Positions 1 to 64,000 of a DNA stretch of 64,000 bases are shown here, piece by piece. The notes under the pieces were generated by a model. That model did not search any database, had not been told where the DNA came from, and saw only the letters and a program-made list of their open reading frames with translations. Position 1 is the stretch's first letter; each line of letters starts with the position of its first letter. Made by a program: the position numbers and the translations under genes. The DNA is from Candidatus Bathyarchaeia archaeon (lineage in GTDB: Archaea; Thermoproteota; Bathyarchaeia; Bathyarchaeales; Bathycorpusculaceae), in NCBI GenBank assembly GCA_049512935.1, contig JBEKWR010000007.1:41815-105814 (forward strand), written 5' to 3'.

Positions 1-1591
1 GGGCGTAGTCAAGAAGCGGCGTGGATTTGAAGTGCTTCTTAGCGTAATCTTTCATGATGGCCACCCGCATGTCAGGGTTGTTAATGTTCTTTATCAGGTG
101 CCCGATGCCCTGGATGTTTTCGCCCTTCCTCTTCATCTCCTCAACGAACTGGGCGGGGCTTAATCCCCTGTCGTAGGCGTCGGAGAAACTTTGAGCTGCA
201 CCGTCGATGGCGCCTCCGAACCTTGGGCCGATGGTCAGCAAGCCGCTTGCGACTGAGGACATCAGGTCCTTGCCTGCCCTCGCCGCGACTATGGCGTTGT
301 GAGTGCCCGAAACGGCGGGACCGTGGTCAGCCGTAACCATGATTGCCATCTCGATGAACTTGGTCGCGTACGCTGGAAGCTGGCGCTTGAACCAAAGGAT
401 GCTCAGCACTCCGCCGATTCCTATGTCCTGTTTGAAGACTTCGGATATGGGCATTTTGCCGTAAAGCAGCTCTTCACCGCGGTCGTCGGATATGGTACAG
501 ATGAAGTTGGAGGGTTTTCTGATCAAGCCTTCCTTCAACGCCTTAGCGTAGTCCATGGGAATTCGGGGCACCGGCGGCTCCGGCTTAGGTTTGATGACGC
601 CTTTTCGAACCAGAGTCTCGTACGTTTCCCTTATTTTCTGGTCATAATCATCGTATGAGTTGGGAACTATCGCGCCAGCCTTCTTAAGCGCAGCATTCTT
701 CGCGTCAGCGGTTTCCACGTCGCAACCCGCTTTGGCGCCCGCGTGACCGAACTGAACCTCGGTTTTGAAGACCTTCGTGCAGGTTCCCGTAACCCAAATC
801 ACCAGCGGCTTCGTTATCTTCCCGCTTTTAAGCGCCTCGGCGATCTCGTACTCGCTGCTGCCACCAACTTCTCCCAAGCAAACCAACATCTTGATTTCGG
901 GGATGCCTTCGAACCTGAGAAGGTGATCCAGCAGGGTTGAGCCTGGGTAAGTGTCTCCGCCGATGGCGATGCCCTCGTACAAGCCGTCCGTGTTTCGGGA
1001 GATGATGTTGTACGCCTCGTTGCTTAAGCCGCCCGATTTAGACACGAAACCCACGGAACCTGGTCTGTGAAGTTTGGACTCAACGATGTTTTCAATCGTG
1101 CCTCCAGCGTTGCCGATTTTGAAGCAGCCGGCTTTTACTCCTCCTACGGTTGCGGGACCAATTATGACTTTTCCCAAAGCCTTAGCCTTGGCTGTAAGCA
1201 GCTTCATCCGCCGCTCAGGAACTCCTTCGGCGATTATCACGAATGTGCGTATCTGCGGTATGTTTAGTGCCTCTTCGGTTGACGGTGCAGCGGACCTTAA
1301 TGACGCAAAGTTTATCATCACGTCAACGTTTGGGTGCATCTGCGCAGCCTTTTCGGTGGTTTTGTAAACGGGTATTAGGATCTCGCGTTTGCCGAAAAAG
1401 AACTTCCCGAAGCTGTCCGAGCCTGTAGGGTTGATTATTGCAGCGACCGACGGCGTCGTGCGTCCAGAAGCATAGTCAAAGTCAAGCATCCTCTGTGTTG
1501 CGGCGACCTGGTTGTTGTAAATGAATGATTGAGTGTTCTTGTCGAAGAGCTCGTTCTTGTTGGTTTTCTTGGCTTGTTCGGTCTTTGACAT
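1..1591 (-). CDS. aclA: ATP citrate lyase alpha subunit (runs off window start)
   Basis: Read by hand, not in the ORF track. ATG at 1591 (MSKTEQAKKTNKNELFDKNTQSFIYN); phospho-His motif VQFGHAGA near 735-758; HGPAVSGTHN and GPRFGGAIDGAA of the citryl-CoA lyase domain; directly downstream of aclB. Confidence 0.9.
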   Translation of the reverse strand, partial: MSKTEQAKKTNKNELFDKNTQSFIYNNQVAATQRMLDFDYASGRTTPSVAAIINPTGSDSFGKFFFGKREILIPVYKTTEKAAQMHPNVDVMINFASLRSAAPSTEEALNIPQIRTFVIIAEGVPERRMKLLTAKAKALGKVIIGPATVGGVKAGCFKIGNAGGTIENIVESKLHRPGSVGFVSKSGGLSNEAYNIISRNTDGLYEGIAIGGDTYPGSTLLDHLLRFEGIPEIKMLVCLGEVGGSSEYEIAEALKSGKITKPLVIWVTGTCTKVFKTEVQFGHAGAKAGCDVETADAKNAALKKAGAIVPNSYDDYDQKIRETYETLVRKGVIKPKPEPPVPRIPMDYAKALKEGLIRKPSNFICTISDDRGEELLYGKMPISEVFKQDIGIGGVLSILWFKRQLPAYATKFIEMAIMVTADHGPAVSGTHNAIVAARAGKDLMSSVASGLLTIGPRFGGAIDGAAQSFSDAYDRGLSPAQFVEEMKRKGENIQGIGHLIKNINNPDMRVAIMKDYAKKHFKSTPLLDYA

Positions 1592-1592
1592 T

Positions 1593-2906
1593 TTACTGTG
1601 CTCCCTTCAGCGCCATCGAAACAATCTTGGTCATGTGCGTTTCGGGTCCGTACACTTCGATCGGGACGCCCAATTTCTCGCCAAGCGCCCTCATCTGACT
1701 CAGACCTTCCTGATAGTTGGGTCCGCCTCTGCGCACGTATATCTTAACCTTGTTCTCCTGAAGATTCTTCCGGTACTCTCTTAGCGCTCTGATTATGCCC
1801 TTGAACGTGGACGCGACGTCGGTGAAATTCGCTATTCCTCCGCCTATAAGCAGGAACTTGCCTTTGGGGTTCGCCTTTCTAGTCATGAGGTCAAGTATTG
1901 TTTTGGCGTAGAGGTACGTGAACTCCTCGCTTGGGTCTCCAGAGTATTCGCCGTAGTTAGCCAACTCGCTCATGAAGCCAAGGTCAGTGATTGTGTCGGC
2001 GTAAATGATTGATGCGCCACCGCCCGCAACCATCGTCCAGACTCTTCCCTCAGGGTTAAGAACGGTCAACTTGAGAGAAGCCCCAGTCTTGGAGTCCAAG
2101 TCCTCGACAAAAGCTTCCTCCTTGCATAAAACCCTGCCGAAAGGAGCGGGAAACTCGATTTCGCCCCATTTTTCGCCGCTCTCAAACTCGGCGGTGCTGT
2201 CTAACTTGGCTGCGAGATCCAAGGGGATAATCAAATTACCCTTTACTACAAGCGGGTTAATTTCCAAGTAAGTAAAATTGAGGTCAGCGTAAAACTTGAA
2301 CAACGCCTCGATGAAGCCAGCGATCAACTTCTTGCGTTCGGCGGGAACTTTTTCGAGGAGTTTCTTCTGAATCTCGGCTGATTTCGGGAAGGTGCCTATG
2401 GGTACTTCCAAGCGAGAAGCTTTACTGTCTACGTCGCCAACGTTTACTCCGCCTTCATGGTGGAACATTATGGCGTCGCCGTCTTTGGTGGACATTATGG
2501 CGAGGTAGCATTCGTCCGCGTCGCTGTGGGGTACCATAGGCTCGATGATGAAGTGTGTTAGCTGCCCCACGGTTCCTTTGTCGCAGGGCTTTCCGTCGGC
2601 GTCGAATTGTCCATGGACGGTTATCGGTTTCTTAGATTTCTGTTCTATCCACGCGACGGCTTGGTTGTAGTCTGCGTCGACAAGGATGAGCTTGTTTTTT
2701 CCTCTGCGCTTTATCAGTTGGTCAGGCTTAACGACTAACTTCTCAGTGGTCAACCACTTGTATCTGTTAGGCAGCCAAGCCATGTCGGTGTCTGGATCGA
2801 CCGAGACGATCTTGTCCGAAACCTCGTACTTCCCTTCAGAGTACTCCTTAAGCAGGCGGGCAAGCATGCGCTTCCCGTCGGCCTCTCTGATAGCCTTATG
2901 AGCCAT
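1593..2906 (-). CDS. aclB: ATP citrate lyase beta subunit
   Basis: MAHKAIREADGK start; KPDQLIKRRGK; TMVAGGGASIIYADT; ANYGEYSGDP; GGGIANFTDVASTF; RRGGPNYQEGL. Confidence 0.93.
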   Translation of the reverse strand: MAHKAIREADGKRMLARLLKEYSEGKYEVSDKIVSVDPDTDMAWLPNRYKWLTTEKLVVKPDQLIKRRGKNKLILVDADYNQAVAWIEQKSKKPITVHGQFDADGKPCDKGTVGQLTHFIIEPMVPHSDADECYLAIMSTKDGDAIMFHHEGGVNVGDVDSKASRLEVPIGTFPKSAEIQKKLLEKVPAERKKLIAGFIEALFKFYADLNFTYLEINPLVVKGNLIIPLDLAAKLDSTAEFESGEKWGEIEFPAPFGRVLCKEEAFVEDLDSKTGASLKLTVLNPEGRVWTMVAGGGASIIYADTITDLGFMSELANYGEYSGDPSEEFTYLYAKTILDLMTRKANPKGKFLLIGGGIANFTDVASTFKGIIRALREYRKNLQENKVKIYVRRGGPNYQEGLSQMRALGEKLGVPIEVYGPETHMTKIVSMALKGAQ

Positions 2907-2918
2907 CCATATCCTCCT

Positions 2919-4136
2919 TTAGTCAAGCTTCCTCCTGAGCCTTTCTACAACCTCGGCAATAAACTCCTCGGTGTAAACCTGCCTGTTCTTCGGGTCGGGC
3001 GTGGCAACCAGCATCAAATCGCCAGTCATGATGCCGCTTTCAACGGTTTCAAGGGCGGCTTGCTCCAGCTTCTTCGCGAATTCCACGACTTCCGGCGTGT
3101 TGTCCAGTTCGCCTCTCTTTTTAAGGCAGCCTGTCCAAGCGAATATCAGCGCCATGGAGTTGCTTGAGGTTTTTTCGCCTTTGAGGTGTTTGTAGTAGTG
3201 CTTCTGCACGGTGCCATGGGAGGCTTCAAACTCGTAAAAGCCCTGCGGGCTGACAAGCACGGAAGTCATCATCGCCAAGCTACCGTACGCTGAACCGAGC
3301 ATGTCGCTCATGACGTCGCCGTCGTAGTTTTTGCAAGCCCAGAGCAACCCGCCCTCAGTCTTCATTACCCTGGCAACCGCGTCGTCGATCAGAGTAAAGA
3401 AGTATTCGAGCCCTGCCTGCTTGAATTTGGCAACCCAGTTTTTCTGAAACTCCTGCTCGAATATGATGCGGAACTGCCCGTCGTAAGTTTTGGAAATCGT
3501 GTCTTTTGCGCCGAACCACAAATGAAGCTTCTGATCGTATGCGTACGTGAAGCATGCCTTGGCGAAGCTCTCGATGGACTTGTCGGTGTTGTGAATGCCC
3601 TGAATGACGCCTGGCCCCTTGAAGTCCTGAATGGTACCGCGGAACAGCTCCTTACCCGCCGAGCTTGTGTAGACCAGTTCAGCTTTGCCTGATTCTGGAA
3701 CCCGAAACTCGCAGTTCTTGTAAACGTCACCGTACGCGTGCCTTCCGATGTGGATAGGTTTCTTCCAAGACCTGACCGCTGGCGGAATGTTCTTGACGAG
3801 AATCGGCGCGCGGAAAACGGTCCCGTCCAACGCGGCTCTTATGGTGCCGTTTGGGCTGCTCCATTCTTTCTTGAGGTTGTACTCTTTAACGCGTTCCTTG
3901 TTCGGGGTGATGGTGGCGCATTTCACTCCTACGCCGTGTTTCTTTATGGCTTCTGCCGCTTCGAGAGTTATTTTGTCCTCGGTCTCGTCTCGCTTCTTTA
4001 GCTGCAGGTCATAGTACTCAACGGGCATGTCCAGGTACGGGAGAAGAAGCTGTTCTTTAACCATGTGCCACATGATCCGGGTCATTTCGTCCCCGTCTAT
4101 CTCAACGATCGGCGTTTTCACTTTTATCTTGTCCAT
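2919..4136 (-). CDS. icd: NADP-dependent isocitrate dehydrogenase (type II, eukaryote-like)
   Basis: [47 protein letters not shown]; ATG 4136 preferred, GTG 4151 possible. Confidence 0.93.
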
Positions 4137-4147
4137 TTCATTCGCCC

Positions 4148-6079
4148 TCACTTAACTGTGTACGAGAGCAAGCCGCCCTCGTAGAGAATGTCCTTTTGCC
4201 TCTGCGAAAGGCTGTATCCAAGCTCGATTTTCAGGTTCTTGGTCTTGTCCACCAAGATGACTGGCTCGTTGTTCTGCAGTTTCTTCTTGATGTCTGGAAT
4301 TTCAATCTCGTCACCCTGATCTATCTTGTCGTAGTCAGCCGCGTTCTTGAACGACAGCGAAATGATGCCGAAGTTTACAAGGTTAGCCGCGTGGATCCGC
4401 TCAACCGACTTGGCGACGATTGCTTTGACGCCGAGATACATTGGGCAAAGTGCGGCGTGCTCTCTGGAGCTTCCTTGACCGTACGATTCCCCCGCAACTA
4501 TGACGGTGGCAAGTCCTTTCTGCTTGTCCGCCATAGCCCTCTTGGGGAACGCTGGGTCAATCGGCTCGAAGACGAATTCGCTGTACTTGGGCACGTTGGA
4601 TCTGTACTTGAGCCTAGCGCCCGCCGGCATTATGTGGTCCGTGGTGATTTTGTCGCCCACCTTTATTCCTACGTGTCCTTTGATGTTGTCAGGCATCTTG
4701 TCGTTGACTGGAGGAGTTCCGATGTTTGGTCCCCTGACCACCTCAACGTTCTTGTCAGCGTCCTTCGGGAAGATGAACATGGAGTCATCGACCAGGAACT
4801 TCGTTGGCATGCTGACTTTCGGGTAAGCCATGCCTGTCGTTCGGGGGTCAGTGAACTTGCCTGCGATCGCCGACACAGCTGCAACCTCTGGGCTTACAAG
4901 GTAGACCTGAGCATCCGCAGTGCCGCTTCTTCCTTCAAAGTTTCTGTTGCTTGTCCTAAGTGAAACCGCCATTGTTTTTGGGCTTTGGCTGTTGCCGATG
5001 CAGAAACCGCATGCCGCCTCCTGCAATCTGGCACCTGCGCCCAGCAGGTCGCTCAGGTAGCCGTCTCTTGCCGCCATCTGAAGGACTTGTCGTGAACCTG
5101 GCGCAACTCCGAACGAGACGTCAGGATGGACTTTCTTGCCCTTCATGATTTTGGCTACTGTGGCTATTTCTTTGTACGAAGAGTTAGTGCATGATCCTAC
5201 CATCACCTGATCAACCTTTACGTCTTTGAGGTCGCGGACGCGCACAATGTTGCCCGGGCTGTGAGGTGCCGCGGCAAGAGGCTCCAGCGCGCTGAGATCT
5301 AAATCTACAACCCTGTCGTACTCAGCGTCATCATCGGCGCTCAGCTCAACCCAGTCTGCTTCCCTTCCCTGCGCCTTAAGGAACCTCTTTGTTTCCTCGT
5401 CTGACGGAAAAATCGAGGTTGTGACGCCCATTTCAGCGCCCATGTTTGCGATTGTGGCTCTTTCAGGAACCGTAAGGGTCTTCACGCCGGGTCCAGCGTA
5501 CTCCATGACGACGTCAACGTTGCCCTTCGTCGAGAAAATCTCCAGCATCTTCAGAACCACGTCTTTAGCGGTTACCCAAGGCTGAAGGCTGCCCTTCAAG
5601 TTTATCTTGTACACTTTTGGGCAATTCAAGTAGAATTCGCCGCCGCCCATAGCTACCGCGACGTCGAGTCCGCCTGCGCCGATGGCTATCATCCCGATGC
5701 CTCCTCCCGTTGTCGTGTGACTGTCGGAGCCTAGAAGGGTCTTTCCAGGCTTGCCGAACCGCTCCAAGTGAACTTGGTGGCATATGCCGTTTCCAGCTTT
5801 TGAGTAAATGATGCCGTACTTGGCGGCTACTGTTTGCAGGTACTTGTGGTCGTCAGCGTTTTCGAAACCGACTTGGACGGTGTTGTGGTCTACGTAGCTT
5901 ACGGAAAGCTCGGTTTTCACCTGTTTTAGACCCATAGCCTCGAACTGCAAATACGCCATCGTTCCCGTGGCGTCCTGAGTTAGGGTTTGGTCGATCCTTA
6001 TGCCTATTTCTTTTCCAAGGACGTAATCGCCGACTACGAGATGCTTTTCAATTATTTTTCGAGTAAGGGATTTGCCCAT
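4148..6079 (-). CDS. acn: Aconitate hydratase
   Basis: [53 protein letters not shown]; likely start MGKSLTRK at 6079. Confidence 0.92.
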
Positions 6080-6374
6080 AAGTGTCTCATCCTTTGGAAA
6101 GGTTTGTTTTTCTTTTGTGTATATAAAGGTTGTCAATTTATGGGCGATAAGCATTTTCTCGTTTACTTAAACCGACTTTAATCTAAATATTGCGACTCAA
6201 AAAAGGATTTAAACCAAAAAATACGCGGGCTTTTCAATACCACGCCCAGATCCGTCTCGAAAGTTTCTTCGACGCCGTTTTAGTGCATTACTAATCAGCG
6301 GTATCCCACATTGAGGCGTAGCAAAAACTAAATGCTAAGGATGCAATTACTTCAAACATGTTTGGGTGTATTCA

Positions 6375-7553
6375 ATGAAAGTGTTGCTGAACGACGGAAT
6401 GGACGAGGAAGGAGTAAAACTATTCGAAAACGCGGGAATAGAAGTAGACAAGCGCAAGCGAGATCCCCAGGCTCTCGTTGAGCAGGCAGGAGAATTCGAC
6501 GCCTTAGTCGTGCGGAGCGCCACCAAGATTACAAGAGAGATGATCGAGGCGGGAAGCAGAGGCAAGCTGAAAGTCATCGGCAGAGCAGGCGTCGGCACCG
6601 ACAACATAGACGTCAAGTCCGCGACGGAATACGGGGTGATTGTTAAGTCGGCGCCGTTTGGAAACACGAACGCCACGGCAGAACTGGCACTCGCGTTGAT
6701 GCTAGATGTTTCAAGGAGGGTTCCTCAGGGGCACTATTCCTTGAAGAGAGGCGTCTGGCGGAAGAAGTGCTTCGAGGGAACGGAACTTTCAGGCAAGACC
6801 TTGGGAATTATAGGATGCGGACGGATCGGACAGAAACTAAGCGAACTTGTCGTCGGGTTCAGCATGGAAACATTGGGTTACGATCCGATTGTAAAGTCGA
6901 GTTCTAGGATAAAATTCGTGTCAAAAGAAGAAGTTCTGACAAAGGCTGATTACGTCAGCATTCATGTGAGCGGAAACGAAAACGTGATCGGGGAAAAAGA
7001 GTTGATGATGATGAAGCCGTCGGCGTACTTAGTTAACACCTCTCGAGGGCGCAACGTCGACGCGAAGGCACTGTACAAGGCGCTCAAGGAAGGCAGGATA
7101 GCGGGGGCAGCGCTGGACGTTTTTGAAGACGAACCCGCGCAGGAAGACTCCGAGTTCAAAAGCATGCTGCGCCAGCTGGACAACATCGTTTTTACCCCTC
7201 ATCTGGGAGCGTCCACGGTTGAGGCTCAGAGGAAAACGTCGGTGGAAATGGCGCGGGTCATAATTGATTATCTGTTGCATGGTGATTTTTCGAACGCGGT
7301 GAACGTGGGCGAAAGCATAGAGTTGGAGCAAAAACCCTTCTATCCCCTGTTTGTTTACCACGCTGACAAGCCGGGCATGTTTGCCAAGATAGACAAGGTT
7401 CTGGCTGATTTCGGCGTAAACATAAGGGAGAATCCGTCTAGGCAAATTGGGGTGGGCTGCGCCATCGCCGTGTACCTTGTGCATCAGAGAGTTGGGCAAG
7501 ACGTGATAGACGAGTTGAACAAGCTTGAAGGAGTTATCAGAGCCATAGCATGA
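6375..7553 (+). CDS. serA: D-3-phosphoglycerate dehydrogenase (D-2-hydroxyacid dehydrogenase) with C-terminal ACT domain
   Basis: RAGVGTDNID, GIIGCGRIG, TPHLGASTVEAQ, ACT-like HADKPGMFAKI. Confidence 0.82.
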   Translation: MKVLLNDGMDEEGVKLFENAGIEVDKRKRDPQALVEQAGEFDALVVRSATKITREMIEAGSRGKLKVIGRAGVGTDNIDVKSATEYGVIVKSAPFGNTNATAELALALMLDVSRRVPQGHYSLKRGVWRKKCFEGTELSGKTLGIIGCGRIGQKLSELVVGFSMETLGYDPIVKSSSRIKFVSKEEVLTKADYVSIHVSGNENVIGEKELMMMKPSAYLVNTSRGRNVDAKALYKALKEGRIAGAALDVFEDEPAQEDSEFKSMLRQLDNIVFTPHLGASTVEAQRKTSVEMARVIIDYLLHGDFSNAVNVGESIELEQKPFYPLFVYHADKPGMFAKIDKVLADFGVNIRENPSRQIGVGCAIAVYLVHQRVGQDVIDELNKLEGVIRAIA

Positions 7554-8139
7554 GCGCAACCGACCTTTCTTAACTGGTAAGCAACAGGGGTAAATGCGGA
7601 GGGGGCGGTTATCGCTCCGCACGTTTGCCCTAAAGAACTGTTTAAAATTCTGACATTTTTTGTTGTCGGCTTCAAGATACCACAAAAGAATATTAACAAT
7701 TCTGAGAGTAGATTTTGTTAGTTGTCCATAAAACCAGTAACCGTTCTTATGCTTAATTTTAGACTTTGAGTTTGCTGGCTTGGTGGCGTTAGCCTTGAGT
7801 CAGATCAAAATTTTTGTAAAACAAACCTTCGGCAACGTTGATTCAATCATATTCGATGCGGCGTTAACCCTTAACGCCATTGAAACTGCGTACAAACTGA
7901 AGGAGTACGTAAGCTGAGGCAAGCGGCAAAAATAATGAGTTCACCGCTGGAACGCCGAGAAGTTCCAAACCTCTTCTCTTTTGTTGGTTATCTTCTTTCA
8001 AGTAATTGTTTTAAACTGTGCACGCGATAAATGGCGAATCGCTGAGTTGAAGCGCAAAGTACCTCATAAACTGCAAGATAGAAAACTGTTCAAGACCTGA
8101 TTGCGCCTCTGAGTTGCTAAACATTTTTAAGCAATGTTT

Positions 8140-8171
8140 GATATCGGTATTTCGATATCGATTAGGCGATA
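8140..8171 (+). promoter_or_regulatory. Probable PadR operator (overlapping TATCG-N6-CGATA inverted repeats)
   Basis: GATATCGgtatttCGATATCGattaggCGATA lies between a TTTTTAA box (8124-8130) and the padR ATG. Confidence 0.6.
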
Positions 8172-8174
8172 CGT

Positions 8175-8606
8175 ATGTGGGGTCACGAGCACAAATGGAA
8201 ATATTTCAGAAAAGGAGGACTCAGAATGTGGGTGCTCTCCGTGCTTCAACAGTCACCTAGAAACGGGGCTGAAATAATGGATCAGATCGAACTCGCAACA
8301 CAAGGTTGGTGGAGACCATCCCCAGGCTCAGTCTATCCTACTCTTGAAGAGCTGCAGAAAGAGGGAAACATCAAAAAACTGGAAGACGGCAAGTACGAGA
8401 TCACTGACAGAGGCAAGCAGGAATTCGATTGGCCTTGGGGCGTGCAGAAAAAGCAGCCACACACCATGGAAGAAGTTTTGACGGAGATTAATGGTTACGT
8501 GTCGTATCTGGAAGACCTCGCTAAAGCCGACAACTCTAAAATTGCCCAGCACTCACAGAGCATAAAGGACTTGCAGTTGAGACTTTCAAAATTGGGAGAG
8601 CCGTGA
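8175..8606 (+). CDS. PadR-family transcriptional regulator
   Basis: GLRMWVLSVL..NGAEIMDQI..WRPSPGSVYPTL..YEITDRG. Confidence 0.9.
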   Translation: MWGHEHKWKYFRKGGLRMWVLSVLQQSPRNGAEIMDQIELATQGWWRPSPGSVYPTLEELQKEGNIKKLEDGKYEITDRGKQEFDWPWGVQKKQPHTMEEVLTEINGYVSYLEDLAKADNSKIAQHSQSIKDLQLRLSKLGEP

Positions 8607-9640
8607 TTCATATGTCTGCAACCCAAGCGGGAACATCCGCGTCATCGCCGATCGTAAAGGTTGAAAAATTTTCAAAAACCTTCGGCACCCTGAAAGCCGT
8701 TGACGGCATCAGCTTTGAAATTGAAGAGGGCGAAATCTTCGGCTTGCTGGGACCCAACGGAGCGGGGAAAACAACCACTATAAACATGCTTACGACCCTG
8801 CTTAAGCCGACTTCTGGAAACGCGCAGGTTTGCGGCTACAACATATTCAAGCAGGCAAATGAGGTGCGAAGAAATGTCGGCGTTGTGCCGCAAGAGTACA
8901 CAGCCGACGAAGACATGACAGGAATTAACAACATCCTTCTCTGCGCCGACCTCTACGGCATACCCAGAAGCGATTCAAAACCACACGCACAAGAACTCCT
9001 GAAACTAGTAGAACTTCAAGACGCTGCAAACAAAAAGGTCAGCACATACTCGGGAGGAATGCGCAGGAGGCTTGAGCTCGCCTGTGGCTTGATCAATTAC
9101 CCGAAACTACTGTTCTTGGACGAACCGACACTTGGCCTTGACGTTCAAACACGCACCGCAGTTTGGAAATACATAAAAACGCTGAAAGAGGAGTACCGCA
9201 TGACGCTTTTGATGACAACTCACTATCTCGAAGAGGCTGACTCACTTTGCGATAGAGTAGCCATAATCGATCACGGGCACATCATAAAAATTGGCTCGCC
9301 TGAAGAGCTGAAGGAAAGCATCGGCGGCGACGTAATTGTTATAGAAGTCAAGGAACAGGAGCCAGACATTTCATCTGTTATCTCCCAATTAAAGCTGGTA
9401 AAGGACGTTAAGAAAAACAATAACGCGTACCGCATAAAAGTGGAGCTAGGGGAGGAAGCCGTGCCACAGATCATTGATGTAATTCGGTCCAAGGGGCTTC
9501 ACGTAACGAAAGTCTCGTTGACAAAGCCGACATTGGACGAGGTGTACCTAGAATTAACGGGGCGAACCCTAAGGGAAGAAGAAGTTGACAAGCTTTCGAT
9601 GTTCCGTCAACGGGTAACTATGAGGAGAGCAAGATCATAA
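8603..9640 (+). CDS. ABC exporter ATP-binding protein (DrrA-like)
   Basis: GPNGAGKTT, YSGGMRRR, LFLDEPT, TTHYLEEA. Confidence 0.92.
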   Translation: MIHMSATQAGTSASSPIVKVEKFSKTFGTLKAVDGISFEIEEGEIFGLLGPNGAGKTTTINMLTTLLKPTSGNAQVCGYNIFKQANEVRRNVGVVPQEYTADEDMTGINNILLCADLYGIPRSDSKPHAQELLKLVELQDAANKKVSTYSGGMRRRLELACGLINYPKLLFLDEPTLGLDVQTRTAVWKYIKTLKEEYRMTLLMTTHYLEEADSLCDRVAIIDHGHIIKIGSPEELKESIGGDVIVIEVKEQEPDISSVISQLKLVKDVKKNNNAYRIKVELGEEAVPQIIDVIRSKGLHVTKVSLTKPTLDEVYLELTGRTLREEEVDKLSMFRQRVTMRRARS

Positions 9641-9650
9641 AGGTGAGATT

Positions 9651-10592
9651 ATGGACAAAGACGCGAAAGACACCAAAATCAAAGCTTCAAAAGACCCCGA
9701 AGACCAAACCAAAACAACCGAACAAGTTCTCGCGGAGGAGGAACAAAGATTTAGGGAAGCTCCCAAGCTCAGCAGAAGTCCCTTTCACGGTTTATGGGCG
9801 CTGACAAACAGAGACCTCCGAAAGTGGTACACTAACCCAATACAACTCTTTATTTCACTAATTCAACCAATTATCTGGCTTGGCCTTTTCGGCAAAGCCC
9901 TGAACTTTGGATCCTTCATCGCCGGGTCAGGAGCCTCCGTAGCGCAACAGGACATAATTTTGAAGAACTTTTTCGGAACAACAAGCTACTTCTCATTCTT
10001 GTCATGCGGAATGCTTGCTTTCATCGTCCTATTCACTTCAGCGTTCAGCGGAATGTCAGTAGTCTTCGACCGTAGATTCGGTTTCCTAAACAAAGCTCTG
10101 AGCACACCAGTTGCACGCGGATCAATTGTGATGGGCAAAATCCTAAATAGTGTTGGTAGATCTCTGATACAAGCAGCCATAGTTCTGGTGGTTGCAGTAG
10201 CTCTCGGGATGGATGCGTCACATTTCACCGTTCAAGGAATCGCTGCTGCATTCCTCCTGATCTTCCTTATGGCCGTCGGGTTATCTGCATTGTTCACGAT
10301 GCTCGCACTAAGATCAGCCGATTGGCAAACACAAATGGCAATCATAAACCTACTAAACCTCCCACTACTATTCGCAAGTAACGCATTGTTTCCAGTAAAA
10401 ATAATGCCAGCTTGGCTTCAAGACGTCGTAAAAGTTAACCCTGTAAGCTACGCAGTCGACGGAATAAGACAGGTGTTGATTGGAGCGACAGGCATGAATA
10501 GTCTATGGCTTGACTTCGCGGTTGTGATAGGATTCGCGGTAATATTATCTGCAATCGGAATTGTTCTCTCTTGGAGATTCCTATCGAAATAA
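9651..10592 (+). CDS. ABC-2 type permease (DrrB-like)
   Basis: About six hydrophobic segments; DRRFGFL, NPVSYAVDGIR; operonic with the ATPase. Confidence 0.9.
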   Translation: MDKDAKDTKIKASKDPEDQTKTTEQVLAEEEQRFREAPKLSRSPFHGLWALTNRDLRKWYTNPIQLFISLIQPIIWLGLFGKALNFGSFIAGSGASVAQQDIILKNFFGTTSYFSFLSCGMLAFIVLFTSAFSGMSVVFDRRFGFLNKALSTPVARGSIVMGKILNSVGRSLIQAAIVLVVAVALGMDASHFTVQGIAAAFLLIFLMAVGLSALFTMLALRSADWQTQMAIINLLNLPLLFASNALFPVKIMPAWLQDVVKVNPVSYAVDGIRQVLIGATGMNSLWLDFAVVIGFAVILSAIGIVLSWRFLSK

Positions 10593-10614
10593 AAGCCTAA
10601 AAGAAGTAGAAAAC

Positions 10615-11154
10615 ATGGGGTGGAATTCAGAAGAAAAAAACAATTCAATTTGGATAAGCCGAGAGTTTTCAAAATGCAGCGGCTGCCGCAAATGCGAAAT
10701 CGCCTGCTCTTTGCAAAAAGAAAACAAAATTTGGCCTGAAGCGTCAAGGGTCCGCGTTTTCATGCTGGTGCCAGGCGCGGAGTTTCCTCATCTTTGCACT
10801 CAATGTGAGGATTATCCATGCGTTGGAGCCTGCCCGTTTAAGGCTCTTGGCGTGAACAAGGATACCAGCGCCGTCACGATTGATGTGGACAAATGCACAG
10901 GCTGCGGAAAATGCATTGATGCTTGCCCCGGAAAAGTTCCTCATATTCACCCTCAAACCAAGAAAATTTTGATTTGCGACCTCTGCGGCGGCGACCCGAA
11001 GTGCGCCAAGGTTTGCCAAGAAGGCGGCTGGAACTGCCTAAGAGTGGTCAAGAGGGGAGATAACGAGTTCAAGCTCTATTCCCGAACCCCAGAGGAAACT
11101 TCCAGAAACCTTGCAATAAAAATGTATGGTGAGAAAGCGGAGGAACTTATGTAA
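10615..11154 (+). CDS. 4Fe-4S dicluster (DmsB-like) protein, AOR partner
   Basis: Four Cys clusters: CSGCRKCEIAC, CTQCEDYPCVGAC, CTGCGKCIDAC, CDLCGGDPKCAKVC; ATG at 10615. Confidence 0.88.
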   Translation: MGWNSEEKNNSIWISREFSKCSGCRKCEIACSLQKENKIWPEASRVRVFMLVPGAEFPHLCTQCEDYPCVGACPFKALGVNKDTSAVTIDVDKCTGCGKCIDACPGKVPHIHPQTKKILICDLCGGDPKCAKVCQEGGWNCLRVVKRGDNEFKLYSRTPEETSRNLAIKMYGEKAEELM

Positions 11155-13022
11155 TGCTGGGTTACGCTGGAAAATTCTTGGAAGTTGACCTTTCAATTTC
11201 AAGCTTCAAAAACACAACGCTTCCCGAAGAGTGGATAAGGGAATATATGGGTGGCAGAGCGCTCGCAGCAAAAATCCTCAGCGAAAGGCTGATCCACAAA
11301 TGGGAAAAAGTGGATCCGCTGGGCCCTGAAAACCTGCTGTTTTTCATGACAGGCCCCTTCCAAGGTTACTTCCCAGGCGGCAGAACCTGCGTAACAGGCA
11401 AATCTCCCCAAAGTAACGGCATGGTTGGCTCAACGGTTGGCGGCGAGTTCGCGGTGGAGCTTCGCTGCGCAGGCTACGACGGAATTATCGTGTCAGGAAA
11501 AGCCGAGAAGCCAGTTTACCTGTTCATTAAAGACTCTGACGTCGAACTCAGGGACGCAAGCGGCATTTGGGGAAAAGATGGCAAACAAACTGAAGCCTTG
11601 CTGAACCGCGAATGCAGAAAACTGCTCGCTGAACGTTATCCCCGCGTCGGCGTTTGGAAGGAACCAGCTAAACTCTACATCGGACCAGCCGGGGAACGGA
11701 AAGTTCGACCAGCCGCAGTCATCGCCAAGTGGACTCACGCGGCGGGTTACGGTGGCTACGGCGCCGTTATGGGTTCAAAGAACCTTAAGGCGGTCGCGGT
11801 TAAGGGCACGGGTCCGTTGCCTGAAGTTGCTGATTTGGAGAAAATCAAGCAGATGATCGATGAAGTCTGCAGAGGCAGTTACGCTAATGTTATGTGGCGA
11901 AGATACGGGACTGGAGGCGGAGGCTACAGTTTCGGGGCTGACACAAGTTCTGAGCCTGTTCGCAACTGGCAGGAAGAGTGGCATGACCAGAGAAGCTACG
12001 GTGTAGACCAGTTTGAGAACAGGGTTTGGGTGAAGCCTGCATGGAGCGATTTCGGTTGCCCGACGAACTGTTTGAAAATCAGCTGCATCCGCGCAGGCAA
12101 ATACAAGGGCGCCATAAGCGATAACCCCGACTATGAACTGCAGGCGTTTCTGGGTCCAAACTTAGGCTTGTTCACGCCTGAAGAAAACGTGTACCTGTCT
12201 TCGCTTATTGAGGACTTGGGTTTCTGCGGAATCCAAGGCGGCAGCGTCTTAGGCTTCGCAGCGGAACTTTTCCAAAGAGGCATCCTGACCAAGACGGACC
12301 TGGACGGCATCGAACTGAAATGGGGCGACGTTGACGCTTTTGCTGCTATGGCAAAGAAAATTGCGCGTAGAGAAGGCATAGGCGACGTCTTGGCTGAAGG
12401 AACCTACCGCGCGGCACTTAAGCTTGGAAAGATGAAGGACAAAAACCTCTTACCCTACGCCGTAACGGGAAAGGGCATCAGCATCGGCGCGCACGGAATC
12501 CGAAGCGGCAGAGACTTCTCCCGTGAAATAGGCTACGCATGCAGCGTGCAGGGCGGTGACCACTCATCTATGACGGATTTCCCCATTGATGGGTGGGGCA
12601 GCGAAATTTGGACCATATTCAACGATTCAGCTGTGATGTGCATTTTCACCTCGTTTAGCCTTTCGCCGACGTTCCGATACGAATTCTACAGCGCCCTCAC
12701 TGGCCAAACTTTGACCCGCAAGGGGTGGCTTAACGGCGGCGGGTTGAAGACGCTGGAGATACAGCGGGCTCTTCTGCTTCTCGGCGGACCAGACTTAACA
12801 TGGAACTCAAAGGTTGACGATGACAACCCGGAACGGTTTTATGAGCCGCTGCCGACTGGACCATGCAAGGGGCAAGCGGCGGATAGGGCAAGCGTAAAGG
12901 AGAAAGTGAGGCGGTACTATGAACAAGCAGGATGGGACGAAAACGGCGTACCCACCAAAGAAACGTTAACTAGGCTGAAACTGGAATATGTCGCGGAAAG
13001 CCTGAAGAGACTACGGAGTTAA
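11154..13022 (+). CDS. aor: Tungsten-dependent aldehyde:ferredoxin oxidoreductase family protein
   Basis: GYAGKFLEVDLS, DPLGPEN, GAVMGSKNLKAV, PDYE, EGIGDVLAEG, YY..GWDENGVPT. Confidence 0.88.
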   Translation: MLGYAGKFLEVDLSISSFKNTTLPEEWIREYMGGRALAAKILSERLIHKWEKVDPLGPENLLFFMTGPFQGYFPGGRTCVTGKSPQSNGMVGSTVGGEFAVELRCAGYDGIIVSGKAEKPVYLFIKDSDVELRDASGIWGKDGKQTEALLNRECRKLLAERYPRVGVWKEPAKLYIGPAGERKVRPAAVIAKWTHAAGYGGYGAVMGSKNLKAVAVKGTGPLPEVADLEKIKQMIDEVCRGSYANVMWRRYGTGGGGYSFGADTSSEPVRNWQEEWHDQRSYGVDQFENRVWVKPAWSDFGCPTNCLKISCIRAGKYKGAISDNPDYELQAFLGPNLGLFTPEENVYLSSLIEDLGFCGIQGGSVLGFAAELFQRGILTKTDLDGIELKWGDVDAFAAMAKKIARREGIGDVLAEGTYRAALKLGKMKDKNLLPYAVTGKGISIGAHGIRSGRDFSREIGYACSVQGGDHSSMTDFPIDGWGSEIWTIFNDSAVMCIFTSFSLSPTFRYEFYSALTGQTLTRKGWLNGGGLKTLEIQRALLLLGGPDLTWNSKVDDDNPERFYEPLPTGPCKGQAADRASVKEKVRRYYEQAGWDENGVPTKETLTRLKLEYVAESLKRLRS

Positions 13023-13102
13023 CCCGCCCGTTTCACTAAATTAAACTTCACTGTTTGTTTACCCAAAAGATCGAACGGGAAGAAAACAGCAAAGGGCAAG
13101 CA

Positions 13103-13399
13103 TTAGCCCATGATGGTGGGGTGCGCGTCTTCTTCATTTATGTGATGCATCACGTGGATTGCTAATCCCGTAGCGGCGCCTGCAGAAAGCCCAATTAACA
13201 AATCGTTAAGAGGCGCATAGTTGCCTACTAACCCGAAAACCACCAGCACGTCGAAAACCACTGCCACCGCCAAGTAGCCAACACACCACATTTTAACGCT
13301 CATGCCTCTTGGCTTCTCAATGCCGATGCCTCCTAAAACGCCGAACATGATTAGGAAGCCTACTAAAGCGTAAATCCAATCGTAACTCAACTTTTCCAC
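13103..13399 (-). CDS. Small membrane protein, about 3 TM
   Basis: 98-aa hydrophobic ORF filling the gap. Confidence 0.7.
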   Translation of the reverse strand: MEKLSYDWIYALVGFLIMFGVLGGIGIEKPRGMSVKMWCVGYLAVAVVFDVLVVFGLVGNYAPLNDLLIGLSAGAATGLAIHVMHHINEEDAHPTIMG

Positions 13400-13514
13400 C
13401 TGTTAGTCTGGCTATGTTTGTTTAGAGCCTTATTAGGTTATCGAATAAAGCCGCATCGAAGTTGCATCGTTACTAATCAGGGCAAACACCGTTAACCTTT
13501 TTTAGCTTCAACCC

Positions 13515-15647
13515 ATGACTCTTAACTACCTCAAGGATGTGGATGCATTAACAAACTTCGACGCGAAACAATGCCACCGATGGGCACAGCTGCTGCTTTT
13601 AAGGCGACAAAAGCTTAACCGTGCATTAGCCGCGATTGAAGAGAAAAACTTTGATTTAGCAAAGCACCTAATTTCAGAAATTTTTTCGGGTGTAAACGGC
13701 AAACAAGCTGACCCAGGAATGGCTGGCTCACTGCTTTATCACATGGCGATGGTTACAAAGATGGAGTCTGAAACCCGCGTGTTGCTGGACGAGTTTCAGT
13801 CGAGTTTACCCGACGTAACCCAAAAGCTTGGCGGCATCTACAGTGACTTTCAAGCCGACGCGAAAGACTTGACCAGAGAAATCACGTCTTTCACATTAAG
13901 CGCCCCAGAAATAGCTTCAAGTCCACACCTTGAAAGCGCCGACAAAATTAACCTTTTCAACAAGCTAAAGAAAGAACGAAAAGCAGTTGAAAACCTTCTA
14001 GACAGCAAAAATCCCAAGGACTCTGAAACGCTAAAAAAACTTTTCAATGCTTGGGCAGAGCAGATTGTGAGGATGCGGCTGATCCAAGAGTACGAGACAA
14101 TTAAGGGTTTGCTCGTCACGGCTGAACTGGCAGAGAAATTCGGCGTGACAGCGCTGGAAGACGCAATGCAACGAGTGCAGGAAAGGTTCGGCAAAGAAAC
14201 CGTTGACATAGCGCTTGACGTGACGCTTAAAGTGGGCATGCGAAGGGAAAAGCTGCAGTCAATCATGCTAAGCGACCACGCAATCAACTACACGATGAGC
14301 ACTGAAACGCTTGACGGGCACATGGAGTTTATGAATTGCCCAATCTTCGGAAGCCACAAATACGCAGAGGAAAAATATGGCGTGAGTCCCGAGGTGGCTT
14401 CACTTTTTTGCCGTCACTTCTGTTTTGCTCATGCCAGAGCAATGCTGGACACGGTTCTTCCATTCCCGTTTACGCTTTGGCAGCCCAAACGATTAGCCTT
14501 AGATGGCAACTGCGAGTATTACCTTAAACTGGCTTATTCTCCGCTTGCGAAGAAAGCTGAACGGTTTGTTCCGCTTGTTATGTCCTGGAATATTACCCGC
14601 GAATGCAACATGAAATGCTCACACTGCTACATCAACGCCACAGACAGAAAACTGGACGGCGAACTGAACACCGATGAAGCAAAAAACCTGATGGACCAAA
14701 TCTACCAGGTTAGCCGACCACTGCTTATACTTAGCGGCGGGGAGCCTCTTTTGCGCCCCGACATTTTTGAGCTAATCAAGTATGGTTCAAAGATTGGCTT
14801 GAAGATGGGTTTAGGAAGCAATGGAAGCCTGATTGATGAGGCGGCAGCAGCGAAGCTTAAGGACGCGGGGATAGCAACCGTTTCAATCAGCCTGGACTCG
14901 AACATCCCAGGGCAGCATGATGAGTTTCGCGGAGTGTCTGGAGCTTGGCAAAAGGCGGTGGACGCCTGCAAGTTTCTGAGAAGAAACAACGTGCTTGTTC
15001 AAGTGAACACGACCTTAACGCAGCAGAACTACAATCAAATAGACGACATAATGGCGCTCGCCGAAACCATCGGCGTAGAAAACTTCCACTTGTTCTTTCT
15101 CGTTCCAACAGGGCGAGGAACCAAAATCGCTGACATTTCACCCGAACAGTATGAGGAAATGATAACCAGGACGTTCGCGAAAACAGCCAATCACACGCTC
15201 AACGTGAGGCCTTCATGTGCGCCCCAGTTTATGCGTATCGCGAAAGACATGGGTTTGGACATGAGGCAGTGGATTCGCGGCTGCATTGCAGGACTGTACT
15301 ACTGCCGCATCTACCCTAACGGTGACGTGACGCCTTGCCCCTACTTGCCGATCAAGCTTGGAAACGTGCGGCAGAAAAGCTTCAAGGAAATTTGGTTTAA
15401 CTCAGAAATCTTCAAAGCCTTAAGAGACCCCGACGCGCTGAAGGGCAAATGCGGCGTCTGTGAATACCGCTCGGTGTGCGGGGGCTGCCGAGCCCGCGCC
15501 TACGGCTTATCCAACGACTTCATCGATTACTGCGGAGACCTCCATGAACCTGCAGAACTAAGAAGGGATTACTTGACCGAAGACCCCTGGTGCGTGTACC
15601 AACCGAAGAATTGGCCACAAAAAGTTCAAACACCAAAGAGTAAGTGA
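13515..15647 (+). CDS. Radical SAM/SPASM protein (AhbC/AhbD/NirJ-like) with about 345-aa N-terminal extension
   Basis: WNITRECNMKCSHC, SGGEPL, FFLVPTGRG, SPASM GCIAG..CRI..PCPY..CGVCEYRSVCGGCRARAY..DPWC. Confidence 0.85.
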   Translation: MTLNYLKDVDALTNFDAKQCHRWAQLLLLRRQKLNRALAAIEEKNFDLAKHLISEIFSGVNGKQADPGMAGSLLYHMAMVTKMESETRVLLDEFQSSLPDVTQKLGGIYSDFQADAKDLTREITSFTLSAPEIASSPHLESADKINLFNKLKKERKAVENLLDSKNPKDSETLKKLFNAWAEQIVRMRLIQEYETIKGLLVTAELAEKFGVTALEDAMQRVQERFGKETVDIALDVTLKVGMRREKLQSIMLSDHAINYTMSTETLDGHMEFMNCPIFGSHKYAEEKYGVSPEVASLFCRHFCFAHARAMLDTVLPFPFTLWQPKRLALDGNCEYYLKLAYSPLAKKAERFVPLVMSWNITRECNMKCSHCYINATDRKLDGELNTDEAKNLMDQIYQVSRPLLILSGGEPLLRPDIFELIKYGSKIGLKMGLGSNGSLIDEAAAAKLKDAGIATVSISLDSNIPGQHDEFRGVSGAWQKAVDACKFLRRNNVLVQVNTTLTQQNYNQIDDIMALAETIGVENFHLFFLVPTGRGTKIADISPEQYEEMITRTFAKTANHTLNVRPSCAPQFMRIAKDMGLDMRQWIRGCIAGLYYCRIYPNGDVTPCPYLPIKLGNVRQKSFKEIWFNSEIFKALRDPDALKGKCGVCEYRSVCGGCRARAYGLSNDFIDYCGDLHEPAELRRDYLTEDPWCVYQPKNWPQKVQTPKSK

Positions 15648-15934
15648 TCGTGGCGCACCAGAAAATTTTTGGAGACGGAAACTATTTAAGACATCACTGT
15701 CTTTCAGGAACTTTAATTGGCAGTTAAATTTGGCTTTGGCAGCCCGCACGCTACTCTGTGACTGTGGACGCCAAATCAAAAGGAAGGCTGAAAAGATGCG
15801 AGAAGTCCACAAATCAAGTGATTCAAGGATTGCTGACGTGGCGACGGCTTCGTCGAATGCGACGGCGCGGAAGTCGATTGGTGACCGAGTCTTAACGTGC
15901 AAGTTTTTGACACTGAGGATAAAAAGACACTTTC

Positions 15935-17176
15935 TTGTTCAACGTTAAGGGGGCAATCAGGATCTCAAATGGCAGCCTTTATGGAAATTTCTGGGGAATG
16001 TTTAAGCAAACTATCGTCGCTTACTTATTTGACATCGCGGGTTTAATCGCTGGTTTTCTGATTGCTTACCAACTTGACGTGTTCAAACACTACCCATGGG
16101 CGTTGGCGCTTTATCCAGCGCTGATAAGCACGAGAATAATCAACGGGCTGCTCAGTGGGCACCTAAGCACCGCCTTGCATCTCGGAACGATTAATCCTCA
16201 ATTTTTGGGAAATACAAAAACATTTCATAAACTGATTCAAGCGATCATCGTCTTGACTTTGATAACAAGCTTAACTGTAAGCGTCATATCACTTTTCTTC
16301 GGTTACTTGATTTTGGGTTTAAAGATAACTGATTTTCCCGCTATTCTTTCAGTGATGGTTTCAACGTTAGCGTTAGGTCTAGTTTTTTCTTTGGTCACCA
16401 TTAAAGTTGCCTTCGTCTCTTTCAAAAGAGGATTGGACCCTGACATCGTCGTTTACCCAGTTATCGCGACGTTAGCCAGCGTTTTCATCACGCTCTGTTA
16501 CGTTGGAGTGCTAAGACTGATGTACGTTTTGCCAGGCGTGCTGATAATCGTGGCTATCGGCCTGGCACACGTTTTTCTTGTTTTGTATTTAGTGTCAATT
16601 GACAGGAACGACCCGGAGTTTCTAAGAACAGTACGTGAATCATTGCTGATGATGATGCTTGTAGCGGTAATTGTTACGCTAACCGGAACCATTTTTGGAG
16701 GATTAACAAAGTTTACTCAAAAAGAAATCGTCACGATTGTCCCTGCACTGCTCACTGCTTACCCAGCCTTAATTAACAACATAAGCAATGTAGGTTCAGT
16801 TGTAGGTTCAACCGCTAACACCAAACTGGCTTTGGGCTTGCTTAGACCGACTTTCAGCTCGATAAAAAACCACGCCAAAAACATAACTAGCGCGTGGTTA
16901 GCGTCATTTTTAATTTTCGTGATTTTAGCCCTCAGCTCTTTAGCAATTAACCGCGTATCCACTTTGCCAGGCATCATTAATGTGGTGGCGATAATTGGGG
17001 TGTCCAACGTGATAGCCGTCGTAGGCATAGTCATAGTGTCATACGGCATAGCAATACTGACGTTCAGAAGAGGCTTAAACCCCGAGAACTTTGTCATTCC
17101 ACTTGAAACTTCATTTGCAACAATAATCACGTCAACAGCTTTGCTGGTAACTTTGCTCCTGCTGACGTTACATTGA
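15935..17176 (+). CDS. MgtE/SLC41-type Mg2+ transporter (duplicated membrane domain); start uncertain (ATG 15998 possible)
   Basis: LSTALHLG, RGLDPDIVVYP, RGLNPENFVIP repeats. Confidence 0.82.
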   Translation: MFNVKGAIRISNGSLYGNFWGMFKQTIVAYLFDIAGLIAGFLIAYQLDVFKHYPWALALYPALISTRIINGLLSGHLSTALHLGTINPQFLGNTKTFHKLIQAIIVLTLITSLTVSVISLFFGYLILGLKITDFPAILSVMVSTLALGLVFSLVTIKVAFVSFKRGLDPDIVVYPVIATLASVFITLCYVGVLRLMYVLPGVLIIVAIGLAHVFLVLYLVSIDRNDPEFLRTVRESLLMMMLVAVIVTLTGTIFGGLTKFTQKEIVTIVPALLTAYPALINNISNVGSVVGSTANTKLALGLLRPTFSSIKNHAKNITSAWLASFLIFVILALSSLAINRVSTLPGIINVVAIIGVSNVIAVVGIVIVSYGIAILTFRRGLNPENFVIPLETSFATIITSTALLVTLLLLTLH

Positions 17177-17230
17177 GGGCATAATTAAAATAATTCAAAA
17201 CGGTATCTTATTTGGGAGAACCTCGGGAAC

Positions 17231-18430
17231 ATGCCAAAATTTGAAAAGATAGAGTATAAACCCATCGCCGTTAGGGAACTTCTGCTTGAAATGAAGAATC
17301 TATCTGAGCTTATGATTGATTTAGCCTACTCTGCGGCTTTGTACAATGATAAAGACCTCGCCGAGGACGTCCTTGCGCTTGAACGCCGAGTAGACACGTT
17401 AGCGTATCTTTTAGAAATGGAAATAATGGTTGCATCAAGAAACCCGAAAGAAGCAGAAGAAATGGTCGGCATTTCAAGGGTGGCTTCCGCCACGGACAAA
17501 ATTTCTGACGCCGCAGCTGACATCGCGGCTATTGTGACTCGCAACATTGGGGTTCACCCGATTGTGGGGAAATTTTTCGAGAAAGTGGAAGAACGCCTGA
17601 TGGAAGTAACCGTTAAGCCTAACTCAACGATCGTTGAAAAAACCATACGTGAGCTTAAATTAGCCCCAAGAATGGGCGTGGATATAATTGCGATTCGCCG
17701 AAACAAGGATTGGATACTTGACCCGAAGAGCGAAGAAAGAATCTTTCAAGGCGATGTCCTGATCACGCGTGGGGCGCCAACAGGCATAGAGGCGTTTAAA
17801 GATTTAGCCCAAGGCGAACTCGCAAAACTTAACGTTGAAGAACGCGCAAGATTCGAAGAGATAGGAACAAGATTCGTTGAGCTCAAGGACACATCAGAGT
17901 TAATGTTGGATTTAGCGTACTCTTCCCTCATGCTAAACAGCAAGGAGTTAGCTGAAGAAGTTGAACGTCTGGAGGAAATGGTGGATCAACTGCACACAGA
18001 ATTTGAGTTGCTTGCCCTAAAAAGCGACTTCAAAAAAGAAGAAGCTTCAGGTTTTCTTGGATTAATCAGGTTAGGTGTAGCGACAGAAAAAATAGCTGAT
18101 GCAGCCGCTGACATCGCAGAAGTAGTGTTAAGAGGCATCGAACCGCACCCGATTTTGAAGCTGACAATCAAGGAGGCAAATGAAACGGTCACCCAAGCCT
18201 GCGTCACCGCGGATTCTCCGCTTGTGAACAAGACTCTCAAAGAAGCACGGGTGCATGAAGAATCAGGCATGTGGGTTTTAGTTATCAAAAGAGGCGAGAA
18301 GTGTTTGCGTCCGCGTGCAGATTCAAGAATCCAAGTAGGCGACGTACTGGTTGCCTCAGGATACGCTGAGGGCGCCGACGATTTAAAGAAACTTGCCTCC
18401 CCAGCCCAAGCATGCAACATTGAGAGTTAG
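17231..18430 (+). CDS. Tandem PhoU/TrkA-C (RCK-C) domain protein
   Basis: Duplicated KNLSELMIDLAYSA / KDTSELMLDLAYSS units, each followed by a TrkA-C domain. Confidence 0.85.
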   Translation: MPKFEKIEYKPIAVRELLLEMKNLSELMIDLAYSAALYNDKDLAEDVLALERRVDTLAYLLEMEIMVASRNPKEAEEMVGISRVASATDKISDAAADIAAIVTRNIGVHPIVGKFFEKVEERLMEVTVKPNSTIVEKTIRELKLAPRMGVDIIAIRRNKDWILDPKSEERIFQGDVLITRGAPTGIEAFKDLAQGELAKLNVEERARFEEIGTRFVELKDTSELMLDLAYSSLMLNSKELAEEVERLEEMVDQLHTEFELLALKSDFKKEEASGFLGLIRLGVATEKIADAAADIAEVVLRGIEPHPILKLTIKEANETVTQACVTADSPLVNKTLKEARVHEESGMWVLVIKRGEKCLRPRADSRIQVGDVLVASGYAEGADDLKKLASPAQACNIES

Positions 18431-18526
18431 CGTCTGTATTTCGGATTCATCAACGCTATAAACCAGTTGACACAATCTCTCAAAGGCGTTAGCTTATCGT
18501 TTGTATGAGACGAAGAGGGAAAAGAA

Positions 18527-18850
18527 ATGGTCACCTGCCCGAATCCTTCATGTGGAAGAGTTTTCTCTACACCACTCAAAACCTTGAATGTGCGCTATTC
18601 GGCGGAACCTTACCCAGCATGCCCATACTGCTTAACCAAAATTGTTGACTCAAAAGCTAAAACCGACCAATCGGCAGAGGGCGAAAAAAGTCTCTTCAAA
18701 GAAAAAGGGTCCAAAAACAAGGAGAACCCCGCAGGCTGCCATCATTACTTAGGCTTCTTAAGCGAAAGGGAAGATAAACAGCAAATTTCAGACGAATGCA
18801 TCGTTTGCAAAGCCCTACTCGAGTGCATGCTTCAAAAAATGAGAGCATAA
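18527..18850 (+). CDS. Small Cys-rich (Zn-binding) hypothetical protein
   Basis: CPNPSC, CPYC, CHHYLG, ECIVC..EC; GAGGG upstream. Confidence 0.75.
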   Translation: MVTCPNPSCGRVFSTPLKTLNVRYSAEPYPACPYCLTKIVDSKAKTDQSAEGEKSLFKEKGSKNKENPAGCHHYLGFLSEREDKQQISDECIVCKALLECMLQKMRA

Positions 18851-18925
18851 TCAACGCCATTTGCCGCGCTAAGTAGAACACTAAGAATTTAAAAAAATGA
18901 AGAATTGAATTTGAAAAAGGGATTT

Positions 18926-19252
18926 TTATTTCTTTTTGCCTGTTCCGGTGGATGTGTCTGCTGGAGCTGCTTCTTCTGCTTTGGGTTCTTCTTTCTTCTC
19001 TTCGATTTCTGTTGTTATTTCTTCAATTGGTTTTGGAGGGGGCGTTGTCGCCATTGTCCAGCCTATCCATGCACCGATTACTAGAACAGCGACGAATGCT
19101 ATGGTAACGAGAACCAATACTGCATCTAGCCTAACAGTGGTCGAATTCCACCCGAATATTTGAGGGACACTTACTAGAATTAGGTAGCCTACAATGATTA
19201 TAACGCATACGGCAAGTATTGCTCCACCTATTCCTTGATCTTTGCTAACCAT
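18926..19252 (-). CDS. Conserved 2-TM membrane protein with acidic tail
   Basis: MVSKDQGIG..WIGWTMATTPPPKPIEEI. Confidence 0.8.
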   Translation of the reverse strand: MVSKDQGIGGAILAVCVIIIVGYLILVSVPQIFGWNSTTVRLDAVLVLVTIAFVAVLVIGAWIGWTMATTPPPKPIEEITTEIEEKKEEPKAEEAAPADTSTGTGKKK

Positions 19253-19324
19253 TTAAGTCACCACTTTATAGCCATGTACTATGTCAAGCAATTTAAAGTT
19301 TGTCATGCTTAACAGAGCCCTCGC

Positions 19325-20581
19325 TTAAGTAGTTCCCATTTCCCATGTTGAAAGGTACTTCTTCTGTTCAGCCGTCAGCTGATCGATGTCAACACCCATT
19401 GCCTTCAATTTAAGTTCAGCAACCATTTCATCGATTTCCTTAGGCACAGTGAAAACCTTTGCCTTCAGCTTTTCCGATTTAGCGATATATTCAGAGCATA
19501 AGGCTTGATTAGCAAAAGACATATCCATGACTTCGGAGGGGTGCCCCTCAGCAGCTGCAAGGTTCACCAGTCTGCCTTCTGCAAGCAAGTAGAGTTTTCT
19601 GCCATCCTTCAGCGTGTACTCTTCCATGTTAGGACGAATCGTCCGCTTGCCTGTCGAAAGAGATTCCAAATCGGGGATGGAGATTTCCACGTTGAAATGC
19701 CCGCTGTTACACATGATGGCGCCATCCTTCATCTTCTGCATATGCTCCTTGCGGATGACATGCAGATCGCCCGTTGCCGTAACAAAAATATCTCCCAAAG
19801 CCGCTGCTTCAGACATCGGCATAACCCTCAAGCCGTTCATGGCTGCTTCCAACGCGCGAGTAGGCTGCACCTCTGTGACTATCACGTTTGCGCCCATGCC
19901 TTGCGCCCGCATCGCTATGCCCCGGCTGCACCAGCCGTAGCCTCCCACCACAAAGTTCTTGCCCGCGATAAGAACTGAAGTTGCCCGAAGAATGCCGTCC
20001 ATGGTGCTTTGCCCTGTCCCATAACGGTTATCAAAAAGATATTTCGTGTACGCGTCGTTCACGGCCACGATCGGGTACTTTAGGCTTCCATCCTTCTCCA
20101 TTGCTCTTAAACGGATAACGCCTGTCGTGGTTTCTTCCGTTCCGCCTTTAACGTTCTTCAACTGCGCCTGACGCTTGCTGTGTAGGGTCCCGACCAAGTC
20201 TGCGCCGTCATCAAGAGTAATAGTCGGATTGTAATCTAGCGCGTTGTCAATGCACCTGTAATACTCCTCGGTGTTTTGTCCTCTCCAAGCAAAAACGTGA
20301 ACGCCGCTTTCAGCCAACGCAGCGGCTACATCATCTTGGGTTGAAAGAGGGTTGGAACCGCACAACGCAACCTTGGCGCCGCCAGCAGTTAGCGCCTGCG
20401 CTAAGACGGCTGTTTCCTTAGTCACGTGAAGGCACGCACCCAACGTCAAGCCTTTTAATGGTTTTTCCTTTTCAAACCTGCTTTTTATCAGGTTAAGCAC
20501 GGGCATGTGACGCGATGCCCATTCAATCTGCAACCGCCCCTGCGGTGCTAAAGTTTTATCTTTAACTTGAAAGTCTTCCAA
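19325..20581 (-). CDS. ahcY: Adenosylhomocysteinase
   Basis: [49 protein letters not shown]. Confidence 0.97.
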
Positions 20582-20704
20582 GGCTATTCCTTCTTTTCAG
20601 GAACAGTGTGTCTTCAACCTATTTTAGAATTTTCCTCGCCTTGAGCGGCAGAACTGGAAAAGTTTAATTAGAAACCCGTCCAGAGCTAACAGTAAGAAGG
20701 GCAA

Positions 20705-21313
20705 ATGATGAAGGAACCTTTTTCCAAATTTATACAGGCCCATTTAGGCAGGAAAACGTTGCTGATTACAACGGGATTGCCTGGAACCTGGAAAACTGAA
20801 ACCTCGGAGGAAATCTCGAAAATCAAAGGTTACCCAATTCTTCGAAGCGACATTATACGTCTGGAAGTGCTCAAGAACGAGGATGTTTTCGACGCAAAAG
20901 TAGCGGGAAACATGAGCAAGCGCCTTTCTGTCTACGATGAGGTTTTCAAAAGGGCTGACGAGCTAGCAGAGAAAGACGGCCTAGGAATCATTTTGGACGC
21001 CACTTTCGTCACGCAGGATCTGAGGCGGCGAGCGGCTGAAATCGCGTCGAAGCACGACATGACCTTTGTTATTTTGCAGACAAGCTGCCCAGAAGAGGTC
21101 TCAATCGCCAGAATTCAGAGGCGCACCAAAGAGAATTACGAATCAAACGCACTAACAGTAGACGCCTACCTTGCCAACAAGAAAAAGTTTGAACCCGTAG
21201 ACATTGAAGACCTAAAGAAAAGATATCCTACACTCAAACTGCTCCATTTAACAGTTGACACCTGCAGTGACGAGCCAGAGAACTGGTACATCATCGGAAT
21301 GGAAAAAACCTAA
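20705..21313 (+). CDS. P-loop kinase (AAA_33-like)
   Basis: TGLPGTWKT (variant Walker A), SDIIR, ILDATF. Confidence 0.8.
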   Translation: MMKEPFSKFIQAHLGRKTLLITTGLPGTWKTETSEEISKIKGYPILRSDIIRLEVLKNEDVFDAKVAGNMSKRLSVYDEVFKRADELAEKDGLGIILDATFVTQDLRRRAAEIASKHDMTFVILQTSCPEEVSIARIQRRTKENYESNALTVDAYLANKKKFEPVDIEDLKKRYPTLKLLHLTVDTCSDEPENWYIIGMEKT

Positions 21314-21330
21314 ACGGAACCCGCCAAAAA

Positions 21331-22197
21331 ATGATAATCGATCTGCACATCCACTCCACCGCTTCAGACGGAAAATTTACTGTTCAGGAAATTTTTAGGG
21401 AAGCAAAGAACCGAAACATCGATTTCATGGCAATCACCGACCACGACTCCATCGGCTGCCAAGCCCAAGCCATCGCCGTGGCGAAAAAAGAAGCCATCCG
21501 CTACGTCACTGGAGCCGAGCTGAACGTGACCTTCACTCACCCCAAATACCATGAAGGCAAACCCGTTTCACTGGATTTCTTAGCTTACCAATTCGATGCC
21601 ACAAACAAAGCGTTCGAAGCCAAGCTTGAAACAATGGCGAAGTATCGGGAGGAACGAGCAGCAAAAATCCTCGATAACCTAAACAGGGAATTCAAAAAAG
21701 AAAACATTCAAGCATTAACTAAGGATGACCTTAGGCGGATTGAAGAATCAGTTGACGGCGTGCTCGGCAGACCCCACATCGCAGACTACCTGGTCAAGAA
21801 AAACATTGTCAAGACGAGGCAGGAAGCCTTCGACAAGTACCTTGTCAAGTGCGACGTGCCCAAGTACCCGCTTTACCTGGAAGAAGCGTCAAAGCTTGTG
21901 CGAGCAGCGGGCGGAAAATTGGTTTTGGCCCACCCCAACGACCCCCATGGAACCTCGCTTGCGGCCTTGACTAAAGTGTTAGACGAGCAAACGGGAATTA
22001 TCCAAGAAAAAATGCTCCCATACATTGACGGCGTGGAATGCTGGCACTCAAGAAGCACGGCGGAAACAACAGTGCATTATGTAGAGTTCGCCAAGACGCA
22101 TGGGTTAATGATGACGGGCGGAAGCGACTGCCACCAAAAACCAATCATCATGGGCACGGTTCAAGTTCCCGAATGGGTAGCCGACCAGTTTGCGTAG
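21331..22197 (+). CDS. PHP-domain phosphoesterase (YciV/TrpH-like)
   Basis: DLHIHSTASDG, ITDHD, GRPHIA, LAHP, TGGSDCH. Confidence 0.9.
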   Translation: MIIDLHIHSTASDGKFTVQEIFREAKNRNIDFMAITDHDSIGCQAQAIAVAKKEAIRYVTGAELNVTFTHPKYHEGKPVSLDFLAYQFDATNKAFEAKLETMAKYREERAAKILDNLNREFKKENIQALTKDDLRRIEESVDGVLGRPHIADYLVKKNIVKTRQEAFDKYLVKCDVPKYPLYLEEASKLVRAAGGKLVLAHPNDPHGTSLAALTKVLDEQTGIIQEKMLPYIDGVECWHSRSTAETTVHYVEFAKTHGLMMTGGSDCHQKPIIMGTVQVPEWVADQFA

Positions 22198-22203
22198 GCG
22201 GGT

Positions 22204-23262
22204 TTACATTTTTTCGGCGTACTTAGCAGCGAGTTTGAAGTAGGCTTGGGCTTGTTTGGTTGCGCCCGCTTTTTCGTTTTTGCTTATGCTGGGGTCATCT
22301 AGCCTAAAGCTGATTACTTTCCCGCGCACGTAGGCTCTGTAGCACTTGTAAAACTCAAGCACCTCAGTTATGTCCCGGTCCTTTGAATACGCAGCGTATC
22401 TTTCTATGAAGTAGGTGGCTAAGTAGGGCCTTCGTTGAAAGTCAAGGTCCATGGCTAAGAAGGCGACGTCAGAAGCCACATCTGAATACCTGAAGCGGTC
22501 GTTGAATTCTATGGCGTCGAAAATGCAGATCTTGTCAGTTATGAAAATGTTCCCCGAATGTAAATCGCCGTGGCAGTCCCTGATTTTGCCGCTGCTTATT
22601 CTGCCCTCGAAAAGCGGCTTGTTCGAATCCATGAAGGAGTTGACTTTGTTTTCGAGAACCGGGTAATCCGTCGCTGAAATTGTTTGGTTTACGTATTTCT
22701 TTGTTTGAGCGAAATTTTCGTCCCAATTAGTCTTAATGATTTTAAGTGAGCCGAAGCCGTTTATTTCTCCGTTTGTTTGCGCGTTCAAATGGAACCGCGC
22801 GATTATTTTCGCCAGCTCATCAATCGTTTTGGCGTCAACCTTGTTCTCTTTGAGAAGAACAGTCATGATTTTTTCTTGAGGTAGCCGCTTCATTTTTAAG
22901 GCGTACTCAACTGCTTCGCCGTCGCCTTCTATCTTGATAACGTTTGACTTGTTAATGGGCACAACTTTTAGGTAAATGTCTGGGCAAAGCCGCCTGTTGA
23001 TCTCTAACTCTTTCTCGCAGAAAAACCGTCTTTTTTCCAGCGTCGAAAAATCCAGAAAACCGAAATTCACCGCCTTCTTGACTTTGTAAACGAATTCTTC
23101 CGTGAGGAAAACGAATGAGATGTGGGTTTGGATAAGCTCGATTTTGCCTGTGTCTTCACCGTAGGCTTGCGGGGTTAAGAGCGCGTCGACTACTTGTTTC
23201 TGGGTTTGCACGTTTTGCATGGTCCCGTTTCTTCCTTGAATTGTATACTCTTGCTGCGGCAT
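22204..23262 (-). CDS. APH/kinase-like protein (N-terminal half of Rv2004c-type proteins)
   Basis: QTHISFVF, YKVKKAVNFGFLDFST, CHGDLHSGN, FDAIEFNDRFR, YRAYVRGKV; start may be ATG 23220. Confidence 0.85.
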   Translation of the reverse strand: MPQQEYTIQGRNGTMQNVQTQKQVVDALLTPQAYGEDTGKIELIQTHISFVFLTEEFVYKVKKAVNFGFLDFSTLEKRRFFCEKELEINRRLCPDIYLKVVPINKSNVIKIEGDGEAVEYALKMKRLPQEKIMTVLLKENKVDAKTIDELAKIIARFHLNAQTNGEINGFGSLKIIKTNWDENFAQTKKYVNQTISATDYPVLENKVNSFMDSNKPLFEGRISSGKIRDCHGDLHSGNIFITDKICIFDAIEFNDRFRYSDVASDVAFLAMDLDFQRRPYLATYFIERYAAYSKDRDITEVLEFYKCYRAYVRGKVISFRLDDPSISKNEKAGATKQAQAYFKLAAKYAEKM

Positions 23263-23326
23263 CCAATAAAGTTAGAGTAGATTTTTAAGGAATCGCTTGC
23301 TTAAGGCATTGATGATGTGAGGCGAA

Positions 23327-23425
23327 ATGGAGAAGGACACATTGGTTGAAGACCTCAAGAAGGCTCTCTTAAGGTGTGGCTACTCGGCTGCAACCGTAGA
23401 GAAAATACTCAAGTGGTATGTTTAG
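23327..23425 (+). CDS. 32-aa small protein
   Basis: Read by hand: MEKDTLVEDLKKALLRCGYSAATVEKILKWYV; GTGAGG upstream and TTTTTAA at 23282. Confidence 0.55.
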   Translation: MEKDTLVEDLKKALLRCGYSAATVEKILKWYV

Positions 23426-24044
23426 CCGATTGAAACCCTTTCACATAATCCAGGACCGCTTCAGCTTGCTCCTTTGAAATATGCCCGTTTTTGCAAAGCG
23501 AGCTAACGAGGTCAGACACTTTGGCTAAAGCGTTCACCTTAAAACCCAACTTCTCCAAGTTTTCCTTGCCGCCCTGCTCACGGTTTACGACGACAAGAAA
23601 ATGCTTAACGGTACCGCCGAGCTCTTGGAGAGGCTTAATTCCTTCAATTTTAGATAACCCCTCGCTTATCACGTCATCGAAGAACAGAATTTGGTCGCCT
23701 TTTTCAACGTCTGCCCCAGCGATTCTTCCCGTGACGCCGTAGGCCTTTTCCTCTTTTCTGACGATGATGCATGGCAAGTTTAGTTTGCAGGCGATGCTTG
23801 GCACGATCAACGCGCCTTTTAGCTCGATGGAAGCCAGCTTGTCTATTCTGTCAGAAGCCATTATCTGCTTTACCTGCTTGGAGGCTACTTCCGCTATTGT
23901 GCACAGCTGTGTTGGTGAGGCTAAGAGGCGGGCGAGGTCAATGTAGTACGGGCTGATTGCTCCAGATTTGATTTTGAAGCTTCCGAACTTTAAGCATCCG
24001 GACAGGTAGAGAGCCTCAGCCACTTTATCGGTGACAATCGACAT
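23409..24044 (-). CDS. pyrE: Orotate phosphoribosyltransferase
   Basis: FGSFKIKSGAISPYYIDL, RKEEKAYG, FFDDVISEG (PRPP motif), VVNREQGG. Confidence 0.88.
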   Translation of the reverse strand: MSIVTDKVAEALYLSGCLKFGSFKIKSGAISPYYIDLARLLASPTQLCTIAEVASKQVKQIMASDRIDKLASIELKGALIVPSIACKLNLPCIIVRKEEKAYGVTGRIAGADVEKGDQILFFDDVISEGLSKIEGIKPLQELGGTVKHFLVVVNREQGGKENLEKLGFKVNALAKVSDLVSSLCKNGHISKEQAEAVLDYVKGFQSAKHTT

Positions 24045-24111
24045 ATGATTTATCCCTGTTGTGAATGTAAAATAGGAAATTTAACCCTTTACCAGCAAGA
24101 TAACGTGCAGC

Positions 24112-25083
24112 TTAAGCTACCAGGTCCGCGATGTCAACGGCGTGCTCGTAGATCTGTCTGAGAAAGGAGGCTGCCGCCAAAATTTGAGGCATCAAATCCA
24201 CCGAAGACTCCTTCGCCACACGTTCTATGCAGGTGTAATTTGCATCGACGTTTCCGCGCATGTTGCGCACGCTCTCAGCCAAGTTTATGTCCTTAGTCAC
24301 GAAAGACTTCAACGCCTGCTCATGAGCCTCGTAACACATAGTTTGCAGATCGATCAGCAACTTCTGCAGTTCGCCTGAGAACTTTACTCCGTTAAGCGCA
24401 ATGGTTTTTGCCGCAACCTGGACACTCGCGTCGCCTATGCCTTCGATTAAGCTTGCAGCCAAACGGTAATCCAGACATTCAATCGGGGATATTCCAAGTT
24501 TCTCGTTTAGCCGTGGATTTTGAATTATGGTCCGCAGAATTCTGACCAGCAAGAAATACAGCCTGTTGCTTTCGTCATCCCTTGCGATAACGTTCTTAGC
24601 CAACTCGACGTCTCCGTAGACGAAAGAGTTAGCCGCGTCGCGGATCATGCCAGCAACAATAGCGTAGTTGCGTTGCAAGATCTTTTCAGGCGAAGTGGAA
24701 GGCTGCTGCATCAAGCTGTGCAACGAGATTTTTGAGCTGGTTTCCTCAAAGATCTCTAAACCCGACAGGGAACTGGCGGTCGATTTTACTACGCTTCTGA
24801 CGGTAGAGTCGATGCGGTCCTTTGATTCGATGTCTATAGTGTCATAGCCGAGAAGGTAGCGACCAACGATTTCCCGAGCAAGATGCGGTCCAACTGCCAA
24901 AGAGGTGGTTTTGGTTGGCGGCTCAGCGTTGTACTCGGCGTCAACGACAAGTTTGCCGTCGCTTGTTACATCCAAGCATACTAAAGTGCCCTTTTTCAAC
25001 CCTGTCTTTCTAGCCCAGTCTCTGGGCAAACAAACAAAAAAGGTGCCTGTAGGTGTTTGTTGAATCTTGCGCAGATCAGCCAT
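24112..25083 (-). CDS. phoU: AbrB-PhoU phosphate uptake regulator
   Basis: RKIQQTPTGTFFVCLPRDW (AbrB), YLLGYD, RDDESNRLYF; likely ATG 25083. Confidence 0.85.
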   Translation of the reverse strand: MADLRKIQQTPTGTFFVCLPRDWARKTGLKKGTLVCLDVTSDGKLVVDAEYNAEPPTKTTSLAVGPHLAREIVGRYLLGYDTIDIESKDRIDSTVRSVVKSTASSLSGLEIFEETSSKISLHSLMQQPSTSPEKILQRNYAIVAGMIRDAANSFVYGDVELAKNVIARDDESNRLYFLLVRILRTIIQNPRLNEKLGISPIECLDYRLAASLIEGIGDASVQVAAKTIALNGVKFSGELQKLLIDLQTMCYEAHEQALKSFVTKDINLAESVRNMRGNVDANYTCIERVAKESSVDLMPQILAAASFLRQIYEHAVDIADLVA

Positions 25084-25204
25084 GGTGATGCCTCGAACGT
25101 GATATAACACATCTAAACCTGAGTTCAATTATATAAACCAAATTGGTTTTGACTAATTAACCGTCGCCGCAAAAATCGTTAAGGCGCATCGACGGCTCTT
25201 GGTT

Positions 25205-25293
25205 AAGCGTAAGAGCGTAAACCCGATAGAGGTAAATCGCCTTGAAAAATGAAAAGCGGTAAATAAGTCAAAAGCGTAAGAGCGTAAGCGTAA
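25205..25293 (+). repeat. 16-bp direct repeat AAGCGTAAGAGCGTAA x2 plus an extra GCGTAA
   Basis: Copies at 25205-25220 and 25272-25287, in the phoU/DP1 divergent gap. Confidence 0.75.
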
Positions 25294-25323
25294 AGTGCAT
25301 TCACTTCTGATGAGCGAAGCGCA

Positions 25324-26892
25324 ATGAGCGAGCAAGAAAAGCTTCAAGAAGCGATTCAAGCAACCATCGCAGCGGGATACCAGTTAGACAGCGAAGCCTT
25401 CGAATTCCTAAGTCAAAACGCAGACACGACTGACCCGGTCAACTTAATGAATTTGGCTCTTCAAAGGCTAGCAGCCCTAGAAGAAAAACCCTTCTTCATC
25501 GACAAAGTCTTCCTAGAAGCCTTAATGCAACAGCTAACAGTGCCCGCCGCGGAACTCGAGCCTGAGCCGCAGCAAAACGTCGTTGAGCAGCCGGCGCCAG
25601 CAGTCGTAGACCAAACAAGCATCAGTGAAAGCGCCTTTTACCCCTACGCCAAGGACATAAAGGCGGAAATTAGCGTTCTGGAAGACGCCACGGGCAAGCT
25701 TAGCTCCAACGGGTCCATCGAGGAATACCTTCAATACTTTCAGGACAGGTTCAGACGGATCGAACGTTTACTAAGGCAGAGAATCGACGTTAGGGCTGCA
25801 ACGCCGATCCTTGAAGCTCTCAAATCGCCTGCCAAAACCAAGCTTAAAATAATCTGCATGGTAAGCGAAAAAAGAGATTCAAAAAACCAGATGATACTTT
25901 CGGTTGAAGACCTGCAGGGAACCGCAACCGTTCTGGTGCCTCAAAAAGCGCCCGAGGAAGTCCGCAAAAAAGCACTTATGCTTATGCCAGACCAAGTCGT
26001 GTGCCTGGCGGTGATAAAAACAAGAAGCAACCTTTTCCTTGCCGAAGACATCATTTTTCCCGAAATCGGCAGAAAAACGCAGCAGAGAGCCCAGGAACCA
26101 GTCTTCGCCGTTTTAACGTCAGACCTTCACATCGGCAGCACCAAATTCGAAAAAGAGGCGTTCAAACGGTTCATACTTTGGCTTAGAGGCAAATACGGAG
26201 ACGAGCAGATGAGGATGATAGCGGGCAGAGTAAAGTACGTGCTTATCGCTGGCGACATAGTCGACGGGGTCGGGGTGTACCCGGGCCAAGCGAAAGAACT
26301 GTCCATAAGAGATGTGCATAAACAGTACGTCTTCGCGTTCAAATACCTCGAGAAAATTCCAAGCTACATTGAAATAATCATTTCTCCAGGAAACCATGAC
26401 GCCACACGCAAAGCCCTTCCGCAACCAGCCATACCTGAAGGTTACCTCAAGGGGATGCTGGGAAAAAGCAACATCCGCTCAGTCGGAAGCCCGTGCCTCC
26501 TTAGCCTGCACGGCGTGGAAGTTTTGATGTACCACGGCCGCAGTTTAGACGACATAATTGGTGTTGTGCCTGGAATGGACCATGATCACCCCGAGAAAGC
26601 GATGAAGCTGCTTATGCAAAGCCGCCATCTGGGTCCAGCTTACGGAGGGAAAACCATGCTTTCCCCTGAAAACCGTGACTACTTAGTCATCGATAGGGTG
26701 CCAGACATCTTTCACGCTGGGCACATCCACGTGCTGGGCTACTGCAACTATCGGGGAGTCCTCGTCGTTAACTCAGGCGGCTGGCAAAGCCAGACCGACT
26801 ACATGGAAAAACTCGGGTTGGTTCCAACGCCAGGAAAAGTTCCAGTGGTAAACCTGCAAACGCTTGAAACCACCATACTCTCGTTTCTTTGA
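25324..26892 (+). CDS. polB: DNA polymerase D small subunit DP1
   Basis: YFQDRF, SDLHIGS, AGDIVDGVGVYPGQ, PGNHD, YHGRSLDD, RHLGP, HAGHIH. Confidence 0.95.
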   Translation: MSEQEKLQEAIQATIAAGYQLDSEAFEFLSQNADTTDPVNLMNLALQRLAALEEKPFFIDKVFLEALMQQLTVPAAELEPEPQQNVVEQPAPAVVDQTSISESAFYPYAKDIKAEISVLEDATGKLSSNGSIEEYLQYFQDRFRRIERLLRQRIDVRAATPILEALKSPAKTKLKIICMVSEKRDSKNQMILSVEDLQGTATVLVPQKAPEEVRKKALMLMPDQVVCLAVIKTRSNLFLAEDIIFPEIGRKTQQRAQEPVFAVLTSDLHIGSTKFEKEAFKRFILWLRGKYGDEQMRMIAGRVKYVLIAGDIVDGVGVYPGQAKELSIRDVHKQYVFAFKYLEKIPSYIEIIISPGNHDATRKALPQPAIPEGYLKGMLGKSNIRSVGSPCLLSLHGVEVLMYHGRSLDDIIGVVPGMDHDHPEKAMKLLMQSRHLGPAYGGKTMLSPENRDYLVIDRVPDIFHAGHIHVLGYCNYRGVLVVNSGGWQSQTDYMEKLGLVPTPGKVPVVNLQTLETTILSFL

Positions 26893-26906
26893 AGCGCGTA
26901 TCCTGA

Positions 26907-28133
26907 TTAAGGCTTGTGAAGCGCCTGCGGAGAGTAGTTGATCAATTGGCTGAACCTTGCATCATCATTAAACACGTCTCTGATGAGGCTTCTTGAAATT
27001 TCAAGCCTGATCTTCTTGGTTCTGCCGTAGCGGCCCATGCTTACAACTTTCGCGTTGACGAGACCCATCGAATCAAGCTCATTAATCAACGTGCCTAACC
27101 GACGCTGCGTCAGAAGGCCAGCGCCAAACTCGCCGCAAAGCTCGTTGTAGATGTCGTATATTTCGCCTGTAGTTGCGTTTGGCTTGTTCAGGTGATAAAC
27201 GCTGAGAAGCACCAGTTTCGAGTGGAGAGTTAAGTTCTTGAGAGATTCAATCACGCGGTTATGTTCAATATGCTTTTCAGCTAAGCGCACATGCTCTTCT
27301 GTGACAAGCTTGGCGCCTTGCCGCTCCGCAACTTCTCCTGCGACCCGCAACAAGTCCAGAGCTCGCCGCGCGTCCCCATGCTCCGCAGCAGCCAAAGCTG
27401 AACAAACATTCAACGCTGATTCAGACAATACGCCCTCTCGGAAAGACAACTTTGAACGTTCAGACAGAATGTTCCTCAGTTCCGCGGCGTCGTAGGGTCT
27501 AAAAACAAGTTCCTCTTCGCTGAGCGAACTGAAAACTCGGGGATCTAAGAACTCTTTCAGTCGGAGATCGTTTGAGATACCGATTATAGACACTTTGCTC
27601 TTGCTTAGTGTTTCGTTTATCCGTGTCAACTCGTACATGAAGGCGTCCCCCTTATCTTTTATAAGTGCATCAATCTCGTCAAGAACAATGATGAAAATAA
27701 TTCGTGACGAGTCCAGGCCCGCTCTGAACCTGTCAAAAACTTCTCCAACGGATAAACCCGTAAACGGAATGTTCATGCCTACGCTTTGACTCAGGCTTGC
27801 AAAAACTCGGTATTCAGAACCTGTCATTCGGCAGTTTATGTAACAGAACTTTACCTTCGAGCCGTATTCTTTCGCTTTGAACTCCAGATGACTCAAAACA
27901 TACTTTGCTACTGCCGTTTTGCCGGTCCCCGTTTTTCCATAAATGAAAATGTTCGAGCATCTTGCGTCCCTGAGAACTGGAGCAACCGTTTCTCCGAGCA
28001 GTTTTATTTGTTCTTCCCTGTGCGGCAATCTTTCAGGAATGTAATCGTGCCTCAAAACTTCTCGGTCCTTGAACAATTTGACGCCGTTAACGAAACTCTC
28101 GAATACATCATCTAATACGTTTGAATTCCCCAT
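26907..28133 (-). CDS. cdc6: Orc1/Cdc6 replication initiator
   Basis: LPHREEQI, YGKTGTGKT, VLDEID, LDPRVFSSL, GDARRALDLLR, MGRYGRTK. Confidence 0.96.
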   Translation of the reverse strand: MGNSNVLDDVFESFVNGVKLFKDREVLRHDYIPERLPHREEQIKLLGETVAPVLRDARCSNIFIYGKTGTGKTAVAKYVLSHLEFKAKEYGSKVKFCYINCRMTGSEYRVFASLSQSVGMNIPFTGLSVGEVFDRFRAGLDSSRIIFIIVLDEIDALIKDKGDAFMYELTRINETLSKSKVSIIGISNDLRLKEFLDPRVFSSLSEEELVFRPYDAAELRNILSERSKLSFREGVLSESALNVCSALAAAEHGDARRALDLLRVAGEVAERQGAKLVTEEHVRLAEKHIEHNRVIESLKNLTLHSKLVLLSVYHLNKPNATTGEIYDIYNELCGEFGAGLLTQRRLGTLINELDSMGLVNAKVVSMGRYGRTKKIRLEISRSLIRDVFNDDARFSQLINYSPQALHKP

Positions 28134-28140
28134 TCCCTCA

Positions 28141-28181
28141 CGCCCTTATTTTCAGAGGCACAACCGTTATTTCGAGTGGAA
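28141..28181 (-). promoter_or_regulatory. Two mini-ORB-like sites in the cdc6 leader
   Basis: Minus strand TTCCACTCGAAATAACGG and TGCCTCTGAAAATAAGGGCG, 21 bp apart, downstream of TTATAA near 28213. Confidence 0.6.
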
Positions 28182-28280
28182 CAGATAAAGCATGTAGTAC
28201 AAAAAACTGGTCTTATAACACAACTATCCTAAAAATCAATGAAAGCCTGCTATGACAATCAGGCAAATGCAGAGGTACAC

Positions 28281-28303
28281 ACACCCCAAAGTTTCTACTG
28301 GAA
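28281..28303 (-). promoter_or_regulatory. ORB 1
   Basis: TTCCAGTAGAAACTTTGGGGTGT. Confidence 0.85.
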
Positions 28304-28468
28304 AAAGCTAACCAAGCAAAGGAAAAACAATTAATTAAAATATATTTTATATATACTCTGAGTTGTTAATGCGAAATTAATATATTAAGAACATTGATTC
28401 AAGATTTTAGATTAAATTTCTGCAAAAATTTTTTCAGAGATTTCTAAGCTTCTTTTCTGCCTGAAAGC

Positions 28469-28491
28469 TTCGAGAGGAAACGTAGGGGTGT
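28469..28491 (+). promoter_or_regulatory. ORB 2
   Basis: TTCGAGAGGAAACGTAGGGGTGT. Confidence 0.85.
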
Positions 28492-28494
28492 CTG

Positions 28495-28923
28495 TTCACC
28501 TTTTTTTCCATGGTAAATTCTTACATCAGGGTCTTTGATTTCGGCTTTGTCTATGTAAGCATTGCCGAAACTCAGCGAAAAATCTCTCAAGCAGCATTAT
28601 TGCTTCACAGGCCTCTTTTTCCGTTCACAAAACTGTGAATACATGTGAATTAGCATTGCATTTGTCGCTTAATCACCTCTATTTTCTTCGCAATTACCAG
28701 ATTTATGTCCTTTTACAGTGAACGGGGCACCCCTACGCTTCTACTGGAAAAGCAGAACTAAGCCGTAACTGCAATTTTTCAGCTGTTCCAATTTTGTGTG
28801 AAGTCGGTTATGTTGAACGGAAGGAAAACCCACCGCCTTTTCTTAAAATAAGCTCGTTACTGTGTTTTTACTTTTGCTGCTTTCACCGTAACAGCTATAA
28901 GTTGTGAAGTGTAAAGTTGTGAA
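28495..28923. repeat. Dispersed GTGAA/TTCAC pentamer array (10 copies)
   Basis: Hand-counted starts 28495, 28604, 28624, 28635, 28645, 28718, 28798, 28882, 28904, 28919. Confidence 0.7.
28727..28749 (-). promoter_or_regulatory. ORB 3
   Basis: TTCCAGTAGAAGCGTAGGGGTGC. Confidence 0.85.
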
Positions 28924-28945
28924 CCCCCTAAAGAGTGTGCACCTG

Positions 28946-29377
28946 ATGCCAGCTCGTAAGATGCGTGTGGAGCTGTTCGACAGCGAAGGAAACCGTTACA
29001 CAATTGCTTTTGAGGGACAAGTGACGCGGGACAAAGCCATAAAACTCTTGGACCTTGTGGAACTGCTGGGTGGTGTGCCAACTGAAGACTCAACTGCAAG
29101 ATCGGCGTCTGCTTTGCCTAACAGTGTTCTTTCACGTTTCGAAAAGGTGCAAGGGGTTATCCAGAAAAGTTTTCCGTTGATTTGGTTTTCTTCAAAGGAC
29201 ATTCAGTCAGTTTATGAGCAGGAACTTAAAGAGCCAGTTAGCCTGAGCACGGTTTCCACTTACCTGTCCAGGATGGCGAGCAAAGGCATGCTTCTCAGAA
29301 CGGGTGGGTCCGCCAACTTAAAGTACAAAACAGCTCCCAGCATTCCTCAGGCCAGCATAAAACAGCGCGTCAAGTAA
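28946..29377 (+). CDS. Origin-adjacent hypothetical protein with C-terminal winged HTH
   Basis: MPARKMRVELFDSEGNRYTIAFEG N-domain; FSSKDIQSVYEQELKEPVSLSTVSTYLSRMASKGMLLRTG wHTH pattern. Confidence 0.8.
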   Translation: MPARKMRVELFDSEGNRYTIAFEGQVTRDKAIKLLDLVELLGGVPTEDSTARSASALPNSVLSRFEKVQGVIQKSFPLIWFSSKDIQSVYEQELKEPVSLSTVSTYLSRMASKGMLLRTGGSANLKYKTAPSIPQASIKQRVK

Positions 29378-29395
29378 ACGTGAGCGCCGTGCACG

Positions 29396-30130
29396 TTAAG
29401 TTGGTTGAAGGCTTTCGGTTTTCTTCAAAAGTTTTTCCATTTCCGTTTTGATGCTGTACCTGAAGGGTATCTTTCCTGCTTCCCTTTCAACGTAGCCGCC
29501 TTCGTAGAGTTTCTTCATAAGCCTTGCAGTGTGTTCTCTGCTAAGGTGCACTTTCTCTTTGATTTCAGGAGCCGTCTTCGGGCCTTCCGAAGACAACATT
29601 TCCAGCACCTCGATTTCGGTGGTCGTCAACGCCGCCATCGCTTTGTCCCGCCTGATTGGCATCACGGGAATGATTGTTTCAGCCTTGACTTCTGGCGCCA
29701 CGGTGAGCTTTTGGATTTGCTCGTCGAAACCTGCGATTCTTGCCTTCACCGCCTCCTGGGCCGCTTCGACGTCCTTGACTTTTGCATCCAAAACAGTTAA
29801 GCCCGAAAGCACCCCCGCGCCGGTCTGCTTGACGCTCTGAGCAACTGCGCTGATCTGATCCTCCATCGGCGTTATCTTTTTTTCCAGTGCTTCTGACTTC
29901 TTGATGCTTTCATCAGTTTTTGCAAAATTACCCTCGACCTTAAATGCAACAAGATCCAGTTTTTCAGTTTCACGCTGAAGTTCTCTGTGGAAACTCCCAA
30001 CAATGTCTTCAACAAGATTCTTGGCTTTTTCGTATTCTTTTTGGGCTTTGCGAACCTGCGTATAGTATTCCACAGATGTCGTTACCGTTACTGCAGCCAG
30101 AACTGCCAAGATTACTAGTGCGAAATCAAT
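29396..30130 (-). CDS. Membrane-anchored coiled-coil protein with C-terminal wHTH (MarR-like)
   Basis: Frame is open upstream of TTG 30109, giving IDFALVILAVLAAVTVTTSVEYY; then about 120 aa of heptad-rich helix; then LTTTEIEVLEML..TAPEIKEKVHLSREHTARLMKKLYEGGYVER; start codon uncertain. Confidence 0.8.
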   Translation of the reverse strand: MDFALVILAVLAAVTVTTSVEYYTQVRKAQKEYEKAKNLVEDIVGSFHRELQRETEKLDLVAFKVEGNFAKTDESIKKSEALEKKITPMEDQISAVAQSVKQTGAGVLSGLTVLDAKVKDVEAAQEAVKARIAGFDEQIQKLTVAPEVKAETIIPVMPIRRDKAMAALTTTEIEVLEMLSSEGPKTAPEIKEKVHLSREHTARLMKKLYEGGYVEREAGKIPFRYSIKTEMEKLLKKTESLQPT

Positions 30131-30131
30131 C

Positions 30132-30419
30132 GTGATTTGCTACCCCTGTGACGAGTGCGTGATTTAATCGGTTGCATCACACATCACAGTTATGCATGGA
30201 CTTTTTAAGGGTTACGGTGATGTGCGCAGATGCCAACTATGATGTCACACATCACGCAATTTTACAGCTCTTCTCCAAGATAATTTGGGTCTTTCTGATC
30301 TCCTTAATTTAGGCTTATTTTGTTATTCATGGATAGAATATTGCCCTTTTAATCGTGCTTTTCTGTGCTCACATTTTTCAGCAAAATCTCTTTGAAAAAG
30401 CCGTGATTTGTGATGTCAC
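30132..30419. repeat. GTGAT/ATCAC array A (8 copies plus 3 GTGAC/GTCAC)
   Basis: Starts 30132, 30159, 30176, 30183, 30217, 30251, 30403, 30410; GTGAC/GTCAC at 30148, 30244, 30415. Confidence 0.8.
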
Positions 30420-30913
30420 AAAGCCTCTTCCGTGGGGTTGGATAGTCGTTTTAGGCTAGTTTCGAGCTCTTGCCGTATGATTTCTATGACTTTTAGATGG
30501 TCTTTTAGTTCATCTTCCTTGTCCGGCATGTCTTGGTGTGCCTCTGTGTATTCGTGCAATTTGTTGGCTATTTCGAGGTACGGGTCAAGAGTTGTGCTCT
30601 CAAACACTCCTAAATAGCCTAAAAGCAGCACCGTGTATATCGATTTTATGACGTTTTCCTTGGACTGTTTTAATGTCCTGTTAAACGATCCTCGGCTTAT
30701 TTTAGCCTTAGTTAGCCTTAAATTGGCTTTTTCATCGTACTTTAGCTGTTTGCCTGCAAAATTCTCGGCTAATATGTCTATTAACAGCGTTTCGAGTTGG
30801 GTTTTAGTTAATTGGCTGTTTTTGGCGAGTATTTTGACAATAGGGTCATTTAAAGCCCCGTTTAGCCACGCTTGTACGCCGTCTTTTAGCTTCAACCTTC
30901 TTCTTCCCCTCAT
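30416..30913 (-). CDS. Hypothetical protein with HTH-like core
   Basis: SQLTKTQLETLLI..YDEKANLRLTKAKISRGSFNRTLKQSKENV. Confidence 0.75.
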   Translation of the reverse strand: MRGRRRLKLKDGVQAWLNGALNDPIVKILAKNSQLTKTQLETLLIDILAENFAGKQLKYDEKANLRLTKAKISRGSFNRTLKQSKENVIKSIYTVLLLGYLGVFESTTLDPYLEIANKLHEYTEAHQDMPDKEDELKDHLKVIEIIRQELETSLKRLSNPTEEAL

Positions 30914-31274
30914 CGTCTCAATGAATACAGTTTTGTATACTGGCTCATGTTTTTAAAGCTTGTTGATGTAAAAACTTCCTTTTTGCTCGCTCTTAGCGGC
31001 TGTAAATGCAGTCTAAAACCGTAAAAGACCGCCCATTGCTGAGCATTTTAATTAATCGGCATCACAACGCTAGTATTGACAAATTGGCGGCAAGGTTAAC
31101 GGTATTCAAAAGGAGCATTGTGCTTGATTTTAAACGGTAATTACATTTTAAAAAGTGGGTGGGGTCCTCGTATTCTTTCTGATTATAGGTTACGTCGTCT
31201 GTTTCAGTTCTTACTCGCCGTAATGTGCGCTTTAATCAGGTTTTTTTGGGTTGCTGCATTCAGAAGGAGAAGGC

Positions 31275-31366
31275 GTGACGTCACCAATCACGGTAAAATC
31301 ACTGTGATTTGTGGCTTAAGCAGAGTAATATCACGCTGTGTGATTACTTTGTGATGCCCCTGTGAT
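31275..31366. repeat. GTGAT/ATCAC array B (7 copies plus palindrome GTGACGTCAC), 11-bp phasing
   Basis: Starts 31287, 31298, 31304, 31330, 31340, 31351, 31362; GTGACGTCAC at 31275-31284. Confidence 0.82.
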
Positions 31367-31390
31367 TTTGCTGCTTGTCTGTAAGACTCT

Positions 31391-32236
31391 TTAGATACGC
31401 TCTGAGTACTCCTTTAGCTGGTCAAACAGCTCGGGCCTTAGGTCCCGCAGGGTTGGAATAAAAGTTTCTGCACTTCTCAGGTCGCCAAAGTCGACTTCGC
31501 ACGTGACGAAATCCTCTACGTCGTACTTTGCCTTGGCTAAAACGTCGCCGTTAGGGCTTACAAGCCTGCTTCCTCCCCAGAACTGCAAGCCGTCTTGGAC
31601 GCCTGCCAGGTTCACGTAGGCTAAGAAGGCAGTGTTTTCTATTGCTCTTGCGCATGTCAATGTTTCAAAATAGCTTCTCCTAACCGCTGGAGACGCCGAT
31701 ATGCAAACGATTAGTTGCGCACCCTTCAATCGGGTAAGCCTGAGAACTTCTGGGAAGAAGATGTCGTAGCAAATACATAAGCCAATGTTGCCCACCTCGG
31801 TTTGAAACGCTTGCGCCTCGTAGCCTGGACGGAAATACCTTTTCTCCTCAAAGATGCTGTGGGTCGGCAGGTACATTTTGCGGTATTTACCGATGAAACC
31901 TTTCGGTCCGACAAAGACGGCGGAGTTAAACATTGTTGCCTTGGTTTTCTCGCTTAACTCAGGCATGCCGAAAATGATATGCATACCCGTCTCCTTCGCC
32001 AGCGCCTCCACCTTTTCAACTGTCGGTCCAGGTATTGTTTCAGCCGACTCGTAGAATTGATCTCTTACCACGTAGCCGCTCAGGCAAAGCTCGGGAAAAA
32101 TAACTATGTCCGCCCCTTGCTCTTTGGCCTTGCAGGTTAATTTTTTTATTTTCTGCAGGTTAGCCTCTTTGTCTTCACGTTTGCTGCTCATCTGGGCGAG
32201 AGCCAGTTTGATTTTGTCTTTCATAGCTTTTCCCAC
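31391..32236 (-). CDS. Carbon-nitrogen hydrolase (nitrilase family)
   Basis: FPEL, YRKMYLP, ICYDIFFPE (Glu-Lys-Cys triad). Confidence 0.92.
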   Translation of the reverse strand: MGKAMKDKIKLALAQMSSKREDKEANLQKIKKLTCKAKEQGADIVIFPELCLSGYVVRDQFYESAETIPGPTVEKVEALAKETGMHIIFGMPELSEKTKATMFNSAVFVGPKGFIGKYRKMYLPTHSIFEEKRYFRPGYEAQAFQTEVGNIGLCICYDIFFPEVLRLTRLKGAQLIVCISASPAVRRSYFETLTCARAIENTAFLAYVNLAGVQDGLQFWGGSRLVSPNGDVLAKAKYDVEDFVTCEVDFGDLRSAETFIPTLRDLRPELFDQLKEYSERI

Positions 32237-32239
32237 TTT

Positions 32240-33082
32240 TCAATAAGTATGCCTCGGAAGCCTAAAATCGTTTCCTACCGTTCTGTAACCGAGTTTAGGC
32301 GCAAGGGGCGTTTTTCTTTTATGCTCGTTTGCCAGCCACCGGGCTTTGACCTTCGCAACTACATTCTTGCTGATGCCGACTTGATTGGCGATTTCCTCAG
32401 AAGTCATGAACCTTTCGAGTCCGTAAAGGATAAGGTCTAAGGTTTCGTACTTGATGCCGAGCTCTGTCTCCGCCATCTGAGCTGGCCAAAGTGCTGGAGT
32501 GGACGGTTTTAACGCCAGCTCCTCTGGGATTCCCAAGTGCATCGCAAGCTTGCGAACCTGCGTCTTGTACAGGTCCATTATCGGCGTTATGTCCGCGGCT
32601 GCGTCTCCCCACTTGGTAAAGTAACCCATCATCGTCTCCGACTTATCCGAGCTGCCGCAAACAATCTTGTTAAGCTTGTTCGCGTAGTAGTACAAGTAAA
32701 TCATTCTCGTTCTTGCTTTAATGTTGCCTTTGCAAAGCCTGTCGTGTGCGTCAAACACTGGGATCGCCTTGTAAAAGGATTCCGTAACAGCTGTCATGTC
32801 ACAGACGGCACTTTGAATCTTGAATTGATCCGCAACAACCTTCGCGTCATCAATGTCTTTCTGGTTAAAGTTTTCCTCTTCCGGAAGCATAAGCGCCGAT
32901 ACGTTTTCTCCGCCCACTGCGAGGCTTGAAAGCGCGGCTATTGTGCCACTGTCGACTCCTCCAGACAACCCAAGAACCACTCCTTTGGCTCCAGCGTTTT
33001 CAACGTACTCTTTTATGAAACGGCAAATCCTTGCTTGTGCTTCCGAGAAATTCATGTCTAATACAGACGGCGCTAATTTCAC
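32240..33082 (-). CDS. nadE: NAD+ synthetase
   Basis: GLSGGVDS, NIKARTRM, GYFTKWGD, DLYKTQV. Confidence 0.95.
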   Translation of the reverse strand: MKLAPSVLDMNFSEAQARICRFIKEYVENAGAKGVVLGLSGGVDSGTIAALSSLAVGGENVSALMLPEEENFNQKDIDDAKVVADQFKIQSAVCDMTAVTESFYKAIPVFDAHDRLCKGNIKARTRMIYLYYYANKLNKIVCGSSDKSETMMGYFTKWGDAAADITPIMDLYKTQVRKLAMHLGIPEELALKPSTPALWPAQMAETELGIKYETLDLILYGLERFMTSEEIANQVGISKNVVAKVKARWLANEHKRKTPLAPKLGYRTVGNDFRLPRHTY

Positions 33083-33182
33083 TTGGGTTCACGCAGCCCC
33101 ATAATCTTGGTTTGTAGGCAAGTATTTAAGGACAAGCATAAATAATACTCAACAATACCCCTGATTTGAAGGATGTTTAGGC

Positions 33183-33452
33183 TTGGGTCGAAGAAGAAAG
33201 AAAGTAGTTCATATTCCAAAGAAACGTTTACCCAAATTCTTCTCTTGCCCAAGATGCGGGAAAGAAACCGTTAAAGTTGAAATTTCCAGAGAGGAAGGCG
33301 GCCACGCCGTCGCGCAATGCAGCAGTTGCGGTCTTAAGGAGGAGTTCCCTGTTAAGCCAGCTCAGGGTGAAGTTGACGTTTACTGCATGTTAACCGATCG
33401 AGTTTACGGTTCCGGCAGAAGGGCGCCGTTACCAAGCGTAAAGAAAGAATAA
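33183..33452 (+). CDS. elf1: Transcription elongation factor Elf1
   Basis: MGRRRKK..LPKFFSCPRC..CSSCG..VDVYC. Confidence 0.85.
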   Translation: MGRRRKKVVHIPKKRLPKFFSCPRCGKETVKVEISREEGGHAVAQCSSCGLKEEFPVKPAQGEVDVYCMLTDRVYGSGRRAPLPSVKKE

Positions 33453-33469
33453 GTCGAAGGATTATTGCT

Positions 33470-34222
33470 ATGCAAGGGCCTATCGAAAAATACTTGCTCG
33501 AAAAAATAAAAGCTGAAGGATCCATCCACTTAACCCTCATAGACCCTGAGAAAGTGTCGGCGCAGGATGCTTCACGCATCGCTGAAAACTCCAAGAACAG
33601 CGGAACCGCCGCCATCATGATTGGAGGATCAACTTTTATTTCTCAGACGCATCTGGACGACGTCGTTAAAGCCATCAAGTCCGCTGTGAATATTCCCACG
33701 ATACTTTTCCCGAACAACGTTACTGGGATTAGCGGCCATGCGGACGCGATCTGGTTCATGTCGCTCTTAAACTCGGTTGACCCTTACTTTCTCATAGGCG
33801 CCCAAATTCTGGGAGCTCCCCTTGTAAAGAAATTCGGTTTAGAGCCTCTTTCCATGGGGTACATAATCGTCGGCGAAGGCGGCACAGCTGGCATCGTGGG
33901 CAAAGCAATCTCCGTTCCCTACAGCAAACCCGAACTTGCCGCTGCTCATGCGCTTGCCGGGCAGTACCTTGGTATGCGTTTCATTTATCTGGAAGGCGGC
34001 TCGGGAGCGAAAAACCCTGTGCCTCCTGAGATGATTAAAGCCGTTAAGCACCTCATTGAAATCCCACTCATCGTCGGCGGGGGAATAAGAACCAAGGCGC
34101 AGGCAATAGCCGCTGCCTCCGCAGGAGCCGACATCATAGTCACGGGAAACGTTACTGAAACAAGCGATTCTAAGAAAAAAGTCGCTGAAATCATCACGGC
34201 AATAAAAAGCGTCAGGGCTTGA
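33470..34222 (+). CDS. Geranylgeranylglyceryl phosphate synthase
   Basis: HLTLIDPEK, IMIGGST, FMSLLNS, YLEGGSGA, IVGGGIR, VTGN. Confidence 0.93.
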   Translation: MQGPIEKYLLEKIKAEGSIHLTLIDPEKVSAQDASRIAENSKNSGTAAIMIGGSTFISQTHLDDVVKAIKSAVNIPTILFPNNVTGISGHADAIWFMSLLNSVDPYFLIGAQILGAPLVKKFGLEPLSMGYIIVGEGGTAGIVGKAISVPYSKPELAAAHALAGQYLGMRFIYLEGGSGAKNPVPPEMIKAVKHLIEIPLIVGGGIRTKAQAIAAASAGADIIVTGNVTETSDSKKKVAEIITAIKSVRA

Positions 34223-34294
34223 CCCAACCGATTCCTCCTTAACTTTCGCGTCATTTCTAGAAAGGCAAAATAACCCATCAATGTATATCATGCC

Positions 34295-37200
34295 GTGGGA
34301 AACTGCGCTTTGAACATCAGTAAAGGCTACCAAAACTACGTTGACAAACTGGAAACTGAGCTGAAGCACCTGTACGCGATAAGCGACGGCGCCAGATCCG
34401 AAGGCTTAGACCCTGCCCTGAAAACCGAGTGCATTATCGCTCAAGACATCGCTGACTTAGTGGAAGGGCTAGTGGGACCCAAAGGAGTCGCCGTCAGCAT
34501 CAGAGAATTAAGCACCAAGATGCAGAGGGAAGAGATAGCCTTCAAAGTCGCGGAAGAAATCGTTCTGGGCAAATTCGGAAGCATGGAGCCTGAACAGGCA
34601 GCTGAACAGGCGATCAGGACCGCCCTTGCAATTTTTACTGAAGGCTTAACTGCGGCGCCGATTCAGGGCATCGCTCAGGTTAAGGTGAAAACCAACGCGG
34701 ACAGGACGCGCTACTTAGCCATATACTTCGCAGGGCCAATAAGGTCAGCGGGCGGAACAGACCAGGCGTTGACTCTGGTCGTGGGCGACTTCGTGAGGCA
34801 ACAGTTAGCGTTGGATCGTTACAAGCCTACGGAGGAAGAGGTCTCGCGTTTCATCGAGGAGCTCAGGCTGTACGAAAGAGCGGTAGGTCGGTTCCAGTAC
34901 CACATTCCCGACGACGAGTTGAAAAAGGCGCTTAACCTGATCCCAGTCGAATGCACAGGCACCGAATCCGACCCGGTTGAAGTTTCCTCGTACCGAAATC
35001 TTCCAAGGGTTGAAACCAACCGGGTCCGAGGCGGCGCGCTCAGGGTCGTTAACGACGGCATCGTTGGGCGAGCCCAAAAAGTCTTCGTGATCATCGACAA
35101 GATAGGCTTCCAAGGCTGGGACTGGCTTAAAGAGTTCAAGAAAAAGTCCGAAAAAAAGTCAGGCGGCTTCATGGACGACGTGATCGCAGGACGCCCCATC
35201 TTTGCTTTCCCTTCAAGACGCGGCGGCTTCAGGCTGAGGTACGGAAGGTCGCGAAACACGGGGCTGTCAGCCGTGGGCATTCATCCTGCAACAATGCTTG
35301 TGCTTGAAAACTTTCTAGCCGCGGGCACACAGATGCGGCTGGAGCTTCCCGGCAAAGGCTGCGTTACCCTTCCAGTAGACACGATTGAGCCTCCCGTTGT
35401 TCTGCTTAAAGACAACTCGGTTGTCAGGGTGACGCTGCAGAACTTTGCCGAGGTTAAAGGCAAAATCCAGAAGATACTGTTCTTGGGCGACATCCTCATC
35501 AGTTTTGGGGATTTCCTCTACTCAAACAAGACTCTTCCGCCGTCAGGGTACGTAGAGGAATGGTGGGCCAAAGACCTTCAGAACCTGATCAAGAACAAAT
35601 TCGCCTCTGACTACCAGAGTGCAGCGGAGACATCGCAGGTCTCATTTGGAAGGCTCAAAGGCTTCCTTGAAGACCCGTTCAGCAACAAACCCTCTGTTAA
35701 AGAGGCAATTCTTCTCAGTCAGCACCTATGCGTTCCCCTTCACCCCGATGCAACCTTATTTTGGTCAAGCCTATCTACGGCTCAAGAGGTTGAGCAGCTT
35801 AGAAGCTGGTTGGCCTCCGCTCAAACAACCATGGACGACGGCGTCGCCTCCCGAATTGAGGGCGAATCCAACCAAGACGTCGTGGCGCTGTTAAGAAAGA
35901 TTTTTGCTCAGCACAAATTGGTGAACGACAAAATCTTGATGGAAGGAAGCGACGCGGCTGCCTTTGCGTTCTCCCTTGGCTACGGCGCCGCCAAAACTGG
36001 TGGTGACGCTCAAGGTGCAACCGCGGTTGAAGCTGTCAGCAGGCTTTCTGGCGTAGAAGTCAAAGACAAGGCTCCAACGTATGTGGGCGGACGTATGGGT
36101 CGCCCTGAGAAGGCTAAACGGCGCGAGATGAAACCTCTGGTCCACGTTCTTTTCCCAGTAAGCTTGGCAGGCGGTACCCACAGGGACCTTTTGGAAGCCG
36201 CAAAGCAGGAACACGTTTTTGTTGAGATGGTTAAACGCAAATGCCCCAACTGCAAAACCTACACGCTAAGGGTGAAATGCCCCAACTGCGGAGTCGAAAC
36301 CGTCACGGAGAAGAGTTGCCCAAGATGCGGCAAACCGTTGAAAGACAATTCCTGCCCCACCTGCAGAACTAACGCGGTTCAGTACCAGCGGCAGTCAGTT
36401 AACTTCAAAGACCTAGTTGACGACGCCTGCCGATCACTTGGCTACCCAGCTCCGAAACTCCTGCGCGGCGTTAAAGGACTGATAAATCTCGATAAGACGC
36501 CTGAAATCATTGAAAAAGGCGTTCTGCGAGCAAGGCACGATTTGTCAGTTTACAAGGATGGAACCATCCGCTTCGACGCTACAAACGCTCCCCTGACACA
36601 CTTCACCCCTGCAGAAGTCGGCGTGCCCGTTGAAAAGATAAGGCAGCTTGGGTACGCCTACGACACGCACGGCGCGTCGCTTACTGATCCCAACCAAGTT
36701 TGCGAGCTTAGGGTGCAGGACGTCGTGATTCCGTGGAGGGCGGGCGACTACTTCATTCAAATCGCGGCTTTCATCGACGACCTGCTCATCAGAGTCTACA
36801 AGCTTCCACCTTACTACAACGCTAAGAAGCCTGAAGACCTTGTCGGGCACCTGATCTTCGGGTTAGCCCCACACACCTGCGCCTGCATTCTGGGGCGTGT
36901 CGTAGGCTTCACGGACCGCAACGTGATTTATGCACATCCCATTTGGCACTCAGCCAAACGTCGTGACTGCGACGGTGACGAAGACGCCATCATGCTTGCA
37001 TTGGACACGCTTCTGAACTTTTCACGCGTGTACTTGCCTGCTCAGATAGGCGGAATCATGGATGCTCCGATACTTTTGATTCCGTTCGTTAACACTAAGG
37101 AGGTGCAGAGGCAAGCTCATGACTTCGACGTTGACCAGACTTACCCAGTTGAGTTCTACCAGAAAACCTGGGACAAAGGCGAAGCCAGAACAGTGAGCTG

Positions 37201-37720
37201 CATCATGGACGTCATCAGCCACAGGATAGGAACCGAAGCCCAGTTTGAAGGCTTCCAGTACACCACTCCCGTGACGAACATAAACCTCGGCAACGCCAAC
37301 AGCTCCTACAAAGAATTCAAAACCATGATTGAAAAGCTCGACATGCAGTTGGGGTTAGGCGAAAAAATCGACGCTGTAGACGTGGAACGGGTCGCCCTGA
37401 AAGTGTTAACCACCCATTTCCTAAGAGACATCGCGGGTAACCTGCGCGCCTTCTCGACTCAGGGTTTCAGGTGTAAATCATGCAACAAAAAGTTTCGTCG
37501 GCTGCCCCTCAAAGGAAAATGTCCGTTCTGCGGCGGAAAGCTGACTCTAACCGTCTACCGCGGCGGCATAGAGAAGTATCTGGAGGCTGCGCAGCAACTC
37601 ATAGACAAGTACGATTTGCCGAACTACTACACGCAGCGGCTTGACCTGATAAAAGAGGAGATAGCTTCCATGTTCGATAACAATAAGCCGAAACAAGCCA
37701 AACTTTTCGATTTTGGGTAG
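34295..37720 (+). CDS. polC: DNA polymerase D large subunit DP2
   Basis: AGPIRSAGGT, FRLRYGRSRNTG, RMGRPEKA, KDGTIRFD, AKRRDCDGDED, GGIMDAP; no intein evident. Confidence 0.97.
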   Translation: MGNCALNISKGYQNYVDKLETELKHLYAISDGARSEGLDPALKTECIIAQDIADLVEGLVGPKGVAVSIRELSTKMQREEIAFKVAEEIVLGKFGSMEPEQAAEQAIRTALAIFTEGLTAAPIQGIAQVKVKTNADRTRYLAIYFAGPIRSAGGTDQALTLVVGDFVRQQLALDRYKPTEEEVSRFIEELRLYERAVGRFQYHIPDDELKKALNLIPVECTGTESDPVEVSSYRNLPRVETNRVRGGALRVVNDGIVGRAQKVFVIIDKIGFQGWDWLKEFKKKSEKKSGGFMDDVIAGRPIFAFPSRRGGFRLRYGRSRNTGLSAVGIHPATMLVLENFLAAGTQMRLELPGKGCVTLPVDTIEPPVVLLKDNSVVRVTLQNFAEVKGKIQKILFLGDILISFGDFLYSNKTLPPSGYVEEWWAKDLQNLIKNKFASDYQSAAETSQVSFGRLKGFLEDPFSNKPSVKEAILLSQHLCVPLHPDATLFWSSLSTAQEVEQLRSWLASAQTTMDDGVASRIEGESNQDVVALLRKIFAQHKLVNDKILMEGSDAAAFAFSLGYGAAKTGGDAQGATAVEAVSRLSGVEVKDKAPTYVGGRMGRPEKAKRREMKPLVHVLFPVSLAGGTHRDLLEAAKQEHVFVEMVKRKCPNCKTYTLRVKCPNCGVETVTEKSCPRCGKPLKDNSCPTCRTNAVQYQRQSVNFKDLVDDACRSLGYPAPKLLRGVKGLINLDKTPEIIEKGVLRARHDLSVYKDGTIRFDATNAPLTHFTPAEVGVPVEKIRQLGYAYDTHGASLTDPNQVCELRVQDVVIPWRAGDYFIQIAAFIDDLLIRVYKLPPYYNAKKPEDLVGHLIFGLAPHTCACILGRVVGFTDRNVIYAHPIWHSAKRRDCDGDEDAIMLALDTLLNFSRVYLPAQIGGIMDAPILLIPFVNTKEVQRQAHDFDVDQTYPVEFYQKTWDKGEARTVSCIMDVISHRIGTEAQFEGFQYTTPVTNINLGNANSSYKEFKTMIEKLDMQLGLGEKIDAVDVERVALKVLTTHFLRDIAGNLRAFSTQGFRCKSCNKKFRRLPLKGKCPFCGGKLTLTVYRGGIEKYLEAAQQLIDKYDLPNYYTQRLDLIKEEIASMFDNNKPKQAKLFDFG

Positions 37721-37765
37721 CTAAAGCTTTTCAATACAAACCGCGATTACTGTATCAGTGACTGT

Positions 37766-38017
37766 ATGCATCCTAACGCTTACCTCGAAAACGTGAGAAA
37801 CGTCAAGTGTGGTCTGAGTGCGAGAAGCAAAATCCTTGAAGCCCTTGAGATCGCGCCATCTGACGCGGCAGGAATCGCCAAGACGGGCGCTCTTTCTTAT
37901 AGCGTTGTCATGCATCATCTACGGCTCCTCAAGAACGAGGGCATCGTCGCACGGAACGGGCGCAGACCCTACTATTGGGCTTCAACGGGTTTCGGGCAGA
38001 AGCGGCTGCAAGGTTAA
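37766..38017 (+). CDS. Small ArsR-like wHTH protein
   Basis: ARSKILEAL..AAGIAKTGALSYSVVMHHLRLLKNEGIV. Confidence 0.75.
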   Translation: MHPNAYLENVRNVKCGLSARSKILEALEIAPSDAAGIAKTGALSYSVVMHHLRLLKNEGIVARNGRRPYYWASTGFGQKRLQG

Positions 38018-38310
38018 AACGTGCATTGGCACGGGGCCTGCTGGCATTTTGGGCATTTGAAGTTGTACTTGTTGACGGCTGCCCTTTCAAGGTCGATTCC
38101 CATTATGTTTGCAAGAGAAGCAAGCCACGCGATAACGTCTGCAAACTCTTTCTCGGTGGCTTCCCTGTCGGTTCCCTTTTTGAGTTCTTCCCCCAGCTCC
38201 TCGACCTCATCAACAAGCCAGTTGTACGTTCCTTCCACTCCCCGCTCCATGTCTCTCTTGAAATACAGGTGACGCATCATCTGCTGAAATTCACTTATCT
38301 GCATAGACAT
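38014..38310 (-). CDS. MazG-like nucleotide pyrophosphohydrolase with C-terminal Cys motif
   Basis: WLVDEVEEL..EFADVIAWLASLAN..CPKCQQAPCQC. Confidence 0.88.
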   Translation of the reverse strand: MSMQISEFQQMMRHLYFKRDMERGVEGTYNWLVDEVEELGEELKKGTDREATEKEFADVIAWLASLANIMGIDLERAAVNKYNFKCPKCQQAPCQCTF

Positions 38311-38440
38311 ACCCGCGAATTAGTGTTTACGCAAGGGCGGATTTTAAAGATTCTCAACCTGAGAAGACAGCCGTTTCGAATCCTCGCTCTGCACAACATT
38401 AATTAATGGTTTCAGTTACATTGAGGAGCAGGGATATTTA

Positions 38441-38617
38441 GTGAGTACTGGTAGACGGAAAAAGAAAGAGTCAGGTCCAATGCCTGCAGCAAGCGCAGGT
38501 TTGCTCAGGTTCTTCGAGGAAGAAACTGAAGGCGTAAAAATGAGACCTGAACTGCTCGTCGTCTTTTCAGTCGCGTTGATAGTTCTTTCAGTCTTAGCTA
38601 AAGTTTTCTTTCCTTAA
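38441..38617 (+). CDS. secG: Preprotein translocase subunit Sec61-beta
   Basis: Read by hand (58 aa): MSTGRRKKKESGPMPAASAGLLRFFEEETEGVKMRPELLVVFSVALIVLSVLAKVFFP. Confidence 0.88.
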   Translation: MSTGRRKKKESGPMPAASAGLLRFFEEETEGVKMRPELLVVFSVALIVLSVLAKVFFP

Positions 38618-38625
38618 AAGCCTAG

Positions 38626-38916
38626 TCAACGTCTCGGCGGAGTAGGGTGCAGCACTTCTAACCTTTGAACCGAATTCAAATGGAGAAATAGCTCGCTTCT
38701 TTCCTCGCGACTTGTAACCTGCGGTATAGGCTGGGCGATGGTTGACCTTAAAACGATGGCTTCTGCCTCGGAAAGCCAGATGCCTGATGGCTCATGCGTT
38801 ACAGCCGCTAAGACGCCTTCAAAACCGTAAGCTGGGTCGATGATTACTCTGATCTTCTTGCCCACGTTTCTTTCCAGCATGTGAAATATTGAAGGGGGCA
38901 GGTCTCGTTCCGACAT
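38626..38916 (-). CDS. Divergent Sm/Lsm-fold-like protein
   Basis: LERNVGKKIRVII..FEGVLAAV..IWLSEA..LFLHLNSVQRLEV resembles Sm1/Sm2 motifs. Confidence 0.6.
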   Translation of the reverse strand: MSERDLPPSIFHMLERNVGKKIRVIIDPAYGFEGVLAAVTHEPSGIWLSEAEAIVLRSTIAQPIPQVTSREERSELFLHLNSVQRLEVLHPTPPRR

Positions 38917-39161
38917 AGCCTTCGCAAAGTAATACAATTGTCAACTTAAAGATAAAACAGTTACCCTCATGGAAACATGTTGACTTCTGGGTTGCGGTGC
39001 GTTTTTTCCTTTGAACTTTAACTTTTACGTGCTAAAAAGCTCAGCGTCTTAGCGTTGTATTGTTGAAGAAAGTGCTTTTGCAGCTCAGAAGTCAAGGCGC
39101 GTTTAGCTAAATTTAATAAGCCTTCCCGCTTCCATAACTGACTCAACCTTGAGCTGATTAC

Positions 39162-40973
39162 ATGGGTGACGTCGACTCGCTTAACCACTCGATAGACAAC
39201 GCGAAGAAACATTACGGGTCAATGTTCTCCCTCATAAGTTCCAGGAAATCCCTTTTGATTCTTGCCGTGGTGTGCCTTGTAATAGGGCTCCTGTCTTATG
39301 CTGCTGTTCCTGCTCAGGGCTTAGCCCTTTCCCTTATTCTTGCTCTTTCGTTCTTTGCCCTAACCGTCTCAGCCGATCTGATAGTAAGCAAGGTGCTTCT
39401 GAAAGCCGACCCGATTTTCGTTCTGCGCCGAAACCTGTTCCTCTCCTGGTTCAGTCTGGGTGTTTGGTTAATCTTCATGATTATTGGTGTTGCGTTAGGT
39501 TTTGGCTTTGGCGAATTATGGTGGGTTAGGCTCTCACTGCTAGGTTTCGCCGCGATTGTTACCCTTAGAATCATCGTTTTTGTTGCAACGTCAGATGCAG
39601 AAGTCTGGCGAAGGGGACTGGCGGTTCTGCTTCAACCGACCCTTTGCTTGATACCGCTTCTCTTCTTTTGGGCTGGCCTTTCAGGCGCCGCCCCAGTGCA
39701 AGTCTTACCTTTCATCGTGCTCTCTCCCGTCATTGCGCTTATCGTTGGGCTGCTGTTCTTTTATCCCATAGTTCAGTTAGGCAAAAGCATCTCGATATCT
39801 TCCATACCGCTGTTCAAAGCGTTCATAGCCGACTGGGTAAGCGGTGCCAACGCGCCGCTTGAAAAATTCTTCGAAGACCTCGGGGAAAACGCGGACATTA
39901 AAGTTGACGTGCTCAAGTTTGAGTCTACAAAACCTAAAGCTGCCATCATTCTGTCACACGTGCACCCTGGACCCTTCAGCAACATCGGTAGCAGCCTGTT
40001 GCCTTCGCTCATGAAGCATGAATTTCAAAAGGTATACGCCTGCGAAGCCTGCACGCCTCTTGGCATTCTGGGGCATGAACGAGACTTAGCGTCACAAGCG
40101 CAGAATCACAAGATAATATCTCAAGTGGTGGCGTCAGCAAATTTCAAGTCGTCAGCTGACTCAGCGTCACCCCGTGTCAAAGCCACTGAAGGTTTCGCCA
40201 CTGCTTCATGCCAAATCTTCGGAGACACCGCTTTCATTTCTTTTACGCTTGCTCCGAAAACAACCGAGGATCTGCCTCAAGAGTTAGGACGCTTCGTAAG
40301 TGAAGAGGCAGAAAAATACGGGTTGAAAAACGCTATAGTCGTGAACACGCACAACAGCCTGACAGAAGTCGTTGACACCGAAGTGCACTTAGACGCCCTG
40401 CGAACCGCCGCTTCCAGATGCCTCCAAAAGGCAGTCGCGCAGCCCAGAAGCCGCTTCAAGGTTGGCGCCGCCAGCGTTTACCCGCAGGAATTCTCGTTGA
40501 AGGATGGGATGGGGTCGGGCGGAATTACCGCGATAGCTGTCGAGGTGCAGGGGCAGAAAACCGTTTACGTGGTGATTGATGGTAACAACATGATTTCTGG
40601 GTTGAGGGAGAAGGTCCTTGCTGCTTTGGCATCGGCTGGTTTTGGCGAAGGCGAAGTTTTCACTACTGACACTCACGCCGTCAGCGCCATTATCACGGGT
40701 CGCCGTGGCTACCATCCCGTGGGCGAAGTCATGGATAACGAGGTTCTCATTCGCTACATCTGTGACGCGGCAAAGAAGGCTGATGCAACCTCGGAGGCTT
40801 CAAGCGTCGGCAGCTTAAGCCTGGTGGTTCCCAACGTCAGGGTGATCGGGGAAGCCAGGTTGAAATCTCTGACGTCGCTTGTGGACAGGGCAATCCAGAA
40901 AGTCAAGCAAACGTTGGTTCCCATCTTCGGGTTGGAAGGGCTAATCTTAATCCTGATTCTGCTACTTCTGTGA
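39162..40973 (+). CDS. DUF2070-family membrane protein
   Basis: N-terminal TMs; VHPGPFSNIGSS, NTHN, DGNNM, TTDTH. Confidence 0.85.
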   Translation: MGDVDSLNHSIDNAKKHYGSMFSLISSRKSLLILAVVCLVIGLLSYAAVPAQGLALSLILALSFFALTVSADLIVSKVLLKADPIFVLRRNLFLSWFSLGVWLIFMIIGVALGFGFGELWWVRLSLLGFAAIVTLRIIVFVATSDAEVWRRGLAVLLQPTLCLIPLLFFWAGLSGAAPVQVLPFIVLSPVIALIVGLLFFYPIVQLGKSISISSIPLFKAFIADWVSGANAPLEKFFEDLGENADIKVDVLKFESTKPKAAIILSHVHPGPFSNIGSSLLPSLMKHEFQKVYACEACTPLGILGHERDLASQAQNHKIISQVVASANFKSSADSASPRVKATEGFATASCQIFGDTAFISFTLAPKTTEDLPQELGRFVSEEAEKYGLKNAIVVNTHNSLTEVVDTEVHLDALRTAASRCLQKAVAQPRSRFKVGAASVYPQEFSLKDGMGSGGITAIAVEVQGQKTVYVVIDGNNMISGLREKVLAALASAGFGEGEVFTTDTHAVSAIITGRRGYHPVGEVMDNEVLIRYICDAAKKADATSEASSVGSLSLVVPNVRVIGEARLKSLTSLVDRAIQKVKQTLVPIFGLEGLILILILLLL

Positions 40974-41090
40974 GTTAAAGCCGTTTTTCACGGCGGGTAA
41001 AGGTGAACATTGCCTGTTTACTAGTCCCTTTTTGCGGGAGTTTTCTGGGAAATGTCTTATCCGAGAATTGTTGTCAAAAGAAACCTGAAT

Positions 41091-41645
41091 CTACTTTGCC
41101 TTAACGTTTTTGAGGGTTCTGCGCGGTTTTCTCTTAAGCTCTGTGCCGCAGACAAGACACTCTTTGGATGAGCAGTTTGCGGGGTACTCGCGGTGGCATG
41201 CTGGACAGTATCTTACCCACTCTAAAAGGCGCTTTATACCGAAGGTGCCGAGTGCTAAAAACTCGATGCCCATCTGTGTCGCAACGTTCTGGATTGAATA
41301 GTCGTCAGTTACTATTTGAGGCGTGTAGCCCTCGGCTTTCAACTCAATGCACAGCGCCAAAAGCTGCATATCCGCCCTCGAAAGCAGGTACGAGTCGCCG
41401 AGTTTGCTTGCAGAAACCTTCGCGGCGTTCAAGAATTCTTCTCGGGGCGCTTTAACCTTGACCTTCCCGCTTTCAATAGCCGCCTTAAACCTTGTGCTTA
41501 TGATCGAGTTCCTTCTTATTTCCTCTTCAACCGCGGGAACAGTCGCCAGTTCTTCACTCAAACTGAAAGGGTCAAAGCCAGCCAAGAACGCGCTGGTATC
41601 TAGGACAACGACTTTTCGGCATTGATTGTTTTCTTCGCCTGTCAT
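41091..41645 (-). CDS. nob1: Nob1 endonuclease (PIN + Zn ribbon)
   Basis: VLDTSAF, LSRAD, TDDYSIQNVA, CPAC..CLVCG. Confidence 0.9.
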   Translation of the reverse strand: MTGEENNQCRKVVVLDTSAFLAGFDPFSLSEELATVPAVEEEIRRNSIISTRFKAAIESGKVKVKAPREEFLNAAKVSASKLGDSYLLSRADMQLLALCIELKAEGYTPQIVTDDYSIQNVATQMGIEFLALGTFGIKRLLEWVRYCPACHREYPANCSSKECLVCGTELKRKPRRTLKNVKAK

Positions 41646-42493
41646 TCTGTTCCCTTAAAAAGAAGTCGACCTCTTAATCGGTCGTAGAAGTCGCAGTCAA
41701 ACCTGATGAAGGACGTCACGTTCTTTGACACAGTGACTTTCAACGTTGGATCTGTGCCGCTTACAAGTCTGCGGTATTTTCCGTCAATCGACACAAGCAC
41801 CTGCTTCGGGTTAACCACATTGAACGTGATCGATGAGTCCGAGGGAAAAACAAGTGAAGGAAAAGCGGTTAACGAGCAGATGGACGTGACAACAAACGAG
41901 TCAACACACGGGTCTAACACGGGGCCTCCTGCTGAAAGAGAATAACCCGTCGAGCCTGTTGGCGTAGCGGCGATTAAGCCGTCCGCTTGGCATTTAAGAA
42001 TGGGCTTTCCATCCTTGAATATCTGGGCGGAAAGGATGCTTGCCGGCTCGCCAGCCGAAATGACCACGTCGTTCAACGCGTCTGGAAACGATTCCTCGCC
42101 CGAAGCGACGGATAACTTGGCGCACTTTTCAATCCTGTAATCGCCCCGCAAGATCTTATCCACTGCATCACGTGCGTTTTTCGGTTCCACCTCAGTTAGG
42201 AATCCTCTTTCACCCATGTTAACGGTTAAAATCGGCGGCTCAGGCTTAGGCACGGTTATGCAGGTGCGCAAAATGGTTCCGTCCCCGCCTATCGTGATTA
42301 TGAAGTCGGTCCGCATTTTTGAGAGGGAAATCATCTCCGCCTGCGGCGCATTGACTTTTCCCGCAAGCGTATCTTCTAAGTAAACCTTCAACCCTTTCTT
42401 TGCAAGATGCTCCGCCAACTCCTCGATAAGCTTCAAAGCTGCCTTCTTGTCGTAGCGGGCGACCAAACCGACGGTTTTGAACACAAATTCCAC
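41642..42493 (-). CDS. nadK: NAD kinase
   Basis: IGGDGTIL, ALND, DGLIAATPTGSTGYSLSAGGP. Confidence 0.93.
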   Translation of the reverse strand: MEFVFKTVGLVARYDKKAALKLIEELAEHLAKKGLKVYLEDTLAGKVNAPQAEMISLSKMRTDFIITIGGDGTILRTCITVPKPEPPILTVNMGERGFLTEVEPKNARDAVDKILRGDYRIEKCAKLSVASGEESFPDALNDVVISAGEPASILSAQIFKDGKPILKCQADGLIAATPTGSTGYSLSAGGPVLDPCVDSFVVTSICSLTAFPSLVFPSDSSITFNVVNPKQVLVSIDGKYRRLVSGTDPTLKVTVSKNVTSFIRFDCDFYDRLRGRLLFKGTE

Positions 42494-42579
42494 TGCTCAG
42501 TAAAATAGCGTCACCTTAATCTATATATGGGTGTTGTTCAAAATGCATTGATTAGAAAAGTGTACTAATTGGTGAGTGT

Positions 42580-42975
42580 ATGAGTAAACCGGTTGACGTT
42601 GGAGAGCTGCGCGTTGGCGGCTACATGATGATTGAAGGCGAACCCTGCCGCATAATGGACATTGCAAAGTCTAAACCTGGAAAACACGGGTCCGCAAAAG
42701 CCAGAATCGTCGCGATAGGCGTTTTTGACAAGCAGAAGCGGCAGTTCGTGAAGCCAGTTGACCTTGGCGCGGAAGTTCCCATAATCGATAAGAGGGCGGG
42801 TCAAGTTTTCGCTGTGAACCCAACGGGAGTGCAAATTATGGATCTGGAAACTTACGAGTACATTGATGCGCCTTTTCCTGACGAGGAAGAAGTCCCCAAA
42901 GCCAAGCTTACAGCCGGCACCGAAATTGAGTACTGGAAAATACTGGGCAGAGTAAAAATCGTCCGCGCAAAATAA
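42580..42975 (+). CDS. eif5a: Translation factor aIF5A
   Basis: KSKPGKHGSAKAR hypusine motif. Confidence 0.97.
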   Translation: MSKPVDVGELRVGGYMMIEGEPCRIMDIAKSKPGKHGSAKARIVAIGVFDKQKRQFVKPVDLGAEVPIIDKRAGQVFAVNPTGVQIMDLETYEYIDAPFPDEEEVPKAKLTAGTEIEYWKILGRVKIVRAK

Positions 42976-43151
42976 ACTGCGCCCACGGGGTTTTCTTTTC
43001 TATCAAAATCTTAATTTTACACATATTTCCCGTCAACTCGCATGTTAAAAACGCTTTGTTTCACGTTAAAAAACGCGCTCGCGCTTCCATGTTGAACCAT
43101 GTTGAATCATAGTTGGAGCCTAACAGAAGCATCTAGTAGACCGAGACGGCG

Positions 43152-43357
43152 CGACCCTATACGGGTAGCTACTATTTACATCAAAATTTCATTGTAAATA
43201 TGGGTTCTTGCGTGCCAGTTGATTGGTCGCCAAGAACGAACGACCCTGTAGGGTAGGCTACTATTTGTGACAAAAAACCACCACAAAAAGCGCCAAGCCC
43301 TCAATCGCACACGAGGGGAGGGGGTCTAGTATTTGTGACCAAAAGCAACCACAAAAA
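43152..43357 (+). repeat. Three degenerate direct repeats GGG-n-CTA(C/G)TATTT(GTG)A-n-AAAA
   Basis: Copies at about 43152-43186, 43241-43289 and 43312-43357. Confidence 0.7.
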
Positions 43358-43363
43358 TGGTTT

Positions 43364-43564
43364 TTAGCTCCACCATTTCCACCCAAGCTTATTGAAGATC
43401 ACGTACATTGCCAAAAGGATTATTCCCCAGCTCAACGCGACACCTGCGATCAAAAGCGCAATGTTGCTGTGCAGGTAAACGTAGACTGCCCATGCTCCAA
43501 AAACAGCTAAACCGACAAGCAGCAAAAAGAAGATTGCTGCGTGAATGAAACGTTCAGCACCCAA
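43364..43564 (-). CDS. Small 2-TM protein
   Basis: 66-aa hydrophobic ORF, TTG start with AGGTG upstream. Confidence 0.6.
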   Translation of the reverse strand: MGAERFIHAAIFFLLLVGLAVFGAWAVYVYLHSNIALLIAGVALSWGIILLAMYVIFNKLGWKWWS

Positions 43565-43826
43565 CCGCTAACACCTAATTGATGATATGTGCCCGTCAAG
43601 TGTTAAAAGATTTTCCATCAACGTTTATTTTCCAGTCGCACCCTTTTTAGGTGAAGCCAATGATGCATGAAGAGCCGTCTGAATCGTGAAGAACAATTAA
43701 CATGGGGAACTGAGGCTTCAAAGAAACCGCGGCGCTTTGCAGCGGTCAATTTAGGTGTTTTCCGCAGTTTTAAGCTGTAATATTTATCTGAAGGAACCGC
43801 AGCATGATAAGGATTGAGAGACTCCG

Positions 43827-45173
43827 ATGGCACTAGACAAGTTAAGCTCCTCTTTGACCGACGCCATAAAAAAGCTGTTCAGGGCTGGCGTAGTGGACGA
43901 AGCCACAGTGAAGGAACTTGTCCGCGACATACAGCGGGCGCTGCTTCAAGCAGACGTCAACGTGCAGCTTGTTCTCGACATTTCAAAACGCATAGAAGAG
44001 CGCGCATTGAAAGAGAAGGTTCCACCGGGCATCTCAAGACGGGAACACGTCATAAAAGTCGTCTACGAAGAGCTAACCCGTTTCATAGGAGAAAAGCCTG
44101 TTCCAATCAAAATCGAGCTTGGCCAAAGAAAAATCATCATGCTCGTGGGAATCCAAGGGTCAGGCAAAACTACTCAGGCATCTAAACTGGCACGGTACTT
44201 CCAGAAGAGGGGGCTAAAGCCTGCGCTGATCTGCGCCGACACTTACCGCCCAGGCGCGTACGCTCAGCTTCAGCAACTGGCAAACAGGATAAACATCCCC
44301 ATCTACGGCGACCCCAAGTCTAAGGACCCGGTGAAGGTTGTCAAGGAAGGCTTGAAACAGTTCACGGGCAAGGACCTGATAATCGTTGACACGGCGGGCA
44401 GGCACAAGGAAGAAAAAGACCTCATCAAAGAAATGAAGGACCTGGAGAAGCACATTAAGCCTGACGAGGTCATAATGGTCATCGACGGCACCATCGGCCA
44501 GCAAGCGCTCATCCAGGCAAAAGCCTTCCACGAAGCAACACCCATAGGCGCAATCATCGTCACAAAACTAGACGGCTCCTCACGCGGCGGAGGCGCATTG
44601 TCAGCGGTCGCGGCAACAGGCGCCCCGATAAAGTTCATCGGCACAGGAGAAAAAATCGAAGACATCGAACCGTTTATTCCCCAGCGTTTCGTAGGACGCC
44701 TACTAGGCATGGGCGACTTGGAGACGCTTCTGGAGAAGGTGCACGACGCCGAAATCAAAGTACCAGATAAAAAAGCCAAAGAAATCCTCAGCGGCAAATT
44801 CACCTTAACCGATATGTACGAGCAGTTCCAAGCTGTCAAGAAAATGGGGCCTTTCAGCAAGGTTCTCAAGATGCTGCCAGGCATGTCCCAAGACATCCCC
44901 CAGGACATGCTTAACACGGCTGAAGGACGCCTTGAAAAGTGGGGCGTGATAATTCAGTCCATGACGCCTCAAGAGCGGGATAACCCCAAACTGCTTAACT
45001 CTTCAAGGGCAAGGCGTGTGGCGCACGGTTCAGGAACAACCGAGAAAGACGTCAAGGAACTGCTTAAGCAGTACGATATGATGCGTAAGATGCTGAAGAT
45101 GATGAAGCACAAAAAGAAGTTGCCCTTCGGCTTAGGCGGAAAAGGCATGCCCGCTAACTTTCCAGTAGGCTAA
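43827..45173 (+). CDS. srp54: Signal recognition particle protein SRP54
   Basis: ALLQADV, GIQGSGKTT, DTAGRH, TKLDGSSRGGG, M-domain IIQSMT. Confidence 0.97.
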   Translation: MALDKLSSSLTDAIKKLFRAGVVDEATVKELVRDIQRALLQADVNVQLVLDISKRIEERALKEKVPPGISRREHVIKVVYEELTRFIGEKPVPIKIELGQRKIIMLVGIQGSGKTTQASKLARYFQKRGLKPALICADTYRPGAYAQLQQLANRINIPIYGDPKSKDPVKVVKEGLKQFTGKDLIIVDTAGRHKEEKDLIKEMKDLEKHIKPDEVIMVIDGTIGQQALIQAKAFHEATPIGAIIVTKLDGSSRGGGALSAVAATGAPIKFIGTGEKIEDIEPFIPQRFVGRLLGMGDLETLLEKVHDAEIKVPDKKAKEILSGKFTLTDMYEQFQAVKKMGPFSKVLKMLPGMSQDIPQDMLNTAEGRLEKWGVIIQSMTPQERDNPKLLNSSRARRVAHGSGTTEKDVKELLKQYDMMRKMLKMMKHKKKLPFGLGGKGMPANFPVG

Positions 45174-45178
45174 ACGAC

Positions 45179-46510
45179 ATGGATATACTGGAAAAAGCGC
45201 TTGAGCTTCTCAGCAAGTACCCCCTCTGCGACCACTGCATTGGCAGGCAATTCGCGTTGCTCGGGTACAACATGGAAAACAACGTTCGAGGATCAGCCCT
45301 AAAAGTCAGTTTAACCCTGCAAGCAAACAACCTGGCAAAAGAAGACAACCCCAACGGCGTTAAACACCTAAAAGTTTTGGCAACCAACGGCTTTTCAAGA
45401 GAAGCCCAAGAAACCCTAAAACACCTGAAAAAACGCGTTCCCAAACACGCTGAAGCCAAGTGTTTTCTCTGCGAAGGCAAATTCGAGCTTATCGACGCTC
45501 TAACCGAGAAGTCTTTAGCCGCCGTTCAGGGGTACGAGTACACCACTTTCCTCGTAGGAATCGAACTGCCCGTCAAGGTTGAGGAACGTGAAGACGAGTT
45601 TAAAGCCGCCTTCAACCTCGGCTACAGCGAAAGCATCAAGCATGAGTTTGGAAGATTATTCGGCAAAGCCCTCGGGTTGCGCACGGGCAAAGAGGCAGAC
45701 TATCTGAAGCCTGACATGGTCGTGGTAATCAACCCTTTCCGCGAGAGCGTTCGCCTTCAGGTTAACCCTCTTTTCGTCGCTGGCAGATACCGCAAGCTCG
45801 TAAGGGATATTCCGCAGTCGAAATGGTTCTGCTCAAACTGCCGTGGAAGAGGCTGCGAAAAATGCGGCGGAACAGGCAAACTGTACCCTGAATCGGTAGA
45901 GGAACTCTCGTCAAAACCCCTTCTGGAAACAGCAGAAGGCGAAACAACATCTTTCCACGCTTCCGGCCGCGAAGACATCGACGCTAGAATGCTAGGCACA
46001 GGACGCCCCTTTGTCATCGAGGTTTCCAAGCCAAAGAAACGGTTTTTTGACCTCAAAGAAATCGAACGTAAAATTAACGCGGGCGCCATAGGAAAGGTTG
46101 AGGTTTCACGGTTACGCTTCGCAGACAAGGACGTGGTGAGGCGCCTGAAAAAAGGCGAGGGCTCCCAGAAAAAATACCGTTTGCTAGCCGAATTTGAAAG
46201 TGATGTTTCCGACGAGGGCTTACGCATGCTGGAGGAAAGGCTCAGCGGCGCTTTGATTAAGCAGCAGACGCCTCTCCGCGTTGTGCATAGGAGGGCGGAT
46301 CTTACGCGGGAAAGGTACATATATAAGCTTAAAGTTAAGAAGGTGTCGCTTAAGAGGGCCATGTTGGAAATTTACTGTCAAGGTGGCCTCTACGTCAAAG
46401 AATTGGTGTCTGGAGATGAAGGAAGAACAAACCCGAACGTTTCAGATCTGCTCGCAAACAGAGCGAAGACGCTTAAGCTTGACGTTTTAAAAGTTATGAT
46501 GAATGATTAA
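45179..46510 (+). CDS. pus10: tRNA pseudouridine(54/55) synthase Pus10
   Basis: LCDHCIGR, GRYRK..IPQSKW, ASGREDIDARMLG, QQTPLRV, GGLYVKELVSGD. Confidence 0.95.
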   Translation: MDILEKALELLSKYPLCDHCIGRQFALLGYNMENNVRGSALKVSLTLQANNLAKEDNPNGVKHLKVLATNGFSREAQETLKHLKKRVPKHAEAKCFLCEGKFELIDALTEKSLAAVQGYEYTTFLVGIELPVKVEEREDEFKAAFNLGYSESIKHEFGRLFGKALGLRTGKEADYLKPDMVVVINPFRESVRLQVNPLFVAGRYRKLVRDIPQSKWFCSNCRGRGCEKCGGTGKLYPESVEELSSKPLLETAEGETTSFHASGREDIDARMLGTGRPFVIEVSKPKKRFFDLKEIERKINAGAIGKVEVSRLRFADKDVVRRLKKGEGSQKKYRLLAEFESDVSDEGLRMLEERLSGALIKQQTPLRVVHRRADLTRERYIYKLKVKKVSLKRAMLEIYCQGGLYVKELVSGDEGRTNPNVSDLLANRAKTLKLDVLKVMMND

Positions 46511-46525
46511 CAAGGTGAAATTTGG

Positions 46526-46831
46526 ATGAGAGGTTCAAAAGGATATTACGCTGGTACTCGCAGCCTACTGAAAAAGGCAACCAGAGAAAAAGGGAAACCG
46601 AAAATCAAAAAAATACTTCAAGACTACCCGCCTGGATCCCAAGTGATAATAAAGATGGATTCCAGCACGCAGAAGAGCATGCCGCATAAACGTTTCCACG
46701 GCAAAATAGGTACAATCAAAGACAAACGCGGACGAGGGTACGTCGTGGTTGTGCCGCAGGGTAACAGCATTAAAGAAATCATTGTCCGCTCTGAACATTT
46801 AGAGCCGTACATGGGCAGTGGGACACAATGA
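46526..46831 (+). CDS. rpl21e: 50S ribosomal protein L21e
   Basis: TRSLLKK, MPHKRFHGKIG, RSEHL. Confidence 0.95.
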   Translation: MRGSKGYYAGTRSLLKKATREKGKPKIKKILQDYPPGSQVIIKMDSSTQKSMPHKRFHGKIGTIKDKRGRGYVVVVPQGNSIKEIIVRSEHLEPYMGSGTQ

Positions 46832-47166
46832 GCAAAAGAGAAGTTAGCGAAAACCGTTTAACGTTGCCTCAGGTTAAGAAACTTTTAGAAACCATCGGCG
46901 AGGAAAACCTGGATCAATTCCAGCGTCGAACGCTCGATTACGTTAACAAGTTCTCGAAAGCTGACCCTGAAAAGGCGGAAGAGCTCCTGCAGGTCCTTAC
47001 CAAGGAGTATGAAATTGACGAGGCTGAAGCGATCCAAATCATAAATTGCATGCCTGAAACAGTTGATGAGTTGCGTGTTTTCCTAGCTGGCGGGCGGAAG
47101 ATCATTGAGACCTCAAAATTGAAGGCAATCGTTGAGCTTCTGAATGAGAACCGGACTTTGAAGTAG
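46828..47166 (+). CDS. rpo4: RNA polymerase subunit Rpo4 (F)
   Basis: LDYVNKFSK, IINCMPETVDELR; conserved position after L21e. Confidence 0.9.
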   Translation: MSKREVSENRLTLPQVKKLLETIGEENLDQFQRRTLDYVNKFSKADPEKAEELLQVLTKEYEIDEAEAIQIINCMPETVDELRVFLAGGRKIIETSKLKAIVELLNENRTLK

Positions 47167-47229
47167 CCCTAAGCGACTAAGTATTTTTAAGCAGTAAGCA
47201 CAATAGAATACAGGGCTTAGTGACTACTA

Positions 47230-47796
47230 ATGGAAAAGCGGTATGAAGAGTACGCCTACGTACTAGATTTCCTGTCGCATGGTAAACCAGGGTTCCGTCC
47301 AACCGGGCGGGCAGGCTACAGGGCAGGTGCTCTGATTCAGAGTGTCGGCGAAGAGTTTTTCACGCTCTTAGAGGCTTTGGTAAAGGAGGGGTTAGTCTTG
47401 AAGCCTGGCGACCGCGTGTACGTTGGCAAAGATTCCCGTTCGGAGGTTACTTACATTATAGGGCGCGTCGGCTATGATGAGTTAACCGCGTCGGCCAAGG
47501 CTGAGCTTCCAAGCGTGATTAATCGTGTTGTGCTGAATAGGGAGCAGTGGTTTGTGAACTTTTTCAACACGGCTCGTGCGATTACTCCTCGAATGCATGC
47601 CTTAGAACTTGTGCCTGGCATCGGCAAAAAGTACATGTGGCAAGTGATCAATGAGCGTACCCGAAAGCCGTTTGAAAGTTTTGAGGACTTGCAGAAGCGA
47701 ACCGAGCTGCCTAACCCCGTGAAGCTGATTACCAAACGGGTTATGGAGGAGCTTGAGGGCGACAGCAAGTATCGATTGTTCACGCGGGCGCAGTAA
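47230..47796 (+). CDS. DUF655 nucleic-acid-binding protein
   Basis: EEYAYVLDFL, FTLLE, ITPRMHALELVPGIGKK. Confidence 0.9.
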   Translation: MEKRYEEYAYVLDFLSHGKPGFRPTGRAGYRAGALIQSVGEEFFTLLEALVKEGLVLKPGDRVYVGKDSRSEVTYIIGRVGYDELTASAKAELPSVINRVVLNREQWFVNFFNTARAITPRMHALELVPGIGKKYMWQVINERTRKPFESFEDLQKRTELPNPVKLITKRVMEELEGDSKYRLFTRAQ

Positions 47797-47806
47797 GGCA
47801 TAGCAG

Positions 47807-48625
47807 ATGAGCCTTGAAGAAACGAAGCAACTGCTTCGAACCTATCGAATCACCCCGAATAGGCTTCTGGGGCAGAATTTCATGGTTGAGCCGTCTCTCT
47901 ACGGCAAAATGTGCTTTTACGCGTCGCTCGATCCTTCGGATGTGGTGTTGGATGTTGGTGCAGGCTTCGGTTTTCTAAGCCGTTTCTTGGCTGGCAAGTG
48001 CAAAGCTGTAATTGCAGTTGAGAAAGACCCCAACGTCGCGGAGGCGCTTCGTAAACAGGTCGAACGGGTCGGCAACGTGACCGTGATAGAAGGAGACGTG
48101 TTGATGGCTGGGCTGCCGACGTTTAACAAGGTTATAGCGATTCCTCCCTACTCTCTTTCTTCTCATCTTGCAATGTGGCTTCTTGAACAAAACATTGATT
48201 GTGCGGTGCTTATTGTTCAAAAAGAATTTGCCAGGCGGCTTGATGCGAAGGTAGGCAGCGAGGATTACGGCTGGTTAACCGTTCTAACCTTCCCGCGAGT
48301 GAAGGCTGAACTTTTGGATGCTGTTCCTAAAGGCATGTTTTTTCCTGAGCCGAAGGTTGATTCAGTTGTTGTTCGGCTTACTCCTTGGGATAAACGCAAG
48401 TTTGAAGTTGGGGACGAGGTGTTCTTTAAGCAGCTCACAAAGTGGCTCTTTACTCAACGCAACAAAAAGTTAGGTAAAGCGATCGCGCCTTTCCTTAAGT
48501 CTAATCTGCGGTTGAGCAAGCAAGACGCGCAGAAGATTGCGGCTGCGTTGCCATTTCATGATGAACGCGTGAGAGAGTTGATCCCTGAACAGTTTGGAGA
48601 ATTAGCAAATGCAGTTCCCCGTTAG
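47807..48625 (+). CDS. rsmA: 16S rRNA m6,2A dimethyltransferase KsgA/Dim1
   Basis: LGQNF, DVGAGFG, QKEFARRL, FFPEPKVDS. Confidence 0.93.
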   Translation: MSLEETKQLLRTYRITPNRLLGQNFMVEPSLYGKMCFYASLDPSDVVLDVGAGFGFLSRFLAGKCKAVIAVEKDPNVAEALRKQVERVGNVTVIEGDVLMAGLPTFNKVIAIPPYSLSSHLAMWLLEQNIDCAVLIVQKEFARRLDAKVGSEDYGWLTVLTFPRVKAELLDAVPKGMFFPEPKVDSVVVRLTPWDKRKFEVGDEVFFKQLTKWLFTQRNKKLGKAIAPFLKSNLRLSKQDAQKIAAALPFHDERVRELIPEQFGELANAVPR

Positions 48626-49223
48626 TCGAGTGAACTTCGGCAAGTTCGTTTTTGATGTTTGGGAGAACGTTTACGCGCCTGCAGAGGACTCTTTTCTTTT
48701 TGCTGAAAACCTTGAGGTTGAAGAGGGTTCAAGTGTGCTAGATTTGGGCGCTGGCTGTGGCATCTTGGGCGTGATTGCAGCGGAAAAAGCCGCTGGGGTT
48801 CTCTCGGTTGACCTAAATCCCTTCGCGGTGCGTTGTGCAAGAGCGAATTCGGTGCTTAACAAACTAGAGGGCAAAATGGCTTTCGTGCAGGCTGATCTAT
48901 TGACGGCTTTTGACGAGAACGCAAAGTTTGATTTAATCCTCTTTAACGCGCCTTACTTGCCAGCGGTTGAAGGCGAGGATGAAACTTGGATTGGCCGCGC
49001 GTGGGCAGGAGGCGTTAACGGGCGGCAGGTTATCGACCGTTTCATTTCCCAGGTTGGGCGGCACTTGAAAGCTGGCGGTCGGGTTCTCTTGATGCAGTCA
49101 ACGCTTGCCAACGTTGAAGAAACAGCTTTCAGGTTTGGGGCTCATGGGCTTAAAGCGAGCGTTAAGGCGGAACGTGCGCTTCCTTTCTTTGAGACTTTGA
49201 CGCTTGTGGAAGCCAAGTTTTAG
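48609..49223 (+). CDS. HemK2/PrmC-like methyltransferase
   Basis: VYAPAEDSFL, DLGAGCG, FNAPYLP, WAGG. Confidence 0.88.
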   Translation: MQFPVSRVNFGKFVFDVWENVYAPAEDSFLFAENLEVEEGSSVLDLGAGCGILGVIAAEKAAGVLSVDLNPFAVRCARANSVLNKLEGKMAFVQADLLTAFDENAKFDLILFNAPYLPAVEGEDETWIGRAWAGGVNGRQVIDRFISQVGRHLKAGGRVLLMQSTLANVEETAFRFGAHGLKASVKAERALPFFETLTLVEAKF

Positions 49224-49296
49224 TCCACAGTCTTTTGCCCAGCAATGTGAAAAGCAAATAAGGGGATTGTGTATTGGTTATTGTGGTGAATGCGAG

Positions 49297-49626
49297 ATGG
49301 TAAGTTGGTTTTACGTTAAGACAAGCGACGATCCCAAAGTTGTCGGAGAGGTTGTGTGTAGCTTTAACTTTGAGCAGGGCGAGCATCCTCAGGACCAGTA
49401 CTCTTGGATTTTGGTTCCTGGCAGGGATTCGCCTGACTACTGGGAGATAAGGGGCAAGTACGCCGTGTTAAAGGACCTCGCTGAAATCGGTATTGTTTAC
49501 AGGATAGGTGACACGGTGGTTTTTGCTGAGATAGAGGATTCTTTGGCGCCTGACCTTGTTGATCCCCTGATAACTAAGTATGGTTTTGACAACGTGAAGT
49601 GGATAGTGGTTCCGGGAAGCCGCTGA
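49297..49626 (+). CDS. Hypothetical protein
   Basis: MVSWFYVKTSDDPK.. ORF with GGTGA upstream. Confidence 0.65.
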   Translation: MVSWFYVKTSDDPKVVGEVVCSFNFEQGEHPQDQYSWILVPGRDSPDYWEIRGKYAVLKDLAEIGIVYRIGDTVVFAEIEDSLAPDLVDPLITKYGFDNVKWIVVPGSR

Positions 49627-49655
49627 TCGTCGTTAACCTTCGACTTTCTCTTTCG

Positions 49656-50246
49656 TTAGGTTGATCTTTGTTTCGGTTTCATCTGTTTTGCCACTAAGAT
49701 AAAGACGGCTCTAGCTACGAGTGAAACTCCGAACAGAATGATTATGGCTGCCCAGAACTGGAACCACATCTGCCGCTGCTGGTTAATGGCTAAGGTGATT
49801 TTCATGTCGGCAAGATTGTTCAGCAGGTAGACCGCTCCGAACCAGAAAACCGCGCTTCCGACCGTTTGAGCCTTTCTTCTAATTCGAGAACCTACTGTGA
49901 ACCGCATTGCCAAGATTAGGATTTCCAAGATTCCGATGCCCAGTGCGAACTGGAAAGTGGCTGAGTAAACTGCGGTGTGGGCTGCTGGCGTTGCTGGCAC
50001 GGGAAGGCTTATCTGAGTGTTTGTCACGTTTGCCGTGGTGAAGTCGTTGAAGAAGTCCCGTACGTTTGACCAGAGATTTTGGTTGATTACAACGATGACT
50101 CCTACAAGCACCAGGAAAAGTCCGAATGAAACCGCCGATATTGCTCCTTCTCCACGCACTCTACGATCTGCATAACCTTTTTCTCTCATTCTTTTCTGCC
50201 TCGTTCTTATTTCTTTTATTTCTGAATATAACTTTTGTTTTTTCAT
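49656..50246 (-). CDS. Membrane protein, about 4 TM
   Basis: Basic N-terminus followed by hydrophobic segments. Confidence 0.75.
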   Translation of the reverse strand: MKKQKLYSEIKEIRTRQKRMREKGYADRRVRGEGAISAVSFGLFLVLVGVIVVINQNLWSNVRDFFNDFTTANVTNTQISLPVPATPAAHTAVYSATFQFALGIGILEILILAMRFTVGSRIRRKAQTVGSAVFWFGAVYLLNNLADMKITLAINQQRQMWFQFWAAIIILFGVSLVARAVFILVAKQMKPKQRST

Positions 50247-50310
50247 TTAAGCGAGAGTGAATGTTTTATATAGTTAGCCCTTGTAAATGAGACATAGAGG
50301 TTTGAATTCT

Positions 50311-50715
50311 ATGTCCTATTGCCCAAAGTGCGGGAACAAAGTGGATGAAACCATGACTTTCTGCCCTAAATGCGGCGCATCATTGAAGATGGGAACATCT
50401 TGGCAAGCAGGTCCGACCACAACGCCTACTCCCTATAGAAATGAGAAACATGAAAAACATGAGAAAAACGAGAAGACGGAAAAACATCAAGAAAAATATG
50501 AGAAAGGCGGAGGCGGTTACGGGTTTTTGATTGCAGGCATTGTGATAGCGGTGCTTGGTTTGCTCGCTTTCATAAATGCGACCACGTCAACCTTCCACTT
50601 CATTAGTGGGCCGGCTGGAGGAGCGGTTGCATTGGTTATAATTGGTTTACTGATAGCGCTTGTCGGAATTTACTACTCTACAAGAAGCAGAAGAAGAAAT
50701 CCCGTTCCTACTTAA
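50311..50715 (+). CDS. Zinc-ribbon membrane protein with EK-rich repeat linker
   Basis: YCPKCG..FCPKCG, EKHEKHEKNEKTEKHQEKYEKG, 2 TM. Confidence 0.8.
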   Translation: MSYCPKCGNKVDETMTFCPKCGASLKMGTSWQAGPTTTPTPYRNEKHEKHEKNEKTEKHQEKYEKGGGGYGFLIAGIVIAVLGLLAFINATTSTFHFISGPAGGAVALVIIGLLIALVGIYYSTRSRRRNPVPT

Positions 50716-51847
50716 GTTGCCAGCCGAAGAGCAGTCGGTAGAATCGGTGTTCCATTAGCGTGGAGAATTTTCTTCTTCCGAACACTCGGAAGTAGTTTTT
50801 TCCAGCGGCTTCAATCATGTCCCCGATGTCGTATCTGGGAAGCATGGTTGAGGAAACGATAAGTCTGCCCCATTCGCCTCTCTTTAGGTCATGAAGCATT
50901 TTTGTTCCTTTTGCAGTCTCCACCTCGAAAAGGTACGCGTCATAGTTGGGTTTTATATACGGCAAATCATCGAATTGCTGTCCAAACACGCCTTCGGTCG
51001 CTGTGTACATTTCCACTATGGGCGCAGGTCCGAAGTGCTTCTTAAGCAAGGGGGCGTACTTGAATTGGATTTTTGGGACGCTTGTGCAAAACAACGCTTT
51101 GAACTTCCACAGGTCGCCGGGTTTTTTCCCGTGTTTTCTCTCGACGTATTTGGCGAAGGCCATTATCACTGGTGTGACGCCCATGGTCGCTGTGACGTTG
51201 TGGCTTAAGGCTTTCTGGTAGGCTAACTCGAACCTTTTTTCCCAGTCGACTTTGCCTATTCCTGAGCCGAGCTGGTCGATCTCTTCTTGGCGTGGAAGAA
51301 GGCTCACGCGGTCAAACATCGGGTTGACTCTGGCGTAGGTTCCTGAACTGTACCCGTAGGTCTCTTCTTTGCCGTCTCTCGTAATGCTGTGAACGCTGGA
51401 TGGAAAATTCAAGTTCAGGATGTCTCCCGTGAAGACGTCGAAGTTCTCCGTCCTCACCGCATTATGCACCAGCGCTCTTGCTCCGCAGGAAAAAATTTGT
51501 TTCAAATGGGTTTTTGTCGCGGGCAAGACTTTGGAGGTTCCTGTTGAGCCTCTGGTCATAACCCAGCATTCAGGTGGTTCTGAGAGAAACGCTTGGTACT
51601 TTCCTTCCTTAACTTTGGCCAAGTACGGCAGCAGTTGCTGGTAATTCACTGTGGGAAAGCTTGATTGGTACTGTGGGATTCCTTTGATTTCGGACGCGTG
51701 AAAACTGCTTCCATACTCGGTCTTCTCGTATTCTTTTAGGAGCGTGTTTAGGACGTTTTCTTGTGCTTTTTGCGGATTTTCGAGCGATTCGTACCACGGA
51801 CCGATTATGGTCTGAAGGAGGCTGAGCCCGTTTTCGTCGATGGACAT
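50708..51847 (-). CDS. GH3-family adenylate-forming enzyme
   Basis: TRGSTGTSKVLP, YTATEG, RYDIGD. Confidence 0.8.
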   Translation of the reverse strand: MSIDENGLSLLQTIIGPWYESLENPQKAQENVLNTLLKEYEKTEYGSSFHASEIKGIPQYQSSFPTVNYQQLLPYLAKVKEGKYQAFLSEPPECWVMTRGSTGTSKVLPATKTHLKQIFSCGARALVHNAVRTENFDVFTGDILNLNFPSSVHSITRDGKEETYGYSSGTYARVNPMFDRVSLLPRQEEIDQLGSGIGKVDWEKRFELAYQKALSHNVTATMGVTPVIMAFAKYVERKHGKKPGDLWKFKALFCTSVPKIQFKYAPLLKKHFGPAPIVEMYTATEGVFGQQFDDLPYIKPNYDAYLFEVETAKGTKMLHDLKRGEWGRLIVSSTMLPRYDIGDMIEAAGKNYFRVFGRRKFSTLMEHRFYRLLFGWQLK

Positions 51848-51932
51848 GTCTTGCTGCCTAACCCAGATTGTTTCGACGTTGCTTAATAAGTTTCATCGCG
51901 GAAAAGCCGAGAGTTATCGCTTGCGGACTTGG

Positions 51933-52433
51933 TTACTGCTCGCTGTACTTTTCCACTTCGTTGTCAACGATGGTTAAGTCTACACACGCCTGCCTGAATA
52001 GTTCTATCGTGTCAGAATCGGCGTGGTAACGTTTTGCGCAAACCACCCGCTTTATGCCCGCGTTAATTATCATCATGGCGCAGGTTCGGCACGGCGTCAT
52101 TTTGCAGAAAAGTGTCGCTCCTTCAAGCGGTATCCCAAACCGTGCTGCTTGGATGATGGCGTTTTGTTCCGCGTGAAGCGTTCGGACGCAGTGTTGCGTT
52201 ACGTTGCCGTTGCTGTCGAAGACTTTGCGCAGGTCATGTCCAACTTCGTCACAGTGAGGCAAGCCGCTTGGAGCGCCAACGTACCCCGTGGTCATGATTC
52301 TCTTGTCCTTGACAATTACACAGCCGCTTCTACCGCGGTCGCATGTTGCTCGCCTAGCCACGGCTTCGCACAGGTCTAAGAAGTATCTGTCCCAGTCAGG
52401 TCTTGGATTGGTCTCCAACTTTTTCAGCCTCAA
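51933..52433 (-). CDS. dCMP deaminase
   Basis: RPDWDRYF, RATCDR, HAEQNA, PCRTC. Confidence 0.92.
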   Translation of the reverse strand: MRLKKLETNPRPDWDRYFLDLCEAVARRATCDRGRSGCVIVKDKRIMTTGYVGAPSGLPHCDEVGHDLRKVFDSNGNVTQHCVRTLHAEQNAIIQAARFGIPLEGATLFCKMTPCRTCAMMIINAGIKRVVCAKRYHADSDTIELFRQACVDLTIVDNEVEKYSEQ

Positions 52434-52491
52434 ACAGTTTTAGAGAACTATCTCTTCAGAACGGACTAATAAATTATCTGACGGTTAAACC

Positions 52492-53790
52492 TTATTTTTG
52501 GTAGATGTGAATTTCCCTGCTGACCTTGTGCCGCTCGTCAACCTCAACCAGAGAAGCAAGACCCGCCAACGCGTCAACTGCTTCCGACTTTTCTGAAAAC
52601 ATTTCTTTCGGGAAAGGTTGCACTCTTTTGAACCCGAGGCTTTCAAGTTTCTCTCCTATGGGCATCGTTACCGCTTTTCCTGAACGGGTTATGAAGTAAG
52701 GCGTTACGAGAACCAATCGTCCATCCGCCTTCAGCACGCGGTAAGCTTCATCAACGAAACCAAAAAACAGCGGCTCAAGCTTCTGAATGATCTTTAGTGC
52801 GTAGGGTCCCGTAGGTACCTGCCGCAACGCTGGACCCAAATCGGGCTCCGTTACAATGCAGTCAACCGTTTCCTGCCCAATTTTCTGAGCCAACTTGCCT
52901 ACATCTCCTTGGACGACCCTAAAGTCTGCTCCTTCAAGACCGTACTCTCTTGCGAGCCACTCAAGATTCTCGTTAGCCGCCTTAACACACCAAGAATTAG
53001 CATCAGCACCAACAACCTTTGCCCTTGCAAGGAGTGCTTCCTGAAGAATCGTGCCTACGCCGCAGAACGGGTCAAGCAAAACTTTTCCAGGTATGCAGGC
53101 GGACAAGTTAACCATTATTCGGGCTAATCTTGGAGGCATGGCGAAGATTGTTCTTTGGTTAGGCTTGTAAACGTCTCTTTTTTGAAACTCGAATGGGTTA
53201 TGAACGGCGACCGTGGTTGCTGCCCAAGTTTTCTCTTTGCCGATGCACAGCAAGATTTCTGCCTGGTTTTCAACCAGCTTCTTTTTTAAAACTTCAACGT
53301 GACTTAGCTGCGGGAGCCTTCGGTCTTTTGAGAAACCCATGAACCTTGATTTCTTGCCGCATCCAGCCAGTTCATCCTTAACGGTGCTTCCGACGAACCG
53401 CTGGATAACTCCAGATTGGGAACGCAAGGTGTTGTCAGCGCTGTAAACGCTTACTCCGAAAAACACCCTCTCAGAAGATTTAGCCATCGCATCAACTAAA
53501 CTGCTTGAAGCCAGCGTAGATGCCAGCTGTGACTGGGTTTGCTTGTTTTTTTCAAGAAATGCTTGCCTAACGCTGCTTGTTGGGAACTCTGCTTTTGCTT
53601 CTCCGATCTTTATTGTTCCCCCTAAGTCCGCTATGGTGAAAGCGTTGAGGACTTGCTCTGTGTCCAGTGCAAAAAATTCTTTAGAAAAAAAGTCCACGGT
53701 AAACCTTGTGCCTTTAGCATTGAAGTAAGCGGTAATCTCCGCTAGTGAAAGTTTCCAGTTTTTTCCCGAAATGAATAGTTTTGTTAGCAT
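52492..53790 (-). CDS. Trm11/THUMP-like RNA methyltransferase
   Basis: MPPRLARIMVNL, LDPFCGVGTILQE, IVTEPDLGP. Confidence 0.8.
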   Translation of the reverse strand: MLTKLFISGKNWKLSLAEITAYFNAKGTRFTVDFFSKEFFALDTEQVLNAFTIADLGGTIKIGEAKAEFPTSSVRQAFLEKNKQTQSQLASTLASSSLVDAMAKSSERVFFGVSVYSADNTLRSQSGVIQRFVGSTVKDELAGCGKKSRFMGFSKDRRLPQLSHVEVLKKKLVENQAEILLCIGKEKTWAATTVAVHNPFEFQKRDVYKPNQRTIFAMPPRLARIMVNLSACIPGKVLLDPFCGVGTILQEALLARAKVVGADANSWCVKAANENLEWLAREYGLEGADFRVVQGDVGKLAQKIGQETVDCIVTEPDLGPALRQVPTGPYALKIIQKLEPLFFGFVDEAYRVLKADGRLVLVTPYFITRSGKAVTMPIGEKLESLGFKRVQPFPKEMFSEKSEAVDALAGLASLVEVDERHKVSREIHIYQK

Positions 53791-53955
53791 CTGTTAATGA
53801 AAAAGTTAACTAAGTATATAAGAAATCGCGCGCTTTTCGTCCAGAATGCCTCTCTAATGTAAATGATTATACGTCAAAAATTAACGGAATTGTTAAGCTT
53901 GGACTTGCAAATTGTTTAAATACCGCTGGGCGCGTTACCTAAAAAGGGAATTTGT

Positions 53956-54498
53956 ATGCACGCGAAAAACTACCGGAAAGTGAAGAATCGGGCGTACACG
54001 CGAAAAGAGTACGCTAGAGGTTTTCCGCCGCCAAAAATAGTAAAGTTCACTATGGGCGATACTAAGGGAACGTTTGAAATCCAAGGTCAACTTATTGCTG
54101 GTGAACGAGCTCAAATACGCCATAGTGCTTTAGAGGCAGCGCGCGTGGCTACAAACCGTGTCTTAATGGACAAACTCATAAATGATTACCTTATGGTCGT
54201 TCATCCTTACCCTCATATCATCCTGAGAGAGAACAAAATGATTTTCGGCGCTCACGCTGACCGACTGCAACAGGGAATGAGACGTTCCTTCGGAACAGCG
54301 ATCGGCACTGCAGCGAAGGTAGAGGTGGGTCAGCCCATCATCACCGTGAAGGTGAAAGCTGGGGCTGCTGAAACAGCCAAAGAATCGCTCAAAAGAGGCA
54401 GCGCAAAACTTCCCATCCCTTGCAAGATAGTTATCTCCAAGATTGAAGCTTCTCCAGAAGTAACTGAGAATGCCCAACCGGAGACGGAGTCGCCTTGA
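53956..54498 (+). CDS. rpl10e: 50S ribosomal protein uL16 (L10e)
   Basis: YTRKEY, QIRHSALEAAR, LRENKM, ADRLQQGMRRSFG. Confidence 0.96.
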   Translation: MHAKNYRKVKNRAYTRKEYARGFPPPKIVKFTMGDTKGTFEIQGQLIAGERAQIRHSALEAARVATNRVLMDKLINDYLMVVHPYPHIILRENKMIFGAHADRLQQGMRRSFGTAIGTAAKVEVGQPIITVKVKAGAAETAKESLKRGSAKLPIPCKIVISKIEASPEVTENAQPETESP

Positions 54499-56936
54499 GC
54501 GAAAAAGGAAAAGAACTGGTTTTATGGTTTGATGATGTAAGAAATACCGATGTTCATCTTGTTGGCGGTAAAAACGCCAGCCTCGGCGAAATGATTAACG
54601 CGGGATTGCCTGTTCCTCCCGGTTTTGCGGTAACCGCGTATTCTTATGAAAAGTATATTCAAGAAAAAAACATAGCCGAGCAAATTTATAAAATAATAAA
54701 GGAAACAGTCACAAACCCGAATGACCCTAAACAGTATGATGTGGCATCCAAGAAAATACGCGAACTGATTGAAAAAACTCCGATGCCGAAAGAAGTCGAA
54801 AACGCGATAAGAACAGCGTACAAGGAACTGAACCAGCGGCTTGAGCTGAAAGATGCTTTTGTTGCTGTACGGTCAAGTGCTACAGCCGAAGACTTGCCTG
54901 ATGCATCCTTTGCGGGTCAACAGGAAACTTTCCTAAACGTTAAAGGCATTGATGACCTCATCGACAAAGTGAGGAAATGCTGGTCTAGCCTATTTACGCC
55001 CAGAGCAATCTTTTATCGAAACGAGAAAGGCTTTCCACATGAGAAAGTTTTCATAAGCGTAGGGGTTCAAAAAATGGTCAACTCTGGCTGCGCTGGAGTC
55101 ATGTTTACCATAAACCCTGTAACTGGAAATAACGATGAAATTGTCATTGAAGGTAACTATGGTTTAGGAGAAACTGTCGTTTCAGGCGTTGTTAACCCTG
55201 ATGATTTTGTCGTGGACAAGAATACAGTCAAGATTACGGAAAGAAGAATTTCGCGTAAGACAATAATGTATCTTCGTGACCCCAAAACAGGCAAAACAGT
55301 GCACTTGGACGTGCCCGAGGATAAGCAGAAAGTAACCTGCATAAGCGATCAGGAAATCTTTGCGCTTGCAGAACTTGCAAAGCGGATTGAAAGTCATTAT
55401 GGAAAGCCCATGGATATTGAATGGGCAATTGACCAAGACCTATCTTTTCCACAGAACGTGTTCATAGTTCAAGCTCGGCCAGAAACCGTTTGGAGCACAA
55501 AAAACATGGAAACCCCCTTAAGAACTGAGGAAAATAAAGCTACTGAAGGAACATTAAAAGTTGTAGTGAGAGGCGTTTCGGCTGGAAGAAAAGGTTACGG
55601 CATAGGAAAAGCAACAGTTGTCCTAAATCCTGACGACGCACACAAAAACATGCACAAAGGCGATATTCTCGTTACCGGCATGACTGACCCTGACTTTGTG
55701 CCATTCATGAAAATGGCAAGTGCCATAGTCACCGACAAAGGCGGAGTCACCTCACATGCAGCAATTGTAAGCCGCGAACTCAGCATCCCCTGCATAGTGG
55801 GTACAGAAACAGCTACTCAAGTAATGAAAACAGGCCAAGAATACACTGTGGATTCAAGAAACGGCGTAGTTTACGAAGGCATAATGGCCGAAGCCGTTCA
55901 ACCAGTAGTGACATCAAATGGACCCGCTATGATTATGCAAGCAGTAACAGAGGCCGCTCCAGTAACAGCCACAAAAATCTACATGAACTTGGGCACTCCA
56001 GAGATGATTGAGCAATACAAGAACCTGCCTTTCGAAGGCATCGGATTAATGCGCATCGAATTCATACTAGCCAGCGCCATAGGTCAGCACCCAATGATGT
56101 TTGTCGAAACAGGTGAAAGCCAAAAATTCGTAGACAAACTTGCAGATGGCATTGCGACCGTTGCTCGAGTAGTCCAGCCCCGACCGGTTGTAGTGCGCTT
56201 AAGCGACTTCAAAACCAACGAATACCGAGGCTTGAAAGGTGGAGAAAAATACGAAATAGTCGAAGAGAACCCGATGCTGGGTTGGAGAGGCTGCAGCCGC
56301 TACATAAGCAAATGGTATATCCAAGCCTTCCGACTTGAATGTCAAGCACTAAAGAAATGCCGCACAGAATGGGGTCTCAAAAACGTGTATGCCATGCTTC
56401 CAATGGTTCGCACTCTTTGGGAAGCTAAGAAAGTTCTCGAAATTATGAAGGAAGAAGGTCTTGAACGCTCTCGCGACTTTAAGATTTGGTTTATGGCTGA
56501 AACGCCATCCATAGGAATAATGGCTGATGAATTCTCCAAGCTTGTCGACGGTTTCTCAATCGGTTCAAACGACATGACTCAAGGAGTACTGATGATTGAC
56601 CGCGACTCTGAACGCTTAGGTCAAATGGGCTACTTTGACGAAAGAGACCCAGCAGTAAAACGAATAATTGCCCACCTCATCAAAGCCGCTCACGAAAACG
56701 GATGCACCGTTTCAATCTGCGGCGAAGGGCCATCAAACCTTCCAGACTTCGCAGAATTCCTCGTTCGCGTGGGAATCGACAGCATATCCGTAAACAACGA
56801 CGCTGTAACGGCTACAAGAAAGAATGTTGCCAGCATAGAACAAAAGATAATTCTTGAGCGGCTCGCGGAACAAGCTGCTTTAGCTCGTGGGCAGCCAATT
56901 AAAAAGCCAGTACCAGACTGGGAGTGGCCACGCTAG
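54495..56936 (+). CDS. ppsA: Phosphoenolpyruvate synthase
   Basis: VGGKNASLGEM, VRSSATAED..FAGQQET, GGVTSHAAIVSRE, ENPMLGWRG, SIGSND. Confidence 0.96.
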   Translation: MSEKGKELVLWFDDVRNTDVHLVGGKNASLGEMINAGLPVPPGFAVTAYSYEKYIQEKNIAEQIYKIIKETVTNPNDPKQYDVASKKIRELIEKTPMPKEVENAIRTAYKELNQRLELKDAFVAVRSSATAEDLPDASFAGQQETFLNVKGIDDLIDKVRKCWSSLFTPRAIFYRNEKGFPHEKVFISVGVQKMVNSGCAGVMFTINPVTGNNDEIVIEGNYGLGETVVSGVVNPDDFVVDKNTVKITERRISRKTIMYLRDPKTGKTVHLDVPEDKQKVTCISDQEIFALAELAKRIESHYGKPMDIEWAIDQDLSFPQNVFIVQARPETVWSTKNMETPLRTEENKATEGTLKVVVRGVSAGRKGYGIGKATVVLNPDDAHKNMHKGDILVTGMTDPDFVPFMKMASAIVTDKGGVTSHAAIVSRELSIPCIVGTETATQVMKTGQEYTVDSRNGVVYEGIMAEAVQPVVTSNGPAMIMQAVTEAAPVTATKIYMNLGTPEMIEQYKNLPFEGIGLMRIEFILASAIGQHPMMFVETGESQKFVDKLADGIATVARVVQPRPVVVRLSDFKTNEYRGLKGGEKYEIVEENPMLGWRGCSRYISKWYIQAFRLECQALKKCRTEWGLKNVYAMLPMVRTLWEAKKVLEIMKEEGLERSRDFKIWFMAETPSIGIMADEFSKLVDGFSIGSNDMTQGVLMIDRDSERLGQMGYFDERDPAVKRIIAHLIKAAHENGCTVSICGEGPSNLPDFAEFLVRVGIDSISVNNDAVTATRKNVASIEQKIILERLAEQAALARGQPIKKPVPDWEWPR

Positions 56937-57012
56937 CATTAGCAACCTTTATGCAGCTAGCTTGCCTTTCTTTTCGTTTAGTTTCTTCTTACGCGCCAGT
57001 TGGGAGTAGATC

Positions 57013-58014
57013 ATGAAAGGTTTTGATTTTGGAGAAGAAAAAATAAAACAAGAGATAGGCAGACTTGGCGCCAAACGGGTTCTGCTGCAACTGCCCGAAG
57101 GATTAAAACCTGAAGGTCCACGGTTAGCTAGACTTGTTGAGGAAACTGGTGCAGTTCCAATTATTTCAGCTGACCCCTGCTATGGCGCCTGCGACGTAGC
57201 TCAAAGTGAAGCCGAAAGTTTAGGCGCGGATTTCATAGTTCATTTTGGCCACTCGAAAATGCTAAAGGAAACGCGGGTTCCCACGCTCTACGTTGAAGCA
57301 AAGGCAACCGTGCCTGTCTCCAAGGCTGTTGAGCAAGCCGTGCCTCTTCTAAGGAACTACAGTAAAATCGGTTTAGCGGCTTCGGTGCAGCATTCAGAAG
57401 CAATGGCTGAGGCAAAGGAAGTTTTGACTAAGGCAGGCAAAAAAGTGATAGTGGGCAGCAGCGGACAATTAAGCTTCCCTGGTCAGGTTATCGGCTGCAA
57501 TTACAGCAACGTGACATCCATCGCTGATAAGGTGGAGGCTTTCGTTTTTGTGGGCGGCGGGTTGTTCCACGGCTTAGGCGTGGCGCTGAGCACTTCCAAA
57601 CCAACGGTCATCGCTGACCCGTACGATAACAGGGCTTTCTTGGTTGACGATGAAGCCCAGAAAATTATCAAGCAGCGCTGGGCAAGCATTGAAGAAGCGC
57701 GGACCGCAAAAACCTTCGGTGTCATCGTTGGCTTAAAACTTGGGCAAAAAAGACTTGATGAAGCGCTGAAAACTAAAGACTTAGCACGGAAACACGGGGT
57801 TGCTGCTTACTTGTTAGCTGCCAGGGAGGTTACCCCTGAAACGCTCTTGGAGTTTCCATCCATCGAAGCGTACGTGAACACGGCTTGCCCAAGAATCAGT
57901 CTTGACGCTGCAGGAAAGTTTTCAAAACCCGTTCTAACCGTTAACGAGTTTAAGGTGGCTGTTGGCGAATCATCATGGGAGAGCATGCTCAAAAAAGGAT
58001 TGTTCGAAAGCTAG
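57013..58014 (+). CDS. dph2: Diphthamide biosynthesis enzyme Dph2
   Basis: LQLPEGLK, PCYGACD, HFGHS, GQVIGCNY, TACPRI. Confidence 0.94.
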   Translation: MKGFDFGEEKIKQEIGRLGAKRVLLQLPEGLKPEGPRLARLVEETGAVPIISADPCYGACDVAQSEAESLGADFIVHFGHSKMLKETRVPTLYVEAKATVPVSKAVEQAVPLLRNYSKIGLAASVQHSEAMAEAKEVLTKAGKKVIVGSSGQLSFPGQVIGCNYSNVTSIADKVEAFVFVGGGLFHGLGVALSTSKPTVIADPYDNRAFLVDDEAQKIIKQRWASIEEARTAKTFGVIVGLKLGQKRLDEALKTKDLARKHGVAAYLLAAREVTPETLLEFPSIEAYVNTACPRISLDAAGKFSKPVLTVNEFKVAVGESSWESMLKKGLFES

Positions 58015-58676
58015 ACTTGGAGCGGTTTCTCTCAAAGCTCACTCCTCAACCCGCTCCCCAAGCCAGTCTTGAACAGTACACCATCTCCGAATCGGTTGCC
58101 GCAACCATGCTGTACATCGCCGCCTACGCAAACAGCGACGTTGTCTGCAAGAGCGTGGTGGATTTGGGATGCGGAACAGGAAGGCTTGCCATAGGCGCAT
58201 CATACCTTGGCGCTCAAGAAGTCGTAGGCGTAGACGTTGACAAGCGAGCCATAAAAGCAGCCGTTGAAAACTCGCGAAAAGCAGGTTTGACAGACAGCGT
58301 TCAATGGATTGCGGGGGACATCGAATCGATTGCTGGAAGGTTCGACACGGTTTTGCAGAATCCGCCTTTCGGAGTGCAGACGCGGCTGGCTGACAGAGCC
58401 TTCCTCGTTAAAGCCTTGCAGCTGGGCAACTCCATCTACTCGCTTCACAACCACCCAGAAACCGACAAGCAACTGATCAAGCAGCTTAAAGTAAGCGGCG
58501 GGTTCCTGCAGGTTCCGCCCTCCCCCTTCCTTGAGCGGTTCGTCGCCAAACACGACGGCGCCGTGAAAGTGGTTTACGCAATGCTCATGACGATTCCAAA
58601 GATTTTTGATTTCCACACGAAGGCTAAACATGACTTTGTCGTTGACCTGTACAAGATTGAACGGCTAAGCAGCTAA
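57975..58676 (+). CDS. METTL5-like methyltransferase
   Basis: LEQY, DLGCGTGRL, NPPFG, YSLH, FHTK. Confidence 0.88.
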   Translation: MGEHAQKRIVRKLDLERFLSKLTPQPAPQASLEQYTISESVAATMLYIAAYANSDVVCKSVVDLGCGTGRLAIGASYLGAQEVVGVDVDKRAIKAAVENSRKAGLTDSVQWIAGDIESIAGRFDTVLQNPPFGVQTRLADRAFLVKALQLGNSIYSLHNHPETDKQLIKQLKVSGGFLQVPPSPFLERFVAKHDGAVKVVYAMLMTIPKIFDFHTKAKHDFVVDLYKIERLSS

Positions 58677-58972
58677 CAACCTTTCAGCAGAAAGTCTTGA
58701 TTCACCGCGTTTGGCTTTGATGATGATGTGACACAATTGTTTTCCGCAAACCCAAGGACCTGACCTCTGCCGTATAATTGTTGTTGATGATGAAGGACAT
58801 TTTCCTTCTTGAAAAGCTTCAAAGAAGAGCCGTTTCACCTGCGCCCAAAGAATTCACACTCCTCACGCCAGCCTAAACTGCTACGGACAAAAAAGCGGTT
58901 GAGGACCAACTATTGTATGCAAAAGATTTTTTAATGCAGACCCATTTAGCCTTTAGCCGAGATGAAATCTCC

Positions 58973-59698
58973 ATGAAAATACTAAACGAGTTTGTTCCAA
59001 CACGCAAATTTTTGAAGCTTGCAGACGAAATCAAAGACTTAGTTGACGGATGGAACGTTACTGACAGCGCAGGCGGTTTTCCTGCGGCCAGCGGCGTCGT
59101 CGTAAGTTGCATCTTAAAGAACAAGTACCCAGAAAAGTACGTCTGCCCCATATTCATATTACACTACAAGGGACCAGTTGAGGTCGGCGGCTTAGCCTTG
59201 GCATCCGACATCATCGGCCTAGACGGCTTAGCAGTCACCATGGGCGACAAACCAGCCTACGGCGAACCCATAAAGATGCTGCCAAACTCTGAAGCCGCAC
59301 GCGACTTCATACGCAACACAATAAAAACCAAGAACCTCAAACTCGGCTGCCTGCTCACCGCAAGAGTCTCCGCTGAAGACGCCATAAAACGCGCCCAAGA
59401 ACCCTGGGACTTCATCTACTTCATGAGGCTCGAAGATAAATCCTTCCCGATACTTCAGCAGGTATCAGCAGCTTGTAAAGCAATGAACAAGCCACTCTAC
59501 GCCTACTTCCTCGTCGGCACAGCCAAAAACGTCGAAACAGTCAAGAGAATCGGCTGGCCAGTAGCCGCAACGATGGACACCGTTGAAGAGAAAGCAGCAC
59601 GGCTCGTAGGCTTAGTCGACGGCATCATCGCCACATGCGCAGGCGACGCAGAAGGCGACAAAGAAATGTTGCAAAAACTGCAGAAATTCCGAAGCTAA
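58973..59698 (+). CDS. Hypothetical protein, remote MTHFR/FAD-linked barrel-like
   Basis: EFVP..VDGWNVTDSAGGFP..LAVTMGD resembles MetF-type motifs; weak. Confidence 0.6.
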   Translation: MKILNEFVPTRKFLKLADEIKDLVDGWNVTDSAGGFPAASGVVVSCILKNKYPEKYVCPIFILHYKGPVEVGGLALASDIIGLDGLAVTMGDKPAYGEPIKMLPNSEAARDFIRNTIKTKNLKLGCLLTARVSAEDAIKRAQEPWDFIYFMRLEDKSFPILQQVSAACKAMNKPLYAYFLVGTAKNVETVKRIGWPVAATMDTVEEKAARLVGLVDGIIATCAGDAEGDKEMLQKLQKFRS

Positions 59699-59720
59699 AA
59701 AACCAAGCTTCCCTTAATTT

Positions 59721-59760
59721 TCACCATTTTTTAGTTTTTTTGATTTTTTCCAAAATTTTC
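59721..59760 (+). terminator. Oligo-T archaeal terminator
   Basis: Three runs of 7 T downstream of the stop codon. Confidence 0.55.
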
Positions 59761-59834
59761 ATTGACATTCGAGACAACCTTTTAATGCATTAATCGTTGT
59801 TGTATTAGCCTTTAAAGGACAGAGGAAAAGCTGC

Positions 59835-60593
59835 ATGGATCCCGTAAAAGTGATTGCCGTTGAGAATCTGCCGTTAATAAAAAAAGGAGACAACTTGGGG
59901 AAGCTGATTGTAGAGGCAGCGCAGAAGCAGAACACGCCCATACAAGACAAAGACGTGATTGTGGTAACCCATGTGGTCGTCTCCAAAGCCGAAGGAAACA
60001 TCGTCAACCTCGACGCGGTTGTCCCCTCAGAGCAAGCTAAAGAGATCGCTTCGAAAACAGGCAAAGACCCCGCTCTGGTTGAAGTTGTTCTTCAGGAAAC
60101 AAGGGAGATTGTTAGACTAAGCAGGAACAGCATAATCACAGAAACCAAAAGCGGCATAATCTGCGCCAACGCGGGAGTAGACAGGTCTAACGTTTCAGGC
60201 GACAGAAACGTCGTGCCGCTGCCTAAGGACCCGAATGTTTCAGCACAGAGAATAAGACAAGAAATAAAGCGGTTAACATGTGAAGACGTCGCGGTAATCG
60301 TTTCCGACACGCATGGGAGACCGTTCCGCATGGGCGAGATAAACGTGGCGGTTGGTGTGGCAGGGATCGAGCCGATCAGGGATAGGCGCGGAGAAAAAGA
60401 CCTGTTCGGGTACGTTCTCAGAATAAAACAGACTGCCATAGCTGACGAGTTGTCTTCAGCGGCGGAACTTGTGATTGGTCAAGCGAACGAGGGAATCCCT
60501 GCCGCCATCATCCGAGGGTACAAATATCAAACCGCAAGAAACGCCTCTGCAGTTGAACTTACAAGGCCAAAAGAAAAAGACCTTTTCAGGTAA
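59835..60593 (+). CDS. cofE: Coenzyme F420:L-glutamate ligase
   Basis: VSKAEG, CANAGVDRSN, SDTHGRPFR, DLFG, ADELSSAAELVIG. Confidence 0.94.
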   Translation: MDPVKVIAVENLPLIKKGDNLGKLIVEAAQKQNTPIQDKDVIVVTHVVVSKAEGNIVNLDAVVPSEQAKEIASKTGKDPALVEVVLQETREIVRLSRNSIITETKSGIICANAGVDRSNVSGDRNVVPLPKDPNVSAQRIRQEIKRLTCEDVAVIVSDTHGRPFRMGEINVAVGVAGIEPIRDRRGEKDLFGYVLRIKQTAIADELSSAAELVIGQANEGIPAAIIRGYKYQTARNASAVELTRPKEKDLFR

Positions 60594-60620
60594 AAGAAAA
60601 AAAATAGTGTTGGGTAAAAG

Positions 60621-60965
60621 TTGACGGAACCTGTAACGCCTAAGCGATTCTTGGAGGAAATACTGCCAAGCAAATTCAAACCAGACAAGGCAGCAGGCTT
60701 CGACGTTATCGTCCAGCTGAACTTAACTGGACCACAAGGCGGCAACTGGGTGATCATGCTGAAAAATCAAACTTTGAAAGTAATCCAAGGAACCCATCCT
60801 TCGCCCACGTTAACGCTGACGGTGGCAGACACCGATTTCATGGACTTGGTAAACGGAAAGGTACGCACAACGAAGGCTTTTTTCACTGGGAAAATCCACT
60901 TAAGCGGCAACTTATTGTTGGCCTTAAAGCTTAGGGAAGCGGGCTTGCTGGATTTTGGTGCATAG
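60621..60965 (+). CDS. SCP2 sterol/lipid-binding domain protein
   Basis: QLNLTGPQGGNW, AFFTGKIHLSGNLLLALKL. Confidence 0.85.
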   Translation: MTEPVTPKRFLEEILPSKFKPDKAAGFDVIVQLNLTGPQGGNWVIMLKNQTLKVIQGTHPSPTLTLTVADTDFMDLVNGKVRTTKAFFTGKIHLSGNLLLALKLREAGLLDFGA

Positions 60966-61099
60966 GCAATTTTGTTGTTTGTTTAGTTGCAGCAGGCTCC
61001 GGACTAATCGTGGTGAAAGGGGAAAGAAGGCATAATTTTAAAACTGTCAAGCGCCAATAACTCAGAGTAATTTAGCTCTATTCGATCCTTCAAAGCTGG

Positions 61100-61759
61100 T
61101 TGGACATGTCGACTTTCGCCGTGGTGCCTGTAAAGAATCTTCTAAAATCCAAGAACAGGCTCTCCCACATTTTCACGTTCCAAGAACGGTCTCTCTTTAC
61201 CCTAGCCATGCTTCAAGACGTTTTGAACGCCCTCAGATCCTCAAACATCACCAGAACGGTCGTGGTAAGTTCGGACCCAACTGTTGCACAATTCGTGAAA
61301 GATTTCGGCATCACTTTTCTTCAGGAAACAAGGGAAGGCCTGAACCAGGCGCTAAGTCAAGCCACAAGATGGTGCGTTCGAAACAAGGCAGAAACCGTTC
61401 TATTCTTTCCCGCGGATGTTCCGCTCATAACCTCGAAAGACATAACCCAACTGGTAAACCTGGCTGACGAAGACTCCATCGTTATTTCCCCATCTCGAAA
61501 CGGCGGAACCAATGCGCTTTTGCAATCGCCTCCTGGACTAATCTCACCCTGCTTCGGATTGGACAGTTTCAAAAAGCACATTGCTAAAGCTTCAGCCAAG
61601 CATGTTCGGATCAAAATCTACGCCTCTTTAAACGTCATATTAGACATCGACTCTGAAGAAGACTTAGAGCAACTCCTCAAGGTAGGCGACCACACCGTTT
61701 CCCACAGCTTCTTGCAGCAACATCAAAAGCAAGGCTCCGTAAAACTGGGGGATATCTGA
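61100..61759 (+). CDS. cofC: 2-phospho-L-lactate/PEP guanylyltransferase
   Basis: VVPVK..KNRLS, AMLQDV, PADVP, GGTNAL, DIDSEEDL. Confidence 0.92.
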   Translation: MDMSTFAVVPVKNLLKSKNRLSHIFTFQERSLFTLAMLQDVLNALRSSNITRTVVVSSDPTVAQFVKDFGITFLQETREGLNQALSQATRWCVRNKAETVLFFPADVPLITSKDITQLVNLADEDSIVISPSRNGGTNALLQSPPGLISPCFGLDSFKKHIAKASAKHVRIKIYASLNVILDIDSEEDLEQLLKVGDHTVSHSFLQQHQKQGSVKLGDI

Positions 61760-61799
61760 GACAAAGAATTGCCGTTTTCGTAACGGGCAAATGAAGAAG

Positions 61800-62345
61800 T
61801 CACTTCAACCCGAGTTTTTTCACGGTTCCCTGCGGCAGGTCGTCTTCCCCGATTTTAAACGTCTGAGGCTCATCGATCTTCACAATGGTCCTGAGCTCTT
61901 CAGGGTCAAGTTCGCAGATCAGCTTGGTCAACTGTTTCTTCGCTACCTCAAAGTGCCTTTCAAAAGCCGCTTTATCGCCCCACAATACCGCCGCGTAAGC
62001 GCAGATCGTGCCTTTTTTCAGGAACCACTCAATCTTCTTTGTGGAGAAATTAACGTCAAACGTCACTGGACCAGCCATGCACGTTTCAGGCTTAACCGCG
62101 TGCACCCTGCATTTTCCTGTTTTCTTGTTGAAAAACCCGCAGAAAAGCTGCGCGTCAACCGACGGGTAAGAATAGCCTGCCTTCGCAAACGGTTCATGCA
62201 TGGTAATTCTCTGTTTCTTTAGGTGTTCGCTTAGAACTTTTTTACGGCTTTCGCTCAGCGGGGGTTTTGCGTCTTGGCAGCAGCCTTGTTTGCATTGGCT
62301 GCAGACATCAAACGAGCAGGTTAATCCGTTGTCGCCTTCAGGCAT
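61800..62345 (-). CDS. YkgJ-family (CxxCxxCC) cysteine-cluster protein
   Basis: CSQCKQGCC, CGFF..CRVHAVKPETCMAGP. Confidence 0.85.
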   Translation of the reverse strand: MPEGDNGLTCSFDVCSQCKQGCCQDAKPPLSESRKKVLSEHLKKQRITMHEPFAKAGYSYPSVDAQLFCGFFNKKTGKCRVHAVKPETCMAGPVTFDVNFSTKKIEWFLKKGTICAYAAVLWGDKAAFERHFEVAKKQLTKLICELDPEELRTIVKIDEPQTFKIGEDDLPQGTVKKLGLK

Positions 62346-62359
62346 GACTTTGTCACCGT

Positions 62360-63547
62360 TTAGAGGTAGGGTTCATTGTTTAAGAGGCATTTAATAAGTG
62401 TTGAATAAACATTCACGATTGCTTCATGGAAATCCGTCTTTTCCGCGCGCCTCAAAACTCTGTCCCATATGATTTCGGAGAGGCTGCCGTTTTCAAGTCG
62501 CTTCTCTATAAGCCAAAGGTAGCTTTTCTCGTCCCCGTCGGCGTTTTGCCGAGCCAGGTCAAGATATCTTTGGCACACCTGCCGCGCCGTTTTTCCAGTT
62601 GGGTTTGACACCTCAGCGTTCAATCCTTCCTTGACAACCGCGTTGAAGTCGTGAACCAGCAGGTCATGAGGCAAAAGCTCAGCTTGCCCCGCCATTAAGC
62701 CTCTGAGGACGGCACGGACAAAGCAGCTTAAAGCCACGTCAGACTTGATGCACTCCTGCTCATCCATCACGCGGACTTCAAGCGCTGAACGGTCAAAGCG
62801 GAAAATCACGCCTCTGGAATTAACCCATTCGCGCCAAAGAATCGCCTTTTCCGCGCCTGCCCTGGCTAAATCCTCGGAGTACCGTACGATGACTTCTTGC
62901 TTGTACCTGCTGAACGAGGTAGCGTACTCTGGAACCACATTGGCGGTTATAGACGGGACCTCCTTCTGGTTCACCTTGTAAAACTGCAGCCGGTTATCCA
63001 CGTCTGGACCAGCATTCCCCTCGTAAATCGGCGAGGAAGCCGCGATTGCTGGAAGATAAGCGCAAAGGTTAGCAAGAAAATTGTGCATCTGAACGCCGTC
63101 TGCTTCTTTTTGGTACGGCAGGTTCAGGTGAAAGCTTTGGATGTTCAGCCAGCCGTGCTGGTTCAGATTGAAGATTTTGGCGTATTCATGATAGATTTTC
63201 CTGTGGTAATGAGGCCAAATCGCGGTGTCTTTCAGCTTAAGAAGGGGATGCATCCCGGTGCCGAGAAGTCTTGCACCGTGTTTTTGCACGATTTGGCTAA
63301 GCGTTGAAACGGCGTGCTGCATCGTTTCTTCAAACTCGACGGGCGACTTAAACGGGGAGTTGGCTTTCAACTCCATCACGTGCATCTGCAGTTCTTTGCC
63401 AAACGTGAAGGCCGGCAGCTCGACGAAATTGATGGTTTTTCCGCAGTAATCCTTGATGACTTTGTCGGAGATTGGAAGAACGTTCAATTCTTGGTCTACG
63501 AGCGCTAACTCGTGTTCTGGACCAAGGACTTCAAGTGGCTTATACGT
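62360..63547 (-). CDS. Glutamate-cysteine ligase family 2 (GCS2) protein; start irregular
   Basis: Frame continues upstream of 63487 with YKPLEVLGPEHELALVD; also ELQMHVMELK, GTGMHP, QSFHLN, AASSP, FRFDRSALEVRVMD. Confidence 0.85.
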   Translation of the reverse strand, partial: TYKPLEVLGPEHELALVDQELNVLPISDKVIKDYCGKTINFVELPAFTFGKELQMHVMELKANSPFKSPVEFEETMQHAVSTLSQIVQKHGARLLGTGMHPLLKLKDTAIWPHYHRKIYHEYAKIFNLNQHGWLNIQSFHLNLPYQKEADGVQMHNFLANLCAYLPAIAASSPIYEGNAGPDVDNRLQFYKVNQKEVPSITANVVPEYATSFSRYKQEVIVRYSEDLARAGAEKAILWREWVNSRGVIFRFDRSALEVRVMDEQECIKSDVALSCFVRAVLRGLMAGQAELLPHDLLVHDFNAVVKEGLNAEVSNPTGKTARQVCQRYLDLARQNADGDEKSYLWLIEKRLENGSLSEIIWDRVLRRAEKTDFHEAIVNVYSTLIKCLLNNEPYL

Positions 63548-63654
63548 ACAACTATGCCTCTTTTGTTTTGCCTGAATTTATGAATGCGAATATAATGGTA
63601 GTTAATCTTAAATATAACTGCACGAATAACGCCTTTTAATTAACCTGGTGTCTC

Positions 63655-64000
63655 ATGACCGTGTTGGTCGTCTCAAACATCGACCTAACCACTAATCTGC
63701 AAGTAATAAAGCCTGCAACGTTTTTAGATTCCACAATCAAAGAGCCAACCCTCAACATCAACAACGAGTACCGATACCTCAAAACAGGCTATTACGTCTC
63801 CATGCACGCTGAAGTTCTCGGCAACCGCGTGATTCCATCGTGCGAAAACATCATAGATTCAAGCAGAACCCCCGTTTTTCTTTTAAGAGCGGCTAAAGCT
63901 GGGGTTCCGACCCTGCCCGTTGTAGTCACAGACTCCGTTAAAAAAATCGTCGATGAACTGGGGTTTCCAGTTTTGCTCTTTGCCATTAACCCGTTTATTT
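63655..64000 (+). CDS. RimK-like ATP-grasp N-terminal (RLAN) domain protein (runs off window end)
   Basis: Read by hand: MTVLVVSNID..NINNEYRYLKTGYYVSMHAEVLGNRVIPS. Confidence 0.8.
   Translation, partial: MTVLVVSNIDLTTNLQVIKPATFLDSTIKEPTLNINNEYRYLKTGYYVSMHAEVLGNRVIPSCENIIDSSRTPVFLLRAAKAGVPTLPVVVTDSVKKIVDELGFPVLLFAINPFI

Follow-up and report, generated by a model that had tools for sequence, protein, structure and literature searches.

An Origin-Linked Three-Gene Module in Thermoproteota That May Attach Origin-Proximal DNA to the Membrane

Three uncharacterised genes, here termed g1, g2 and g3, adjoin the replication origin of a Bathyarchaeia genome. Together with their cis motifs they appear to form an origin-linked module that is widespread in Thermoproteota, each of the three proteins probably having a motif of its own. 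Observed directly were the motifs, with their uniqueness and conservation, as well as synteny, domain architecture and gene-motif co-occurrence; all three motifs are confined to ~3.3 kb beside oriC. The explanation that we prefer, quite possible in our judgment although short of an even chance, is that of a self-contained nucleoprotein complex, autoregulated and attaching origin-proximal DNA to the membrane. No published description of a g1-g2-g3 module was found in the literature searched.

Results

A Replication Origin and Three Adjoining Genes

The window (the whole 64,000-nucleotide stretch of DNA analysed) contains an origin of the Orc1/Cdc6-ORB type, as judged by Cdc6 domains, three ORB-like repeats (two direct, one inverted), an AT-rich tract and conservation. 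There was no switch in GC skew at 28 kb, so the origin call depends only on Orc1, the ORB-like repeats and the AT-rich tract. The elements of the origin and of the gap leading to g1 are as follows.

26907-28133, minus strand: Orc1/Cdc6 initiator gene (Pfam Cdc6_lid, 4e-25; Cdc6_C, 6e-24; AAA)
28148-28210: block beside the cdc6 start, 80-100% conserved (48 loci plus the window), with the likely cdc6 promoter and TTTCGAGTGGAAC, which by inspection we take to be mini-ORB-like
28282-28317, plus strand: ORB-like repeat 1, CACCCC..TTTCTACTGGAAAA (direct repeat family D1; conserved)
28318-28445: putative unwinding element, AT-rich, 128 bp, GC 18.8% versus 48.5% for the window
28469-28490, minus strand: ORB-like repeat 2, inverted (inverted repeat I3 with ORB3, 82% complementary; conserved)
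28624-28649: GTGAA triple box, TTCAC-N6-GTGAA-N5-GTGAA, between ORB2 and ORB3 (conservation)
28714-28763, plus strand: GTGAAC box, then ORB-like repeat 3 at 28728-28763 (repeats and conservation)
28796-28810, plus strand: conserved GTGTGAAG box, doubled to GTGAAgtcNGTGAA in other families
28880-28924, plus strand: predicted g1 promoter, comprising TTCAC, TATA-like GCTATAAG (28894-28901, assigned by inspection), GTGAA, N10 and GTGAA (conservation)

A sequence-only reading of this DNA had placed site arrays beside oriC; for part of its origin-side gap this did not hold, because the position of ORB3 makes that part oriC itself. The three open reading frames that it had listed were all confirmed at its coordinates, that of g2 as 29396-30109.

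28946-29377, plus strand: g1, 143 aa, N-terminal strand/helix domain and C-terminal wHTH-like domain (ORF, profiles, homologues)
29396-30136, minus strand: g2, N-terminal transmembrane helix, coiled coil and C-terminal wHTH of the MarR/TrmB/Lrs14 type (ORF, Pfam, hydropathy)
30416-30913, minus strand: g3, 165 aa, new helical family: HTH-like N-domain (1-100), then an antiparallel helical hairpin at the C-terminus (103-165)

Domain Architecture of the Three Proteins

HTH segments had been proposed for all three products, and this was borne out above Pfam gathering scores for g2. Residues 161-219 of g2 matched MarR with 31.9 bits (gathering score 24.6), TrmB with 31.5 (25.6) and HTH_27 with 27.5 (22.2); membership of the MarR/TrmB group extends to this domain only, the architecture of the whole protein being different. 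For g1 the wHTH matches were sub-threshold (Penicillinase_R, E 0.006; PDB 2k4b, E 0.033), and its N-domain is strand-strand-helix by sequence, with no RHH match in Pfam. The g1 start, MPARK, is conserved in 21/21 aligned homologues. No Pfam match at E ≤ 1 was found for g3. Its model is all-helical (pLDDT 92.9), and the HTH label comes from this model and from weak leads: Foldseek matches to 3vep_D (E 3.7; sigma-70 region 4/HTH_10-like comparison) and to TFIIB (5fyw_M, E 0.43), and an Atlas lead with a score of 0.78 and the family on 14% of members.

The proposed succession of transmembrane anchor, coiled coil and wHTH in g2 was upheld. A hydrophobic window of 19 residues (Kyte-Doolittle mean at least 1.87) followed by basic residues was present in 17 of 21 homologues; coiled-coil and MarR matches were also obtained. 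In this genome part of the transmembrane helix is encoded upstream of the first canonical start codon: the mechanical start is at 30109, and the helix becomes complete with ITIDFALVIL, an in-frame extension upstream. Few residues stand before the helix, the coiled coil spans ~120 residues, and there is no sensor domain. Across the phylum the recognition helix, SREHTARLMKKLY, hardly varies.

Distribution and Origin Linkage among Relatives

The gene order PolD-small, Orc1/Cdc6, oriC, g1, g2, g3 was kept in 20/20 order-level loci, and the linkage of the genes to Orc1/Cdc6 and ORBs extended beyond the order. On shared contigs, g3 lay less than 10 kb from an Orc1/Cdc6 orthologue in 7/7 class-level and 11 phylum-level genomes; outside the order the distance was 11-32 kb in 13 genomes and above 35 kb in two. 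The genes are 11-150 kb from Orc1/Cdc6 in some lineages and, for g1-g2 of one family, ~190 kb, with ORB-like repeats still upstream of g1 by inspection. The full cassette was present in three amoA-positive genomes; it is conserved as far as the ammonia-oxidising (amoA-bearing) archaea.

Across the phylum, g1 was the most widespread gene (198 of 301 genomes), with g2 in 162 and g3 in 144. One family has g1 and g2 but no g3, and another g1 alone. These distributions are partly independent, so the module does not have to occur as a unit. Three genomes of the order, 92-98% complete, lack g1, g2 and g3; two of these, G045 and G047, retain an Orc1/Cdc6 orthologue.

Absence of an ATPase, claimed for the cassette, was confirmed for this genome and not for about half of its relatives. 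A genome-wide profile search with PF13614 (ParA-type ATPase) gave six matches, none on the cassette's contig (C7). In 9/20 relatives an insert of 2.4-3.3 kb separates g1 from g2; the two examined (L041 and L057) encode a NurA-like protein and a HerA-like ATPase, which is HerA-type, not ParA-type. Against PADLOC the relatives' HerA-like protein matched generic HerA models (E 3.5e-11).

This variable HerA-like and NurA-like pair would suit the vestige of a partition or maintenance cassette from an integrated plasmid or virus, or a defence island near the origin by chance, as would the resemblance of the iterated, promoter-overlapping boxes described below to the WATCACW heptads reported for pSM19035 parS (PMC9499535). 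However, across 12 families the cassette is a single-copy, vertically conserved element flanked on either side by core genes (PolD, Orc1, NAD synthase and GGGP synthase). No integrase or tRNA was found nearby, and the GC content of its coding regions is near the 48.5% of the window, the AT-rich kilobases of the origin and spacer being lower (39% and 41%). Nor do the genes look like a defence island: g1 and g3 had no PADLOC match, and g2 had only weak ones, to Csa3/CasR-type wHTH and JetC coiled-coil models (E 8e-6 to 8e-3). We regard this reading as very improbable.

Two Box Motifs and a Palindrome Confined to One Locus

The sequence-only reading had counted about 30 GTGA(A/T) pentamers in 28495-31366; the count is 31, made up of 13 GTGAA and 18 GTGAT. 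Its single motif has to be replaced by two, which by co-occurrence have different partners, GTGAA going with g1 and oriC and GTGAY with g2. The 451-bp origin-side gap holds 10 GTGAA versus 1.1 expected (Poisson 2e-7), and there was none in the g2-g3 spacer or upstream of g3. GTGAT occurs eight times in the g2-g3 spacer (0.4 expected), eight times upstream of g3 (0.6 expected) and once in the origin-side gap. Box counts in the three coding regions were at background.

Nowhere else in the genome are boxes as dense as at this locus. At least four GTGAT per 150 bp occurred at three places in 2.296 Mb, the top two (7 and 6) being the g2/g3 arrays, and the densest 450 bp for GTGAA genome-wide was the origin-side gap (10 versus 7 for the next best). 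The 17-bp composite GTGAY-NN-GTGAY-RTCAY had three matches in 2.3 Mb, 3/3 of them in the locus. In the complete, single-contig genomes of three relatives (G003, G014 and G052), 3/3, 2/2 and 2/2 matches lay at the locus, and a reversed control pattern gave none. The GTGAY boxes are a single-locus element, not a regulon.

There are ~20 GTGAY boxes in three clusters: at the promoter and 5' end of g2, at the g3 stop codon, and 0.36-0.65 kb upstream of g3. The boxes are spaced at 7 bp and at ~11 bp, and they include a dyad with a third half-site. The elements from g2 to beyond g3 are as follows.

30132-30256: P2 array, three direct GTGAY at the g2 start, ATCACacATCAC (30176-30187), GTGAT (30217) and the composite at its far end (conservation)
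30201-30211, minus strand: predicted g2 TATA box, CCCTTAAAAAG on the g2 strand, a conserved island also across the order
30239-30255: composite ATGATGTCACACATCAC within the P2 array, the whole array being 90-100% conserved over 79 loci
30302-30322: conserved A/T-rich element of the g2-g3 spacer (70-90% conserved)
30403-30419, plus strand: T element GTGATTTGTGATGTCAC, a conserved palindrome containing the g3 stop codon
30919-30958, minus strand: predicted g3 promoter, TATA-like CTTTAAAAAC (30949-30958) and palindrome ATACAGTTTTGTAT (30925-30938)
31128-31153: AT palindrome TTTTAAACGGTAATTAC / GTAATTACATTTTAAAA (inverted repeat I12; partly conserved)
31275-31355: U array, composite GTGACGTCACCAATCAC (31275-31291), ATCAC-N-GTGAT, ATCAC..GTGAT and GTGAT (conservation)

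The arrays are conserved in relatives, and at the level of single bases: in alignments of 79 and 48 loci, boxes and TATA boxes form islands of 90-100% conservation within spacers of 0-40% identity. The boxes persist across 12 families at 30-60% protein identity, which suggests that they behave as functional sites; those at 28496, 28605 and 31362 are exceptions, lacking conservation in relatives. Each locus has 3-16 boxes in its g2-g3 spacer (11 in the window; 8-16 in 17/21), at least four boxes per 150 bp lie upstream of g3 in 20/21 loci, and the palindrome at the g3 stop is present in 19/21 order-level loci. The array upstream of g3 is non-coding DNA in this genus, and in eight loci it lies inside an aminotransferase coding region. 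In the seven full-length genes (the eighth, L047, ends at a contig end and was left out), Val is GTG in 7/7 and the second Ser TCA in 7/7, the gene-wide shares of these codons being 0.33 and 0.26. The position of the arrays in distant lineages varies: upstream of the operon, within it or downstream.

Candidate Partners of the Three Motifs

Co-occurrence suggests that g2 pairs with the GTGAY arrays. Nine loci without g2, from five families (L142, L146, L150, L152 and L169-L173), had no GTGAY arrays adjoining the genes and no palindrome; 8/9 reached at most 1-3 boxes per 150 bp, and L171 had four, ~2 kb away. A genome-wide search did not find g2 in G126, G315, G154, G184 or G096; for L169-L171 and L173 only the locus was checked. 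Where g2 is present, in 15 distant loci, the maximum was 2-7 boxes (median 5), and 9/15 had a palindrome. Of seven loci with g2 and without g3, five have the densest GTGAY cluster just upstream of g2, in keeping with the pairing, and two have it away from g2. The protein-motif pairs come from co-occurrence among related, non-independent genomes in small numbers (five g2-less families).

In the same way, g1 probably pairs with the GTGAA boxes inside oriC, which persist beside g1 and oriC where g2 or g3 is absent. The GTGAA triple box is 70-100% conserved over 48 loci, versus 0-40% for the surrounding spacer; in the predicted g1 promoter region, present across the order, every column is 90-100% conserved. 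A third candidate pair is g3 with ATACA-N4-TGTAT, a palindrome with one match in the genome, between the TATA-like element and the ATG of g3; it is conserved in relatives and stays with g3 in lineages without g2.

The g1 pairing raises the possibility of an initiation-control module in which g1, and possibly g2 and g3, would license, time or block Orc1/Cdc6 in or beside oriC, through competition for ORBs, altered unwinding, titration or sequestration after firing. Bacterial datA, SeqA, CtrA and Spo0A, and the downstream ORB cluster at Haloarcula oriC2, would be its analogues. GTGAA boxes fall in the ORB2-ORB3 interval and next to ORB3, a placement conserved across the order, and amoA-positive genomes have GTTAAC arrays at matching positions between ORBs. 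The most widespread of the three genes, g1, is divergent from Orc1/Cdc6 across the origin in G114, G122, G069 and G100, which lack g2 and g3; regulatory repeats and titration at archaeal origins are discussed in a review (PMC4010727). However, the GTGAY arrays fall outside the origin proper, with 1.4-2.6 kb between them and the nearest ORB; initiation control would leave the membrane anchor unexplained; and nothing in these data connects the proteins physically with Orc1/Cdc6. Three relatives lack all three genes, G045 and G047 among them although these keep the initiator. We consider this account unlikely.

A purely transcriptional circuit is a stronger contender, albeit one that we hold to be doubtful on balance. 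Here g1, g2 and g3 would regulate themselves and one another, the arrays being cooperative or looping operators, the g2 anchor a means of signal-dependent sequestration or release, and the proximity to the origin inherited synteny or early-replication gene dosage. At all three genes the predicted TATA and start regions are overlain or flanked by boxes, which lie on both sides of the predicted g2 TATA box (where a promoter role is likely), and plain autorepression also predicts boxes over promoters. Domains like that of g2 are typical of archaeal regulators, the genes occur in varying combinations, and where families have g2 and lack g3, the cluster is just upstream of g2 in most loci (5/7). 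The haloarchaeal oapABC (arvABC) genes offer a precedent for origin adjacency without origin function, as described in PMC7921747 and PMC10927574. Against this, candidate target sites outside the locus were absent in four genomes, which leaves a circuit without visible output unless g3 acts by other means. Moreover, the arrays at the g3 stop and inside the neighbouring coding region are not promoter-proximal, ~20 sites are far above what autorepression needs, g2 lacks a sensor domain, and origin proximity is kept across classes. In both number and placement, the sites appear to exceed the needs of a simple operator.

Discussion

A Possible Membrane-Attached Origin Complex

In the membrane-attachment reading that we prefer, g2 would sit in the membrane by its one N-terminal helix, with almost no external part and with the coiled coil and wHTH in the cytoplasm. 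As an oligomer it would bind the ~20 GTGAY boxes. Since these lie across the predicted TATA and start region of g2 and on either side of g3, binding would autoregulate g2 and g3; at the same time it would hold DNA 2-3 kb from the origin physically at the membrane, so that the anchored g2 may pin origin-proximal DNA there. The g1 protein would bind the GTGAA boxes between and beside the ORBs and flanking its own TATA box, and because of this it could modulate Orc1 loading or report the state of the origin; g3 would repress its own gene via the ATACA-N4-TGTAT palindrome. The protein-motif pairing, promoter positions, membrane tethering and role in origin positioning or segregation are what we infer from the sequence comparisons. 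The most specific form of this proposal, that an integral-membrane wHTH protein on a genome-unique array 2-3 kb from oriC attaches the origin region to the membrane with no ATPase, while a second protein, sited between the ORBs, couples the attachment to initiation, is doubtful.

The sequence-only reading, with its putative centromere-like or membrane-anchoring function, is supported in part. The conditions that it had named as refuting (genes unlinked to oriC in relatives, arrays not conserved or just as dense elsewhere) turned out in its favour, and the architecture of g2 was upheld. One amendment is that autoregulation, which it had also named as a refuter, is likely at least part of the function; the boxes coincide with the predicted TATA and transcription start regions of g1 and g2.

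Comparison with Known Systems

RacA-ram-DivIVA of Bacillus subtilis, ParB/parS with polar anchors, and Noc all combine origin-proximal arrays with an envelope-linked binder. These proteins reach the membrane via partners or an amphipathic helix, and their sites are spread over tens to hundreds of kb, whereas g2 carries an integral helix itself and all its candidate sites are within ~1.2 kb. RacA has a MerR-type HTH with a coiled coil, DivIVA as partner and dispersed ram sites; no MerR match in Pfam was found in g1-g3. ToxR and CadC are single-pass membrane proteins with an N-terminal cytoplasmic DNA-binding domain, a periplasmic sensor and regulons. Like them g2 is single-pass with a DNA-binding domain, but its anchor is N-terminal and it has no external domain. 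The C-terminal domain of g2 matches archaeal winged-helix proteins of the MarR/TrmB/Lrs14/Sta1/Sso10a kind, which are soluble regulators or chromatin proteins; unlike them, g2 adds a transmembrane helix and the coiled coil, and its candidate sites are at one locus only.

Membership of ParABS, SegAB, OapABC/ArvABC and the anti-phage defence systems was considered and rejected. For ParABS, no ParBc or related Pfam match was found in g1-g3 at E ≤ 1; for ParABS and SegAB alike, there was no ParA/SegA Walker ATPase in the cassette or on contig C7. None of g1-g3 matched the small GTPase, DUF2073 or DUF2072 families of OapABC/ArvABC in Pfam, and an anti-phage defence system was set aside on the PADLOC results above. 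For the Type Ib/II centromere binders omega and ParR, whose fold is RHH, the comparison gave no RHH match in Pfam, an all-helical model for g3 and a strand-strand-helix N-domain by sequence for g1.

In Sulfolobus, SegAB is described as a chromosome-segregation candidate with a site-specific DNA binder (PMC7617429). SegA, a ParA-type ATPase, is encoded with SegB; the present cassette and contig differ in lacking such an ATPase. The account of pSM19035 parS in PMC9499535 has boxes with an ATCAC core, direct and inverted, overlapping promoters of the plasmid's own genes and serving as operator and centromere at once, with 7-10 contiguous heptads and an RHH binder, omega, that activates a ParA ATPase. 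The boxes studied here are likewise iterated in both orientations, partly in 7-bp register and over the predicted promoters of the locus's own genes. Unlike those of pSM19035, no more than 2-3 of them are contiguous, others being ~11 bp apart, and they include a dyad, GTGAYRTCAC, in head-to-head arrangement. A membrane-anchored wHTH protein is the candidate binder, no ParA is on the contig, and the locus is chromosomal and archaeal.

As described, oapABC is a conserved three-gene cluster that lies across the main origin from orc1 and diverges from it (PMC7921747). It encodes a small GTPase (OapA), a DUF2073 protein (OapB) and a DUF2072 zinc ribbon (OapC) and acts in vesicle formation (PMC10927574). 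The g1-g3 genes are also an origin-side three-gene cluster but, unlike oapABC as described there, are accompanied by site arrays. Titrating clusters near origins (E. coli datA; downstream ORBs at Haloarcula oriC2), for which a control role is proposed (PMC4010727), bind the initiator itself, whereas the boxes at this locus differ from ORBs and co-occur with g1 and g2.

If the most specific, ATPase-free form of the membrane-attachment reading is true, it would have two consequences for these archaea. For these lineages, the module would be the first known device for origin positioning or segregation. It would also be a physical version, conserved from Bathyarchaeia to ammonia-oxidising archaea, of the attachment of origin to membrane that the replicon model of 1963 reportedly proposed.

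Organization of the Origin and the Adjoining Genes

The window belongs to a Bathyarchaeia genome. Around 28 kb of the window, genes for the small subunit of PolD, for Orc1/Cdc6, for three uncharacterized proteins (g1, g2 and g3) and for a carbon-nitrogen hydrolase follow one another in that order.

Features between Orc1/Cdc6 and g3
26907-28133, minus strand: Orc1/Cdc6 (Cdc6_lid, 4e-25; Cdc6_C, 6e-24)
28282-28317: ORB-like repeat
28469-28490: ORB-like repeat, inverted
28728-28763: ORB-like repeat
28946-29377, plus strand: g1
29396-30109, minus strand: g2
30416-30913, minus strand: g3

A repeat search placed the three repeats resembling origin recognition boxes (ORBs) in the 812-bp gap between Orc1/Cdc6 and g1, the first and second being separated by a 128-bp tract with 18.8% GC. 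Because archaeal origins typically combine ORB repeats with an AT-rich tract, as outlined in an excerpt of PMC4010727, this gap was called an origin (oriC). The GC skew of the window showed no clear switch there, and the call is therefore one of anatomy only. An Rfam search of 28000-31500 at E≤1 returned nothing beyond a chance-level mir-11 row. A defense or mobile-element reading of the cassette was rejected, since a scan of the region found no tRNA and neither g1 nor g3 had a PADLOC match, while those of g2 were weak. The sequencing runs that contain the window DNA are labeled as peat or wetland metagenomes.

Several other features of the region were recorded. The stop codons of g1 and g2 converge 18 bp apart (29378-29395), with an ACGTG...CACGT inverted repeat in the gap. 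At 33183-33452 of the window, a small zinc-ribbon ORF (MGRRRKKVVHIPKKRLPK..CPRCG..), presumably Elf1-like, adjoins a gene resembling GGGP synthase, and this pair also lies upstream of g3 in some relatives (loci L050, L055 and L056). Another contig of the same genome (G000 C2:179897-180871) encodes a second Orc1/Cdc6 paralogue, distant at 33% identity.

Two Classes of Box Occupy Separate Spacers

The sequence-only reading had described arrays of GTGA(A/T) sites, with about 30 GTGAN pentamers by hand count. We counted 13 GTGAA and 18 GTGAT boxes within its interval (28495-31366); the arrays are real and far above expectation, but they do not represent one motif. Ten GTGAA boxes lie in the 451-bp gap on the origin side of g1 (1.1 expected), with none in the two other spacers. 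GTGAT boxes occur eight times in the g2-g3 spacer (0.4 expected), eight times upstream of g3 (0.6 expected) and once in the origin gap. Counts of both in coding regions were at background.

The genome-wide density scan that had been proposed singled out this locus. Only three windows in the 2.296-Mb assembly held at least four GTGAT per 150 bp, the top two being these arrays, and the densest 450-bp window for GTGAA was the origin gap, with ten boxes versus seven in the next best. The composite GTGAY-NN-GTGAY-RTCAY (Y = T/C), which is the dyad GTGAYRTCAC with a third half-site 7 bp away, has three matches in the whole genome, at 30239, 30403 and 31275. Three single-contig relatives had three, two and two matches, every one between or beside g2 and g3, and none to a reversed control pattern. 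A third motif, the palindrome ATACAGTTTTGTAT, sits between a TATA-like box and the start codon of g3 and is the only ATACA-N4-TGTAT in the genome. Two conserved A/T-rich elements were also seen: at 31128-31153, between g3 and the upstream array, two TTTAAAA arms form a palindrome, and the g2-g3 spacer has a block at 30302-30322.

Genes and Sites Are Conserved Together in the Order

Among 61 related genomes from 12 families of one order, g3, g2 and g1 were present in 56, 54 and 55, respectively. All three were missing from G045, G046 and G047 (97, 98 and 92% complete); G046 additionally had no close match to the origin-adjacent Orc1/Cdc6. The synteny check proposed in the sequence-only reading turned out positive: the order g1, g2, g3 was kept in 20/20 fetched loci. 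Orc1/Cdc6 shares the stretch in 18 of them, and contig ends cut the other two.

The cis elements are shared as well. Of 21 sequences, 20 carry the dyad between g2 and g3, 19 have it at the stop codon of g3, and 20 show an upstream array of at least four boxes per 150 bp. Column conservation, computed over 79 further loci and over 48 loci, revealed islands at 90-100% in spacers otherwise at 0-40%; these islands were the GTGAY boxes, three TATA-like boxes and the g3 palindrome, together with GTGAA islands at 28624-28649, 28718, 28798 and 28882-28923. Boxes at 28496, 28605 and 31362 were not conserved in relatives. When a strict regular expression was applied within 80 nt of the start called mechanically, 14/21 loci had the g3 palindrome; several of the misses arose because the ORF had been called from a start upstream of the real one. 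Visual inspection recognized the palindrome in 20/21, all except L055.

In 9 of the 20 order-level relatives, an insert of 2.4-3.3 kb separates g1 from g2. Both inserts examined (L041:2979-5514 and L057:3018-5595) carry two ORFs on the g1 strand. One product, ~340 aa long, weakly matches NurA (E = 9e-4); the other, an ATPase of ~520 aa, contains a HerA central domain (E = 1e-12 to 5e-8). The genome of the window had no match to this HerA-like ATPase, a result that shows little given that the genome is 93% complete.

The Upstream Array Lies within a Coding Sequence in Other Families

The upstream array is non-coding in the genus of the window. In eight loci from other families (L047, L048, L051-L053 and L058-L060), it lies within an aminotransferase gene divergent from g3, with the same layout as in the window: dyad, NN, RTCAC, N6, RTCAC, N1-2, GTGAT. 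The encoded peptide approximates V-x-S-L-I-T-E-K-S-R-V-I. When the seven full-length genes were aligned (the eighth, from L047, is cut by a contig end and was left out), the valine codon was GTG in 7/7 and the second serine codon TCA in 7/7, against gene-wide shares of 0.33 and 0.26. These genomes are related, hence the fixation of codons is not a formal test, but it is suggestive of selection on the array within the coding sequence, and the aminotransferase region looks dual-use, doubling as a protein-binding array.

The genome of the window has only aminotransferase paralogues (~34% identity) in which the motif is absent. A search for a decayed aminotransferase around its upstream array yielded only chance-level matches of 5-30 residues, the sole recurrent one being the array-encoded peptide itself.

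Properties of the Three Proteins

All three genes had been read as carrying helix-turn-helix segments, and this held to different degrees. The case is clear for g2, in which an N-terminal hydrophobic helix, with basic residues after it, precedes a coiled coil and a winged helix of the MarR/TrmB/Lrs14 type, in agreement with the proposal that one protein combines a membrane anchor, a coiled coil and a winged helix. Among g2 homologues, 17/21 have a 19-residue window with a Kyte-Doolittle mean of at least 1.87, and the recognition helix hardly varies across the phylum. The hydrophobic helix extends upstream of the first canonical start in the window and in three close relatives; in the window, it continues in frame at 30110-30139, upstream of the first ATG/GTG/TTG (QITIDFALVIL...), and in the relatives conservation of the upstream codons starts with ATC-ACG, within a GTGAT box. 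g2 may thus use a non-canonical start codon.

For g1, a conserved N-terminal domain is accompanied by a weak winged-helix signal, and a PDB profile search gave only weak matches of that type. The assignment is weakest for g3, which had no match in Pfam or in the PDB profile search; neither g1 nor g3 had one in NCBIfam. The best 120 of 3021 g3 homologues are unnamed or "hypothetical protein", and a search of 1.84 billion proteins gave 321 representative clusters for the family at E≤0.001. A model built from a 100-sequence alignment (pLDDT 92.9), which replaced a discarded 21-sequence model (pLDDT 62.8), predicts an N-domain made of helices and an antiparallel hairpin at the C terminus. Fold searches with it produced no convincing relative: Foldseek found nothing in the PDB at E≤0.001, and a wide VIA search matched only the C-terminal helical hairpin, a common arrangement, at Z≤8.1. 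Leads to sigma region 4 or to TFIIB-like helices were weak. g3 is a new protein family.

Each Gene Tracks a Different Motif

At nine loci from five families, g2 is missing nearby (a genome-wide search came up empty in four of their genomes, no match is listed for a fifth, G096, and the check covered just the locus in the other four). None of these has a GTGAY array next to g3 or g1, and none has the dyad; in eight, no 150-bp stretch has more than 1-3 boxes, and L171 reaches four, ~2 kb away. At 15 distant loci where g2 is present, the box count is 2-7 (median 5) and the dyad occurs in 9/15, and where g2 occurs without g3 the densest GTGAY cluster is directly upstream of g2 in 5/7. The g3 palindrome persists with g3 where g2 is absent, and GTGAA boxes still accompany g1 and the origin at loci lacking g2 or g3. 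From this co-occurrence and the near-invariant recognition helix of g2, we infer the pairings g2-GTGAY, g1-GTGAA and g3-palindrome. A single GTGAN-binding protein for all arrays was rejected, as GTGAA and GTGAY are cleanly partitioned and have different phyletic partners.

Reach across the Phylum

Profile searches of 301 genomes of the phylum Thermoproteota detected g1 in 198, g2 in 162 (E≤1e-8) and g3 in 144. Among 20 distant loci, the full cassette of PolD small subunit, Orc1, g1, g2 and g3 was found in three amoA-carrying genomes and in three further families; other combinations were g1 and g2 without g3, g1 alone beside Orc1, g1 and g3 without g2, and g2 and g3 without g1. Counting genomes in which both genes are listed on one contig, with different-contig or unlisted-row genomes left out, the distance from g3 to the Orc1/Cdc6 orthologue is no more than 10 kb in 7/7 further families of Bathyarchaeia and in 11 genomes from other classes, 11-32 kb in 13 genomes and larger in two. 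In the amoA-positive loci L144, L157 and L158, GTTAAC boxes are iterated between and beside ORB-like repeats in the Orc1-g1 spacer, at positions matching those of the GTGAA boxes in Bathyarchaeia.

In one family (L165 and L166), g1-g2 lies ~190 kb from the Orc1/Cdc6 orthologue, and inspection of the region upstream of g1 revealed ORB-like repeats (TTCCAGTAGAAA, ..GGGGTG) and an AT-rich tract; this region may be an origin with no adjacent initiator gene. At L151:2500-6030 (genome G233), ~3.3 kb lacking long ORFs separates a HypF-like gene from g3 and contains decayed duplicates of the hypF 3' end, each terminating in a GTGATGTCAC dyad; the hypF stop codon lies within the dyad, like that of g3.

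Probable Autoregulation and Proposed Attachment to the Membrane

Boxes flank the conserved TATA-like box of g2 (30201-30211), cover the expected start region and reach the start codon, so that autorepression by g2 is likely. The same placement is what plain autoregulation would call for, an explanation of the whole locus that we regard as only slightly less probable than the one favored below. The haloarchaeal genes oapABC, reportedly the subject of a study by Wolters et al. in 2019, also speak for it: excerpts of two papers indicate with these genes that adjacency to an origin can mislead (PMC7921747, PMC10927574). However, neither the element at the stop codon of g3 nor the upstream array (0.36-0.65 kb from g3), which is tolerated inside another gene, is a promoter element, and with all three motifs confined to one locus, a regulator targeting only itself would have no output. 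Inserted in the membrane and occupying ~20 sites, g2 would hold the bound DNA there. Arrays far from promoters, motifs at a single locus and a membrane-inserted g2 lead us to favor, with a probability somewhat short of even, a nucleoprotein complex that adjoins the origin, is attached to the membrane and is autoregulated, g1 acting inside oriC. Control of initiation is an unlikely role. Promoter-overlapping arrays with an ATCAC core serve as operator and centromere at once in the omega/parS system of pSM19035, according to part of PMC9499535, although the likeness to this locus is formal and not one of homology.

How chromosomes are positioned and segregated is unsolved in most archaea, and passages of a 2024 cell-cycle review name only SegAB and ParA/ParB homologues for archaeal segregation (PMC7617429). 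No published description of these genes or arrays was found in the open-access collection searched, supplements aside. The locus is a concrete, testable candidate, offering three uncharacterized families, cis elements resolved to single base pairs, one chromosomal target and orthologues in archaea that carry amoA, some of whose relatives can be cultivated. Even if its role were purely regulatory, the origins of Bathyarchaeia and their relatives would hold a second conserved class of box besides ORBs, a DNA array would be kept under selection within a protein-coding gene, and the g3 family would remain new.
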